Source: Neoechinorhynchus agilis (lineage: Eukaryota > Animalia > Acanthocephala). From it: a stretch of DNA of 64,000 bases. The stretch covers positions 10,865,480 through 10,929,479 of the forward strand of contig CM121342.1 of assembly GCA_051530055.1 (NCBI GenBank), written 5' to 3'. Below are positions 1 through 64,000 of the stretch, in pieces. How positions within the stretch are numbered: the stretch's first letter is position 1; each line of letters begins with the position of its first letter. The position numbers were made by a program, and so were the translations under genes. Below the pieces are notes generated by a model. That model had not been told where the DNA came from, did no database searches, and was given only the letters and a program-made list of their open reading frames with translations.

Positions 1-167
1 GGTCAATGAAAGAAATAAAGACTAATAATGTAAATTAATACGTTCAAGATATCACTCGAACTTTCCAACCCTTTCTATAGGATCATTTGAATTTTGACAA
101 AAAAATCAAGAGGTTGTGAACGAAAATATTTGAGATAACAAAGTCGAAACATCAACGACGAGAATCC

Positions 168-3087
168 TTAACGGCGCTTAAAATACTCCACCATTGTAGA
201 ATTGACTTTTCCCCCGATCGTCGAGTTAATATTCTTTTTGTCATCTATCGCCGCCACATACATTATTTTTTCCACTCTATCGTTTTTATAGTTCGTACAA
301 ACACACGATCGCAGACCCAATTCTTTAACTTGTCCAACATTCCATTTGGACAATTGTTCGCTTAAACGCGTTACCGAAAAGTATTCAAGAATCTTAATAT
401 CCATTGAATCATTGTTGATAGGAACAACATAGAAAGCGGGTATACCGATTGTTCCTTCCCATAAAGATTGATTTTGAAATGTGATTGCTATGATGTGATT
501 GGTGAATGCACATAGCTTATCATTTATATTAGCGTCTCTGTACAAATTCACAATACGTCGCAATTTCACGGGGAAAAAACTGTTGCTACTTAGATCTTTT
601 ATTCGAACAGAAACTCCATTATCGAGCTCTTCGTAGGTTGCAATACCAACTGACAATAAACTGCCGTTCTTTTCCAAAGAATAAATATTGAGGTGAGAAT
701 CATCGTCACATTTAAAGAGGTGGCTTAAAGGACGCTGAACGAATCTAAATCCGCCATCTTTGAATTTCTCCATTTCTTGGGATCGCCGATACATGGATTT
801 TTTCTCCAAATACACCTTCGGTAAAAGCTCATCGGTCAATTCGCCTAAAAATTAAATTTAAAATTTGCGACTTATTAAAACGCTGTTAAGACCTTCTTTG
901 TAAAGAGCCTGGCAAAGTTGTACACATGCCGCAAGCTTAGCAACGCGTTTAGACCTGCTCCTAGGTCCCTAGGCAAAATCAAGGTTGGTAGAACTTCTTT
1001 GACTTTGAACTTACGATTGTGACCCACTGCTTCATGTGACAGTTATGGGGCATTAGAATAGCGCATCGAAACTGACCGTCTCCTTCATCATTGATGAGCA
1101 TAACAGGTAAAGCAACGCCACTTGTCGTCATAGAAATCCCGATAGCGTATTTGTAAAGGATAGTGATGCATTTAGCTGGATCAATGTGAACATTGCCGAC
1201 AACGGTTAAAATCGATAAACTCTTATGATCTGCTAGGCCGATTTGCCTTAGTTCTTTAAGTTCTTCGGTGGTCATTTGTAACATTAGGTCTTCAGAATGC
1301 AGCCCGTTAAACTCCAATGTGCTCGTGTCCACCAACAAAGAATTTCTTGATTCTATGTGCTGAGGAAGTTGGAAAGAAGTAAATTTACGAATATGTGTGT
1401 GCATGTAGTCACGTTAAGATTCAAGTACCTTTTCGATCAACTCGAATTCTCTTAACGTTTTCTGGCACATATAAGCGTCATATTTCTTGGACATGATGGC
1501 AAAGAGTGCTCGACTTTGTCGAGCTCTTCCCTAAAAGACCATAAAAATAAAAGTGCAGATCCAAAAAACTAAAACACTAAGACCAACCTTCGCTTGCTGA
1601 TAAAAAACGAAATTATTTGTGAAATAAGTCATTATGATAAGATTGCACGACGGAACATCGATGCCTTCGTGGGCGATTGATGTGGCGACCATAACGTTCG
1701 AGATATTTTCTCGAAATGACTTTAAATGTTCAATTTGAGCTTTGCACGTATTCGCATTTGACCACAGATCGGCTCCAGACTGCACAAGATGCATCGGTTT
1801 AATCCAACGAAACTCTTCAGACAACTCGGCAAGACACTGCAGCATCGATGTTAAGCCGTAAGCGGAAGCTCGAGTATCCACAAATATCATGGCATGAAGA
1901 TTAATGTTGGTCTGGTGATGGGAACGAAGAACATCAACTATTTTTTTGAATTTTGGCGTGGTCAGTTTAAATAGCGAACTTTCATCACTAGGTCTAGACT
2001 TACAACACTCTCTGAACATCAAATGTAATTGTTCGATTTCTGGAAGAGGCGCATTTGGACTGTTTTTGCTTGCGAATTCCATGATTCGTTCAAACAAATA
2101 ATGACCAATCAACATTCCATATTCACTAATGGAGTCAATGACTCCTCTCATGAGTTTTGCTACCTTATCCACTCGAGAAAGATCAAAATTTTGTTTATAT
2201 TCCGTGTAGATAATACCCATGTGATCCGTTAAAACCGGTACATTTGCTTTCAGATTCGCCTCAATCTCACAAAACATATTTCGCTTCTGCTGCTTTAACT
2301 CATTTTTTATCTCATCACACCTATCTTCTACGTTTTTCATAATTTCAAAACTTTTGTCCAAAAATAATCTTTCTTCACCGAACGTTTCATTATCGTACAC
2401 AATATGCTCAATACGAATTGAATTCGGACGCAAATTAAGACCGAATTCCAAATGTGAATCCAAGTTCTCGGCAAGAAGACGAACGCGACTTTCCAATTGA
2501 TTAAGTTTGCATTTAAAGCTAGTCACACTTGCCGTAAGACCTAAAATCTTAGGTAGGTCCTCCCTTGGTTTCAAATTAAGACGTGCCTTTTCGTTATGAT
2601 AGCTTCGCATAATTTTTCCATAAGGATGATTACCTGAAGCGTGATGGCATTCGTCGATCACGATCAAATTGATTTGTCCAATCGTTATGTATTGAAAAGA
2701 AAGAAGATTGTGTAGAATAGCTGGAGTCATTACAAGAACTCTTGCATCGTCAAACTCCTTCACCCATTGCTCCTGTGTCCAAATGTCAACTCCCATATCG
2801 CCAATGTAAAGCTTTACGTTCACTGGAAGGTGTCGCGACAAATAAGCGTGTTGCTGGATAACCAAAGGAACAGAAGTAGCTAGAAAAAACGTCCTTTTGG
2901 CATTGCTAGAACCCCAAGGTTCAGTGGTCTCGAACAAAAAGTACCGAATTGTCATCACCGCAATGTACGTTTTGCCACTACCCGTTCCAAGTACGGCAAC
3001 AAGATTTCGAGACTTGGCCAACTCTAGCATCGAAATTTGATAGTCGTAGGCTACAATCTCTTCGTTGGTTTTTAACTCAAAATACAT
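168..3087 (-). CDS. dcr: Dicer, N-terminal part (DExD/H helicase, HELICc, DUF283, start of platform region); multi-exon; probably continues beyond position 1
   Basis: YQISMLELAKSRNLVAVLGTGSGKT (Walker A), LIVIDECHH, VATSIAHEGIDVPSCNLI, QAK|GRAR across intron 1587-1531. DUF283 (ILYKYA...FRCAILMP...|GPRSRSKRVAKLAACVQLCQALYKE|GELTDELLP) rebuilt over GT-AG introns 1428-1360, 1014-969 and about 891-845. Likely start ATG at 3087. Confidence 0.9.
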
Positions 3088-4314
3088 TTTATCTAGAAGT
3101 AGGACACGAAAAAAAGATGGTTGATCCCTTGAATAAATAAAAACGGAGTAATACAGCACACAAATCGTAAATAACAGTAGTGAAGAATATGAACGAAAGT
3201 TTTGGCGATAGTTTAACGTGTCCCTAACTGAGTTCACTGAAATAAGGGAATCGTTATTTAATTATTGAAAGGAAAATATTGACTTCGTGATTAGATATCT
3301 AAAATGAGCATCAAAGCTCCTACTGAGGCGACACAGATCGGACAGCTTCGTAAATTTTTGCTGCAAACAAATTGACATCAAGGAAACCAAACGTAAGCTA
3401 AGAAAATATCCAAAGAACCTGTAAGATCGTGTGAATCGCACAGGAAAGGCTAATTTCTCAAAAACACAAAAGGACCTCCGTGCACCCAAACAATTTTTAT
3501 ATCGATCGGGGACAATAATGCACATAAATTTAGTGCATGATACGACGAAAACACAGAAAATTTGATCATCTCATTGGTAGCTCATTTACCGATTTAAACG
3601 CTACAATCCCATATTAATCCACGTGTTCTTAAACGATTGATTTCTTCTAAAAAACAAATAACGAACAGTAAGATATGATAAAATTTCTAAGTTTTCGAAT
3701 ACAGGCATTTACGAATATTCACGCCACCGTTCTCGATCATTCAAAGCTGCCTTAGAGGTGTAATGGCCGAAAGGACGGATCCAGCGCTCCTTTCCATTGC
3801 AGAGTCAGTCTTATGTTTTGCAGGAGGCATGCTCCAGCTATTGGATCGGAATTATCCATGTTTGTGTATGGTGGAAAATTTGAACGAGCTTTATTAAATC
3901 CTATATTTCGGTGCCACAATCTCGTATCAAGGTTATTTTGGTGTTTTTATTGGCAAGATTATGCCTCCGAAATATCGGATTTAATAAAGCACCTTCAATT
4001 TTTCCGACATAAACGAACATGTCGACGCATACAACGAAAATGGTTCACAGATTGAAGCTGACGAACATACCCCAACGAAAAACACGACCGAGACGGCAAG
4101 GTTTCAAATGACCTCTCAGGTTCTATAAAACACCACGTTTGTTGTCTTCTTTTAAAATCGTTTGCATTGTCCTATCAAAATGACACTTGGCGTTCGTTTG
4201 TACAGACTCCACGCTTAAGCCTCCGTCCCATTCGCTCACAATGATTCATGTGACCCAATGAGTTTAGCTAACTATTTAAGCATTACCTTTTCCTTTGTTT
4301 CATATTTTCACAAA

Positions 4315-5814
4315 ATGCATCTCTTTTACTTGCTCTTCGCAAGTTTCCTTGCTAACAAACTCACATTATGTTTGAGCACAAATAGATTAAACAACGAAAA
4401 CAGGGTTCAATTAAAATTCAATGACGAGCATTGGTCGAAATTATGGTACTTACGTGATGATCACGTCAATATTGAAACGGTTTGGAACGATGGATATACC
4501 GGTCGGAACGTAGTTGTGGGTATAGTGAACGCCAACATTCAAACAGATCATCCTGAGCTCAAAGACAATATTTTGGACACGACGTTGACTGGTCTTCGGC
4601 ATGGAAAAAACAAGAACATCTCCGTAGGAACAGCATTTGCTGGACTAATAGCAGCAAAAGCAAACAATCAATTTTGTACCGTGGGAATTGCGTACAATTC
4701 TAAGCTAACTAATGTTAGATTAAATGTTAGCGAAAATAAACCATCTAACTTTCGTGAATTCAATTCCGAAGCAGACGTCTACACGATCGTGCACAATCAT
4801 TATGAAGAGACCAGTGAACGTCTAATGATTCACGAGTACAGTTGGACGAACATTGTCAAATTCGGTCGAAACGGACTTGGATCTGCATTTGTGGTGCCAT
4901 CGTCTATTAGCAATGGATACCATCACATGTCTTGTTCAACGGACACATTTGTAAACTCACAATACACAATCCCAGTTGCTGGTATTACGCGCAAGTACTC
5001 ATCGCCTCGGTTTGCAACAAGATGCGCTTCAATCATGACAACCGCTTTTACCACTGACGAAGAAAGTTTTGATGGAATCGTAGTGGTCCAACCTAACAAT
5101 ACGTGCGCTGTAACTCACGAAGGATCATCTTTCCCGGCAGCAATAGTCGCAGGAATCATCGCTTTGGGAATAGAAGCGAATCCAGGTCTCGATTATAGGC
5201 AAATTCAAAACTTAATTGTTTTGTCATCTAAAATGAACAAGTCATCGTTATTACCGTCCAAAGAGTATTGGACGAACGGCGCCGGAATTTCGGTAAGTGA
5301 CCTGTACGGCTTTGGCATTTTGAACGCGAAAGAGTTTGTTCGTGGTGCCAAATCACTCGTAAATAAACGCTCACCGGACTTACATGAATGTGAGTTTCCG
5401 TTCAGATCGGTGAGTAGAACTATAATTCGACCAAAGAGCACTCTATCTCTACACTCCTGCACAACGGCTTGTGAGTTTGACTCCAACAATATCAAAAGTC
5501 TGGAACACATCCATGTTCAATTGTCCATAAAACCGAAGAAGTTCAATTTTGCAAAACGAGGAATGATGATCATTAAAGTGAAATCCCCGCAAGGAGAACC
5601 TTCAAACTTATTAGGTCTTCGTTTCCTCGATTCAGACCGAATTTTTGGATTCGAAAATTATTCATTCGTATCGGCAATGCATTGGTTTGAAAATCCCAGA
5701 GGATGTTGGGAGGTTAACTTGACCAATCACAACCTTTTTGGATCTTTTATTTTGCACAATTTATCAATTGTTTTAACGGGAATAAATGTTACAAAGGAGG
5801 AAGCTTACATTTAA
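4315..5814 (+). CDS. Furin/kexin-like subtilase (S8 + P domain), intronless, probably catalytically inactive
   Basis: Signal-like MHLFYLLFASFLA; WNDGYTGRNVVVGI; GTAFAGLIAAKANNQFCTVGIAYN; AAIVAGIIALGIEANP; SDLYGFGILNA; P domain LEHIHV...SPQGEPSNLL...HWFENPRGCWEV. Confidence 0.85.
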   Translation: MHLFYLLFASFLANKLTLCLSTNRLNNENRVQLKFNDEHWSKLWYLRDDHVNIETVWNDGYTGRNVVVGIVNANIQTDHPELKDNILDTTLTGLRHGKNKNISVGTAFAGLIAAKANNQFCTVGIAYNSKLTNVRLNVSENKPSNFREFNSEADVYTIVHNHYEETSERLMIHEYSWTNIVKFGRNGLGSAFVVPSSISNGYHHMSCSTDTFVNSQYTIPVAGITRKYSSPRFATRCASIMTTAFTTDEESFDGIVVVQPNNTCAVTHEGSSFPAAIVAGIIALGIEANPGLDYRQIQNLIVLSSKMNKSSLLPSKEYWTNGAGISVSDLYGFGILNAKEFVRGAKSLVNKRSPDLHECEFPFRSVSRTIIRPKSTLSLHSCTTACEFDSNNIKSLEHIHVQLSIKPKKFNFAKRGMMIIKVKSPQGEPSNLLGLRFLDSDRIFGFENYSFVSAMHWFENPRGCWEVNLTNHNLFGSFILHNLSIVLTGINVTKEEAYI

Positions 5815-6059
5815 ATCAGTGCAAGGAAAAAAGAATTGATTTGCTGAACGAGTTCAGTTAAATACTTCTTTTATCCAATCACTTTGCTCGCAGGGAACTT
5901 AGCTTCTTTGGTTATAATTTTCGGGTGAATGAGGTTTTAGGCTCTCGCTTTTTATGTATGGCGATAATAAATAGGCGTTTTGACATTGCCAAAATGTTAG
6001 CTTTATCAACATATTGAAAAAGCGTAAAAAATCAGTGATTCGTCTTTGTCTATTTTAGG

Positions 6060-6420
6060 CAATTGTTTAACGAGGCCCTGCGCCACGGTATTAAACAACC
6101 AGTGTCTCGACGCCCCGATTTAACAACGGCGAATTTTATGTTGCTGGCTGCGAATAGCGTCCCAGAGAGAGCAAACGCTTTTTTGCCATGGAATACAGTG
6201 ACCATTGACACCGGAATCTTCACACCGAAGACTAAAAACCATCAAGAAAACCTGTAATCTTCGCCAAGAAAGCATCCATGAACGCTTCGTCCCAGAGAAG
6301 GCATTTGCCTTCTATCCACTGGTACTGTCCAGTCTACGGAGGCCATCGAGTCCGCAAACATTGCTCGGCTCAGGATGTTGGGCACTTTTAAGATTATTAA
6401 GAGCACGACTACGAGAATTG
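6060..6420 (-). mobile_element. Rearranged remnant of a CRE-like (RLE-type) non-LTR retrotransposon
   Basis: Minus strand matches the RLE region of the elements at 39000-39200 and 47650-47850 (EPSNVCGLDG.RR, aggcaaatgccttctctgggacg, cgcagccagcaacataaa). Confidence 0.75.
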
Positions 6421-6682
6421 CGTTCATTTCTTAGTGTTTTGCTTTCCGCTGTTTTCAAAATTTTAGAAATAAATCTCGTTCGACGTTTATTGTCTTTAAA
6501 AATCAGTAAAAAAGAGTTGAACAACAAAATACACGGAAGAATCCATTACCGATAACAGAAAAACCTTTACGTCAAGAGCAAAATCATCGGGTGTTCATCG
6601 CATTTTGATCTTTTAAACCATTAATTCAATTTGGTTTAAACTAATGAAATTCCGTAAGAATTGGTTATATTCCTTTTTAGAT

Positions 6683-7561
6683 ATGGAAATCCCATTTCTG
6701 TCTCGGCTACGACCTTTTATAGCGCAATACACGTGCTTTTCAATTCGAGCTGCACTGGGTCGCCGGATTGAACTGGATGAACGGGATAGAGTTCTGCTTC
6801 CTCCTTCCGCCCTAGATGAGCTCACGCGGCGCAACGTTGATTTTCCCATGTATTTTAAAATAAGAAACAAAGGATTATTCACCCACTGTGGCGTAATGGA
6901 GTTCACAGCCCCCGAGGGATTCTGCTACGTTCCATCGTGGATAATGCAGAACAATCTCGGAGGCCTAGAAGAAGGTCGAAGTGTAACGATAGAGAACGTG
7001 ACTCTTCCAGTGGCCACGTTCACAAGATTTCAACCACTTACCAGCGACTTTTTGAACATCTACGACCACAAGGCCGTCCTTGAAAGTAATCTCAGAACAT
7101 TATCGTGTTTGACCGAGAACGATTTTGTGATCATTAAGTACAACCAAAAAGAGTACAGTCTTCGCATTCTCCAATGTGAACCAAGCAGGGCTGTGTCCAT
7201 AATCGATTGCGATATGTCGGTAGATTTCGCGGAACCTATAGTTAAAGATAACCTATTCAAGGATCAAGAAGATGAGGAGGAAAAGGCGACTGACGAAACA
7301 GAGACAATGCCTTTTTCAGACGCTTTTCAAGGTGTTGGATATCGATTGGGAAGACCGGGAGACGTGGGCCAAGCCGAAGCGACGATCTGTTCTAATGGCG
7401 AAAGCAATCGACAGTCACTGACGAAGCGTGGAATACCTGATTTGAATCATAAAATCGGGACTTTAAAATTTGACAGGACAAAAAAGAAACCAAAAAAACC
7501 AAAACCACAAAAGGATTCTGGACCCTTTCAAGGAGAAGGACGAACTACCAGCAATGTCTGA
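6683..7561 (+). CDS. UFD1: Ubiquitin fusion degradation protein 1, intronless
   Basis: QYTCFS, LLPPSALDELTR, THCGVMEFTAPEGFCYVPSWIM, FQPLTSDFLNI, AVSIIDCDMSVDFAEP, FQGVGYRLG; ATG at 6683. Confidence 0.93.
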   Translation: MEIPFLSRLRPFIAQYTCFSIRAALGRRIELDERDRVLLPPSALDELTRRNVDFPMYFKIRNKGLFTHCGVMEFTAPEGFCYVPSWIMQNNLGGLEEGRSVTIENVTLPVATFTRFQPLTSDFLNIYDHKAVLESNLRTLSCLTENDFVIIKYNQKEYSLRILQCEPSRAVSIIDCDMSVDFAEPIVKDNLFKDQEDEEEKATDETETMPFSDAFQGVGYRLGRPGDVGQAEATICSNGESNRQSLTKRGIPDLNHKIGTLKFDRTKKKPKKPKPQKDSGPFQGEGRTTSNV

Positions 7562-7837
7562 ACAACATTCAGAAGTAAAGGACCCAAAATAGAAATTGAG
7601 TCGTGTGTTCAGGAAAATAACGATTTTGATTAAAAAAACATTAAATAGGCGTCTATTGTTTCGGTGAAATAAAAATCATAATTAGGAGCTGAGAATGGGG
7701 TCCATGAGAGGGAATATGGAAAACGCGAGATATTCCTAAAAAAAGGTGGGACAACGGCCTAAAATGACCACTTCTGTATTATCCGCCTGAATTCTGGAAA
7801 GGCACGGAATAGCTGCTTATTTTCTAAATCTTACGCT

Positions 7838-7907
7838 GGATTCTGGACCCTTTCTAGGAGATGGACTAACTACCAGCAATGTCTGAGCAACATTCAGAAG
7901 TGAAGGA
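7838..7907 (+). repeat. About 70-bp diverged duplicate of the UFD1 3' end (7513-7582)
   Basis: ggattctggaccctttc...aactaccagcaatgtctga.caacattcagaagt.aagga occurs twice with a few mismatches. Confidence 0.9.
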
Positions 7908-8499
7908 TTGTCTTTTCAAAATTAGAGAATCTGAGGCCAGAAGGTTATTTTGATGTTTGAACATTGAATTCGTTCATAAACTTTCAAGCAACATTAATAA
8001 ATACACAAGATTGTGCCGAAATATCGGACTAAATAAATTTCTACAATTTTTCCATCGGTAATTTTTGTCAAATTGTTCAACTAATATTATTGAGTTTCGC
8101 TTTCATTTCTCCTTACAAACCTACATTAATTCGAAGGAAGACTAAGCAAAAAGGAAAACTTCGCACGGATTTAGTATCGTTCATATATCAAAACTGCAAA
8201 AAATCATACAATTGCCCAAATATTTCTTTATCTCTTAGACACTTAAATTGTTCATAGAGGGCAAAAATCGGGAAAAATAAATCAATCGTCCTCATACAAC
8301 GTAGACAAATTCGATTAATCAGTCAATCATAGTCGATATACAAATCATTGGACATCGGAATCTCGTCGAAAGACACGTATAGGGTTATGCAAAACTGAGA
8401 ATAAGAAACTTCTTATATAAACGTAGCCGCTACTGTGGATGTTTAAGAAACGATGAATGCCATTATACCCGCTTAAGGTACCCGAACCATCCCTTTGAA

Positions 8500-11400
8500 A
8501 TCAGAAGGGAGCCTTGTGCTTGAGGCCTTGCACACATCTCTTCGGCCAACACCATGGATGGTAACAAATCGAACTACAGTTAAAAATTGCCCGCTAAGGA
8601 TGTATTGAAAATCAATAGAAAACGCCACGCAGTGCTAAAAGGTACGAGCGGACATATTCTAGCAACAACCTTGTGTTATTGAGTGATCGATAACGGCTGA
8701 ACAGTTGTGTGTGTTGGGGGGAATAATAAAAAACGGGTTTTCCAAAAAAAAAATGCGCACCAATGTTTTTGGCGGAGGGTGGCAAACGGCCACCCACTTC
8801 CCTGAGAATTCCCGTACATGAAGCGCGACAAACAGCCATCAATCACTGATTCAGGATCGAATCCCACTTCTCAGTTCTTGTTGGAAGGGTCCCTTTCTGA
8901 TGAAATCCCCCAACAGCTGACATCTTCATTCAAAACTCAACGCGAGTACCTAGCCCTTCCGGTCAAGAGAAGGCCGTATATACTCACAATCAAGTCAAAT
9001 CCGATTATGCCTAAGGACGTAATCTACAACCAAAGCGTTGCTCCGTGGACGCGCTCATTCCATAACGATGGAGTTAAACGAATTGATCGTATTACTTATT
9101 TCGGAGGTATTCTGAGAGTGTACCTAACGGACAGTATTTGGTTATCCAACTTGAAGGACTTTGTTAAATCCAAGCTTCCCAGGGATGTCTTCTCGGTGGA
9201 AGAGATTACTCAAAGGGTACAGTTCATGGCTAACGGTCTACAGCCCAATTTAGCTGCTGAAGACAAAGTAGAGTTCGAAAAACTTTTCAACGTGAAGATA
9301 AAATTTTTCCTCAACTCCAGAAGGTCTGGCACTCCTATATCGATAGCGATGGTGGAAGGATCCAGGCAAGTTAGGGATGACCTCTGTAAAAAAATACACT
9401 GTGCCTTTAATTGTTTTGCGATTCGATTCACACAGAAATCGGGAAGCCATCAAGATGACTATATTTTTTCCTCACTGCAACCTTTGCCACAAATGGGGAC
9501 ACTGGGCTCAACAATGTCCTAATTCGGAAACCCCGAAATGTGTTCACTGTGCTGAGACAGGTCATTCTGCTCAAAATTGCCCAAACAAGTCAATCAAAAG
9601 ATGTGTCAATTGCAATGGACAACACTCTGTATTTTACAAAGGATGTCCTGAATTCAAGAAGTATTGGAATTGGGCTCAAAACGGGCAGCCCTTTGCTAAA
9701 AAAAGCGATAGCGCCGGGTGGAGACCGGCTGTCGCAGCAAACTCGTTCGCAGTGCCTCTTCATAGAGCAACCCCCTTTTCAAAAGATAACGATCTTGAAG
9801 AGCTCGGACTCTAAAGACTCGCATCGCTTACCTCCATCGCAGTTGGTTACCATGGAAATTCTGGAGGAACGTTTAGAGGAGTCTTGTAACAAACTTCTAA
9901 CGGTCATGCAGGCGCGCTTCACTGAGGCCATCGTGGCTTTTGAGAGGAAGCTGAGTACACTCATTGGGAACTTGGTCAATCTTCCTGATTTGATTTCATC
10001 GAGTTTACCTAGTCAACGTGGTGCAAAGCTAAAAAGAGCGAATGCGACGGAAAAAAACTCTCATGGGGCCAAGAAACTCAATGTCGATTCTAGTATAAAC
10101 CACTCAGATATCGAGGACGTCGTCATGGAAGTCGAAGAAATCGACTCTGAATATGTTAACAGGATCATTAACACTCAATCCTCGCTCATTAACAACGGAA
10201 CTGCGGCCCTAATATCAGATGAAGTCGCCAGAATATGATAACTCGAAGGCACAGGTAATGGTGGGGGATCTCCGGGTGCTGCAATGGAATTGTGGAGGGG
10301 CGGCCAATCTTACCAGGCTCGCTCGGTTCACACCAGGTGTTTCCATCATCCTACTACAGGAAACGAAAAGTATTCACACTCTACACCAACTTTATAACTA
10401 TCTACCTCATCTTAACTGTTCAATGTTCTCCTCTTTTATTACTGGCCCATTCAGTCCCGCCTCACAAGGTCTTATTTCAATTTTTCATTCCTCATTAAAT
10501 CCCCAACTTATAGCCTCCTACACCTCACCGGAAATGTCGTACTCACTTTTTAAATTTCTCTTTAATTGGAAGTACCTCTCGATTGTTAATTTGTACATCA
10601 GACCAAGTTTTATTCATCGTCCATATATCAAAAACAAAATCAAATGGCTTCTCAATGCCAATATCGACTTTGTTGTGGGGGATTTTAACGACCCATCTTT
10701 AAAATGGTCCAGAGCCATTGTCAACGCAGTCAAACCTCTTTACTCTCTAACCCTCCCGAATACTCCGTCTTTCCACAATCTAGTATTAAATACACACTCG
10801 TTCTTAGATCTGATAATCTTTAAGAGATATCTTAACCTTTCAATTCAATTCGATCGTCAGGTGTCTCTCTTTGACCTCCTAGGGCATGATATCCTTATCT
10901 GGTCATTCGGTCCTATGAATGCACTCCGCAAATCATATCACATTTCTCCACTCAACGTGGCCTTTTTCCGTCTAATCAGCCAAATCGCTCTATCTTCGAG
11001 CACCTTACAATCTAATCGGTCATCCATTTTACCGTCTGTCAATAACATCCTCAATTTGGTTGCTAATACCTTTCTGTTTCGAACGGTAAAGGTTTTCTCT
11101 CGTCCTTACGAAAGTCGCTCTCTTCGCTTTCTCGGACGCCAACTTTTTCTGGCCAAACGTTCTGGAGACGTACTTCTCACGAAAATCTTATCTAGTCATT
11201 ATTGGGCAGCCCAATGTCGACAGAGGATGCAACAGAAAGCAAATCTTCTTAATAGCCTGAAACCCTTTTCCTCACATTGGTGGCACACTTTTCAAAGGAA
11301 GAGATACATACCATGGAAATCGAAAATCTCCGGCTGGTTAAAATCAACGTCTATAGACGATATTTAGCCATTTTTGCTTTTCATTCAGAGGGCTCTGTCA

Positions 11401-12780
11401 AGGATGCTTTACCCGTGACAATTTTTCGACGGGTCTTTGCCGGTCGTGTAGATATTTTATTAAGTGACATCCTAAAAGTATGGTCCGACAATCCGAAATT
11501 GGCATCCTCCAACTCAAGCTCAGGCACCAAAATCTTTACTTTACTTCCCCGGGACTGCATCCTAAGGCTGGCCGAATTAATGCTGAACTGCTCCCCTTAT
11601 GCTTGGAGAGAGATTAATGTGGCTCGGCGTATTTTTCTTATTAAAAATGGGAAAAAGTCAGTCTCTCAGCCTAAGGATCTCCGCCCAATTTCCCTACAGA
11701 ACCCCTTTGTAACCATTTACGAACGAGCCTTAGCACTTCGCTTGAGAGCCTTTATAACAGAAAATAGCTGCATATCGACTAATTGCCATGGTTTTCAAAA
11801 AAAGGGAAATCCGTACACTCTGCTTTAACCAATATTTACAATAACTTCACTAACACCAATCTACCCTTGAAAGCCATAATGGCTGTTGATCTATCTCAAG
11901 CGTTCGACAAGATATCTTTGTCTTTTATTATGGAGATATTAGAATTTTTTAGCGTCCCTCATAATTTGATCTCCCGAATTCACAATATTCTTTTTACCAA
12001 GTCCTTCTTTTACGAGGATGATGCTTAGAAATCAACCTATTACATGACCACGGGTGTCCCACAAGGTTCACCGCTTTCCCCGATCCTGTTTCTACTTGCT
12101 TCACAGTATATAGTTAAAAATTTCAAAACCCGTAATGTTTCTATAACCTGTTATGCGGATGACTTAACTTTCGTATTCTCTGCGCACAGAGCTTTCAAAC
12201 TCAAAAGTTTGATTGAGCAGTGCATCAACTACCTCAATGTAGTCTTACCTCGTATGAATTTATCCCTCAATCCCTCCAAATCGTTCTGTATCTTCAAGGT
12301 TCGCTCAGGTAGACTTCGATGGGATCTCAAATCATTTTTTAACAATCTAATGAACCCCTTGAATCAGAAGCGAGCGGATAATGCCAATACTCCACTAAAA
12401 TTACGCATTCTTGGACATACGTTAACGGTCAATCTGTCACCCAGAACCGATATCAATAAGTTGAAAAGGTTGCATGAAACTAGGCCTGAACTCGTTACAA
12501 GCGCAAGCTATTTGGAAAACCTGGTGTATCCCCGGCCTTGTCTTCTTTTCCAGAGGTCGCCCCCCCCGAACATAAGGCCTCCTTTATAGACGCCTTCACC
12601 CAGCACCTAGATTCCCTCCCATTTTCCTGGGCCGGAGAGTTAAAGAAGTTCTGTGAACCCAGAATTGGGCGATGGACAACATGACAGGTATTCTCTCACC
12701 AAACCGTTAATCTGTTAGATAAATAAGTCACGATTGCGCTCTAAAAACCATGATAAATAAATATATAATATAATAAAAAA
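8500..12780 (+). mobile_element. APE-type non-LTR retrotransposon, near full length, with frameshifts (LINE copy 1)
   Basis: ORF1 with three CCHC knuckles (CNLCHKWGHWAQQC, CVHCAETGHSAQNC, CVNCNGQHSVFYKGC) and a coiled coil. ORF2: LQWNCGG, LLQET, VVGDFN, LRPISLQN, DLSQAFD, GVPQGSPLSP, YADD. A-rich tail ending at 12780. The 5' boundary is approximate. Confidence 0.92.
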
Positions 12781-12849
12781 CAGTAGCGGTAGACCTCCAG
12801 AACAACGATTAATTTTTGGAGAGGTTCTGCTAAAAATGCATCATTCCTC

Positions 12850-14900
12850 AGCTAACCAAATATTGACACCTTGAAATACAATTTAAGCAGATGGCTAGAT
12901 AACGAGAGTGCCTGAATGCTCAAACTTGTGACACTGGTTAACGCGTACGCATGAAACGAAGGCCTGTTAAGGGCGCCGACTGTCATGATTTCAAAGTTGA
13001 ATTTTGACAAGATAAATAGAACCATTTGACCTTTGTTCACTTTATTTAAAAGCTGGATGATTATCCCAGCGAGTACTACATTTAGGATTTGGTTTTTTGA
13101 TCACAACAAAAATTTCATGTTTCCCTTGGCAAAAAATAATCGTCTTGCATGCAAAGTAAAAAAACCAAATAATGTGAACATCTCTGTCCTGTGTTTAAAA
13201 TGTGATCAAATATCGATTCTTAATTCATTGAGAAATGGTTCCATGTGATTGGCCAGTCAAGGATTCAGCTACATCAACTGTGGCCTAAAAGAGGATCGCA
13301 ATTCGCTTCGAAAAGTTTGTTGGAACTCGCATCGTCTAAATATTATACTGGCTATTTATCAAGCGTCAAAAACTTAATAAAAAAATTAATAAAAAGTTCA
13401 GTATGAAACTCATCGACAGGTTTATGATAGATTTTAACATCTGATTTGATTGCGGCACTTCACTCAGTTCACCAATCGATGAGGTTAAGATTAGACATAA
13501 TCGCGGATTTCAGTGTTGAGATAATGCAAGTCCGTCTAGTGAAATCTCTTAATTCAGTTGTAAGATGTTTATTTTTCATCATAGATCGTTGTTAGATAGT
13601 TTGGCCGTAAATTTAGACGCTATGCAGATTGGCTTTCCGTCCTAGTCTGCTATCAAGTATCGTCATGTTGGTAATGCTAACAGCGTTTACGACTATGCCA
13701 CCGTCTCTAGGATTGGTTTGCTCTTGCATATTATCACTCGAGTAAGGATCAAAATGTCCGAGATTATAATTATCGTACAGTCAAGTGCAGATAGGCTACA
13801 TGCTTGTAGCTGTCTTGTTTGCTAGCGTCGGTCGCTTCCAGTGTTTCTCCATCTCCTGTTAGGTAGGTTCTACCACCGCACATTCAACCGAATCAGGAAT
13901 CCACCGGATTAGAGCCGTTTTAACTCGATCTAAGAGAAGAGATGATACCATGGAAATCCGAAGTTCATCAGTGTTCAGGGGTCCAAATTGAATTAACGGG
14001 ACCTCAAGCTCACCCAGAAGAGACTGAGGGTGATCTGCCCCTGGGGCGAAATCTACTGATAGCAATTACCCCATCATGCCATAGTAAAGGATAACATTGT
14101 TAGAACCGTTTCTTTTAAGGTCAGGAGCCTTGCCATTAGAATTGAATGAATAAAGAGATCTAATAGAAATATGAGACAATTTGTCATCCGCAGGGAATGA
14201 AACCTTCGGGCTGCTGAGAGACACAGTTTTCAATGTTTCTTGTTGCATAACCACTAATGAATGAGTGCATGTCATCTGAGGCGTACAGTGGTCTGTTCAG
14301 CCGCTGCTGAAGTCCTAGATCGTTTATTGTTTCCTCTCCTGTCCCAATCGGCTGATTTGAGCCCACGTACTGTTATGGCGATTAACCTCCTCAATCTGAA
14401 GCCAGTCGAGCGCATTTTGTCGAACTCCACCTTCAAACCTGCCCACTAATCCAAGGGGCACAGATGCAACTGAGAACTCGTTAGAAAATAATACATTCCC
14501 TAATTCATAGCTGCATGCGCAGAGCAAAGCGAGGTTTGTAACCGCTGTAATGCTCTGCAGCACTTGTTTTATCGATAATAGTTCTAGAACTAAAGGGGTT
14601 TTGTTAAATCGTTTGAACCAATATTATCAGAGCATTTAATCATTGAAAATCTAATTGTGCAATTCTCCGCAAACACAATTATTTTTCCAATATAAACACA
14701 GAGTTAATTGCAAATCATTGGGGACGATAATTGTTTAATAATTTGAGCTATAGTCATGGAGTTTAAAATGATGGAAACGTCTCACATGAGCAAAGGACCA
14801 CTACAAATTTCAAGAGGCGCCCAACTCATCACAATTTATATCTTATTTTATCCACCGTTTCTTCATCATAGGCATTCCCCCTTCCTCTATGTTAAATCTA
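12850..14900 (-). pseudogene. Decayed reading frame, possibly an endogenized viral envelope glycoprotein
   Basis: Chain of 60-80 aa ORF fragments on one strand with spaced Cys, N-glycosylation sequons (NCT, NST, NMT) and hydrophobic stretches at the C-terminal end; many stops and frameshifts; no recognizable TE motif. Confidence 0.3.
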
Positions 14901-15059
14901 TCTGCTTCATCTCAGTCCAACAACGGAGTAAAAGACAATCTTAGCATTTCACATTTTTCATCAGTCTTCTTGTCAATCCTCACATATCTGTTTAGCCTAA
15001 TAAATTTATGATTTTATAGTTGGATTTTCGGCATAAGTTGGCTGAAAGAGGACAAAGAC

Positions 15060-18000
15060 GTCTCCGGTGGATTTGTTTGCAACCCTCCGCATACGTTTGA
15101 GCGTTGATGAACGCATGACTCGATTTTTTACCCTTTTAAACGCAATGGGTTTTTACGTTTCAATTTATGGCAGCCAACAGCGCACACTATGCAATCTTGT
15201 AACTCGTGCGAACAAAATGGTTTTGCAAAGGATTCAAGACCACCTGACCCACCCGTTGAGATGCTAAGGAACTTTCAAAATGGGTTGGTTAAACCCCTGC
15301 GTGTTAGTGATCTTTTGAGTGATTGTGCCCCGGTTTCTATTTCCGAAAATACATCTCGTTCCGCCGTTGTTAGCCCAAAAGGTATAGCCCACCCCTTTCG
15401 TTGAGAGAATTATATGCTTAAAATTGATAAGAAGACATGGGAATTCGCACCCCAACATCCCTATCAAAAACATTTTTCCCAAAATTTCTGAGCCCTTCTG
15501 GGCTCGGTAACAATATTATTTGCAACATTAAGAAATCATTCAACACCAAATTTGCGTTCATCTTCGTTTTCTTTCACATAAGAGGTAAAGAATTATTTGT
15601 GAAAATGTTGGACAATTTGAAAATCAAATTTATAGATAAATCAAGAACAGTAACGTTTCTAATGTTTAGCCTGGCGAAATAGAAAAGACCCACGGCTTTA
15701 AAGCAATCAAGTACCTGTCCAGATTTCCGAACTCGCAACCCTACTCTATTCTTTGCTCTGTGCCAATCAATATTGCTGAACGCATAAGTGAATCTGGTCT
15801 TGGACTATATTCATATTGGGTCACCTTTTCTCTAATAAGCCGGTCTATTTATGATTTTAATTTGACAATATGTCAAAAATGTGCTCGATGAGGTCACAAA
15901 GCGTCTTCCTGTAGTGATGAACCCCGATGTTTGATTTGTGCTGGCCCGCATTTGAAGTAGGATTGCATAAATGACGACGGCGTGAAATGTGCTTATTGCT
16001 CTAGGCCTCACCCCGCCTTTTCGAAATCTTGCAAAGCAGCTGGAAGTTATTTTGAGGAATCATCCGGCCCCAAGCCCGACTCCCATCCAAACTCTGGAGC
16101 ACCAGCGCATATCTTTGCCAATCACTATCATACAATAAATAGGGGCAACCCTCCTACCCCCTCACAACCACAATGCTATCACCCCAAGGTTTTGGGGCAG
16201 GTAGATCATCGAGAAAGTAATCCCCCACGTCTATCCAACCCTTAATGACGAATTTCCCCCCCTAGCGATGCAAACGTAGTGGAGGAAAATGAAATGCTGA
16301 AAAAAGTGATAAAATGGATAATCGAATACTCAGCTCATTTTGCAATCATCACGACACAGGCAACCCCGGTTTCCCCTACAGAATCTATTAGATATGATAA
16401 AGGCGTCCGCTTTCCTCGGTAAGCCGAAGAGAGCTTACACTCTCCTTCCGATAGAGATGTGTCTCCTAAGTGGAGTAGAAAGCTGGACCTGGATGAATAG
16501 AGGCCCCCGCTTCTCTTTTCTACAATAATAACAGAACCAATTAATATTATGTGCCTCCGAGAAGTTGGCCCATTGCCATATATCGTCTCTACACAATACA
16601 AAGGTTTTTATTAGCTCCATCGACTGCTCTAACCAATCAATACATTGGTTTTTCCTGGTGGTCTACAAACCTTTGTTAGGGCTGATCTTAAACCAACTTT
16701 GCTCTTATCTTTAAAAGATGAGCTGTTTAAAATTCAATTTCTCTCGATATCGAACCCCTATCGGCTCAGATATCCTCAACTCCACCCTACTCTTATCATT
16801 GCGAATATTTACATACAATCAGGCTGTGTAACGAAGTTTTTAAAAAAGTTTCGCAGTTTGTTATTATTTTGGAACTCGGATCTAATAATCGGTGATTTTA
16901 ACACGAACTACTTGTCTGCCATGCGACCTTATTTTAAAGATCACGAATTCATGCTACCTAATTTTCCCTCGTTCCATAACATGGCACGTAATCGACACTC
17001 ATTTATTGATGGAGCTTTTGTAAGCAAATCCTTCCATATCAACCTTTACCCCAGAATTCAAGTTCAATCTCAATTGCGAATGGGACACGATCTTATCATT
17101 TTTTTTCAGGGTGCGCACTGAAGGAAACTTTTTTATGTTAAATAAAATATGTTTAATTTGGAAATATTACAAAATCTCACGTCTATGGTGAGTATCAGTC
17201 TCTCGTACTTCAACAATAAAGTATTAAGTTCTGCAAAAAGAAATCTAGTCTTCTCCAATTTTATTCGAAGGCCTCCAGTTTCCAGAAAAGCGAATCTCAT
17301 ATACAAACAAGCGATGGTTGCTAACCTTCACAACGATGTTCATTTACACCAGCTTCTTATGAAAAAGTTTTTCACTACTAAATTTTACGAGAGTATTGAA
17401 CGGGACAGGATGTTTTTATTAAAACAGGCAATTTTAGGGAAAACATACTGGGCTACGATTTTGAACAGGCGCTTCGTTAGTTGGAAAGCTAAAGCAACCA
17501 ACTATATTGCCTCTAAGACATACCCGACTGTGGTCGAAGAAATTTTAACTGCACACACTTTTAGTGCCTGCGCCCACCCACCTATCACCATTCTTCGTAA
17601 AAAGAACTTTACTTGGCGCTTTACGCTAGAGTAATTTTTACATGCTTCAAAACCCCACCTTCCTACGCTTACAATGGCAGTTCTGTCTCCCTTAAAATCT
17701 TTTCTGGAGTCAGTACTGAAAATAAATCCGCATTTTTTAACAAATTTTTTAAATCAAAACTAAACTTAGCTGATTTGTTAAACATCAATTTTGTTAAGAA
17801 AGTTTTTATTCCTAAATCAAAGGTTTCTATCTCTCGCCCTAATCATATTAGAATAATTGCAATCCAAAATCCCATTATCTCCTGTCTGGAGGGAATCATT
17901 AACTCTAAATTCTTAAATTTTTTGTTGAAGCGGTGCATCATCCCTCAATATTTCCACGGGTTTGTTCGTCGATGGGGAGTTCATTCCCTATTAACGGATC

Positions 18001-18780
18001 TCTACCTCTTAAATACGGCAACAAATACAAAAAAAGTTCTGATTCAGCTGGACTTAAATAAAGCATTTGATGCCCTGTACAGGACCCTTTTATATGAAGC
18101 CTTTACATTCTACAAGATCCCCCTTAATATTATTTACAAAATTCAACATTTAATCGAATCCAAATCCTTCTATTATGAAGCTGATCCATGTAACACGAAA
18201 TTCTCTTCTCGCTATGGTGTTCCTCGAGGTTCTCCATTGTCGCCCATTCTCTCCCTGATTGCTATGTTATTTATTTTTAAAGACATCAAGGGCTACCATT
18301 TTATTCATCCAGTTATTTACGCGGACGACATTTTTCTCTTTTGTAAAGCTCGCTTCAGTGGTTTCATTGTTTCTAAACTCTCTTCTTACATCGAGAACCT
18401 TGCATCTGCTCTCTGTAAAGGAAATCTTATTTTGAATCTTAACAAATCTTTTATAATTCTGCTCACTAAATCTTACGGCCCAGGGAAATCTCTTGCCCTT
18501 CTATTTAGCTCATCCCCATTTTATCAAACTTTTGCCATCAAAAACCACCCTCGTATGCTGGGAATAGACTTCCCTTCTACACAAAACCGAATTTTTATTA
18601 ATAAGTCTCCGAAGAGCGCTCAAGGCATCTCCTGGTTCCTTTCCCAACCCTTGGCATCGTTGATTTTATAGGGAGCAGCTTCCTTAATCCCAGCTCCTTT
18701 CCCTCGGCAACCCTATCTGTAATTCAGGTTAGCTGCTCTCTCCAAATAAGCCTTCAGGGCCTTGTAAAATTCTCAATCCT
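15060..18780 (+). mobile_element. APE-type non-LTR retrotransposon, decayed (LINE copy 2, related to copy 1)
   Basis: Knuckles CQKCARxGHKASSC, CLICAGPH, CAYCSRPHPAFSKSC; APE IIANIY, IIGDFN, PSFHNMARNRHSFID; RT IRIIAIQN, DLNKAFD, GVPRGSPLSP, YADD. Confidence 0.9.
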
Positions 18781-18784
18781 TGTA

Positions 18785-19092
18785 TTGAGAACTCGGAATC
18801 TGGATGCTAGATCACAATATGAAGACAGAAACAACGAGCCAAGTGAGAAGACCGAGGAAACGCCTAACGCTACCGAGACACCAGGCCTCTCCATAGGTTC
18901 TTTTTCAATCACGAAATGGGGGGTTTTGCGCATTCATGGGCCCGTCAAATCACGTTGTTGGGATCTGGTCAAATCCCGCGATCGCTTCAACCGGCAACAT
19001 AAAAAAAATCCGTCGACGCTCCCCGATGACGCCGGCAGTCTTCCTTCCGCTGCTGATCTCGTACGTGTTCTTTCCATGAACATTCTGAAACG
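18785..19092 (+). mobile_element. 5' fragment of a CRE-like element (zinc-finger region)
   Basis: SFSITKWGVLRIHGPVKSRC...ADLVRVLSMNILKR parallels RSFKLTNLDVLSVHCPRDLRC...PDIVRFLPRNVLKP at 39300-39520. Confidence 0.65.
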
Positions 19093-20005
19093 CCTGCTCT
19101 CTGTAAACTCTATGTCCACATTTTGGATTCTGCATTGTTTCAACCCAGTGTCTTCTTCTGGGAATCCTTGCATCAATATCGTGATATGTATGCATAGATA
19201 ATTCGCCACTTAAAGAAAAATTGTTCGACCATGGGGTTCTGTTCGGGATTGATTGCGCGTTCGTTAATGAATAATCAGTTATCAAATCGAGCGAACCACT
19301 TTGTATGTTTTCAATCGGATTGAGACGTGTTGTTGGAAGTTCGCTTTGTCCTGGTAAAGCACAGAATTGCGGCATGCGCCTTAAATGATAATTTGAACTA
19401 TATTCATATGATTGTTCTTGAGTTAAATTTATTGGATGTATGTTTTGAAGATAAGGCAATTGAGGTGTTGATTGTTGAGAAATTAAATAATGATGTTGTC
19501 TCAAATGTGGATTAAGGCTAAATCCACTAGGTCGATTAACTGGCCGTTGAGATCGGAGTAGAGAATGACGACATAGATTTTGATCAAGCGCATGTGGATA
19601 TCAAGACGAATCCAAGAATGGATGAGTTATATGATGTAAATTTTGTTGTGACTGTGATAGTCTATAATGAGGCCAGTTTGAGCCATTTGAACGTTGATAA
19701 GTATTGTACTGATGGAATAAATCAGTTTGTGAATGTCGAAACTGCGATGAGTGTTCGCCCGTTTGTATAATCTCTTTTTGACTCCGATCTAAACCACGTG
19801 GATCGACCGGATTGGACACAATGGGAAAATCATATAGAAGTCGCTGATTAAGATTCACTTGTGTCATTTCGTTGTTGTATGTTGTCCGAGATTTGTGCGC
19901 TATATGTTGGTCGTGTATTTCGGTCGCTCATTCCAATCACCATAGTGCAATTTCTGGGTTTTTTAGCAGTAGAAAGTTGGAATAAAAGGAGATTGTATTA
20001 TGCGA
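19093..20005 (-). repeat. 913-bp duplicate of 25103-26015 (5' part of the TBP-fold gene, without the TBP domain)
   Basis: Identical ORF translations offset by 6010 bp; sharp junctions at cctgctctctg and gtattatgcga. Confidence 0.95.
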
Positions 20006-20519
20006 TCTCCTGTGAATTTGTTTGCCACCTTCCGGCAACGAATGAACGTTAGTGAGCGTGGCACTTGATTGCACTGATCGGTCAATCTTATTGAAAAACC
20101 ATTTTTATATGCTGCCAGCTGTAAAAGTCGATTTCCCTATTTTCAATAATGAATATTTTCTTAATTTAGCACCTCAGAAAACGACTAAAATCGCAGTTAA
20201 TTTAAAAAGACGTCTAGCAAACGGACTAAGTGGCCACTTTCCTCATTTAATTTTTCTTTTAAAAATGGCGACAAATATTTAAACCCGCGCCAAATAAATA
20301 AATGGGTCAGAATTCTGTCGTTTTTATACCCCCTCCCTAGTCGCCGATCGTATTGTATCGCTGCAATCTTGTTCCTCGCATCGCTCTGTTTTGTTCTTCG
20401 CTGAATCGAGCGACTTCTCATCAGTTAGCTTGTCCCTGACTAACGGATTCACAAGATGATGGTCATTCAGCAAGGTTAAAATATTGAAGTAAATTTCAAA
20501 TGTGCTATCTGAAATCTTG

Positions 20520-20910
20520 TTTTTGTATGCATCTGATTTAGATGGGTCCTCTGAATATCTCTTTGTATTTGCATGCTTTATGCTGGCATCAAATCATCGT
20601 AGCCGTGCTTGCTGCATTTTACTGGTGATGGGTGCTACTCCATATCGATTCCGAATTTCTTCATTTCGGACGTGATCCTTGAGGGTGAAACCACCGTTTC
20701 CACGGCGGCTAGTCGACATTCAGTGTGCTTCGTTTTCGGCCAACACTCTGCACCGTATAGGGTTACGGGTTCGATCACTGCTCGGTGAAGCTTGGTATTC
20801 GACGATCACAATTGACGCATGTCGAGTTATCCAATTGGCCCAAGCGGATGATATTCTCGCAGACAGTGACCAGATCGTTTTTCATCGTTTGCCAAGAGTA
20901 TTCTGTTTTG
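20520..20910 (-). mobile_element. RTE-clade LINE 3' fragment
   Basis: Minus-strand frames give CDRRIP, VIEPVTLYGAECWP and TLKDHVRNEEIRNRYGVAPITSKMQQARLR. Confidence 0.8.
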
Positions 20911-20929
20911 CCTTTGATTGCACCTAGTC

Positions 20930-21030
20930 CGGTTGCACCAGATCTTTTTATTGCACTGTATTTTCCGGTTTCACCAGATCTTCTGATTGCATCATATTTT
21001 TCGGTTTAACCAAGTTCTTCTGATTCCAAA
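20930..21030. repeat. About 36-bp tandem repeat, about 3 copies
   Basis: caccagatct...attgca...atttt.cggttt recurs. Confidence 0.7.
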
Positions 21031-21234
21031 GAATGACCCACATTAATTGTTATTTCCTTTGGTATTTTTGAAACCCGTTTTCTATCGCTGCAATCTTGTT
21101 CCTCGCATGCATCGCTCTGTTTTTTTCTTCGATGAATTGAGCGGCTTTGGAGCGAATGGTTGTTTTCTTACCTTCGTGCCGGGGACGGATAGAGCGCATC
21201 AATTGACGTGGGTAATATTTTAAATTATTGGAAA

Positions 21235-21935
21235 CGTCCTCTGATTCCAAATATGGTCTTTTCGCCGTAGCTATCACGGATCATGAGTTCTATGAACTTC
21301 GCAAATATAAACCGTAGGACCTCCAACCAGTGCTTCACGGTTCATGAGTTGTATGAACGTCGCTTAAACTCGATCGTTGGACCCATTTCGATCCGCTGGT
21401 TCCAAATATGTTCTTCTTTTCGCCATTGCTATCAAGGTTCGTGAATCCTATCAACTTCTCTAAAACTTTACTGGTGGACCTCTAACTAGTGTCTGTCTAG
21501 TCTATTTCGATCCGCTGATTCAAAATATGGTTTTTTTTCGCCGTAGCTATCGCGTTTCATGAGGTATATGAACCTAGCTTAAACTTGACCGTTGGACCTC
21601 TAAGTAGTGTCCGTCTAGTCTATTTCTATCCGCCGATTCAAAATATGTTCTATTTTCGCCGTAGCTATCACGGCTCTTGAATCCTATCAACTTCTCTAAA
21701 ACTTTACCGTCCGATTTCTTAGTGTCCGTCTAGTATATTTCGACCCGCTGATTCCAAATATGTTCTTATTTTCGGCGTAGCTTTGACGGTTCGTGAATCT
21801 TATCAACTTCTTTTAAACTTGACCGTTGGACATCTAAGTGGTGTCCCCATAGTCCATTTCGACCCGCTGGTTCCAAATATGTTCTTATTTTCGCCGTAGC
21901 TATTTCGGTTCGTGAATCCTATCAACTTCTCTAGT
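21235..21935. repeat. Diverged tandem array, unit about 115-119 bp, about 6 copies
   Basis: Anchor (c/a)caaatatg at 21247, 21402, 21521, 21639, 21754, 21873; shared ttttcgccgtagctat and cctatcaacttc. Confidence 0.9.
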
Positions 21936-22149
21936 AATGGCGCTGTAACGTTTCGGCGTACGTTAGCAAAAAAAGACATTGACTCTTTGTCAGCCAATTC
22001 AAATCATGCGGTGAATTGTGGATATCAAATTGATTTTGATGGCGCTAACGTGATATTAGCGTAGAGCCATATTTACGGAATCGGTTTATAATAAAAGCCA
22101 TCGAAATAGGCTGCTCTGTCCAACCGATGGAAGGTTGGAGAATCTTAAT

Positions 22150-23885
22150 AGAAAACTTAGGAGCTTTTATTGTCACTTAACTAAATCCTGTGCTCCGAGA
22201 ACTTCCATAACTAACTTAATCAATTTTTCTCCAATGCGTGGCAAGGAATGGTAGCTCAACGGGCAGCTTAGGAAGATATTTCAGACTGACGTCTTCAGTT
22301 CGTTTGCACTCACAGACGTCCAGCTTAATCTGTGCATCCTAGACCGAAACAGAGATCTATCTCTACCTCGGCTACTTTATGGTATCAGTGGATGATCGAA
22401 CTGGTCATCGCATCCAGGTTCATTTACAGCTTTGTCCATTCGAATTTGACGTTAATCACTTAACTTGACCATGTTAGTGACAGTTTTCAGATTGTAAATA
22501 GTAGATTAGTATCCAAATTGCAACTATTGTTCACAAGAGCTAAGCGGATATCCCTTCCACTTTGTTTAACAGGTACATTAGGGCATAACATAGTTTGCCG
22601 CCTGAAGAAGATTCTTTTGCTTGCCCACCTACTTCTGTTCTTACCTGAATAATCACTGTCTTCCAATTCGCCTAACATCCAAACACAACTATCTCAATTT
22701 TTTCAATAGGGAAGTCATTTGGAAGTTCTACTGCATCCTGCGGGCATGGCAAAATTCCTTTTAAGTCTAAGTCTAAGGTTCTAGATTGTACTTTATATCC
22801 ATGATGGATGCTAGTTTTTTCTTATTCTACGCATATGAGACACAAGAGAGTAATTTTTGAAGAAAAGAAAATTTCAGTTAAACGAAGAGTTTCGCGAAAC
22901 TAATTTAGTGGCTGCAGAAAATCAGAAAATCAAGTTATTAACTTTTAATGATTATGTTTATGAACTATCTTATTATCTTGCGGAGTGCAACATCATTTAT
23001 CAACAAAAGATCTTCGGTTATTTTCTCCCATACTTTATATATATGAGCGAATTCATCGATTGCGGAACCTAAATAAGGCTTTTGAATGATCGTCAATAAA
23101 ACACAAACTGAACAATGTTCATAAAGAAGCAAGGTTTCTAGTAGCCCTATCGGATGAGGTACTGTCACGTCTACACTATCTCCCTATTAAAAATACCTTT
23201 GATAAGTTCCAACTCTTTCCGTAATTTCTTGAATAGGTACTTTGTTAACTTATATCCCATACTCTCTTGATTGTTCGTGAATTATCCAATAAACCGGTGA
23301 TTTGTTGAGTCAATCTATGGACACCGGCATGAGGGAAATTGCTAATAAATCTTGGGAAGCAAGGTCTAACATTTCGTGCAACTAAGGTATTGATTGAATT
23401 GTAAAGATCGATTAATGATCACTGTTCCGTATAGACGACGTATTTTCTTTTAATGCTAGTAAAATGTGTTCATTAATGATGTTTCTAACTTTGGCCGGTA
23501 TCCTAAGGTTGAGAGCAGTTTGAGATTTGATTAGTCCAATCTTCCAATGTTGGTTTCGTGATATCAATATTACATATTGCGATACAGAATTCCTACGTTG
23601 TTTTATCGATTAATTTTATTTTTAAGTAGTTCGGCATTGTGGTCATAATTGGTGAAATCAATGGAATCGCAATTGTTAAAATCAAATTCCAACTGATTTA
23701 TCTTTAAAAACCATGACAATTTTTAGAGACAGTTATGTTCTGTGATAAAGAGATTGAGGCAGTGAGCGAAAACCCCTCGTATATAGTGACCAAGGGGTTT
23801 TGTAGGGAGATCGAACGAAGTTCACACGGCGCCTAAATAAATCTTTTATTTCTTAACAAGAAGAGTACGCCGAGAGATATTAATT
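22150..23885 (-). mobile_element. Heavily decayed non-LTR retrotransposon 3' half (RT, possible C-terminal CCHC)
   Basis: INISRRTLLVKK...ELRSISLQNPLVTIYE parallels INVARRIFLIK...DLRPISLQNPFVTIYE of copy 1; CECKRTED../.IFLSCP near 22250-22310. Confidence 0.7.
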
Positions 23886-24697
23886 CGTGTAGATATTCAT
23901 TTATAAATTAATTTGGATGGTGAAATAAAGGAAATTAAGAATTTATTTATCAGAATTTTCGACCAATGCGTTGGTCTTCTTCAGTGATCTGAAACACACA
24001 TGCACATTAGTCCGGATTGAGTTTCCACCCTTTCACCACAGCGTTAAAGGGTACACGTAAACTAAGTGTGTAGTCCGCTTTGTGATGCGTGAACGTGTTG
24101 CCGTGTTCAATCATGATGGCCTCCATTGTGATTCGGTCACGTTTGTTGTCACATATCGCCATTATTTCAGTGGCATCAAGATCAATTCGATGTTTGTTTT
24201 CTTTAACATGATGAACTAATGCTGAGTTGAGATCGGTCAACTTGCTGATGGCCGGTCTGTGTTCGGTCAACCTTCTTCGGATGTTATTGGTTTGTCCAAT
24301 ATATGATTGGTTGCAATCGTTAAAGGGTATCCTGTGCACACACCCGGAGACCTCGTCAACCCTTCTGGGTCGGAACATGCCATCTAAGGTTCTCCCTTTT
24401 TTGTTAAATGCCGTTTTTTCTGTGAGTCCTGCTGCTTTATGAGATTTTGCATATTCGTGTTCCACTGATCGTCTACATAAGGGATCTCAATGAATCTTTT
24501 TTGGACTTCCTCGATATTCCGATTGTTCAATACCATCCAAATTAATTTATAAATGAATTTCTACACAATAACCCAGCAAATTTATGGTGAGTCTGCTTTA
24601 CAACATGCACGTCTACTGGAAAAACCATCTCTGAGATCGATACACAATAAAGCAACATCAGAATTTCTCCGAACCTGTAGACTTTATGTGTTTCACC
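23886..24697 (-). mobile_element. Penelope-like element: GIY-YIG 3' part, pseudo-LTR, and an inverted 5' pseudo-LTR/ORF start
   Basis: IEIPYV and GCVHRIPFNDCNQSYIGQT..RRRLTEH on the minus strand; plus strand 24550-24695 gives MNFYTITQQIYGESALQHARLLEK...EFLRTC; ccatccaaattaatttataaatgaat is present in both orientations. Confidence 0.88.
23949..23988 (-). ncRNA. Minimal type I hammerhead ribozyme (Penelope pseudo-LTR)
   Basis: ATCA-CTGAAGA-A-GACCAA cgca TTGGTC-GAAA-ATTC-TGAT; palindromic stem III AAUU; UUC cleavage triplet. Confidence 0.8.
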
Positions 24698-25877
24698 GCG
24701 CTGCACGGTCCGCCAAATCACGAGTCTGATCTAGCGTTCCGGGGCAATAAATGACAGCGCGACCAAATCGATAGAATGATACTTTTCCTGGGGGCGCATG
24801 ATGTAATAATGTTAAAATCCTTCCTTGACTATCCATCTTGGAATTCGTGGTTTTATTGGCCAGTTCACGAATGTTGAGCTCTTCGAAGATATTCAACATT
24901 GCGATGGTGTTATATATCGTTATTTGGAATTGAGGATATTCTTGAGGGACTGCTGGTAAAAATAGCCGTGAATTGTCTTCAATTTGAACTTCGGATTCAT
25001 TTATGGGCTTCAGAAATAAACATCTTCGCCTCCTCCTTTCTTCATTAACTAATTGAATTTGTCGCAGAATCGCGCTTGTAACTGTAACATTTCGAATATT
25101 CACCTGCTCTCTGTAAACTCTATGTCCACATTTTGGATTCTGCATTGTTTCAACCCAGTGTCTTCTTCTGGGAATCCTTGCATCAATATCGTGATATGTA
25201 TGCATAGATAATTCGCCACTTAAAGAAAAATTGTTCGACCATGGGGTTCTGTTCGGGATTGATTGCGCGTTCGTTAATGAATAATCAGTTATCAAATCGA
25301 GCGAACCACTTTGTATGTTTTCAATCGGATTGAGACGTGTTGTTGGAAGTTCGCTTTGTCCTGGTAAAGCACAGAATTGCGGCATGCGCCTTAAATGATA
25401 ATTTGAACTATATTCATATGATTGTTCTTGAGTTAAATTTATTGGATGTATGTTTTGAAGATAAGGCAATTGAGGTGTTGATTGTTGAGAAATTAAATAA
25501 TGATGTTGTCTCAAATGTGGATTAAGGCTAAATCCACTAGGTCGATTAACTGGCCGTTGAGATCGGAGTAGAGAATGACGACATAGATTTTGATCAAGCG
25601 CATGTGGATATCAAGACGAATCCAAGAATGGATGAGTTATATGATGTAAATTTTGTTGTGACTGTGATAGTCTATAATGAGGCCAGTTTGAGCCATTTGA
25701 ACGTTGATAAGTATTGTACTGATGGAATAAATCAGTTTGTGAATGTCGAAACTGCGATGAGTGTTCGCCCGTTTGTATAATCTCTTTTTGACTCCGATCT
25801 AAACCACGTGGATCGACCGGATTGGACACAATGGGAAAATCATATAGAAGTCGCTGATTAAGATTCACTTGTGTCAT
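24693..25877 (-). CDS. Divergent TBP-family (TRF2/TBPL1-like) protein with a Q/S/P/H-rich N terminus, truncated after one TBP repeat
   Basis: The last 78 aa (FQITIYN...LNIRELA...N...P...FGRAV...DQTRDLADRAAR, 24929-24696) fit TBP repeat 1 without gaps by eye. One in-frame TGA (25613-25611) would be removed by a candidate 81-nt GT-AG intron at 25617-25537. Confidence 0.7.
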
Positions 25878-26385
25878 TTCGTTGTTGTATGTTGTCCGAG
25901 ATTTGTGCGCTATATGTTGGTCGTGTATTTCGGTCGCTCATTCCAATCACCATAGTGCAATTTCTGGGTTTTTTAGCAGTAGAAAGTTGGAATAAAAGGA
26001 GATTGTATTATGCGAGTATAAACAACGAAAATAACATGAAGCCGTTGCAGGTCCCGGATTGGCCCATTTGCTTAAATATATTTTCACACCTGGGCATGTG
26101 ATTTGCCGGAGTGTCATAAAATCTATTGTAACTTTTTAAGTTAAAGCGAACAATGGATCCGCGAATTAATTGGAGCCGGACACTATTCGAATACGAGAAT
26201 TTTTTCTGGATCTGTCTCAGTTGTTTGTTCTTACGAAAGTGTCGATTTCGAGGACGGAACTTGGTGCTGTCGGCGTATCCAAAAGGGCACGCTCGCTTCT
26301 TGCGCGGGGATAACTGGTATGGACAAGGGGAATCCAACTGTTTAATTAAAACAAAGCATTGCGATGGCTGTAATCGGTGTTGACG

Positions 26386-26416
<31 letters not shown>

Positions 26417-26451
26417 TAAAGTGAAGAAATTAATTTAAGCGCGGGTGAACG

Positions 26452-28230
26452 GTGGAAGTAACTATGACTTTCCCTAAAGCTATTAACAACTTGATTGAAC
26501 TTTCGAAGTCCATAGCTATTTCCCCTCCACCGGGGACACGTGCTTCCTCCGCTTCAGATTCGCCTCAACAAAATGACAACACAGTTCAACAGCTTGATAA
26601 AGTTCAACAGCTAACAAGCAATGACGCTCATCCAATGAACAACAGCCAACATCATCAAACCCGTGTTAACGATTCAATGTCGTTGATTAGTAACGCAAAT
26701 GCAGCAGGAAACAACCCAGCGAAAAGCAAAAGTCCTGAACAAGTCCGCCGTGAATGCAGAATGGTCTACGGAATTTCTCAAGAACTTGGACTCAGGTGCC
26801 CCGAGTGCGATCTAGTGACGGTTGGAAAGTCAAGGGTCAAACTATTTGTTGAACATCAATCCGCCGTTCACCTACACGATTCTATTATATGTACCTGCCT
26901 AGTCTGTGACGACTATCAATGCAATGAATCGAGGTCAATAGGCAATCACCTCAATAAGTGCCAACAGCGATTCCCGCACAAAACAAGCTCATAACAGTGT
27001 ACTCGGCGGAAACGCTGCAGTGAAGCAAAACTCGGCAATAATGCAATACACTGATCCTGGAAGCCTAGTTTTCTGCATCATCTGTCGCCTCAAAATTTAT
27101 GGCCTTGGACAATTCAATTTTGTTATGGAGCATCTTAAAGACGCCCATCAATTTGAGAATATTGAATTTGATTGCGACAATTGCTGCAATCATCGCCCTT
27201 CCTCCTTCATATTAGCACGAGGACACTTCAATCATTGTATTAGGAATTACGTAGCAGGAGTTAATATATCAAAAAATCTCTGACAATCTGGTCAACCTCA
27301 GAAGCACATGTAGTACAGGATCTAGAGCAAAGCGATCCGTCTCTAAAGCGAGTGTCAGGCCTCTTTTATGGAGCTATATTTTGCCAACGTTCGCCCAACA
27401 AGATACGCCGCAAAGATGGAGATTTAAAGGATTTAGCTGAGAAGGACGCGCAGCTGACGAGAAAACACTGAAGAACGAGTAATTATATCTCCTAACCTAC
27501 CACATGGACCTATGTACAATGACGCTCAGTACAATGGCAATGCATCAACCTCCGAAATTGCCACAGTCAGGCCTGCCTCAACTTCTATGCCTACCCCAAC
27601 ATCGATGCCTATCTCAGCTTCGATATCTACCTCAGGAACTTGTAAATTGAGTGGGCGCGTAAACCTGTAACAGGTACCTACACCCCATATTGGGGCGTGC
27701 GCGTTTGCAGCACAGGAGGGACACGAAATTCTTCTGAATTGCCTTCAACGACAGGATATTAATCCACGCTATCGTCCTTTTCTGAACAATGAGTCGGAAG
27801 AGCTACGCAACCATACTGGTCCAATGAATCAGGAATTTATCGAATCAATGAGTGCGCGATATCTTTCGTACTTGAAATGCGGGCGACAAGGTTCTCCCGA
27901 ATGCCCGGCGATGTCCCGCGCGCGCAGTCTTGGTCTCAAAATTATAAAGCTGAAGAAAAATTCAACAATGGCACTGGCAACCGCCGTCTTTCACGTTCAC
28001 AAGAACCCTACACAATGGAGGAGAGTAAAAGACCGCATCTTGGACTCTGTTTCACTTCAGCGCCAATACTTTGAGCATGTTGTTAAAAGGCTTCCTGGCG
28101 CAAATCTCACATTAAATGGCATACTGGATGCTCTCAAAAAGGACAACGAACATTCAGTTCACTTCATCCTGTGGGCCGCAGCGACTGCCTATTAATGCGA
28201 CTTTGTAGCTTATACTCCAAGCGATGATGT
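26452..28230 (+). mobile_element. Decayed 5' part of a probable RLE-type retroelement: two C2H2+CCHC zinc-finger pairs and an OTU-like segment
   Basis: CPEC..H...H/CLVC..H...C and CIIC..H...H/CDNC..H...C; then LGLKIIKLKKNSTMALATAV...WRRVKDRIL...ILWAAATAY. Confidence 0.5.
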
Positions 28231-29680
28231 TCCAGTTCGAATCCGATAGACATTATTAATACTAATCATAAATGCACATTCATTGATGCAGGATTATCAC
28301 CCGATATGGACGCTTTAAAAGAAATTCAAATGTAAGATTATATTCTTCCTGAAATCTAAAAAAGGGGGAAATTCAATACCACGAGCTGCCGTCAAGTCGA
28401 CCATCGAACAAACAGATATATTGACGAGTCGTACATGTATTTTCAAGGTATGGAAATCAATTTCGTTATGAACGAGATTCCCTGTCAAGACGATTTTCAA
28501 TATTCTCGGGCCCCACGAAGGCAAGTTATTTGTCCTTTCTGCTCATCGAACCACAGTAGTGATAGCTGCGAATCTCTTTTGGACGTCAAACTAGCGGAAT
28601 TCTCTTCAAACTTCATGAAGATGTTGGACCTGCTGAGAATCAGTACAGCCATACAACACTTGGAAGAACGTCTCTCGAAGCATTTCGACTCTCCTCTGAT
28701 GTCTGCAATCAATTGTAGTCTTAATCACCGCTCCATAATCTCCATTTACGAGCGATTCGAGAGCACAATTGTATCGATCATTGTAGCCACGGGTTTCTTT
28801 CCCCGAAAATCGGTACTAACTGCTTTACGTGAAATCATTCACAATTTTACAACAAACGCCGAGTTGATGAATATTTTAATCACTTTTAAATATCTCGAAA
28901 GCTTTTGATAATGTCGACTTAGACTTTATAGTTAATATTTTAAGATTTTTTAATTTTCCTTACAACATCATCGTTAGCGTCGGTCGAAACATTTTTATTT
29001 TCAAGATGATCCTTCACATAAGATCTTTTATCAAGTGAAACGGGGTGCCACAAGGCTATCTCCCATCATTTTTGCCTAGCCACCCAATTCATCGTTATGC
29101 AGACGATCTTAAGGTAGTAATTAAGAAATCCAATTACTTAGCTGCCATCTCGAGCCTATTCGCTCTTTTTGACTTTCTCCGACAATCTCTCGCTAAAATT
29201 GGTATCTCACTAAGGACCCACTTTATTATCAAATCCAAGTCCGTTCTGGGTAGACGTTAAATCCGAGAATTTTTCGTAAACCTTCTACATAAAGATACTC
29301 CTCCTTATTACCAAAAAATCAACATCCTGGTTATACTTTTACCAAAAGTCTCACAATCAAAGACGACTTAAACAACTGCTCAAACTCGCCCGGCTTCGCG
29401 TCAGACGCGCTAACAACCTCGGATTAGACCACAAGACAATTAAAACAATCTGAAATTCCTGGGCTATTTCCGGCCTCGTCCTATACTCCGGAGGCCTAGC
29501 GCCTGACAAACGGCTCTATCAAAACTGACCTATTCTTGGGCTGGGACCACCACCTAGACCGACAAGAATTCCTCAAAATGGCTTGATCTTTGAAAGATCG
29601 ATCTTTATCTACAGCTATTGTTTCCGTCAAGTGCATGTTCTTTTCCCGAATAAATCTGTGTTATTAAATTAAAAAAAACA
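28230..29680 (+). mobile_element. Internally deleted member of the LINE copy 1/2 family (ORF1 end joined to RT, no APE)
   Basis: FIDAGLSPD...KCKIIFFLKSKKGG parallels FMANGLQPN...VKIKFFLNSRRSG; SIISIYER, KAFDNVD, PQG, YADD; A-rich tail near 29670. Confidence 0.8.
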
Positions 29681-30142
29681 GTTTGATGGCTAGTCAAGAG
29701 AAGAGCAAATAAAAAAACTATTAGACAAACCTTTTTCGCGAAATAATTCATAACAATAAAGTAATCTTTAACTTAAAATTTTGATCGCCACCCTTCACTA
29801 TTCTTTTAAGTGTTTTGAAAACCCCTTACACACCTCTGGGACAGGAATCTCGATGGGTTGTGTTAGACCGCTGCCTCTCGGTTGGTGTTTCAAGCGGAAG
29901 AGTATCTGCGAGTGGGCGCCCGGCAGCCCTATGCGACCTGCTGGCCAAGTGTAGCAGTCGCTCAGTTATAAATGACGTGAGCAAACTCCTTAGCGAGTAG
30001 CTTTCATCCATCATCTTCGATCGAGGACTGAACTAGACGGCCGACTGAACACGTAATCCACTCCAACATTTCACAGATCGGAACTCAGTCGGCTAACCAG
30101 GCATAAAATAAAATATTCTTTAATGTCGACAAGAATTGTCCA

Positions 30143-30901
30143 TCAATAATACAGAACAGCAAATGCGAGTGCAATGCACGTTAATGCCATATAAGGACTT
30201 TTTCGTTCACCTAAACGAACTGTCGCTTTTATCATTTTCAACGATTTGTCTCAGCTTTCCACCAACACAGCAAGGTACTCCACATCGCTCAGGTTGTTTG
30301 AGCCCACGTTGGAAACTATTAAAATGCTGGAAAGGGCTACGGATAGTGAACACAATTGCATGAGCCTGTGATAAGAGATCTTCGTCACCGGAATGGGCAC
30401 TGGCTTTAGCGGAAACGACGTCGTTCACAACTCGTGCCCGATCCAATAAGCTCATGTTCTCAACGAAACTACTCGTAACAACCACTGACAAATGAGTTTC
30501 AGAACCGACCGGAGATCGATGTTTGTAGCTTTCATTGAACACTTCTACATCGATTGCACGAATAAGGGGAGACGTTCGCAGACGTTCGGCGATTTTTCTT
30601 CCAAGTGGTCCAATAAGGCGTGCTGCGCTGGTGGACATCTGAAACAAACAGTTTACCTATTCTAGCAAATTTCCATAATGTAGTAATGAACCTTAACGAA
30701 GCGATGAAACAATGAGGAACACAACGTGGCAAATGAACGTACGCTGATCCTTTATTGGTCAAAACACTTGGGAATATTGCCTTTATGTAAGTACAAGTGC
30801 ATACTAAAAGACTCATGACAATCATAAGACTTTGGAAATTGAACAATGCCGACTGTAGAAGAAGAACGTCTCAACAGAAAGAAGACAAGAATGCTCACCA
30901 T
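30143..30901 (-). CDS. TMEM167: Protein kish (TMEM167); exons 30901-30899, 30852-30743, 30691-30657, 30210-30143; 71 aa
   Basis: Spliced product MSALFNFQSLMIVMSLLVCTCTYIKAIFPSVLTNKGSAFITTLWKFARIGERKSPYMALTCIALAFAVLYY; all three introns are GT-AG; 216 nt in total. Confidence 0.92.
30207..30638 (-). CDS. bolA: BolA-family protein (BolA1-like), intronless, inside kish intron 3 on the same strand
   Basis: GPLGRKIAERL, VEVFNESYKH, GSETHLSVVVTS, SLLDRARVVNDV, HAI, PCCVGG; 143 aa. Confidence 0.88.
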   Translation of the reverse strand: MSTSAARLIGPLGRKIAERLRTSPLIRAIDVEVFNESYKHRSPVGSETHLSVVVTSSFVENMSLLDRARVVNDVVSAKASAHSGDEDLLSQAHAIVFTIRSPFQHFNSFQRGLKQPERCGVPCCVGGKLRQIVENDKSDSSFR

Positions 30902-31666
30902 TGGAATCTGAAAATCGGAACAGTTAGTAACGAATTGTAAAGATGTCATTCATAGGTTGTTTCTGATGAAGGCGACATAAAGAAAAATGATTTAGTTTTA
31001 TTTAGGACTTCTTCAGAATCGTTTGCAGGAGGAAATAAAATTAAATCGTTTTCTTTATTCCATCTGAACAAAAATAGTAACGAAGAACAAGGACGAGTGC
31101 CCCAATGAATAGAACGAATACACGAATATTCAATTTAGTGACACTGAAGAAAGTGGAACGTTAATGAACCGACAACTTTTTTCGAGTCAAAAACAACAAT
31201 ACATTTACATTGGCCATCTTGTGAAATACTCTACTTGATTTTTCCAGTAACAAAACTTGATCATTAATACAAATAAGTCGACAATCAATCACCTCAAAAG
31301 TTTTTCCGAAAGAAAAAAATTATGGCATTTTAATTAAGGCTAAAGCAATTTCGTCGATCAATAGGAAACTGAGCAATAGGACGCGCTGCCACACAGAATC
31401 TTTTACGCAGATCAACAACATTTAACGATACTGAATATTTACGAATAGCTTAGCGATCGAGTTTAAAGTATAATCCACGACGAAATACAAACTTACCCAT
31501 GTAAACACAAACTGAATAGAAAACAACCACCAAACCTAACAGCACAATAACGTAGAAAGTTAGTTTTTGTTAGGGATACGCTGAGAGCTGCTTTTCGTAG
31601 TACACCCGCAACATCAAGCCGCACTGAAGGCGTCATTTCGGGACCTTCAGACCGCAAAACTCTAGA

Positions 31667-34600
31667 ATGTCAACGCATCCATCAGAGCCGGATTTGGAGA
31701 AGTTAAAAGCGGACGTGAGTTCACTTCGAGAGGAGGTGAGTGCTTTTGCGAAGGGACATGCTGATTACGTGGATAAATTGAACGTCGTCGAGGGACTCAA
31801 GAAGCGTTATCAGATGCAATGGAACAAACTGAAAGCTCGATTGGACCAAGTGGAACACAATTACAACGACGAAGTAACGAAACGAACACGATCACATGCA
31901 AAAACATCGCCAAAATTAATTAAAATCAGTGGATGACCAGGGGGCGGGGTTAGGTCAATGTTAATTCTTTCGTATCTAGAACGTCATAACGCGACCTATC
32001 TTTTTGTTTGGGTTATCCGCCGAAATGTCACGGACGATCTTGAATTGAGGCATATAAAAAGCATTTTAGACAGAGATGGCAATTACTTGGTTCGTATTCG
32101 CGATACACTTCCTCGACCACCGGAAATTTATCTCAAAATAGTCCTTGGGCAAGTGCCTCTGTGCATTTTGGACAACATGGAAAAGTGGAAGTACAAACAG
32201 GACTACGAATGGTTCAAATTGGTCGTCAGTCTCATCATTTTTGTTTGCTCATTCGTGTTGCTTTTCGTTCCATCGCGAGCGTTAGCCGATTCTTTATTCC
32301 AACTTCTATTAGTTTGGTACTATTGCACACTCACAATCCGTGAGAGCATCCTTGTAACAAACGGATCAAGGATTAAGCTCTGGTGGCGTGTTCATCATTT
32401 TTTGGCTACTGTTCAAAGTTCCATATTCCTCATTTGGCCGTCGTCAAACAGCTACGAACACGTTCGATCACCAATGTTCATGTACTGTGCTTACATCACG
32501 TTTGTTCAAACTCTTCAGTTTTATTACCAAAAGGGTCTTTTGTATAGACTCAGAGCTCTTGGAGAAACTAAACCCATGGATATAAGTTTAAAGTGAAGCT
32601 TTTGTGGAACGGACTCAAATTACCTGGCGAATTCTAAAATGAAACGGGATTTATACACCCACACAATTAAATGGAAATATTGAATTTTTTCTATGTTGTT
32701 CTTTAGGGAAAAATGCAAGCTTTTTACGAAAAATTTGCAGTGTAGAAAAAATTGAGAGGCGAATTCTAAAATGAAATCGGGTTTTATACACCCACACATT
32801 TAAATGGAAATACTGAATTTTTTCTATGTTGTTCTTTGGAGAAAAAGCTTTTTACGAAAAATTTGCAGTGTAGAAAAAATTGATTAGCGAATTCATAAAT
32901 GAAACGGGATTTATACACCCACACAATTAAATGGAAATACTGAATTTTTTCTATGTTGTTCTTTAGAGAAAAATGAAAGTTTTTTACGAAAAATTTTCAG
33001 TGTAGAAAAAATTGAGAGGCGAATTCTAAAATGAAACGGGATTTATACACCCACGCATTTAAATGGAAATACTGAATTTTTTCTATGTTGTTCTTTAGAG
33101 GAAAAGCCTTTTACGAAAAATTTGCAGTGTAGAAAAAAATTGAGAGGCGAATTCTAAAATGAAATCGGGTTTTATACACCCACACATTTAAATGGAAATA
33201 CTGAATTTTTTCTATGTTGTTCTTTGGAGAAAAAGCTTTTTACGAAAAATTTGCAGTGTAGAAAAAATTGATTAGCGAATTCATAAATGAAACGGGATTT
33301 ATACACCCACACAATTAAATGGAAATACTGAATTTTTTCTATGTTGTTCTTTAGAGAAAAATGAAAGTTTTTTACGAAAAATTTTCAGTGTAGAAAAAAT
33401 TGAGAGGCGAATTCTAAAATGAAACGGGTTTTATACACCCACACATTGAAATGGAAATATTGAATTTTTCTATGTTATTCTTTGGAGAAAAAGCTTTTTA
33501 CGAAAAATTTGCAGTGTAGAAAAAATTGAGAGGCGAATTCTAAAATGAAACGGGATTTATACACCCACGCATTTAAATGGAAATACTGAATTTTTTCTAC
33601 GTTGTTCTTTAGAGAAAAAGCCTTTTACGAAAAATTTGCAGTGTAGAAAAAATTGAGAGGCGAATTCTAAAATGAAACGGGGTTTATACACGCACACATT
33701 TAAATGGAAATATTGAATTTTTCTATGTTGTTCTTTGGAGAAAAAGCTTTTTACGAAAAATTTGCAGTGTAGAAAAAATTGAGAGGCGAATTCTAAAATG
33801 AAACGGGATTTATACACCCACGCATTTAAATGGAAATACTGAATTTTTTCTATGTTGTTCTTTAGAGGAAAAGCCTTTTACGAAAAATTTGCAGTGTAGA
33901 AAAATTGAGAGGCGAATTCTAAAATGAAATCGGGTTTTATACACCCACACATTTAAATGGAAATACTGAATTTTTTCTATGTTGTTCTTTGGAGAAAAAG
34001 CTTTTTACGAAAAATTTGCAGTGTAGAAAAAATTGAAGCGAATTCTAAATGAAACGGGATTTATCCCGCATTAAATGGAAATACTGAATTTTTTCATGTT
34101 GTTCTTTAGAGAAAAAGCCTTTTACGAAAAATTTGCAGTGTAGAAAAAAATTGAGAGGCGAATTCTAAAATGAAATCGGGTTTTATACACCCACACATTG
34201 AAATGGAAATATTGAATTTTTCTATGTTATTCTTTGGAGAAAAAGCTTTTTACGAAAAATTTGCAGTGTAGAAAAAATTGAGAGGCGAATTCTAAAATGA
34301 AACGGGATTTATACACCCACGCATTTAAATGGAAATACTGAATTTTTTCTACGTTGTTCTTTAGAGAAAAAGCCTTTTACGAAAAATTTGCAGTGTAGAA
34401 AAAATTGAGAGGCGAATTCTAAAATGAAACGGGGTTTATACAGGCACACATTTAAATGGAAATATTGAATTTTTCTATGTTGTTCTTTGGAGAAAAAGCT
34501 TTTTACGAAAAATTTGCAGTGTAGAAAAAATTGAGAGGCGAATTCTAAAATGAAACGGGATTTATACACCCACGCATTTAAATGGAAATACTGAATTTTT

Positions 34601-35907
34601 TCTATGTTGTTCTTTAGAGGAAAAGCCTTTTACGAAAAATTTGCAGTGTAGAAAAAATTGAGAGGCGAATTCTAAAATGAAATCGAGTTTTATACACCCA
34701 CACATTTAAATGGAAATATTGAATTTTTTCTATGTGGTTCTTTATAGAAAAATGAAAGCTTTTACGAAAAATTTGCCGTGTAGAAAAAATTGAGAGGCGA
34801 ATTCTAAATGAAACGGGGTTTATACACGCACACACATTTAAATGGAAATACTGAATTTTTTCTATGTTGTTCTTTGGAGAAAAAGCTTTTTACGAAAAAT
34901 TTGCAATGTAGAAAAAATTGAGAGGCGAATTCTAAAATGAAACGGGATTTATACACCCATACAATTAAATGGAAATACTGAATTTTTTCTATGTTGTTCT
35001 TTAGAGAAAAATGAAAGCTTTTTACGAAAAATTTGCAGTGTAGAAGAAATTGAGAGGCGAATTCTAAAATGAAACGGGATTTATACACGCACACACATTT
35101 AAATGGATATACAAACCATTGCCCACCAAAATATTTGGATCGTGGTCTCTTTTCTCGAGAAAAGATTGTGAATTATTATGGGTAAATCCTTTTTTGGTAC
35201 AATGAGATTAATTGTACAGTGTCATCTTGAAATTTCATGTTGTTTCTCAGGAAATTTCTTGAATATGCACGATAAGGTTAAATAGTAAATGTACATTATG
35301 TGAATTTCTAATAGAAATAAACATAAGCGTTTGTATCGATTTCCCCTTTTTGTTGGATTTCTCAAAATTATTGACGGTTTTATTAAGCACATAGGAAATG
35401 ATTTATTCGCCGACCCCTGGCAATAGTTTTGCTAATAAAGTGCAAAGGAGAAATATGAAAAGTGCGCAATAAACTCACTTTAAAGGAGAAACTTTCTGAA
35501 CTAAGCGCCAACCACAAATGCTTCCGATAGAAGGTCTACATACCTGGATGCTACGAGGTCTTGGATTTCTTGTGCCATTTCTGTTTATCGGTTATGCCCT
35601 TCAGCTTTACTTTGCATTTTGGTTGGTTCAACTGTACCTGAGGCCGATTTCCGATTGCTGTCACGAGTGGCACATTCTCGCCTCTGCCATCTTGATGAGT
35701 GTATTCTTCGTTGGAAATGCATTGACGGCGTGCGTCGTGCTGGTGACAAAGTTCAGACAGCAGACTGCTGAATATTCGTGGATGGTTAGTAAATACGAAG
35801 GATTCGTATCAACGATTAGATCATTTGCTGAACAAATGGAGACTGATTTTGTGAGCAATAACCGATTCACCGGTTTAATCGGTCAGAGAAATGAATTCGG
35901 CTCGTGA
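31667..35907 (+). CDS. TMEM120: TMEM120/TMPIT protein, multi-exon
   Basis: N-terminal coiled coil; YLKIVLG, KWKYKQDYEWFKL, VWYYCTLTIRESILVTNGSRIKLWWRVHHFL, FYYQKGLLYRLRALGE; last exon GLHTWMLRGLGFLVPFLF follows the satellite. Confidence 0.93.
32624..35110. repeat. AT-rich satellite, unit about 125-132 bp, about 19 copies, in a TMEM120 intron
   Basis: gcgaattc anchors at about 32629, 32761, 32889, 33021, 33149, 33278, 33409 and onward; blocks repeated at offsets of about 389 and 752 bp. Confidence 0.97.
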
Positions 35908-35976
35908 GTGTGACACTTTAATGCTTTAAAAAATCCCATCTCAAAATGAATTAGGAAAAGAGACTGGAGATTTGTT

Positions 35977-36600
35977 TTACATGATAAAAATCAGTTTTAA
36001 ATAATTCATTATTATAATTCTCCAATTTTTTGCTATACCTACTAATCTTTTGAAATGCCACTTGATTTCCCAACCGCGTGTTTGATAAAGTTTTGTAATT
36101 TCGAAAATAGATACTAAGGCTATTGTAATGACAAAAAGAAAATCTTTATTTTCGAGATCTTTCGCCGTCTTATAGCTTAAACTCAGGAATCTACAGAGGC
36201 ACATGGAGATGCGAAGTATATTAAAGAAGCGGTATTGAAGTGTGGAAAGTTCGTGTTTCGCTTGTTGAGCAGTTTTGGGACTTTGTTTAGCTGGTGTCCA
36301 GAACTCTTCCTCATATTGTCTGCGGAAACGCCATTCAAAGATTTGATGCTGTTCCAGCAAAGCAGAGCTCCATGACAATAACGATGAGCCTTAAGGAAGG
36401 TGGATATGAATACTAATAACTCCTAAGATAAACCTGATTCTTCTTCGAATTAATGTCCATTCTATTGAGGGACGATGTGGAACTATCCATGGCCGAAGCA
36501 CTACTTATGTCGCGGGCCGTTGGATGGGGATGGCGTTTCCGTAGACAATACGAGGAAGAATCCTGGACATAAGCTAGACAAACCAACAGAACTATGTCGC
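35977..36600 (-). CDS. Possible small host gene of unknown function
   Basis: 133-aa ORF with a hydrophobic segment and a plausible upstream GT-AG intron; no motif recognized. Confidence 0.25.
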
Positions 36601-36835
36601 TACTCCGGGCGAATAGTCCGCCCAAGTGTAGATTTAAAGACAAAACGCTTAAAAAATGTCATCGATGTGCCCTCTACAATTTCAACACAAGAAACAATGT
36701 CTCATTTGTTATTTGTTGATAGGAGAGATAAATGAAATTAAGATAGTGGATCGAAATATCCAATAAGATCTTATTGTTGAAAATAAAATCCATATGTTTG
36801 AGATATGGGAATTTGAAGTAAAGAATTAATTTATT

Positions 36836-36879
36836 GAATTGAATATTTCGATCCAAACTAGGATCTTCTTCAGCAATTC
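36836..36879 (-). ncRNA. Minimal hammerhead ribozyme (sense pseudo-LTR)
   Basis: Exact reverse complement of 37313-37356. Confidence 0.85.
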
Positions 36880-37312
36880 TAAAAAAGAGAGGCAGGGAAT
36901 GTCAAAAACTATCACACGTTGATCTTATCGGGTGGAATCCGAAGCTTCAATCTGTAATCCGGCTTGTTTCCATCAAAAATGGATGACGACTGGATATACA
37001 CAGCTTCCATGACCACACGACTGAATCGATCGTGACTTCGTAATAACACTTGCGTGTTATCAAAATCGATATGATGTCCAGTATTCACAACGTGTGAGAC
37101 CACTGCAGAACTCAAGTCATTCTTTCTGTTTATCGATCGCCTGTGCTCCTGAATTCTCCTATTTAGATCGTTCGTTTGTCCGATGTAGACCTGACTACAT
37201 TCACTACATGGGATCTTATATACTGATCCAGATTGAGGCTCGCCTTTTTGTTGGGACAAAGCGGTGTGATCAACGTGTGATAGTTTTTGACATTCCCTGC
37301 CTCTCTTTTTTA

Positions 37313-37356
37313 GAATTGCTGAAGAAGATCCTAGTTTGGATCGAAATATTCAATTC
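37313..37356 (+). ncRNA. Minimal hammerhead ribozyme (inverted pseudo-LTR)
   Basis: GAATTG-CTGAAGA-A-GATCC tagttt GGATC-GAAA-TATT-CAATTC; stem III palindrome AUAU; AUU triplet. Confidence 0.85.
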
Positions 37357-37539
37357 AATAAATTAATTATTTACTTCAAATTCCCACATCTCAAACAATA
37401 AGATCTTAATTTCATTTATCTCTCCTATCAACAAATAACAATGAATTATCTTTTCAACACTCTCATTTGTGCTCTTCGTTCTCGCTCTCTGCAAAAGAAC
37501 CCGATTGCAGTTTTTTATATGTGGCGGTGGGGAAATTTT

Positions 37540-39700
37540 TTTTTGAAAAACATAATATATTTTTAACAATTTAAACAATCTGTTTGAAGCACACTCACCA
37601 CCTCCCGCCAAATTCCAGCTTTTGTCCTTCCTCGACCGTCGCCATCACGCTGGCAGCATTGCCTCGTTGTACTGCTAGCGAGATATTTCGTAGAAAGGAA
37701 TACGCCTGCTCTTGAGTCTCCGGTTGCCTCTATCAATTTCTTCGAGAAATCCTGGAGCAGAGAGAGTGCCGAGCTGCCGAGCGCTCCATACGTCTCTACC
37801 CCAAAGGGGACAAAATAGTGAGCCCTCGATAACTGAATATATTTCCGTATTTTCCTCCCTTCCGCTGCACTGGCGGCCTTTTCGAAGACCACCTCATTTG
37901 GTCCGAAATAGGAGTGCAGCAAGGAGATCCCATCGGTCCAATCGCATTCTCCCTAACAGTAAATCCAATAGCGCATTCTCTCCATTCCAGCTTCAACGCT
38001 TGGTACTTGGATGACGCTACGCTCAGAGGTGATCCCTCCGTTGTACTGCGCGTTATGGATACGCTGATGGAGACCTCGAAGATGGGCATTCAGCTCAATG
38101 CTGGAAAATGTGAGCTCCTTGTATTGAATATTGGAGGCTGGGTTCGAGGCCGTAGCTCCAGGTCTGAAACTCGTGACTCGGGAGCAACTCAGCCTCCTGG
38201 GCAGTTGCGTCTTCGATTCAAATGTGGAAGATGAGATCGGCCATATCATACCGAAACTTTCGTTTGCGATAGGGTGAGCGCCTCTCTCTCGGCTCATGAA
38301 GCCTTGTTTCTCATAAAGAACGCGCTCTTCATCCCCAAATTATTGTACAAGGTTCGCACAGCAACATTTTTCAAACATAAGGAAGGATTGGCTAAGCTTG
38401 ACGGCAAGGTGAGGGCTTGTCTCGAGCATATTTTAAATGTTTAGCTCTCAGATGATACGTGGCGGCAAGCTTCTTTGCCTGTGTCATCCGGGGGATTGGG
38501 GATTCGGGCACTAGTGGACCTTGCTTTGCCGGCCTTTCTTGGATCGTTTGAGGGGAGCCTACCAGTATCAAAGAAAATTTTGAAGGAAAAGTTCTGTCTT
38601 GACCGGGATTTCGTGGTGGCGGTTGAGGAATGGTGCCAGCAGACAGGCGCTAACCATGTTCCCGTGAATGGCCTTAGACAGTCGATCTGGGACGGACCTC
38701 TTGTCGCGAGAGCTCACAGCTCTCTACTTTCAGGTTCTCGCGATGGGGTCGTCCGAGCTAGACTGTTGGCAGTTTCAAAACGAGAATCTGGGGCGTGGTT
38801 GGAGGCTGTTCCTCTGGCATCAGTGGGAACCCTTCTTACTGATGAGGTAACGAGGATCGAAGTGTTCTTAAGACTTGGTCTCCCGATATGCACGCCCCAT
38901 CGCTGTGAATGTTGGTTTTTGGTTGATGCTTTCGGGCGACACGGTCTCATCTGCAGAAGGTCATGAGGAAGGTTCTCACGCCATTCTGAGATCAACAGCG
39001 TAATTTCTCGGGCGTTGAGAACGGCGAACTTCCCGAACATCCTGGAACCCGCCCACCTTTGTCGACTAGACGGCCGTAGGCCCGATGGAATTTCGGTCTT
39101 CCCGTGGCGGGAGGGCAAATGCCTTCTCTGGGACGCCACGTGTGTGGACACCCTCGCAGCCAGCAACATCCGCTACTCCCTCGAAATCGCCGCTGGTGCA
39201 GAGGACTAAGCGCGGGAAAGCGAAGATCCGTGTCCATGATGGCACACAGTTCGTTTGAAGGCAATCGTTGAGCAATCCCGTAAATGCTTTGGCGACCAGA
39301 TATCGTGCGCCTTTAGGGATCGGTTTCAGGACGTTCCTGGGCAGAAACCGCACGATATCAGGTATCGAAATAGCATCAGTGGCGATCTGAGGGGTCTCAA
39401 GCACGAAAGGTTCGGTTAATTGTGGTGGAGAACCAGACCCACTACAGCGGAGATCCCGGGGACAATGGACAGACAAAACATCCAGATTGGTTAATTTAAA
39501 AGACCTACCGCAAACCGGACACAAACCAGTAGAAACGCGTGGGAGCCCGGCAGCATTGGTCTTCTCAGGTTGATCATGATCGATGAGTGGCGCGTTCAAA
39601 TTATATGCGTCAGCAGCGTCGATTGTAGGCGATTTGAACACATTGTGACGTAATTTGGAATTTCGGCAAAACCTATCCGATGCTGAGATCGTCCTGAGCC
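37540..39700. mobile_element. CRE-like RLE non-LTR element A with an internal deletion and inversion
   Basis: Minus 39641-39205: zinc finger CPVC..H..C and WTRIFAFPRL. Plus about 37900-39205: [43 protein letters not shown]. Minus about 37870-37563: AAEGRKIRKY..FVPFGVETYG. Confidence 0.9.
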
Positions 39701-40490
39701 TTCTTGAAGGTATAAGGCTGGGAGGTTAATCTGATCCGTCGCTATATCCATCGTCTGATTTTCTCATATTTGTTCCGTCAATTTCCATTGTTTCGCAGGA
39801 TTTCTGAGTTTTAGTCTGTAATCCGTGTTTCGCAAGTTTGTCACTATCTGCTCCTTTTGAAAAATTAACAAGCAAGAAAACAGAAAGCGACTGTATTCTG
39901 TACAGTCTTTTGTGATGCTTCAGTTTTATCGTTATTGATGGCGAAAAGATGTGATGTTGTTTCGCACGTTTGTCACTTCAGCGTCTCCCCACCACCACAT
40001 ACTCATTAAATTTATCTTTAACGTTTTTATACTCGTGATTGCAAGAGGTTAAAATAAACGTAGTTGCCCTTGCAGTGTTTCTTAGCTTAGTTTAAGAAAT
40101 CAGTGAATTTTCAAAGCGTTGCGCGAGCAAACTTATTAATCATCGCGAAAAAATCCTAAGGGATGATAGAGTTATTTATGTAGTAATCATAATTGTGTTT
40201 TCATCTGAAAACAATGACCGATGGGGCGGAGCGTTCTCGCGAAATATTTCATCAGGAATCCACAGGTTTATGACTATTGGAGGTTCGGTTGATTGGTCTT
40301 AATCATAAGAATGATGGCGAAACCCGATATGGTAATCATTTTAATTTTGTTAATAAACCTGATTATTGCACAGAATTAGACCTGTGTGAAAATGCAATCC
40401 TGCTCCTTTCAGTACAATTCTTTTTTCGTAGAATACTCAATTATTTTACACTTGCATCGCGCTCAAAGGCCCGCAGCGTGCCAAAATCAC

Positions 40491-41520
40491 CTACTTGACA
40501 TCTTCATGTTTTCGTGCAATTGACGTCGCCTTTTCGATCCAATCAAAACAATAATCATTCTCATAATGCATAGCAACGAACGTATTCCTAAATTCTTGTC
40601 GGTACCGTTCATAATCGGGTTTCTCATCGAATCTCAAATCCTTCACGGCATTTAAAAATCTTACAAATGGAACTGGCTGACTCTTCAACACTCTACTGGC
40701 TTCTGAAGACATTTTCACCTGACCAATTTTTTTATGGCGTTCTTTTCTTGTGGCGGCCGCCACCCCCTGCCACGGCAACGAGCCCTTTAAAAAGTAAATC
40801 AAAATGTATCCGAGTGCTTCGAGGTCATCCCTACGGCTCAATGTACATCCACGATGGTTATTAATACTCGCATACCTAACCGTTCCCATGACTGACCATC
40901 CTAAGCTGAACTTTATGTGTTGCTTCGTCTTTGCATCAATGTAACAAAGAAGCGGTGTTGAGTTTAAGTCTCTGAGGACAACACCACTCCTCGGAGTATT
41001 TCTTCGCTAAACCGAAATCGACCAAGTAGACAATGTTGCCTAAAGTATTGGCGCCCATGACGAAGTTATCCGGTTTAATGTCACGATGTATATACCCACA
41101 ACTGTGGACGTACTCAATACGATCGATCATCTGATCGGCTAACATAAGAACGGTCTTTAGTGAGAATTTCCGACCGCAATAATTGAACAATTCTTCGAGA
41201 TTCGGACCAAGCAGATCGGTTACTAGAACCGTATAGTCGCCTTCGGCTCCATACCACAACAACGATGGAATACCCTGACCGCCTTGTAAGCAACCGTAAA
41301 CTTTGTATTCGTGGGCCAAGTACGGTATTTGCAAATTCACTGATTCTAACTTCATAGCTACGTCTTCGTTAGTTTGGGTGTCCTTACCTAAACCATGGCA
41401 ATGAAAAAGAGAGAGGAAAAAGCCGATCATTACATCGGACGCACCTTTAAACACGCTCCCGAATGAGCCAGATCCGATTTTTCGACCTAACTTAAACCTC
41501 TTAGCTATTACGAGTTCCAT
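40491..41520 (-). CDS. CK1: Casein kinase 1 paralog interrupted by a 55-nt insertion (possible pseudogene)
   Basis: [104 protein letters not shown]. Confidence 0.88.
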
Positions 41521-41869
41521 ATCTACAGCTACGTTAAACGGAAACAATGATATATTTACGAAATTGAACAAAAAACATCCATTTGAAAATTGTTCATGTC
41601 CTTTTTTATGGTTGAAAAATTTAAAATAATTTATTATGTCCGATATTTCGGTCCGCCATTTAATAACCAACAATGTTGATAAATCCTCATATGGCGATTC
41701 ACACCCAACAAGAGGATTACTTTTCACCCGAATGTTATCATGAAGGATAAATGTTGATAAATGCACAAGATTGAAGTTATGAAATATCGAGCCAGTAAAC
41801 TATTTTTTTAACCATAAAAAATATCCAGATTTATTATCGAACGGAAAATGGGTGTTTTATTTATTTCTT

Positions 41870-41908
41870 GCTTCAAATTTTCGACGCCTTGCGTCTTCGT
41901 CAGAAAGC
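41870..41908 (-). ncRNA. Minimal hammerhead ribozyme (left arm)
   Basis: GCTTT-CTGACGA-A-GACGC aag GCGTC-GAAA-ATTT-GAAGC; one G-U pair in stem I. Confidence 0.78.
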
Positions 41909-42045
41909 TTTTCTTCGGTTATCTGAAAAGGAATCAGAGGAGGGCAACGCTGTCCGTCAGTTCATTCCTCTTGGGATGCTCAATAAGAGGGATGAGCTGA
42001 CGGACAGCGTTGCCCTCCTTTGATTCCTTTTCAGATAACTGAAAA

Positions 42046-42084
42046 GCTTCCTGACGAAGACGCAAGGCGTCGAAAATTTGAAGC
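42046..42084 (+). ncRNA. Minimal hammerhead ribozyme (right arm)
   Basis: GCTTC-CTGACGA-A-GACGC aag GCGTC-GAAA-ATTT-GAAGC; stem III AAUU; UUU triplet. Confidence 0.82.
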
Positions 42085-42458
42085 AAGAAATAAATAAAAC
42101 ACCCATTTTCCGTTCGATAATAAATCTGGAATAAAACATGAGGGTGTTGGGAAAAAAGGCTTTCCGTAATTTTATAAAAAATATCCGTTTGAAAATCATT
42201 CACGCACTTTTTTATGGTTGAAAAATTAAAATAATTTATAGTTCGATATTTCGGTCCGTCATTTAATAACAAACAATGTTGATAAATTCACAAGATTGAA
42301 GTTATGAAATATCGAAACTAGTAAAGTATTTTAATTTTTCTTAACTTTAGAAAAATATCCATTTGAAGATCGTTCATGCCCTTTTTATAAGGCGTTAGCA
42401 CGTTTTTTGCGTTCTCAATCTGGGTTTAATACTTATAAAACACATAAAATCAATCAGT

Positions 42459-42466
42459 TGACGTCA
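42459..42466. promoter_or_regulatory. TGACGTCA (CREB/ATF-type) palindrome about 75 bp upstream of RPL9
   Basis: Exact 8-mer, followed by a pyrimidine-rich tract before the ATG. Confidence 0.4.
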
Positions 42467-42541
42467 TAGTGTTAATTATGGAGTTCTTCCGCGTCAACGC
42501 TGTGTTTGCCTCCGTTTTGCATTTCTCTTATTCCTTTAAAA

Positions 42542-43549
42542 ATGCGTCCGATAAACTTTCGAGAGAGTGTTCCCATTCCCAGCGAAGGTACCTAGGCGTT
42601 CGTTTGCGCTAATCCGTAACCCTCGTTTATCCGCAAAAAGTCGCCGTTGTAGTCCGTAATCGTGAAGTGACTGCAAAAGGTCCAAAAGGTGCTCTTACTC
42701 GTAGCTTCAAACACAGTAACGTGGATATCCGGAGATCAGGCAAACGCGTTTTCGTTGAGAAATGGTTTGGAAACAAAAAAGAATTGGCCACCGTCCGCAG
42801 CATACTTGGGCACATCAATAATATGATTAAAGGCGTCCATACGGTAAGTTTTCGCTTACAACTTTTTACTAATGAAACATATCGTTTATTTTACTATTTC
42901 GTCTTTCATTCTTGTAAACATGTATCGCGATTGCGATTCGTTGAGCGAGAAAATTTCTCGAGCGCGGTTCCCCCGTCATCCTTTTCGTCCTTCGTCCCAA
43001 ATCGCCGAGGAGAGTGAGCGCTGATGGTCCCAAGGCTCCATACCTGATGACGGGGGAACCGCGCTCGAGAAATTTCCTCGCTCAACGAATCGCAATTGCG
43101 ATGCAGCGAGGAAACGCTGCCAGTATACTGGCAACGTCAAGAAGTTAACAGGAATGAAAAGCGAAATAGTAAAATAAACGATATGTTTCATTTGAAAAAA
43201 CTTTTAACCTAAGCTTTCTAATATAAATTAATAGGGATTCCGCCTCAAAATGAAAGGAGTTTATGTCCACTTCCCAATCAACTTTAACATTCTTGACGAC
43301 GGAAGCGTATTGGAAATTCGAAATTTCCTCGGCGAAAAGGTCGTCAGGAGAGTTAAGATGACCGAGGGAGTAAAAGTATCGCTTTCGCCGGACGTGAAGA
43401 TGGAAATCATTCTTGAAGGAACGTGTATTCAATCAATCACTCAAAGTGCTTCACGGATCCATCAGTCCGTCCTTATTAGGAAAAAAGACACCCGTAATTT
43501 CCTCGATGGAATTTACGTCAGTGAAAAAGCCGTCTGCATCGAAGACTAA
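42542..43549 (+). CDS. RPL9: 60S ribosomal protein L9 (uL6), three exons
   Basis: MRPINFRESVPIPSE|VAVVVRNREVTAKGPKGALTRSFKH...VEKWFGNKKELATVRSI.GHINNMIKGVHT|GFRLKMKGVYVHFPIN...EIRNFLGEK...DTRNFLDGIYVSEK. Confidence 0.97.
42871..43192. mobile_element. Two head-to-head CRE-like 3' end fragments forming a fold-back in RPL9 intron 2
   Basis: Plus strand MTGEPRSRNFLAQRIAIAMQRGNAASILAT; minus strand LGDLGRRTKRMTGEPRSR; arms 42871-42980 and 43046-43192. Confidence 0.85.
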
Positions 43550-44329
43550 TTTGTTCCGAACAAAATGGTTTTTCGTCGTAAAAAAGATTCTTGCGAGCTT
43601 TAAAGGTGAGCATTCAAATTAAAGTGTAATTACGCCACTGATTGGGCGCTCGAAAGCGTAATGTTAATGTGCTCTACACGTCCGAAAAAGCTTTGATTTT
43701 TTGGTATTTTCGGAGCACTAAATCGTAAAAGTATGATGTTTATTAGCCGCATGTCCTCGCACATTCGGTTGCACTTCACATCAAACAAAAATTAAGTGTA
43801 AGAACGATGACGTCATTTAAAAAGCGGATGACGTCGTTTGTTTAGAAATTAACGGCGTATTGCACATGTGGTAGTTATTCAACGTAGTGTCATCGAACAA
43901 CAACAAAATAATTAAGCTGTCATCATGTAATTCTGTAATTGTACGCGTCAATTCTTTATCGAAATTAAATTTATAACTAAACCGGTGACGTCGTTTAAAA
44001 AGCGGAAGAATCCACGACTAAAATTATCAGATGACGTCATTGGTTTAAAATCTACGGACTTTGTACGTGCGGTAGGTAGTTCTTCAACGTCAGGCAAAAC
44101 CACGAACTTAAAATCAATAACATTCCAGTTGACGGTTTTTGGGTATGTGAACTATTAAGCTAACTATTTTTATATGTTTAAGGATCTTCTATTTTAAAGC
44201 AATTAATGAAGTAAGGAGTCCTGGGTTTTTACAAAACATCATAACACACTCGACATGAATTGGCTGCAATGAAGTTTTCAATCAGGAATTCACGGTCAGA
44301 AATTTCGCGACTAAGAATGAAGATGGTAT

Positions 44330-45480
44330 CTCTGTGGGAGTAACTTATAAGGCTTTTAAAGGAATTGGAGCGATACTGGTCAACGGAGTGTGCCACAACG
44401 ATTATCAGACCTTGAATTCTGTCGCTAAAACTTGCCAAAAGTGTTGTCTCTCGGACTTCTGTTTTCCCCTTCAACGAACATCGACGAGATCAACATCAAA
44501 TGTGACACGGAGTACATCGTTAAACGCTTCCCAGAGCTCGCAGCCGAACTTTCAGGATGCGACGCTATTATTAGGAGACATGCAAAAAACGTTAGTTTCT
44601 TCAAGCGCGCTAACACAATGGAAGATAATCAACGATCTTAAACGTGATGACTTTAGCCACATCAAAGAAAATCAGACAAAAGGTAAAGCAGTGGTGATTA
44701 TGGATCGAGGCCAATACATTTCAAACAGTTTAAGTCTACTTGTACCGGAATAAATCACAAAACTCAAAAAGGATTCTACGAAACAAAAAAGGGGAACTGC
44801 AACTCTTTTCTCTCGAAACTGAAGCACGATGGGAAACTTGAGGAGACTCTTTACCTCAAAGTTCTTTCAAGATGTGCATCCCCGAGATTTCTATACACTT
44901 TGCCGCAAATCCACAAACCTATGCTGACTCTGAGATCGTTCGTCGCTAGTTACACTTCATTTTGTCACAACATAGCACAGAAGATCAACCAATGGATCCG
45001 AAAATGTCGTGAAAAGAATCTTTCCTACATTAAAGACGGACCTTCATTCGCTACTGAAATCAGGAGGTTTAATCGATCTGAACATAGATTCCTGACCGCT
45101 GATGTCAATTCTTTATTCACCAACGTCTCTCTGCTCGAAGGAGTAGCGATGGGTCCCCCTTAGGGTCCGCACTAGCCGATCTCTACATGTCTAATTGAGA
45201 GCATTAAGTCTATAGTAGAATTCCCGATCTGATAAAATGGTGGCGATACGTTGAAGACGTATTCTGCGTGTTCAAATCAGACGCTTACACATTTATTCAG
45301 CAATAAAGACAAATCCATTTAATGGTCCATCTAAAACGAAGACCAAAATAAAGTGACCGGTCGTGGCGAAAGCACTTCCGTATACCGGAAACCTGGAATC
45401 TATTGGCAAAGCACATTTTGGAAAGCTAACTCGCCTCAAGCATTCAAAATAAACGCAGCACGGTCTTTATTCTGAAGAGC
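44330..45480 (+). mobile_element. Decayed Penelope-like RT region
   Basis: KVLSLGLLFSP, KGKAVVIMDRGQY, LPQIHKP.L.LR, DVNSLFTNV, GVAMG.PLGP.LADLYM, WWRYVEDVF. Confidence 0.85.
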
Positions 45481-45489
45481 AGTACAAAA

Positions 45490-48120
45490 TGAAATTCCAT
45501 TTGTAAGGAATATTGTGCGAGTTCTGCCCAGGAACGCTCTGAAAAGAATCCCAAGGGGCGCACGATATCAGACCACATTGACAGACTGCATCGAGAATAA
45601 CTCAGAGTTGTCGTGGATGCGTCTCTTTGCGTTCCCGAGACTAGTGTTTTCCGCTAGTAATGTTTCTGAAGGATCTCTGACCACAAAAAATTAAAGAGCG
45701 AATTAGTTCATTTGAACAAAATTTTACTCAATGTCTTTAGACAGAATGCGAGCTACGGAAGGCGCGTGTCCAGGAGCGTGACCACCGCCGAAACTCAAAT
45801 CAGTCGCTTTCTGGACGCGTTTCTTCGAAGCTCGCAGACGGAGATGTCAGAGGAGCAGTTAGTCTTTTATCTTCAATGGACAGTCTCGCCAAAGGTAACG
45901 AAGAAACTTTACGAACTCTTCGTTCCCAACATCCCAGTGACGGCGGTCGGCAATATTTCGTGAAATTCTCCTCCTTCGATACGATCCCCCATGTTTTATC
46001 ATCGAAATCAGAATTGAAGATGGTAATCTCCTCTTCGGCTAATGAATCAGCTGAGGACCTCCGGCCCCAGTACCTAAAGGATATGACTTTCTTTTCAGTA
46101 GGTGATGCTGCTCAGTCCCTTGAAGATGCACTGGCACGCTTAGTCGACCAATTCGGCAGGGGAAGAGTTGATTCCGAAAGCAATTGACCTATTTATTGGC
46201 GCATCTTTGTGTGCCCTCGCAAAAATGGCAGCAAATGTAACAACTCTGCACCGCTTAACAGCAAAAATTTTAAATAAAAGGATCGCGGTTAAAGTAGGGG
46301 TGCAGCTTCGCCTTACTCTGTTAGGCTGCTGTACACTTTGTGGCGCAGAGGCGATTGTTCATTCACTCCGCACTTTCTTCACCGGAAACTCAAAACCGTG
46401 TGTAATCTTGAAATGTGATTTCAAAAATGCATTCAACACAATTCACCGAGCAGATTTGATCAAAGTAGATAGAGATCACGCACCAGAAGCATTTCGCTAT
46501 TTCGTTAATGCCTATGGGACTGTTACTCTCTTGTTGTTCAATAACTACGTTTTGTTGTTAGAAAGAGGAGTTCAACAATGGGATCCTTTGGGCCCAATAG
46601 CCTTCTCACTCGCAGTGGATCCCGTCGCATATTTTCTTCAGTCCAACTTTAACGGCTGGTATCTGGATGATGCCACGCTTGGAGGTTGTACTGCGCGATT
46701 TGGAGACACTCGTGAAGGAGATGGCGAAAATTGGCATTGAGTTGAATGCTGCAAAATGCGAAATTTTAGTGATGAACGTGGAAGATCAAGCGTCCAGGCA
46801 AACTATCGTGAAAATTTTTCAGAACCTGGCCACTCTCGACCGGCTGAGTCTTCTAGGAAGCTGCATTTTTGATTCTAATGTTGAAGCAGATATTGATAAT
46901 CTTCAACTCTAACTTTCGGTGCTATGCGAACGAGTTAATAAATTATCTTCACACGAGGCTCTGCTCCTGATCAAAGACACCCTCTTCATTCAAAAAATGA
47001 TGTATAACCTGCGCACAGCACCTTTTTTTAGACCTAGGAAGAAGCTGGCAAAAGTGGACGAGACGGTGAAAGCTTCTCTTGAGAAAATTTTAAATACTCA
47101 GTTGTCGGACGAGGCTTGGCGACAAACTTCGTTGCCTGTGTTGTCCAGCGGTTTGGTATCTGAATAGCAGTCGATATTTCTCTGCCAGCTTATTTGGGAT
47201 CGCATGAAGTAAGCCGCAAAATAGTTCCATCCGTTTTTGGCGAGAATTACACTTTGGATGAAGATTTCGTGGAGGCTCTTAATCTTTGGTGTGGAGATTC
47301 AGGCAGTGAGCAGGTCCCCGTCAATGGTTGCAAACAATCAGCTTGGGACTCACCCTTGGTAGCGAGAATTCAAAACTCCTTAATTTCCGATTCTCGTGAC
47401 TTGGTGAATCGAACTCGATTGGCGGCAGTCTCTACAAGAGAATTGGGTGCTTGGCTCAACGCTATCTCAATCGCTTCTGTGGGTTCCCTTCTCTCCGACG
47501 AGACAGTAAGGATTGCAATGTCTCTGAGATTTGGGGTACCGATGTGCACATTCCATCGCCGCCGTTGAGGAGCGACCGTGGAACCATCGGGACGCCATGA
47601 TCTCGTCTGTCGGCAATCAGGCGGACAGTACTCACGACACGCCGAAGTGAACGCAATTCTTAGTCGTGCCCTAAATACTGTGAATGAGCCCAACATCCTA
47701 GAGCCGAGCAATCTTTGCCGATTCGATGGCCGCCGTAGACCGGACGGTATCACCGTAATCCCGTGGCGAGAAGGAAAATGCCTTCTCTAGGACGCCATTC
47801 GCAGCCAGCAACATAAAGTTCGCCACCATTAAACCAGGGGGAGCAGCAACCACCGCTGAGGAACGCAAAAGGACCAAATGCATTGACCTGAATCGAAATC
47901 ATTATTTCGTTCCCTTTGGCGTCGAGGCACGTGGCCCAGGACCTGGTCAATCAATTGTCGAAAAGATTGAGACGGATCACTGGCGATCAGAGATAAAGAG
48001 CATTCCTCCTACAAAACATAAGTGTGGCTGTGCAACGAGAAGGAACGCTACATTCGTCCTTTCGACCGTAAGACCAGGACGGCAGCTGAGTGACCCAGAG
48101 CGGTGGTGTGAATGATTTAT
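45490..48120 (+). mobile_element. CRE-like RLE non-LTR element B, decayed
   Basis: [78 protein letters not shown]. Confidence 0.9.
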
Positions 48121-48209
48121 GCTCCGCGAATCACTTATTTACAATAAGCACACGTTTCCGAAATAAGGAACAGATTACTAAGCGCTGCTTAGTTGTTCAG
48201 CCGCATGTT

Positions 48210-48575
48210 TTATCTATTGATGATTGTTTGATTGACAATCCGACTGAAAGAGAGAGATTTTATTGAAACACCTAGCTTTGGCCGTCCAACGGCTTCTTCA
48301 GGGTGCTAAGTGTTTAGTGTAAAACTTACTGACAATTACACCCTGAAGAAGCCGTTGGACGGCGAAAGCTAGGTGTTTCAATAAAATCTCTCTCTTTCAG
48401 TCGGATTGTCAATCAAACAATCATCAATAAATAAGGAACAGATAAACATTGAAGACATTATGTCGTTCCAAAATTTCAATAAAATCTCTCTCTTTCAGTC
48501 GGATTGTCAATCAAACAATCATCAATAAATAAGGAACAGATAAACATTGAAGACATTATGTCGTTCCAAAAGAGA
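48210..48575. repeat. Penelope-type pseudo-LTR cluster: inverted arms 48210-48305 and 48339-48434, plus a direct copy at 48475-48571
   Basis: About 96-bp inverted repeat; about 97-bp direct repeat (48376-48472 versus 48475-48571). Confidence 0.9.
48338..48376 (+). ncRNA. Minimal hammerhead ribozyme
   Basis: ACACC-CTGAAGA-A-GCCGT tgg ACGGC-GAAA-GCTA-GGTGT; stem III AGCU; CUA triplet. The inverted copy at 48268-48305 has CAAA instead of GAAA. Confidence 0.85.
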
Positions 48576-48797
48576 CGCGATCAGCAATCGAATATTCATG
48601 GCAGGGAAAGCACGTCGACCGAAGAAAGTATACAAAGAAAGCACATTAAAAGTTTCGGAAGTTCAATCGAAAAAGATAACATTTTCGATAAATTAGACAT
48701 TATAGTCTAAAATTATTATTTATTAGAGTACGAAAATTCGGAATGGCAGAAAAGGTTATGTATACCTTTTTTCTTTTTTTTACTTTTTTTTGCTATT

Positions 48798-48875
48798 GGC
48801 CCTTTTTTTGGGCGTTTAGAAAGTGTCTTCATTGAACTTCTTGGGATTGGTTGACAAACGCCCAAAAAAAGGGCC
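48798..48875. repeat. Perfect 20-bp inverted repeat with a 38-nt spacer
   Basis: ggccctttttttgggcgttt / aaacgcccaaaaaaagggcc. Confidence 0.9.
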
Positions 48876-51597
48876 TGAGGCCTTCAACGAAAAAACAAAA
48901 AAGTAAAATCAAGGAATTTAACCCGTCGAATAGAGAAACTGGATGCATAAAACACATCCCAATCGTCATACAGACTCCTAAATTCTTAATATATAAAGTA
49001 TGTATAACCCCTATGATCTTACTGGCTGTAGCATTTTTGTAAAGCTAGCATATTCCAGCCAATCGCAGCGCAATATAGCATGAAATCGAATATAATAACA
49101 AAAAAATGTCTTATAAACTTTCCTACGTATCGTAATTTTGATTTAAAACTGGCGAATTTAAACGCGTTAACAACGGGTAAAAACTTTAATCACCCATTTT
49201 ATTCAGCTCTAGAATTTCAGATTCAGCTTAAAGACCTGTTCTTTATATTATTTTTTGTTCAGAGCTAGGTTTTAGACATAACACAAATAGATAGAAATTA
49301 AGATCCTAAGACGGAATATACTAAAATTTCATATGAAATGGTGTAATTTGAAACAGATAAATCCTACGAAAGGAAGGGCAGTAACAACGCTTGATTGGGA
49401 GCAAAAATTCATGCATTGCATTGATTCTATACTGCACACATCTAACTGCAAGTACACAAGAGCCAAAACGCAACCGAAACAATTACGAGATATCAGTGAT
49501 TTCAACAATGTATCTTCACATCAGAACTTCGTTGTTGGGGTCTTAGGAAGTTATAGATGCACGATGCATTATATCTTTTCGAGTCGAAACAACCTATGCA
49601 GTCCGTTTGTCGATTAAGGCAATTGTTTTATAAAAAAGAGAACTTTATACAATCCATGTACACGATCATCAATACTAACAAACAAGAGTATTTACCGACT
49701 ATTAATGCGTGAAAATTTTCCTCAACATCTTATCGTGACCAAAAAGACAAAAATTCTACTTTTGCGACAGACATTTGTATCTCTTTGATAAGTCTTCTTG
49801 GAATCTAAGATCGAAGACTGATGTCTTCGTAACTGTGGATTTCACTTAAAACCCATCATTGATTATCAAATTCACATTTAATCTATTTTTAAATAAATTA
49901 TCAGGCATGCTTTTTTAATAAACCAGAACCAGTATTCTATGAATATTCAGTTCGGTTAAAAGGTGAAGCAAAAGGGCTTTCTGACAGTGCCAACGATGTT
50001 TTGAGAAAGCGGGCAAATGATATATTTGCAAACAGCTCATGGCATCGCAAATGAATAGATAAAAATGTGTCAAATGAAGAACTAATGCTTTTGGAAAGAA
50101 AAATTGCAAAGAAAATGAATAATTCCTGAACTCACGGAAAATCATAATCCGATAGACGCTTATAATTTGTCTGCATGTTCACATGTTGTCTTAAAGCTTT
50201 CCTGCGAAATTCGTTTGTCTTGTTTCCCGTTGCAGGTCTTTGATATGCACATCGAAGGTCGGAACGATTGAGTTTATTTTGAAAGCATTCGATTAAGAAA
50301 CCCAATAGTTTATAAAATCGTTAAGTTAAAGCAGCTTAGCTCTCTATACAATCCTTTTCTACGCGAAATGGATATCCACGTGCTTAAAAAATTCAAACAC
50401 GAATATGCAAGCCGAATAGACAAGTTTGATTCAGGACTTTGCAAACTTTTTATAGTTAACCTCACTTCTAAGTTGCTTTTATGCTCATTAAAAGTACGAC
50501 TAACCGATCAGAACAACATAGTGAAGAAATCAAACTTCAGATACATTCATTCGATTCAAACCAAATATGGATTCAGCGCTAGGTTCCGAACGTTATTAAA
50601 TTTTGAAGATAAAAGTGTAAAAAATTTAATCTCGACTTTGAAGATCTTTACGTAGTTCAATCGCCAACCGAGAAAGAGAGATAAATCTATACGATATTTG
50701 GAATTTACGTGTTAAATACAAAAAAATCCCATTGCATTCCTAATTCGGAATATTTAAAGAAAAATATCCAATATCATTTTATCAAGATTCAAAATCAATG
50801 CAGTCGTTTCTCATTTCCAGAAGTTTCTCTGATCTTATCCACTCGATTTGCGTGGGTTAAGAAAAGGGGTGGGATCGCCTAGGACTAAAAAGGAAGGGAT
50901 ATGCTGGCTGGATTAAAACGCCATGTACTCAAGCTCTTACATATTGATGCGTCCCACACCATGTAATGAAACAAAACTTTAGCTTAAGACTACCGGCCGT
51001 CGTCGTGATAAAAATCAATGAAAAACGACACACAACGCAGGGGTACTAGGGTACATTGGGTCAAAAATTTCCCAATGTTTTCGCTTTCGATTTCGCGACA
51101 AGGAGGGTAGCAGTCGGCCTTTTTTGGTCAACAATGTTTACGCTTTATGGATTCTGCATTGAAACCCACATTTTCGTTTTCTACAGTTTGTTGTGGTCAT
51201 TTCAACAAATGAAATATTCTTCTACGATGACTTTAAAGCATGTTGCTGCTTCATTTACAGCTCCATGGTTGAATTCGTTACCGTTGTAACGTAACACCGA
51301 TATCATAGAGAATTGTCGTCGGAGCGAATTTAATTGAAATCAGCGCATCAGGTACGCTCAAAATGTTTTATCATTTCGTAACAACTTTTAAGCACCTGAA
51401 GAGGTGAACACAACGTTCACGAAATATTTCTAATAATAATAATTATGTCAGTGCAAACTTATCCGGGGGTAACTAGTCGCCAAAAAACGGGTAACGCCGA
51501 TATTTTCGACTACTGGTGAACCAATCGCATAAAGTACCATTGGAGTGTTTATAATTAACTTTGGCAACACAGTCACTATTGATTATATAAAAGTATG

Positions 51598-52356
51598 CTA
51601 ATATATCGCTCTATCATAGTGTCGTGCATTTAACCTTGCGGCTATATACTCGTCTTCATCCAAAAGAAGATTAGCTTCACGCTCAACCATTTCCATTTCT
51701 CCTTCCTTCAAGTTCAATATTTCTTTCCATCCATCCCCAACATCTTTAGGAGATCGCTTAAGTCGTATCTCTGTAGCCCGTATAGCTACGGCCGTGAGGA
51801 ACTGACACCTTTGGAGAACACAAAGTTTTGTGAGAACGTAGATATCGTTGGCAGATCTTATTGCTTCATTGCAAAACTCCTCATCACACTCGTTAAAGCT
51901 GACAATGATGTTTGGTTGTGGATGGTCGATTTTTATGTTGCAGACCAAAATCCCCATCACTCGCCTTTCTGCTCGAATGAGAAGCTCAGCAACCTGAACT
52001 TCAGTGAGTTCATCAGTGGGCCGTACTTGAAGATACGCAATTGCCATTTTAGTTGACTTGATAGGATGATCTTCTGTTTTGCATGCCACGAAAAGACAAG
52101 CAGCGGGATACATAGCTCGTGGAGTAGAAACGCTTATGGGTCCCACGGTGAAAACCCTGTGCATCATAACTAAAGCCGTTGATATGCAAATCGATTCCGC
52201 TTTTAGAGTATCCGCTAGTTTTCTTATTATGTACACACCGAACGTCCGAATATTCGTGTCCGTGTAATCGTCAATATCAGCAGGGGAAAACAACCAATTG
52301 AAGGATTTATTAGGAAAATCGTCCAATGAAGTTTCTTCGTCTTTCTCAGAATCCAT
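51598..52356 (-). CDS. Divergent transcriptional cyclin (T/K/L-like), intronless
   Basis: WLFS; IRTFGVYII..LADTL; ISTALVMMHRVF; YPAACLFVACKTEDHP; AERRVMGILVCNIKIDHP. Confidence 0.8.
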   Translation of the reverse strand: MDSEKDEETSLDDFPNKSFNWLFSPADIDDYTDTNIRTFGVYIIRKLADTLKAESICISTALVMMHRVFTVGPISVSTPRAMYPAACLFVACKTEDHPIKSTKMAIAYLQVRPTDELTEVQVAELLIRAERRVMGILVCNIKIDHPQPNIIVSFNECDEEFCNEAIRSANDIYVLTKLCVLQRCQFLTAVAIRATEIRLKRSPKDVGDGWKEILNLKEGEMEMVEREANLLLDEDEYIAARLNARHYDRAIY

Positions 52357-53439
52357 CTTAAATACAAATACCATTCACGGGCAATCGCATCATATAATAC
52401 CGAGTCGATTCACCGATCTCTTGATCACCAACAGATCTATCGAAGATATGAAGCCCTCGGTGTAAAACCTTAAAATTTTTCCATTCGAGTAGAGTTAAGA
52501 GAATGTCTTAATTTTTCATAATGACGTCTCAATACCGATTAAATCTTAGGACTTGCAGCAAACTTTAAATTTTAAGCGCAAAAGTGGGAATCGGAACGTA
52601 GAAAGTGTAACAAAATTGTAGACGAGCGAAGCAATTTCGAACTAGACTTTTTTAACTTCAAAAAAGGGCGAAACAATGGGAACCCAGGGGATCCAACAGT
52701 CTATGCAAATCCACTGAATTTAACGACTTGAAGGCGTAGACGTATCTTAGGTTGAAAGAATCTTCTAGGACTTATAGCCTTTTGATTCAAGACACATCTA
52801 TTTTGTTCAAATCCCTTTATATTTTGAACTTACGTTGCAATGATTTCGATTAAGATCTCTTTTTAACTTATTTGTGAATCTTAATTGTTATTTGACCGAC
52901 AAATCCGAATTATGTTAGAGCTTTGAAAAGCCGCTTTGATCGCTTTGAACAAAAACAAAAACAATTGATGTTTTTCGAACGACGATTTTTTCCAATATAT
53001 CGCAGGTTCATTTTTATAGAAAAACCAAAATCCACCGACGGTGCCATATTATTGTGGTTGTCTGAGAAATTAATATGATTCGTGACTTTATTTAACAAAT
53101 TTAATATTTAAATGGACACATCGCACCACAAAGGTTGCCATTCCCCTCAAAGTCAACATATTTTGATGAAAAATGTTGATCAAGTCAAACAAAATACTGA
53201 TACAAATCGAATAGGAATTATCTTCCAAAATCAATCGTGTTGTTCTATAGCGATAGTTCATAAATCTCGATTCCAAACTTTCAATCCTAAATTTATTTTG
53301 AACGAGTTACAAACGGATTAAAACTGTGACTTTCATGGCTTTTCGTACCTACAGACATCCGTAATTTCCGGAAATAGAGAGATCGCCCTCCGCACACGAT
53401 GATGAACTATTTTACTGCCTTAGTCAATTGCACGGACAA

Positions 53440-55860
53440 GGATCGGAACCAATGGATATGGAAGGAGAGGAGGGTGGCGGAAAAAAGATCCAGTGGACCC
53501 GCAAGCAGACACAAACATCGATGAGCTGTCACACCATTGGGCGAAACGGTTTCCGAACCTGAATGAAGGTCCTCGTCGGTGTAGCAGATGCGGAAGGGGG
53601 CATAGCGCTCAGTCATGCCCAGCCAGAAACAAAATATGCTTTAAGTGTAAACGAAAGGGACATTTCCAGCACTGCTGCAGATCCAGACAGAGAGTAGATG
53701 CAATGGATGAACATTCTACGGATGAGGACGTTGCTATATCAAATGTGATCAATGCGGTCGAAGGGAACAAGGCTCCTACAATAAGCATAGAAATAAATTC
53801 GAAGCCGCTCACAATGGAGTACGACACCGGTGCTAGTGTGTCCGTTTTGACGATGAGCAATTGGAGGCGGATAGGGAGACCAAAATTGATAGCAACGAAA
53901 CCTTTGAAAGCTTATGGTGGAAAAACATTGCAGACGATGGGGAAGTGCTCAGTGCAGGTGAAGCTTAGCCAACAACAAAGGAGGTTAGAAGGTATCGTGG
54001 TCCGAAACGGACGGTACAGCCTTTTTGGTCGTCCATGGATTCAAGCCTTCAAAAAATATCCTGGACAAGAGAAGTGGTTCTAAACCTGAATCATGTGGAA
54101 GACGAGCTGAAAGAGAACGATCTTACGGTTCTGATGCAGATACTCAACAAACATCAGTCCGTATTTGGGAAATCGACTGCACCGGTAAACAATACCGAAA
54201 TAAAGATATCACTATCCCGAGATGCAGTCCCACGATATTGGAGTAGTAGACGGATTCCCTTGGCATCAAAGACCAAAGTGGAGCAAGAAATCGAGCGACA
54301 AGTGAAAGCCGATGTGCTGGAAAGAGTCGAAGCGCGAGACGGAGCTGTAGAATGGGCGGCTCCGATAGTTATTGCAAACAAGGCGAACGGAGACAAGGTT
54401 GTGCGGAGATTTCCGAGTCACGATCAATCCGTATCTTTCCGAGGATAGCTACTCCTTACCAACATGGGAAGAGATCACGAGCAAAACAGCCGGTGGACAG
54501 CGATATTCTGGATTGGACCTAAAGGATGCCTACCTGCAGCTGCCTGTGGAGCAAAGATCAAGAAAATATCTCACAGTGGCAACGCACAAAGGATATTTTC
54601 GATACAAACGACTTCCCTTCGGAATTAGCTCGGCTCCGGCCATTTTTCAAAGGTACATGGAGGAACTACTGAGTAATATCCCGGGGGTAGCTGTTTATCT
54701 GGATGATGTCGTAATCACCGGTTCGACCGAAAAAGATCATATTTCTAATCTGTCGCGGGTTTTCGAGAGGATGGAGCAAGTGGGATTGCGATTAAATCGT
54801 GCGAAATTCGTCTTTCTACAGGACGAAGTCGAATTCCTGGGTCACAACCGGCACCGTGATTACGTGCGGCCTAGTGCTACCAAGATCAACGCGATCCTAG
54901 CACTGCCACAACCAACGAATAAAGCTGAACTCATATCATTTCTGGGCACAGTTAATTTCCTAAACAAATTTCTGCCCGATTTGCTGTCAAAATGTCAATC
55001 ACTGTACGAACTGACTAATAAAGGTAAGGAATGAGATTGGCGCGACAAACATCAAGAAGCCTTATAAGAGGTTAGGAAATCGTTGACGTGTGCCCGAATT
55101 CTCAAAACTTTTCATCTGGACAGGAGAACTCAGCTCTGGTGCGATGCGAGTGAGAAAGGTCTCGGAGCTGTTCTAATGCAGACACAAGACGACGGAAAAC
55201 CGTATCCAATAGCTTATGCGTCCAGGACACTGAAAGGAGCTGAAAAGAACAATTCTCAAGTGGAAAAGGGGGATTAGCAATCATATTTGGTGTGCGAAGG
55301 TTCCATCAATATTTGACCGGGCTCAAGTTCACCGTGTACAGCGACCATAAGCCGCTGAAATACATCTTTGGTATGAATCGAAACTTGTCAAAAATGACCA
55401 ATCAGCGTCTTATTCGCTGGGGACTAGAATTGTCCCAAATACAATTATGACTTTGAGTTCGTACGAGGTGAAGATAATCAGCTGGCCGATACCCTGTCGC
55501 GGTTAACGTCTGATGCAGGGTCAAATGAGGAAATCGAGGTTCACCTGATCCAGGAGCTGCGGAACAGGAAGGACAGCGCACTCCACGTGAAGCTCCACGA
55601 TCGATGGTTGCTGCGCCGAAAAGAGGTTCCAGGGAACGAAGATCATTTCAGCGATATGATCCTTTCAAGATAAGGGAGAGAGAGGATGTGATGAAGGCGA
55701 TCGATAGATCGCGCCGACAGCGCTAGTGGACAGCAGTCGTACATGCGCGTATAGGGGGTTTTGGTGTGTTTTGAAGTTTTGTTTAGTGGCTATTAAAACT
55801 CTCCCGTTTCGAAACATGAGTGATAGCGATCCTAGTACCACAAGCAATACGAACACCACA
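53440..55860 (+). mobile_element. Ty3/Gypsy LTR retrotransposon remnant (gag knuckles, PR, RT, RNase H; no integrase or 5' LTR seen)
   Basis: CSRCGRGHSAQSC/CFKCKRKGHFQHC; EYDTGAS; RLCGDFR, LDLKDAYLQL, LPFGISSAPAIFQ, YLDD; WCDASEKGLGAVL; purine tract aagggagagagagga directly before the LTR. Confidence 0.92.
55687..55860 (+). repeat. Putative 3' LTR (174 bp)
   Basis: Begins TGTGATG, ends CACCACA (near-inverted termini), contains attaaa, follows the polypurine tract. Confidence 0.7.
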
Positions 55861-55964
55861 GTTTTCAAAAGACTGCGAATACTTCGACGATTATTAGGGA
55901 TTTGGTACCACCTTTAGAGGATATTTAGCCTGAAGTACTTAATGATTCTAAAATTACTGTAGCG

Positions 55965-56700
55965 CCTCCTACATGGCATATACCGACGACATCGTATTGA
56001 TGTCCTCAACAGTCGAAGGAGCTCAACGCATGCTAAATAGACTGTGCGAGAGGGCGAATATGATTGGTCTGACCATCAACTTGAAAAAGACGGAATTCTT
56101 GACGATTCCGCATGTCGCGCATGCAATCTCTGGCGAAGGGCCGAATGGCGTTGAGCAATTAAAACAGATAGAGCGGTATATCTATCTGGGAGCTGTCGTT
56201 CCTGAGGTGAGTGCGGATGTCAGCCGACGGAGAGCTATAGCTTGGAGAGCAATGGGACAACTTAAGCCACTGTTTGACAGTGAGTCTTTGCCAAATGAAC
56301 TGCGTTCGCAGCTGTTCAGGGCTCGAATTTAGAGCATTCTCTATTACAATGCAGAGACCTGGACAATGTCGCCAACGGCGACGAGGCAGTTGGACCAAAA
56401 TCATTTATCTCTCTTACGTGCGGCGTTCAAGGTCAGATGGTCAGATAAAGTGACCAACAAAGCACTGTATAAGTAAGCCGGAGTCCAACCGCCCAGTGAA
56501 TATTTGCGCCGCAGACGACTGCAGTTCACGGGCAATATAATTCGGTCCGAGGCATCTTGCCCACAGGTCGTGCAACAGCTTCTTTTTTTGGAAGCCAACG
56601 ACATTGTATCGTAAAGGCAAAGGGAACTGTCGTACATACGATGACCTGATTTTAAGAGACGCGAATTGTCCGCATAACAGGACTGCTGTCGTGTATTTTA
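55965..56700 (+). mobile_element. RTE-like LINE 3' fragment
   Basis: AYTDDIVL, GLTINLKKTEFL, YIYLGA, ILYYNAETW, LRRRRLQFTG. Confidence 0.82.
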
Positions 56701-57147
56701 GATCCGTTGCGGAGTCTAATTCTATACCTACGGTGCAACGTAGGAAAGTACCGTTGCATACAATACAATACCTTTAAAATCTACATCCTTAAACGCCTCT
56801 GCCACTTAGGTACGTTATCGATGTCTTCAGTAATTGAAACAACATTGAAAGTATGAGAACATTGCTCATTTTATTCAAATATTTAATTTTTAATTGGAGG
56901 TTCCCGTTTTAAGGAGATTTATCTTCCCCTTTGCGAGAATTACTTCGAATAAAAGACATTCGACTATACCGCGAAACTAAGTCACCAATTTACCGCTAAA
57001 TCAACTGCGCCTATAAATCACTAATCGCATTTCTGAAGATTTTTCTCTATGCATTAAATTCGCAAAACATTCTTTCAGAAATTATAAAAGACCTGCCTTG
57101 TTCAAAGAGGCTAATAAATTTATTGAACATATTTTCGGTGTTTACTA

Positions 57148-57669
57148 ATGTGGTTTCGACTTTATATTATCGATGGTCGAGGAAGGCTTCAATATTGCAC
57201 ATCACCGTCACGTCTTTTAGAAGGAAGAGAACCAATAATTGATGGCCATGCGAAGATTGAACTCCAATCGGACATTCTGGTTTATTCTTCCATTGAAAAG
57301 ATTGTCCAAGAAATTTGTCGATCGCGGAGCAATACTTTTTTTCCGAATTGCATTTCTTCTAAGGTTAACGATGTAAATGGCATTAGAGAAATCCGACTGA
57401 ATGTTTTTTTCGGCGTCGGAAGCTCAAGCTTTATTCTAGCCGTTGGAGGCAGCAATAATGCTCTCTCGACGGAATCCAGGACGTCGATTTTTCATCTAAT
57501 GGATTCCACATACGATGAAAATATTACAGTTAAATCCAGGGACCTACTCCATGAAGTCTATGAAAATTACTCGAAGTTGAAGCTCGATAATTCATTTGGC
57601 TCAATTATCGTCTGCCCAGCTTTCGATCAGAAAATCAGGACTGCTGCGCAACGATTTGGATTCCTGTAA
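57148..57669 (+). CDS. Divergent sedlin/TRAPPC2-like longin protein, intronless
   Basis: C-terminal LLHEVYENYSKL...PAFDQKIRTAAQRF resembles the sedlin C terminus; N-terminal beta strand LYIIDG. Confidence 0.5.
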   Translation: MWFRLYIIDGRGRLQYCTSPSRLLEGREPIIDGHAKIELQSDILVYSSIEKIVQEICRSRSNTFFPNCISSKVNDVNGIREIRLNVFFGVGSSSFILAVGGSNNALSTESRTSIFHLMDSTYDENITVKSRDLLHEVYENYSKLKLDNSFGSIIVCPAFDQKIRTAAQRFGFL

Positions 57670-58594
57670 ATAAAACGGAACACGAATGCAAGATCTTGAT
57701 GTCCCAAAAACGCCCAAAATGTTGTCGTGGTAAAATCATCGCTAAGGGTGACAAAATCCAAACACTGACTTAGATTTTAACTTGTACAATTAAAGTTCTT
57801 AGCACTCACACAGTGTAATAAAATGCATATCAATACTTTTGTTTTTCCTATACTTCGGCACAATATTGTGCAGTTCAAGCACAATTTAATCTTGAACCAT
57901 CAATACTCATTAAAGATAACAACGAGTCCAATGAATTCCGGATTATTACTTGCTCTGCACTATTAGCGAGAATTACTGACCAAGAAGTTTAAAAAACAGT
58001 GGAAATCCGCTAATTTAATAAATAATCGTGTTGTTTGTTGCTCCAACGAGGCCACGCAGGTGGATATTTCTTTAGGTGGTAACCAAGCGGCTGCTACACC
58101 GTACAGCGACGGTCAGAGAAGATCTTGCCCAATCCCAACAACAATGCGAGGTGCCGCCATTGTTTGGGGCAAAGGAGTAAACAAGAGTAACAATTGTGGA
58201 CATTGTCAAAAATGTCGATGTTGTTCGATAGGCATCAGTTCGGGCATAGATATAGCCACCAACGAATTGGAGATAGAAGCAACCCAGAATTATGTAAATT
58301 ACAATACAAAAACTAAAATATTTCAGATAACTGATGAGGCGAGACTTCCTCGCGAAATATCTCTCAATTCAATAAAATATTCTGTGTCTAAGTGTAGTCT
58401 TTTCCACGGCTATTTTTCCTTGGTTACACAGCCCACCGATCTGGGCCACGGAAGAGCATAAAATCACACTTAATACCCTGAACCATACGGGATTATGAGT
58501 TTATATTCGAGAAAATCAGCTGACAATGTAACAGATGATAAAAACATGCGGTTGAGCAAACCGATTTCGTCAGCTGAGTTTGTACATTTCGTAG

Positions 58595-58790
58595 TTGTGT
58601 AGAGGTGGCCCAGTGGACTCGTGCCCCGGATCACTGTTTCAGGGTCAAAGGGTTCGAATCCACTATTGTCAATGACGCACAACCAAAGGGGACGAAATAC
58701 CGCTGAAGGGAAGAAACTCACTGATGAGTCCCGCCTCCTGGAGGTATCTGAGGATCCGCAGAGATCTACGAACTCTTAACGTTTCATCCG
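58595..58790 (+). mobile_element. tRNA-derived SINE-like element (Pol III A and B boxes)
   Basis: A box TGGCCCAGTGG at 58606 and B box GGTTCGAATCC at 58651 (45-nt spacing, as T8 to G53 in tRNA); cloverleaf stems do not pair. The 3' boundary is a guess. Confidence 0.5.
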
Positions 58791-59405
58791 AGTTTAAGTG
58801 GTTACATCACTTCTCTGATGTAAAGCAAAGTTTCTCCGACCGCCGAAAGTGCTAATTCACATCAATATAAGAAAAAAGAAATGTTATATAATTCTAAAAA
58901 ATTAATATGCGTATTTTAGAGTTGGCTAAAAGTCACTGAACGACAAAAAAAGAACTCAGTTATTATCATTTATGCCTGTATCAGTGCGCGTGGATTATAC
59001 GTTAGTTCTTTGTCGAAATCAGCATTGCAAGTACAACGATTACGCTTTTGATAAGAGCTTCAGAATCAGCGACTAAAAGAATTCGCACTTATAATAATAA
59101 CACCTTTATTGTTAAAAAATACAAAGAATAGGAGGACTTGTGTAAATTTTTGTCCTCTTAAGCATTAAAGTTCACAGTTGTTCAAAAAAAGGCGTATCCG
59201 TTAGGATGGGAATATCCAGTCGAGGGATGTACGTTCTTGTGAGAGAGACGCAAGCTGAAGTTCATGAAGATAATGCAATTCCGAATCCTTCAAATGAAAA
59301 TAGAGATTTTCAGAAATAATCCTCTAACGTTTAATAATTCCTTATTTTTAACAAACTGTCTAATAAAAATGGATTTATTTTTTCTAGTGCACGCGGGCGC
59401 GATAT

Positions 59406-61936
59406 TTATTCCAAGAAGAAGAAATTTCCACTTGCTTTTTGCTCGACATCCTAAAAACGGGTTGGTTTCGTTTTGCAAGCTTGCTGAACTGCAAACCTTG
59501 ACAGAATTTAGTTTGTTTATCCTCGGTCTAGCGTTACTCGAATCTCGCCTGAATGTTATATTTAAATGCTTCAGAAATGAGTTCATTCCATTCAAAAGAT
59601 CTTGAGGTGTAAGCGCTCGCGTATTAACGGACGGTGTACCGTCAAACACGATTACTCGATCGGCCAGATAAGTAGCCATGATGAAGTCGTGTTCAACAAC
59701 GAATGCTGTCTTTTTGCAGTGTAGGATGAACCTTTTGATCACTTTAGAGGCTTGAACGCGTTGCTCAGAGTCCAGATAGGCCGAAGGTTCGTCGATTAGA
59801 TACACATCCGCTGGCTTACCAAGACAAAGAGTTATTGCAACACGCTGAAGTTCTCCACCGGACAAATTCTGAACTTCACAATCGAGAAGAGGATCGATTT
59901 GCATGGGTTTTAAAACGTCCGTATTGAATTGAGCGTGTATCATCGCGTCTCTGATTCGATTGTGAAGCAAATCCGACACAGTGCCTTTAAACTTTGGGCT
60001 GATTTTCTGAGGTTTATAACTGACATGAAGTTTTGGGACTTCAGTGTTTCCTTCGTCCGGTTGAATAGCACCGGCTAGTAGACGAATCAGTGTCGTCTTC
60101 CCACATCCATTCTCACCGACTAATACGACGATTTCGGAGTCTGTGAATTGACCTTCCTCAACTTCCATTCGAAAACCTTTCAAAGTCTTTATCATTTTCG
60201 GATATTTGAATTGGCGAAGTCTCTTGGCTTGAAGCGATGCCACTGTTTCCGATAATGTTTCACTTACTTTAAACGTGAGAGCTGTTTCGCGAAACCGAAG
60301 ATTCTCTGTTGGCACGAATCCATCCAGAAAAATGTTGATGCCTTCTCTTAATGCACTCGTCTTATCGAAGGGTTTTAAAAGACTAAATGGAAACCGCCCC
60401 TTTAAGAAACAGAGTTAAATTTTGATTTTTCCCAATGAACAACAAGACGGTTGCTCGACAGAGAATGGCACTGTAACGACTCCGTAGACTCCAGGAGTTC
60501 CGTAAAGACAACATGTGAAATCACTAAGGTAATCCAGGACAGATAGATCGTGTTCAACGACAATGACGTAACTAAATTATAATATAATTAAAGAGAAACA
60601 TCACGTAAAATGCTACTAACCAATTTGGTCCAACAAGGCTTCTAATGGCCTGTGCTGCTCGTAATCGTTGCCGAACGTCCAGATAGCTTGAAGGTTCATC
60701 AAACATGTAACTGAGAAAAAGGGATTTAACGCATTATTAATGGCTTTTCAAACTAACATATCCGCTCGCTGCATACAAACAGCAGCACATGCCATTCGTT
60801 GAAGCTCTCCTCCAGACAACTCGTCAACATTCCGGTCGAGAACATTACCTAGGTCTAAACGAAAACGATTTTAATTTATACTAAAAAAATACGTAGTTAA
60901 TGTAAGTAAGTTGACCTCAAAAGCTCTGCGACCTTGGGTATTTTTGTACTTAAAAGTCTATTGGCTCGAATAATCTTTATGGACTATAAACCAATAACTA
61001 ATATGGGCGTTGAGAAAACAACTAATTTTTCGTCACTTTTGATTTTGGTATCATCAGTTAACCAAGATTCAGCAATTCCTATTGGCTGCAAACGTGTCAG
61101 CTATCATGCACAGGAAGTAACTTTTACGAAGATCGTTTGATCTGAATTCTTATTGGATGGAAAAAATTATGTAAGCCAATGAGGATGCATACACGGAACA
61201 GCGCATGAAGAAAGTGTTAGCCTTAAAAATAAAACTTCGAATTACAAAGCATCGAAACCAGAATACTTTTTGTCTTACCGAAAAGGTCAACAAAAAATTC
61301 CTTTCGTCCCGTTTCGTTCTTTCGATCAAGCAGGTCGTCTACCTTCCCAGATGTCGCTTTAGGAATTTGGTCAACATATTGTGGCTTAATAACCGCTTTC
61401 AAGTTATCTTCTAAAATTCTCGTGAAAAAGTTCTGAAGTTCTGACCCTCGAAAATAAGTAAGGATTTCGCTCCATTCGGGTGAAGCATCGAATCGTCCAA
61501 GATTGGGTTTGAGTTGACCACTAAGGACGCGCAGTGCAGTAGATTTTCCGATGCCATTAGTGCCAACAAGTCCAAGGACTTGACCAGCTCGTGGGGTTGG
61601 TAGACGATGAAGTTTGAATGAGTTTCGCCCATATCGGTGAACGGTTTCTTTAGCGATATTAGAAGGAAGATTGATGATTGTAATGGCGTCGAAAGGACAC
61701 TTTTTGACGCAAATTCCGCATCCAATACAAAGCGCCTCACTGATGTATGAAATTTTCGACTCCGGAGTAACCTCAATACACTGTTTGCCTTGACGAACAA
61801 CAGGACAAGACCGTCGACATTCCTGCCGACACTTTTTTGGTTTACATCGATCAGCGTTCACAATAGCAATTCGGGTCAAGTCTTCCTGCTCTTTTTCGCC
61901 CTGAACCTTCTTTATGACGGCTTTTCCTAAGGACAT
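59406..61936 (-). CDS. ABCE1: ABCE1/RLI ribosome recycling ATPase, multi-exon
   Basis: [49 protein letters not shown] twice, [14 protein letters not shown], final exon [14 protein letters not shown]. Confidence 0.97.
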
Positions 61937-62449
61937 TGAGACGGCACACGCGCTCGTAGCTGCAATAAACAAAACTTTCTGAAAAATTACGCCATAAAGA
62001 TAACGTCTTATGTGATGCTAGCGCGGCTGCGAAATCAAAATGATCAAAAGTATCGATTTTATCGGGATAATTTGAGTTTCCTATTATCCCCAGAGTAAAT
62101 ATTATCGAATTTCTCGCATTTACCACAAATTTCGGTCAAACGAAATCTCACTTTCTGCTGGGAAATCGCTTCATTCGAGAATATTTATAACAATGATTTG
62201 GATTTTTTCTTTAATATACAAAGGTATTTCGGTTGGATGGTGGTGAAGAACTGAGAAGGAACGAATTATCGGTCCCTCGAAGAAGATCGAGAGAAGATTA
62301 AGGTCAGCCAAGATGACGAATTGTCTGAAATAACAAGAAGGTTCACAGAAGTTAAGACGGGAAATGACCAAGGCGGGGAAAACAAGAGCAAAAGGGAACA
62401 AGAGCAAAAGGAGGAACTCCATCAAAATCAACCAACCCTTCGATTCATC

Positions 62450-63050
62450 TCGGTAATGATACGCCTTCTCCACCCGGCCATCATCCCTCGTTGCTCTGAA
62501 TTCAACCCAACGTATCGTGCAATCCTCCATCGAGGATAAAAATCGCACCATATTTATTTCTGATATGTCTGCCACCAAATTCTTCGTATCGGTCAACTTC
62601 TTTTTCCCCGAGAATTCTGGGTATCCAATTTCAATCAAATTTGAAGTGGGACTCGCACATCAATCTCTGCCTCAAGCACAACACTTTAAAATTTATTTCC
62701 TCGAACGCCTCCGACATTTAGGAATCGCTTCACCCGACCTCTACAAATTTTACTTCTGCTTTATCTTACCATCAATCCGCCGTCTTGAAATGTTTCATAA
62801 AAGTGCATCTAAAATTTGCACATCTGACTTTCCCCTGGTGACCAAATGCCTTGATGCTATTTTCATAAAACAAACAAAACGCCTCTCAAGCCTATCACCA
62901 CAATTTCTTTCACATATCGCTCCCTTTTCACACGAGCACAACACTCGTAATCCTAATTCGTTTCATCCTCTCTCGACATCGCACCTCCCTATACCTATGC
63001 TCCTTTTTCCATGCTGCCCAATGTTCTCGGATATCCTGACCTGAAATGAT
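62450..63050 (+). mobile_element. L2/CR1-like LINE RT C-terminal fragment
   Basis: KIYFLERLRHLG...DLYKFYFCFILP...HNTR. Confidence 0.6.
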
Positions 63051-63494
63051 TCTGAGGAAAGAACAACCTTACAAGCGCTCCTGCAGACAATATCCGCCAG
63101 TTCCCACAAGAACGGACCTTCCAACCCATCCGAATATTCTCAAACGAATGGGCACATCCTCACATTAACGAACCGTCCGCATCTGGATAGTTCCTACCCG
63201 AATAGACATCCCTCCGACCAGATATTACCTACCGAACGGACATCCCTCGACTGCATATTCCCATATTAATGGACGAGGGCCCAAATGTACATGGGTACTC
63301 CCAACCTTTTGTATTTTTAACCACCCACCTTCCTAACCTGATTAGATATTTCCCCGCCCGACCGGACCTGTTATAGACTCCAAAATCAACTGCCACATTC
63401 ATTTAAAAAATCAGTGGACCCAAAGGTACATGGGTTCTATTCTTTTGGCTTTAATAAAACGTGTTATTATTATATATACTTGACTTGCCATTGT

Positions 63495-64000
63495 ATGAAG
63501 ATGGAAATCGGATTGGATACTAAATAGTAAGAAAATAGAGTGAAGAACTAATAAAAGGATATGAAATTTGTAAGGTATGCTTTCTAAATAAAATAACAGC
63601 TTTTAAAGTCATTCAGTAGACTAATGACTGTAAAAGATAGAGAGAAGATTATGATGAGCCAGGATAAAGAATTGTCTGAAATAACAAGAAGAAGGTTTAT
63701 AGAAGTTAAGACGGGAAATGACCAAGGAGGGGATCTGGTGATGTTTGATCCATTCAAAACTCTACTTGGCTTGTCATTTAATGAAGATGGAAATCGGACA
63801 GGATACTAAATAGTAAGAAAATAGACTGAAGAACTAATAAAAGGATATGAAATTTGTAAGGTATGCTTTCTAAATAAAATAATTTTAAAGTCATTCAGTA
63901 GACTAATGACTGTAAAAGATAGAGAGAAGATTATGATGAGCCAGGATAAAGAATTGTCTGAAATAACAAGAAGGTTTATAGAAGTTAAGACGGGAAATGA
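63495..64000. repeat. 286-bp tandem repeat running off the window; partial dispersed copy at about 62307-62380
   Basis: atgaagatggaaatcgg at 63495 and 63781; gaattgtctgaaataacaagaag...gttaagacgggaaatga occurs three times. Confidence 0.92.

Follow-up and report, generated by a model that had tools for sequence, protein, structure and literature searches.

Does the TBP-like gene at this locus of Neoechinorhynchus agilis (Acanthocephala; chromosome CM121342.1) encode a working core-transcription factor? The original prediction, drawn from a 64-kb stretch of DNA (64,000 nucleotides, hereafter the window), described a fast-evolving paralog of the core transcription machinery, or a TBP captured by a transposable element (TE) or a virus. 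Our analysis indicates that the locus is very probably a dead, truncated copy, accompanied in the window by a shorter identical fragment, of an N. agilis-specific gene family in which the intact members have a very divergent, TRF2-like core of the TBP type.

The locus and its reading frame

The features of the locus are listed in Table 1. The longer copy (copy A) is 90% identical in nucleotide sequence to positions 9701-11208 of a paralog locus, L001. GenBank annotation at the locus consists of just a 233-aa hypothetical protein, ACOME3_007185 (P0001). The peptide on which the prediction was built, FQITIYNTIAMLNIF...DLADRAAR, is encoded as described (24929..24696, minus strand), followed by a stop codon at 24695-24693. 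The 315 residues of the frame upstream of the domain are rich in Q, S, P, H, and N (41%), as had been noted for Q, S, P, and H, but L and R occur just as often.

Table 1. Positions in the window of the TBP-related copies, their lesions, and a neighbouring retroelement remnant
Feature	Position	Strand	Remarks
Copy A of the TBP-related gene	24687..26157	-	~280 nt of 5' flank, then the gene as far as mid-helix H2 (repeat 1)
Reading frame of the original prediction	24693..25877	-	395 codons, one internal and one terminal TGA
TBP-type repeat 1 fragment (78 aa), S1 to mid-helix H2	24696..24929	-	60% identity to P0123 repeat 1
In-frame TGA, nonsense mutation at codon 89	25611..25613	-	Arg in L001 (CGA), Arg also in P0123
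Site of 27-nt (9-codon) in-frame deletion	25330..25337	-	Compared with both types of paralog; P0002 has FLHAVEPMQ here
Junction, 19-nt deletion making a frameshift stop (GCG CGG TGA)	24687..24697	-	Homology ends at 24687
Copy B, 913-bp fragment	19093..20005	-	100% identical to 25103-26015, same nonsense codon
GIY-YIG ORF remnant (putative Penelope-type endonuclease)	24007..24465	-	Pfam GIY-YIG 23.1 bits, cut-off 22.6

When the 78-aa segment was compared with the TBPL1 profile by hhalign, the alignment to repeat 1 of TRF2/TBPL1 was reproduced in the predicted register, although the match was weak for the window alone (E=9.3e-4, probability 23%). The match to the Pfam TBP family was below threshold (E=0.14, 12.5 bits, profile positions 2-77 of 85), and the window ORF alone had no TBP match in Pfam or PDB sequence searches. 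The A-P-P motif leaves the N-to-P spacing, read originally as that of TRF2, ambiguous; the TRF2 spacing is obtained through the first P (hhalign, TBPL1), and the TBP spacing through the second (phmmer, TBP). A compressed repeat that had been proposed upstream of this segment gave no TBP signal against the TBPL1 profile (hhalign probability 0.3%, E=0.19); the true second repeat of intact paralogs lies downstream of repeat 1, not upstream. By sequence, the window segment on its own is only marginally TBP-like and falls short of every curated threshold, with a TBP assignment that is transitive via the paralogs, and the identity of the pseudogene can be proved solely through the intact ones.

An intact paralog family

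The search for intact paralogs with a second repeat that accompanied the prediction was successful. Two intact, intronless genes for proteins of 671 aa, P0123 and P0126, are present in the same genome. Each encodes a fast-evolving, low-complexity N-terminal region followed by a two-repeat TBP-family core at the extreme C-terminus, with repeat 1 of P0126 as similar to the window segment as that of P0123 (60% identity). Both repeats of P0123 lie in one ORF, ending ...LYPIFKSVEL. The core is complete in P0123 and P0126, and also in L001 once one frameshift is corrected; the ending LYPIFKSVEL was found in frame +2 past the stop of the P0002 gene model, which places a 1-nt frameshift in L001. The P0002 frameshift, in ACOME3_007929, is located in a short C/G run (GCCGG).

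All family members are currently labelled "hypothetical protein." An exhaustive phmmer search returned no relatives outside N. agilis, and word-index homology searches returned nothing past four N. agilis proteins. Judged by these searches, the gene family is specific to N. agilis. Two further candidates, P0124 and P0125, were rejected, their phmmer matches being tandem-repeat artefacts. TBP and the family genes go unmentioned in the N. agilis genome paper and in its supplement, and the rotiferan gene-loss paper is silent on TBP and TRF2.

Assignment to the TBP family

P0123 matched the Pfam TBP family (PF00352) in two stretches with E=5.5e-9 and 36.2 bits, well above the gathering score (22.9 bits). 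In a phmmer search of PDB with the same protein, the best 35 matches were all TBP, headed by A. thaliana TBP (E=8e-4, residues 5-181 of 185). The frame-corrected L001 domain had no TBP match in Pfam or PDB (phmmer), and was matched by the TBPL1 profile in hhalign with a probability of 95% (E=3.7e-8, 169 columns). Significance was reached solely by P0123 and by profile-profile comparison.

An AlphaFold model built from the family sequences alone was uninformative (pLDDT 36). With TBPL1 sequences in the alignment, pLDDT rose to 58, with values of 67-88 in repeat 1 and poor prediction of residues 91-141. Repeat 1 was modelled with the element order S1-H1-S2-S3-S4-S5-H2, and the top 44 PDB matches of this model in Foldseek were all TBP, with E-values as low as 9e-7 and a TM of about 0.53; the model is not independent evidence of the fold because TBPL1 sequences were in its alignment. 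From the comparisons of sequences and profiles, we conclude that the intact members carry an extremely divergent two-repeat TBP-family core.

Retroelement neighbours and copies

At the end of the frame, where the original prediction placed a Penelope junction, a GIY-YIG ORF follows, with a score just above the Pfam cut-off. This ORF contains the motif CxxC...YIGQT..R.L..H, typical of Penelope endonucleases, and is flanked by 35-nt inverted repeats (24532-24566 and 23887-23921, 34/35 matching). There was no RT between the ORF and the gene fragment in the 220 nt upstream of the ORF, and no hammerhead ribozyme was found by Rfam. Copy B adjoins a LINE (RT ORF 17613-18671, plus strand).

A TBP-like gene that was cargo of a mobile element, or captured by a virus, and that spread with the element would explain copies in TE-rich DNA. 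The family has at least 5 copies or fragments, every one in repeat-rich DNA, its genes are intronless, the window copy adjoins the GIY-YIG remnant and a LINE, and a pair of 959-bp direct repeats, sharing 99% identity, lies on either side of P0126. However, those repeats have no TG..CA (LTR) ends and no gag, pol, or transposase between them, and they are not colinear in L003; no transposon protein was found in the gene unit. The known copies are all on one chromosome, which is one of three large scaffolds; neither a unit with TE hallmarks nor its dispersal was seen. Homology between subfamilies reaches only about 100 nt beyond the ORF on either side, and the 5' boundary of L001 is explained by an LTR-retrotransposon insertion. 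Long intronless ORFs are, moreover, usual for host genes in the window. The domain scores best against metazoan TBPL1, and viral TBP-like folds matched worse than cellular TBP (best E=5e-4 compared to 9e-7). We consider mobile cargo or capture, the second reading offered by the original prediction, to be quite improbable, and return to a decayed copy of a host gene.

Disabling lesions and selection

Three lesions separate copy A from its paralogs (Table 1). At the third, GTGAAACACA (24696-24687, 10 nt) matches L001 11228-11237, beyond the 19-nt deletion, which brought "gtgaaa" beside ...GCGCG. When homology past 24687 was sought with further deletions allowed, the alignment score was below that of shuffles. 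Because homology ends at 24687, the window lacks the last part of helix H2 and the whole of repeat 2, which tblastn did not find anywhere in the 64 kb. The conserved domain is therefore not covered by an uninterrupted ORF (the TGA, two deletions, and the truncation all intervene), and 78 aa of repeat 1 are what is left of the two tandem repeats. The window locus is a pseudogenised, 3'-truncated copy that cannot yield a working factor.

In the TBP domain, dN/dS was 0.11 for P0123 compared to P0126, 0.25 for L001 compared to L003, and 0.21 for the window compared to L001, with an overall range given as 0.11-0.28. The TBP domain is under purifying selection. Values for the N-terminal region were 0.45-1.2, with about 1.2 for the window copy compared to L001.

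The disruptions and the duplicate fragment could have arisen in assembly, with the true locus being an intact third family member. For the N. agilis assembly, DNA of about 50 pooled worms and of single females was read by Illumina and R9.4 Nanopore sequencing and assembled with MaSuRCA (PMC12690905). Copy B is 100% identical over its 913 bp and has sharp ends, and the P0002 frameshift lies in its C/G run. With pooled worms, the 100% identical copy B could be an assembly artefact or a haplotype variant, and the same may hold for some of the lesions. On the other hand, the nonsense change is a substitution rather than a homopolymer error, MaSuRCA consensus is Illumina-based, three independent lesions are present and a further 320 nt or so of coding sequence are gone, and the N-terminal dN/dS of the window copy fits relaxed constraint. 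An intact gene behind these lesions is accordingly very improbable, and true decay is preferred.

Least credible of all is a functional, fast-evolving TRF2 paralog at the window locus itself, in which an 81-nt intron (25617-25537) removes the stop and a downstream exon reached through the splice donor cg/gtgaaa completes the domain, both as originally suggested: GT...AG dinucleotides bound the segment, its length is a multiple of three, and BRAKER called the 233-aa gene here, but the paralogs read through the "intron" as ordinary coding sequence with homologous residues and CGA (Arg) at the TGA codon, "gtgaaa" is homologous to the paralog codons GTG AAA CAC (V-K-H; GTGAAACAC is coding in L001), the intact family genes are intronless, and the 64 kb hold no second repeat. 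The proposed intron, splice donor, and upstream compressed repeat are refuted. The claim of a divergent core-transcription paralog survives for the family, whose intact members supply a TBP-family domain closer to TRF2, but not for the window locus as a working gene.

Affinity to TRF2 and to TBP

In phmmer comparisons the family scored 26-37 bits to most TBPL1 sequences and 9-21 bits to TBP, with best TBPL1 scores of 33.7 and 37.1 bits compared to best TBP scores of 21.4 and 9.9 bits (best 120 of 746 matches listed in the TBPL1 search; TBP references were the human and yeast cores and the A. thaliana core from the PDB match). The ranking was not uniform, as some TBPL1 sequences scored below TBP.

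Residues were mapped by hhalign and hmmalign in place of MAFFT, which put the S1' regions of the family and of TBPL1 out of register. In yeast numbering (hmmalign), F99 is replaced by H/G, F116 by Y, and F190 by S. The fourth position, F207, is kept as Y in P0123 and F in L001. Among other DNA contacts, N159 is K or R and T215 is N. The stirrup E186-P-E188-L189 reads E-P-E-I in P0123 (the YEPE(I) motif), and E186 is R in L001. TRF2 is defined by the replacement of 3 of the 4 TATA-intercalating Phe (human F193, F210, and F284) with F301 retained (PMC4180970), and the family shows this pattern of three replaced and the fourth retained. Metazoan TRF2 cores usually share 40-45% identity (PMC3142196); the family falls far below that range, with 20-24% identity to 21 TBPL1 sequences. 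Given this low identity and the TBPL1 sequences that scored below TBP, descent from TRF2 rather than from TBP is likely but not proven.

Possible function of the intact proteins

The intact proteins would be expected to form a TBP saddle, like TRF2. Since 3 of the 4 Phe and the repeat-2 Asn and Thr contacts have been lost, TATA recognition by the family is not expected, and these proteins would skip the TATA box. The YEPE(I) motif of P0123 suggests that they could nucleate a pre-initiation complex via TFIIB, and probably TFIIA, and they may act as an alternative core-promoter "system factor." No such role is open to the window copy, which has lost everything past mid-helix H2 at a breakpoint beside the GIY-YIG retroelement remnant.

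P0123 and P0126 might also be an acanthocephalan-specific, fast-turnover offshoot of TRF2, dedicated to the core promoters of a special programme such as germline genes or heterochromatic, TE-rich loci. Drosophila TRF2 acts with Moonshiner at piRNA clusters, which is a precedent for this reading, and if it were true the birth and death of copies would amount to an ongoing conflict. A link to the expression of TE-rich loci or to piRNA had been raised in the original prediction; no supporting evidence was found, and we regard this special-programme reading as improbable. It is hinted at just by the location of every copy in TE-rich DNA and by a PAZ/Piwi gene at a distance of 6.5 kb from P0126, and in a genome this compact such proximity is weak evidence.

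Acanthocephalan genomes are tiny and gene-poor (46 Mb, with ~45% of metazoan BUSCOs missing; PMC12690905), so a multi-copy, extremely divergent factor of the TRF2 type whose core is constrained adds, modestly but genuinely, to the picture of a remodelled basal transcription machinery in Acanthocephala.

Comparison with known TBP-family proteins

With TRF2 (TBPL1, TLF) the family shares a two-repeat TBP core in which the same three Phe positions are replaced and the fourth is F or Y. P0123 also preserves the TFIIB-stirrup YEPE motif, and long non-conserved extensions are carried by invertebrate TRF2s as well. Unlike TRF2, which keeps the central repeat-2 Asn (yeast N159), the family has K or R at this position and N at T215; its H1' and S2' are also set apart by about 9-10 additional residues. 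Some 485 aa of low-complexity sequence, part of it internally duplicated, precede the core, which lies at the very C-terminus, and the family is multi-copy with members that are decaying.

The likeness to TBP lies in the score of P0123 above the Pfam threshold, in significant PDB matches that are all TBP over the full core, and in a conserved repeat 1 Asn equivalent to N69. The family differs from TBP in the missing intercalating Phe and repeat-2 contacts and in an identity of about 17-19% to TBP in structural alignments.

Paralogs of the TBP family define alternative transcription "systems," and the lineage-specific TRF1 and TRF3, the latter close to TBP, each revealed specialised germline or developmental programmes. 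Insect TRF1, vertebrate TBP2/TRF3, and cestode TBP2 are precedents for taxon-specific duplication of the TBP core with germline or tissue-specialised use (PMC3142196; PMC13134418). Divergence is far greater in the N. agilis family, which is TRF2-like, than in insect TRF1 and vertebrate TRF3. The N. agilis genes add a new, lineage-specific, and very divergent branch to the known TBP/TRF2 family, and what the window holds of it is a wreck.

Results

Judged from the window sequence by itself, the resemblance of the fragment to TBP is only marginal. TBP was absent from the Pfam and PDB search results for the window's 273-aa ORF. The isolated 78 aa matched Pfam TBP with E=0.14, spanning profile positions 2-77 of 85, and hhalign against a 14-sequence TBPL1 (TBP-related factor 2, TRF2) profile gave E=9.3e-4 and a probability of 23%, in the register of the original prediction.

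Features of the window and copies of the gene family in N. agilis
Feature	Location	Strand	Remark
Reading frame of copy A (main window copy)	25877..24693	-	395 codons, single frame
Internal TGA, codon 89 of copy A frame	25613-25611	-	
Terminal TGA of copy A frame	24695-24693	-	
78-aa TBP-like peptide	24929..24696	-	quoted in the original prediction
GIY-YIG ORF, 3' of copy A	24465..24007	-	Pfam 23.1 bits vs cut-off 22.6
Second Penelope-type GIY-YIG ORF	36912-37259	-	
28S rRNA fragment	26321-26512		192 nt
C2H2-like Cys/His-motif ORFs	26452-26994, 27020-27283	+	after 28S fragment
Satellite array	32626-35112		period ~130 bp, copies 89-94% identical, AT-rich (33% GC)
Shorter, degenerate tandem array	21335-21933		
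P0123	CM121342.1 3.36 Mb		intact
P0126	CM121342.1 8.24 Mb		intact
P0002	CM121342.1 13.68 Mb		frameshifted
Window copy A	CM121342.1 10.88 Mb	-	dead
Window copy B (19093..20005)	CM121342.1 10.88 Mb	-	fragment

A word-index search placed the window in Neoechinorhynchus agilis (Acanthocephala; GCA_051530055.1, chromosome CM121342.1) and returned the window's own gene model (P0001, 233 aa) and an 84% identical paralog (P0002, 431 aa) at locus L001, which has 90% nucleotide identity to the window from 26157 to 24697. Past the gene-model stop of L001, another frame reads ...LWANKHPITRK...TRKLILNGRDFDDISQACRILYPIFKSVEL*, which resembles TBP repeat 2; joining it needs a 1-nt frameshift at GCCGG. Exhaustive phmmer against 1.84 billion representatives recovered P0123, a 671-aa protein whose cluster mate is P0126, and no relatives outside N. 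agilis with E<1e-3. P0123 and P0126 are intronless N. agilis ORFs on one and the same chromosome as the window. Because P0123 has both repeats in a single frame and a terminus, ...LYPIFKSVEL, identical to that of L001, the frameshift interpretation was confirmed. The family is unmentioned in the N. agilis papers.

P0123 exceeded the Pfam TBP gathering score (E=5.5e-9, 36.2 bits vs 22.9, two stretches). Its best 35 matches in a PDB sequence search were all TBP and covered positions 5-181 of the core (185 aa), with A. thaliana TBP at the top (E=8e-4), and the frame-corrected L001 core aligned with the TBPL1 profile over 169 columns (hhalign, E=3.7e-8, probability 95%). With 60% identity between the window fragment and repeat 1 of P0123, the assignment of the fragment to the TBP family, made via the paralogs, is secure by transitivity.

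AlphaFold on an alignment of family sequences only gave no usable model (pLDDT 36). With 21 TBPL1 sequences added, pLDDT was 58, and repeat 1 was predicted at 67-88 in the order S1-H1-S2-S3-S4-S5-H2. The top 44 Foldseek matches of this model in the PDB were all TBP (E down to 9e-7, TM ~0.53). The model is consistent with the TBP assignment, but is not independent of the input alignment.

Copy A is a decayed and truncated pseudogene with four lesions. The internal TGA stands where L001 has CGA (Arg) and P0123 an Arg residue; the 81-nt intron proposed earlier is contradicted, both kinds of paralog having coding sequence homologous to the entire stretch. The second lesion is a 27-nt deletion near 25334. 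Third, a 19-nt deletion after ...GCGCG juxtaposes GTGAAACACA (24696-24687), giving the stop GCG CGG TGA. The 'gtgaaa' at the ORF end had been considered a possible splice donor, which it is not, because its decamer encodes V-K-H in L001 (11228-11237) and was moved there by the deletion. Fourth, homology stops at 24687, and none was found past this point by shuffle test. Repeat 2 was not found by tblastn across the 64-kb window. No TBP signal came from the "weaker, compressed repeat" reported upstream of the domain (hhalign probability 0.3%); the segment is a linker that the family conserves, and in intact genes the true second repeat is found downstream. Q/S/P/H/N make up 41% of the 315 residues N-terminal to the 78-aa domain, in which L and R are just as common.

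Copy B is 100% identical to 25103-26015 over 913 bp, including the nonsense codon, and adjoins a LINE. Its ends are sharp, with no visible poly(A) or target-site duplication. We read copy B as the product of a very recent duplication or rearrangement, or else as an artefact of assembly or haplotype; the assembly is a hybrid from pooled worms.

The window also encodes host genes (DEAD-box helicase, subtilase/proprotein convertase, UFD1, kinase, and ABC ATPase) and LINE reverse transcriptases. The GIY-YIG ORF 3' of copy A lies between 35-nt inverted repeats (24532-24566 and 23887-23921, 34/35 matching) and has no attached reverse transcriptase, a layout odd for a Penelope-like element. The eukaryotic 28S fragment (Rfam RF02543, 146.7 bits, covering model positions 2121-2337) is separated from the 5' end of copy A by about 160 nt; 26321-27283 (+) resembles the 5' junction of an R2-type (rDNA-specific) retroelement, copied with its 28S flank.

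All five identified copies are on one 16.4-Mb scaffold of a 46-Mb genome with three large scaffolds. P0123 (locus L003) and P0126 (locus L004) lie within a duplicated, rearranged segment of ~7.6 kb with 90-96% identity. In both, a 424-nt stretch within the low-complexity N-terminal region is duplicated internally in tandem (L003 and L004 10083-10950; 93-94% identical), and most of their additional length comes from this duplication.

Nei-Gojobori dN/dS was calculated for paralog pairs, separately for the TBP core and the N-terminal region. Core values were 0.11 (P0123 vs P0126), 0.25 (L001 vs L003), and 0.21 (window vs L001); N-terminal values for the same three pairs were 0.45-1.2. These ratios indicate purifying selection on the core throughout the history of the family. 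It is a genuine protein family and not a chance ORF. Synonymous divergence between the window copy (24696-25877) and L001 (10001-11208) was 0.055 in the N-terminal 315 codons and rose to 0.27 across the 78 codons of the domain, an unevenness that points to a mosaic origin or to gene conversion.

Capture of a TBP by a TE or virus, also raised in the original prediction, found no positive evidence: the 959-bp direct repeats around P0126 (L004 5691-6649 and 12316-13273, 99% identical) have ends unlike those of LTRs, with no TE protein encoded between them, and viral TBP-like models were poorer matches (best E 5e-4). The functional roles suggested earlier for the window locus, expression of TE-rich loci among them, likewise lack support. 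At the 3'-repeat junction, a 32-nt exact copy (L004 12284-12315) of gene-internal 11812-11843, absent from L003, looks like templated filler of a DNA-level rearrangement. On the 5' side, the point where window-L001 homology stops falls at an LTR retrotransposon that lies upstream in L001. Immediately upstream of P0002, LTR-retrotransposon ORFs encode gag (zinc knuckles) and integrase (L001 5722-9120); downstream (17323-21311), a 173-bp unit is repeated in tandem at least 23 times. A PAZ/Piwi-domain gene (L004 1872-3482) precedes P0126 by 6.5 kb and is not part of the segment that L003 and L004 share by duplication; at about one gene per 3.4 kb in the genome, this proximity is probably coincidence.

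Discussion

Within the well-known TBP/TRF2 kind of protein, the N. agilis family is a new member, lineage-specific and unusually divergent.

In pairwise phmmer, most TBPL1 sequences outscored TBP, the best values being 33.7 and 37.1 bits for TBPL1 and 21.4 and 9.9 bits for TBP. The N-to-P spacing, earlier read as TRF2-length, does not tell the two apart, since either P of the A-P-P motif can pair: hhalign with TBPL1 takes the first (TRF2 spacing), and phmmer with TBP takes the second (TBP spacing). By hmmalign in yeast numbering, N69 is retained, F99 is H/G, F116 is Y, F190 is S, and F207 is Y/F. Loss of three of the four Phe is a hallmark of TRF2 (PMC4180970) that the family shares. Together with the P0123 Pfam match and the L001-TBPL1 alignment, this pattern bears out the recognition of a TBP-fold domain that is TRF2-like and highly divergent. 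At the TFIIB-contacting stirrup, P0123 reads Y-E-P-E-I and L001 reads Y-R-P-E-I in place of Y-E-P-E-L. Derivation from TRF2 is likely, not proven. In contrast to TRF2, the repeat-2 Asn (N159) is K/R, T215 is N, and ~9-10 additional residues separate H1' from S2'. Metazoan TRF2 cores are typically 40-45% identical to each other (PMC3142196), whereas the N. agilis family is only 20-24% identical to TBPL1 cores, far under that range.

Follow-up and report, generated by a model that had tools for sequence, protein, structure and literature searches.

The window analysed here is the whole stretch of 64,000 nucleotides (64 kb) taken from contig CM121342.1 of the eoacanthocephalan Neoechinorhynchus agilis, a thorny-headed worm that belongs to the Syndermata, the group uniting rotifers and acanthocephalans. 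On its minus strand lies a kish gene whose third and last intron is almost completely filled by an open reading frame (ORF) for a BolA1-like protein, read in the same direction as its host. The kish coding sequence is made up of four segments, 30901-30899 (the ATG), 30852-30743, 30691-30657 and 30210-30143, which once spliced encode a protein of 71 amino acids, MSALFNFQSL...AFAVLYY, followed by the stop codon. This protein scores 36.7 bits against Pfam DUF1242 (PF06842; Kish/TMEM167), where the cut-off is 25; it is 55-60% identical to animal Kish proteins and 100% identical to the annotated hypothetical protein ACOME3_007187 of N. agilis. The features of the locus, in the order of transcription, are the following.

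30908..30929, minus strand: candidate 3' splice site located 5' of the kish ATG, read from the sequence
30899..30901, minus strand: kish start codon, the end 3 nt of coding exon 1, with donor ATG/gtgagc in phase 0
30743..30852, minus strand: kish exon 2, 110 nt; the spliced coding sequence translates, and four other animal phyla have an exon of identical size
30657..30691, minus strand: kish exon 3, 35 nt, ending TAG/gtaaac
30211..30656, minus strand: kish intron 3, 446 nt, phase 1, TAG/gtaaac ... tttag/GTGAAC
30639..30650, minus strand: internal 3'-splice-site motif tgtttgtttcag, which starts 6 nt past the GT of the exon-3 donor and runs right up to the BolA ATG
30207..30638, minus strand: BolA1-like ORF, 143 codons plus TGA, single exon, Pfam BolA
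30143..30210, minus strand: coding part of kish exon 4, 68 nt, encoding ERKSPYMALTCIALAFAVLYY and then the stop (30145-30143)
30119..30124, minus strand: ATTAAA poly(A) signal, 19 nt beyond the kish stop

The anatomy that the earlier note had described, with a BolA gene beginning shortly after the exon-3 donor of kish and stopping inside its fourth exon, holds in every coordinate on the minus strand. The BolA ATG, at 30638, is 18 nt past the kish exon-3 donor and has tgtttgtttcag immediately upstream, and its TGA (30209-30207) corresponds to nucleotides 2-4 of kish exon 4. The intron is indeed essentially all coding: 428 of its 446 nt (96%) are BolA coding sequence, and its excess over kish introns 1 and 2, which measure 46 and 51 nt, corresponds very nearly to the length of the ORF. 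The BolA frame is closed 21 nt before this ATG by the TAG at 30659-30657, the very end of kish exon 3, and the protein therefore starts at 30638. The terminal exon on which this description depends is the one that kish needs, exon 4 being conserved, present as a sole copy within the 64-kb window and bordered by an intron at the ancestral, phase-1 position.

The two genes are so tightly interlocked that little or nothing in the intron is left to BolA for its own signals. At most 18 nt of intron are available for a private 5' end. At the other end, the final BolA codons double as the pyrimidine tract and the AG of the kish intron-3 acceptor. Being spelled out in BolA codons, this acceptor is weak: pyrimidines make up 40% of positions -23 to -4, versus 65-75% in introns 1 and 2. 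No canonical poly(A) signal (AATAAA or ATTAAA) occurs between 30638 and 30125, so that the host intron holds none of BolA's own, and the ATTAAA at 30124-30119 is the first after the BolA stop. Since BolA is without a private 3' end, its mRNA must include exon 4 and the 3' UTR of kish, and the kish ATTAAA is presumably common to the kish and BolA mRNAs.

Several results indicate that the ORF is a BolA1-type gene. It matches Pfam BolA (PF01722) with 37.6 bits for a cut-off of 25.7 (E = 2.7e-9), and the best solved structures for it are those of mouse and human BOLA1 (1v60, 5lci). It retains all 13 columns that are invariant in the BolA alignment; E36, S37, H40, E47, H49, R67, R69, N72, H93, G126 and G127 are invariant among seven BolA1-like proteins. 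Among the fold positions that it preserves are the E-T/S-H motif, the C-terminal His of the 'HA' motif and the final C-x-GG. An exhaustive phmmer search of 1.84 billion representative sequences returned 95 matches, all weak save two, from the bdelloid rotifer Rotaria sordida and from Seison nebaliae, which belongs to the sister group of acanthocephalans, whose BolA-like proteins align with amino acids 9-134 of the N. agilis protein. A profile search built on these three sequences recovered about 30 bdelloid-like sequences at E < 1e-48, followed by a sharp drop to generic BolA proteins. The syndermatan proteins have in common a C-terminal segment, F-x-RGLK...P-x-C-x-GG (FNSFQRGLKQPERCGVPCCVGG in N. 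agilis versus WYDSFRRGLKLEEKYRTPPCLGG in bdelloids), which generic BolAs are without. From these comparisons we conclude that the ORF is a true BolA1-type gene and the vertical ortholog of the BolA1-like gene of Seison and bdelloids.

The N. agilis protein has a basic N-terminus, with six R or K residues among its first 27 amino acids, and is about 15 amino acids shorter than its bdelloid orthologs. Proteins of the BolA1 type are located in mitochondria, where they act with a monothiol glutaredoxin in the maturation of Fe-S proteins. The gene looks functional, with an intact ORF of 143 codons in which the invariant residues and the syndermatan C-terminal segment have been kept; for a composition of roughly 60% A+T, we estimate at about 1e-4 the chance that a frame of 146 codons is open. 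The exact protein had no match in a collection of 5.8 billion proteins, and no second BolA1 of N. agilis was among the matches of the profile search. In its sequence, the protein is rather divergent: the His of the RHR motif is replaced by Ala (RAR), there is a loop insertion of eight residues, and identity to its relatives is about 34%, a combination that may reflect relaxed constraint.

The origin of the nesting can be approached from the history of the host intron. The exon structure of kish was mapped exactly in five other animals. In four of them, Paramuricea (cnidarian), Lethenteron (lamprey), Tubulanus (nemertean) and Opisthorchis (trematode), the exons measure 3, 110, 35 and 71 nt, with introns after codons 1 (phase 0), 37 (phase 2) and 49 (phase 1). 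All three intron positions are the same in N. agilis, whose exons measure 3, 110, 35 and 68 nt. In Rotaria the third intron has been lost and the structure with an intron directly after the ATG is present; in Opisthorchis all three introns are 41-47 nt long. The comparison indicates that kish intron 3 stands at an ancestral metazoan intron position and is older than the nesting of BolA.

BolA, for its part, stands by itself in Seison nebaliae, Rotaria sordida and Adineta vaga, where it consists of one exon and has different neighbours; the bdelloid gene is divergent to its neighbour. No kish exon was found within 10 kb of BolA in Seison or Rotaria sordida, and the genes called up to 10 kb away from the Adineta BolA do not include kish; conversely, no BolA was found in or near the kish genes of Rotaria magnacalcarata, Tubulanus, Paramuricea, Lethenteron and Opisthorchis. 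Word-index, exhaustive and three-sequence profile searches yielded no acanthocephalan BolA or kish beyond those of N. agilis, and the close relatives found by the exhaustive and profile searches are bdelloid-like sequences and Seison only. The synteny proposed as a check by the earlier note thus fails in every relative examined, all of which are outside the Acanthocephala. As BolA is separate from kish in all three of these relatives and the other kish loci examined are without it, the nesting is, on this comparative evidence, derived, with BolA relocated on the branch leading to N. agilis. The idea that the arrangement couples a secretory-pathway protein to an Fe-S-related one finds no support; Seison, Rotaria and Adineta do not show the arrangement, which for this reason looks like the product of a chance gene relocation in one lineage.

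Two ways in which the relocation might have left traces were considered and rejected. The intron could have been made by the insertion of BolA itself, with a target-site duplication visible in the likeness between TAGGTAAAC at the donor and TAGGTGAAC on the acceptor side. The phase-1 intron at IG/ERK is ancestral, however, and the likeness is due to the splice consensus together with conserved Gly-Glu-Arg codons. Alternatively, BolA could be a retrocopy with duplicated acceptors (GTTTGTTTCAG resembling GTTCGTTTAG, with an A-rich stretch before the second), but the unrelated acceptor of intron 2, TTCGTTAAG, is equally similar, and the tail of the ORF leaves no space for a former 3' UTR.

The annotation of the locus deserves some comments. 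The N. agilis genome has been annotated by BRAKER2 with RNA-seq (PMC12690905), and in the annotation of GCA_051530055.1, kish is called on CM121342.1 at window positions 30949-30143, minus strand. The annotated model encodes 87 amino acids, uses an upstream ATG at 30949 and runs through the acceptor motif at 30908-30929. This motif consists of a perfect TACTAAC branch-point sequence (30929-30923), a pyrimidine tract and a CAG (AG at 30909-30908); the whole, TACTAAC-N13-CAG, ends 6 nt upstream of the kish ATG. We regard it as a candidate acceptor for either a 5'-UTR intron or a spliced leader. The start of kish is at 30901, not at 30949, and the annotated N-terminal extension of 16 amino acids is spurious. 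The neighbouring TMEM120 gene is annotated on the plus strand at 31667-32596, divergent from kish across a gap of about 765 bp. No gene is called in the region of the BolA ORF, and the supplement of the genome paper mentions neither BolA, kish, TMEM167 nor the locus tag. Predictors of the AUGUSTUS type are not known to call another gene within the intron of a model on the same strand. The silence of the annotation on BolA therefore says little.

How, then, could BolA be expressed? Transcripts initiated upstream of 30657 include the exon-3 donor and therefore risk losing BolA. Since the splicing of kish (junction 30657/30210) throws BolA away, the two proteins are alternative outputs of the locus, as the earlier note had argued. 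The internal acceptor motif sits exactly where removal of the exon-3 donor would be required, and a splice from kish exon 1 to 30639 is in frame, exon 1 ending in phase 0. We infer from these features that BolA is expressed and that the acceptor at 30639 is used. The fuller proposal, that kish and BolA form one transcription unit in which the BolA mRNA is produced by splicing, in cis or in trans, to this acceptor, is one for which we see about even chances.

According to this proposal, a promoter shared by both genes would lie in the gap of about 765 bp between kish and TMEM120, and both would end at the poly(A) signal downstream of kish. By default, introns 1-3 would be taken out to give the kish mRNA, with destruction of the BolA ORF. 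In the alternative mode, an upstream 5' splice site would be joined to tgtttgtttcag/ATG at 30639. As donor, a site in cis could serve, for instance that of kish exon 1, which ends with ATG and would give a protein starting M-MSTSAARL..., or one in trans, from a spliced-leader RNA; we would rate a cis and a trans leader about equal. Such a splice would remove exons 2 and 3 of kish along with the exon-3 donor and leave the 30211 acceptor unpaired, so that intron 3, exon 4 and the kish 3' UTR would become the terminal exon of BolA. The exon-3 donor and the pyrimidine tract of the internal acceptor are only 6 nt apart, and recognition of one would probably exclude that of the other, which could make a switch. 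It is also plausible that the weak intron-3 acceptor slows host splicing and gives time for the alternative route.

Two ways of joining kish to BolA can be dismissed: splicing from exon 2 to 30639 would give a fusion that is out of frame and soon terminates, and the TAG at 30659-30657 prevents translation from continuing out of exon 3 into the BolA frame. As regards the internal acceptor itself, its pyrimidine tract is short, and no good consensus was found in kish exon 3 and intron 2, where its branch point must fall. In a genome with short introns, moreover, an acceptor placed 46 nt from the exon-1 donor should strongly outcompete one placed 260 nt away, which speaks against the use of 30639.

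Seison offers a parallel for the 5' end. Its BolA ATG is preceded, at a distance of 4 nt, by ttctttttccag, a strong acceptor motif, and no consensus-like donor was seen in the gap of 256 nt upstream. The 5' end of BolA may thus be made by splicing throughout the clade formed by Seison and acanthocephalans.

Among the three routes to BolA offered by the earlier note (trans-splicing or an internal start at the tttcag site, or intron retention), the use of the tttcag acceptor appears the most coherent and intron retention the least likely. Splicing in cis from kish exon 1 is a further way of using this acceptor, beyond those that the note names. Retention would alter kish as had been predicted, since translation of the unspliced form yields a C terminus ending ...SPYSCNRCRSVQ, and BolA would then be translated from a bicistronic mRNA with overlapping ORFs, the first encoding this kish variant. 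The weak intron-3 acceptor fits such a transcript, as does the poor context of the kish AUG (C at -3, T at +4), and an mRNA that retains its last intron has no downstream exon junction and should escape EJC-dependent decay. Ribosomes would nevertheless meet five AUGs before that of BolA (that of kish itself, three within exon 2 and another within exon 3), and the BolA AUG lies inside the extended kish frame, which stops only at 30532, so that leaky scanning or reinitiation would be very inefficient. We hold this route to be very improbable.

That BolA is a nested gene of the classical kind, driven by a private promoter and transcribed from within 30655-30639 or from the ATG itself, seems to us distinctly unlikely. 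Most same-strand intronic genes of animals do have promoters of their own, the bdelloid BolA stands alone and divergent to its neighbour, and a start downstream of 30657 would escape the host donor. The window available for this start is only about 18 nt, however; promoter elements would have to reside in kish exons 2-3 and introns 1-2, that is, in highly constrained coding sequence and two introns of about 50 nt. The gene would have a very short leader and, with no separate canonical poly(A) signal, would borrow the kish poly(A) site, and the tgtttgtttcag motif would be left without a role. There is likewise little chance, in our opinion, that the ORF is a silent or decaying relic, an open frame left over after BolA was relocated and lost its expression. 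Its absence from an RNA-seq-guided BRAKER2 annotation (PMC12690905) would agree with this, as would its high divergence, with RAR in place of RHR and the loop insertion, and gene loss in parasitic rotiferans is the stated subject of PMC12256650. A relic would, on the other hand, have to account for a frame of 146 codons that is open against the estimated chance of about 1e-4. It would also have to explain the invariant BolA columns and the clade-specific C-terminal motif kept after a long divergence, and ORF boundaries that match those of the intron within 18 nt, which suggests continued selection. Production of BolA by splicing to the 30639 acceptor is the reading that we retain in what follows.

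If the leader were provided in trans, the question of spliced-leader trans-splicing in this group would be raised. Bdelloid rotifers trans-splice more than half of their mRNAs, and no leader was found in Brachionus ESTs (PMC1925144). For Acanthocephala, we found no report of spliced-leader trans-splicing in the literature. Start codons that closely follow strong acceptors are typical of trans-spliced genes, and at our loci strong acceptor motifs end 0 nt (N. agilis BolA), 6 nt (N. agilis kish) and 4 nt (Seison BolA) upstream of the ATG. No convincing acceptor was seen just upstream of four other annotated N. agilis start codons nearby, and a small sample of about 20 neighbouring genes of N. 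agilis, Seison and bdelloids showed no consistent pattern of acceptors at start codons. The bdelloid leader had no match in the 64-kb window, a result that says little. In its most extended form, the hypothesis would be that acanthocephalans trans-splice as bdelloids do and that the locus is an intron-resident cistron, a whole conserved gene having been packed into an old spliceosomal intron. A leader would be joined 18 nt past the host donor, and U1 at the donor and U2AF at the acceptor would form a binary switch, with a Golgi protein as one outcome and a mitochondrial Fe-S factor as the other. We consider this unlikely. To our knowledge, no operon of such a type has been described.

It is useful to compare the locus with known systems. 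In humans, a common promoter and common 5' exons serve CPNE1/RBM12 and more than 20 further gene pairs (PMC2568002). The kish/BolA locus would resemble them in that two unrelated proteins depend on one promoter, with common 5' exon(s) joined to alternative acceptors; a candidate acceptor motif stands next to the guest ORF (tgtttgtttcag/ATG), and a splice from exon 1 would be in frame. For the CPNE1/RBM12 type, cDNA and RT-PCR have demonstrated the sharing, which persists from fish to human, whereas in kish/BolA it is inferred and lineage-specific, no conservation being found among the related species compared, which are non-acanthocephalan. Unlike in CPNE1/RBM12, BolA shares the 3' exon and poly(A) site of its host and nearly fills a host intron. 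The VAChT gene lies within an intron of ChAT (PMC3053374). There, as here, a guest gene occupies a host intron on the same strand. In ChAT/VAChT, guest and host mRNAs are produced from shared 5' exons; VAChT lies in a large 5' intron and has its own 3' end, and both products act in one pathway. BolA differs in being located in the last intron, with a stop that overlaps the host acceptor, no known functional link to its host and no conservation.

A likeness to spliced-leader polycistrons, such as nematode operons or the trans-splicing of bdelloids (PMC1925144), can be seen in the UUUCAG-type acceptor near the ATG and in a downstream cistron that would depend on the promoter of the upstream gene. 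BolA does not follow the kish poly(A) site, as the downstream cistron of a canonical operon would; it lies inside a kish intron, and the two mRNAs would be mutually exclusive. Finally, the locus resembles ordinary same-strand nested genes of Drosophila and mammals in having a complete coding gene in a host intron. As a rule, nested genes of the classical kind are equipped with a promoter and a poly(A) signal of their own and take up a small part of a large intron. Here, in contrast, the ORF occupies 96% of the intron, and BolA has no canonical poly(A) signal to itself. From these comparisons, the locus would work most like the CPNE1/RBM12 pairs and VAChT/ChAT; it departs from both in how far the guest fills the intron, in its overlap with the host acceptor, in the shared terminal exon and poly(A) site, in the lack of conservation among relatives and in the lack of an evident functional relation of the products.

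The kish/BolA locus would then be an extreme, compact case in which two unrelated conserved proteins are mutually exclusive products of one pre-mRNA, with the splice signals of the host written inside the codons of the guest. Should the leader prove to be added in trans, this would be the first evidence of trans-splicing in Acanthocephala, whose status in this respect bears on the origin or loss of the process within Syndermata. Whatever the mechanism, the published annotation of N. agilis is without what appears to be its only BolA1 gene, and BolA1 could be wrongly scored as lost in analyses of gene loss in parasitic rotiferans.

One observation concerns the 5' end of the kish model deposited for N. 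agilis.

Window 30143-30949 (L001, the kish locus in the deposited assembly, 10001-10807), minus strand: deposited kish model P0001, 87 aa

This model begins at an upstream ATG (30949-30947, minus strand), and its coding sequence takes in both a ttttcag acceptor and a perfect match to the TACTAAC branch motif; it carries 16 extra residues at its start that are present in no ortholog, the conserved kish start being at 30901. A consensus donor, ATGG/GTAAGT, lies at about 31497 on the minus strand and could mark the end of a non-coding kish 5' exon, but such an exon would add an out-of-frame upstream AUG.

The rest of the window contains several repeats and an rRNA fragment.

32626-35112: satellite repeated in tandem over about 2.5 kb, unit about 130 bp, copies 90-95% identical
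21385-21933: second, short tandem array, period about 118 bp, copies about 80-90% identical
19093-20005 and 25103-26015: direct repeat of 913 bp, 100% identity, copies 6 kb apart
26321-26512, plus strand: isolated eukaryotic large-subunit rRNA fragment (model positions 2121-2337, 146.7 bits)

The satellite array starts 30 bp past the end of the TMEM120 gene, and the lowest G+C of the window (0.33) falls in the same place. The two copies of the direct repeat resemble LTRs flanking a very young retrotransposon; the alternative is an assembly duplication. The rRNA fragment lies about 300 bp past the second copy of the repeat, and an annotated 251-aa gene (26464-27283), which has no Pfam hits, starts within it. 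This may be a mis-called gene or an insertion derived from rDNA.

Two loci of relatives were also noted, one for kish and one for BolA.

L005 (kish locus of the bdelloid Rotaria magnacalcarata) 6001-6328: kish
L002 (BolA locus of Seison nebaliae, JALJEE010001010.1) 8318-12204: BolA cluster, genes all on the same strand

Rotaria kish has lost the intron that holds BolA in N. agilis, the ancestral third (phase-1) one, and retains the phase-2 intron together with that immediately 3' of the ATG. In Seison, BolA belongs to a tightly packed, one-strand series, with Peptidase_M16 ending 256 nt before it and Asparaginase_2 following after 230 nt. Its ATG comes 4 nt after a strong acceptor motif, and no consensus-like donor was seen in the gap upstream. 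We found no literature report of operons or trans-splicing in Seisonidea. The arrangement of Seison BolA looks operon-like or trans-splice-like.
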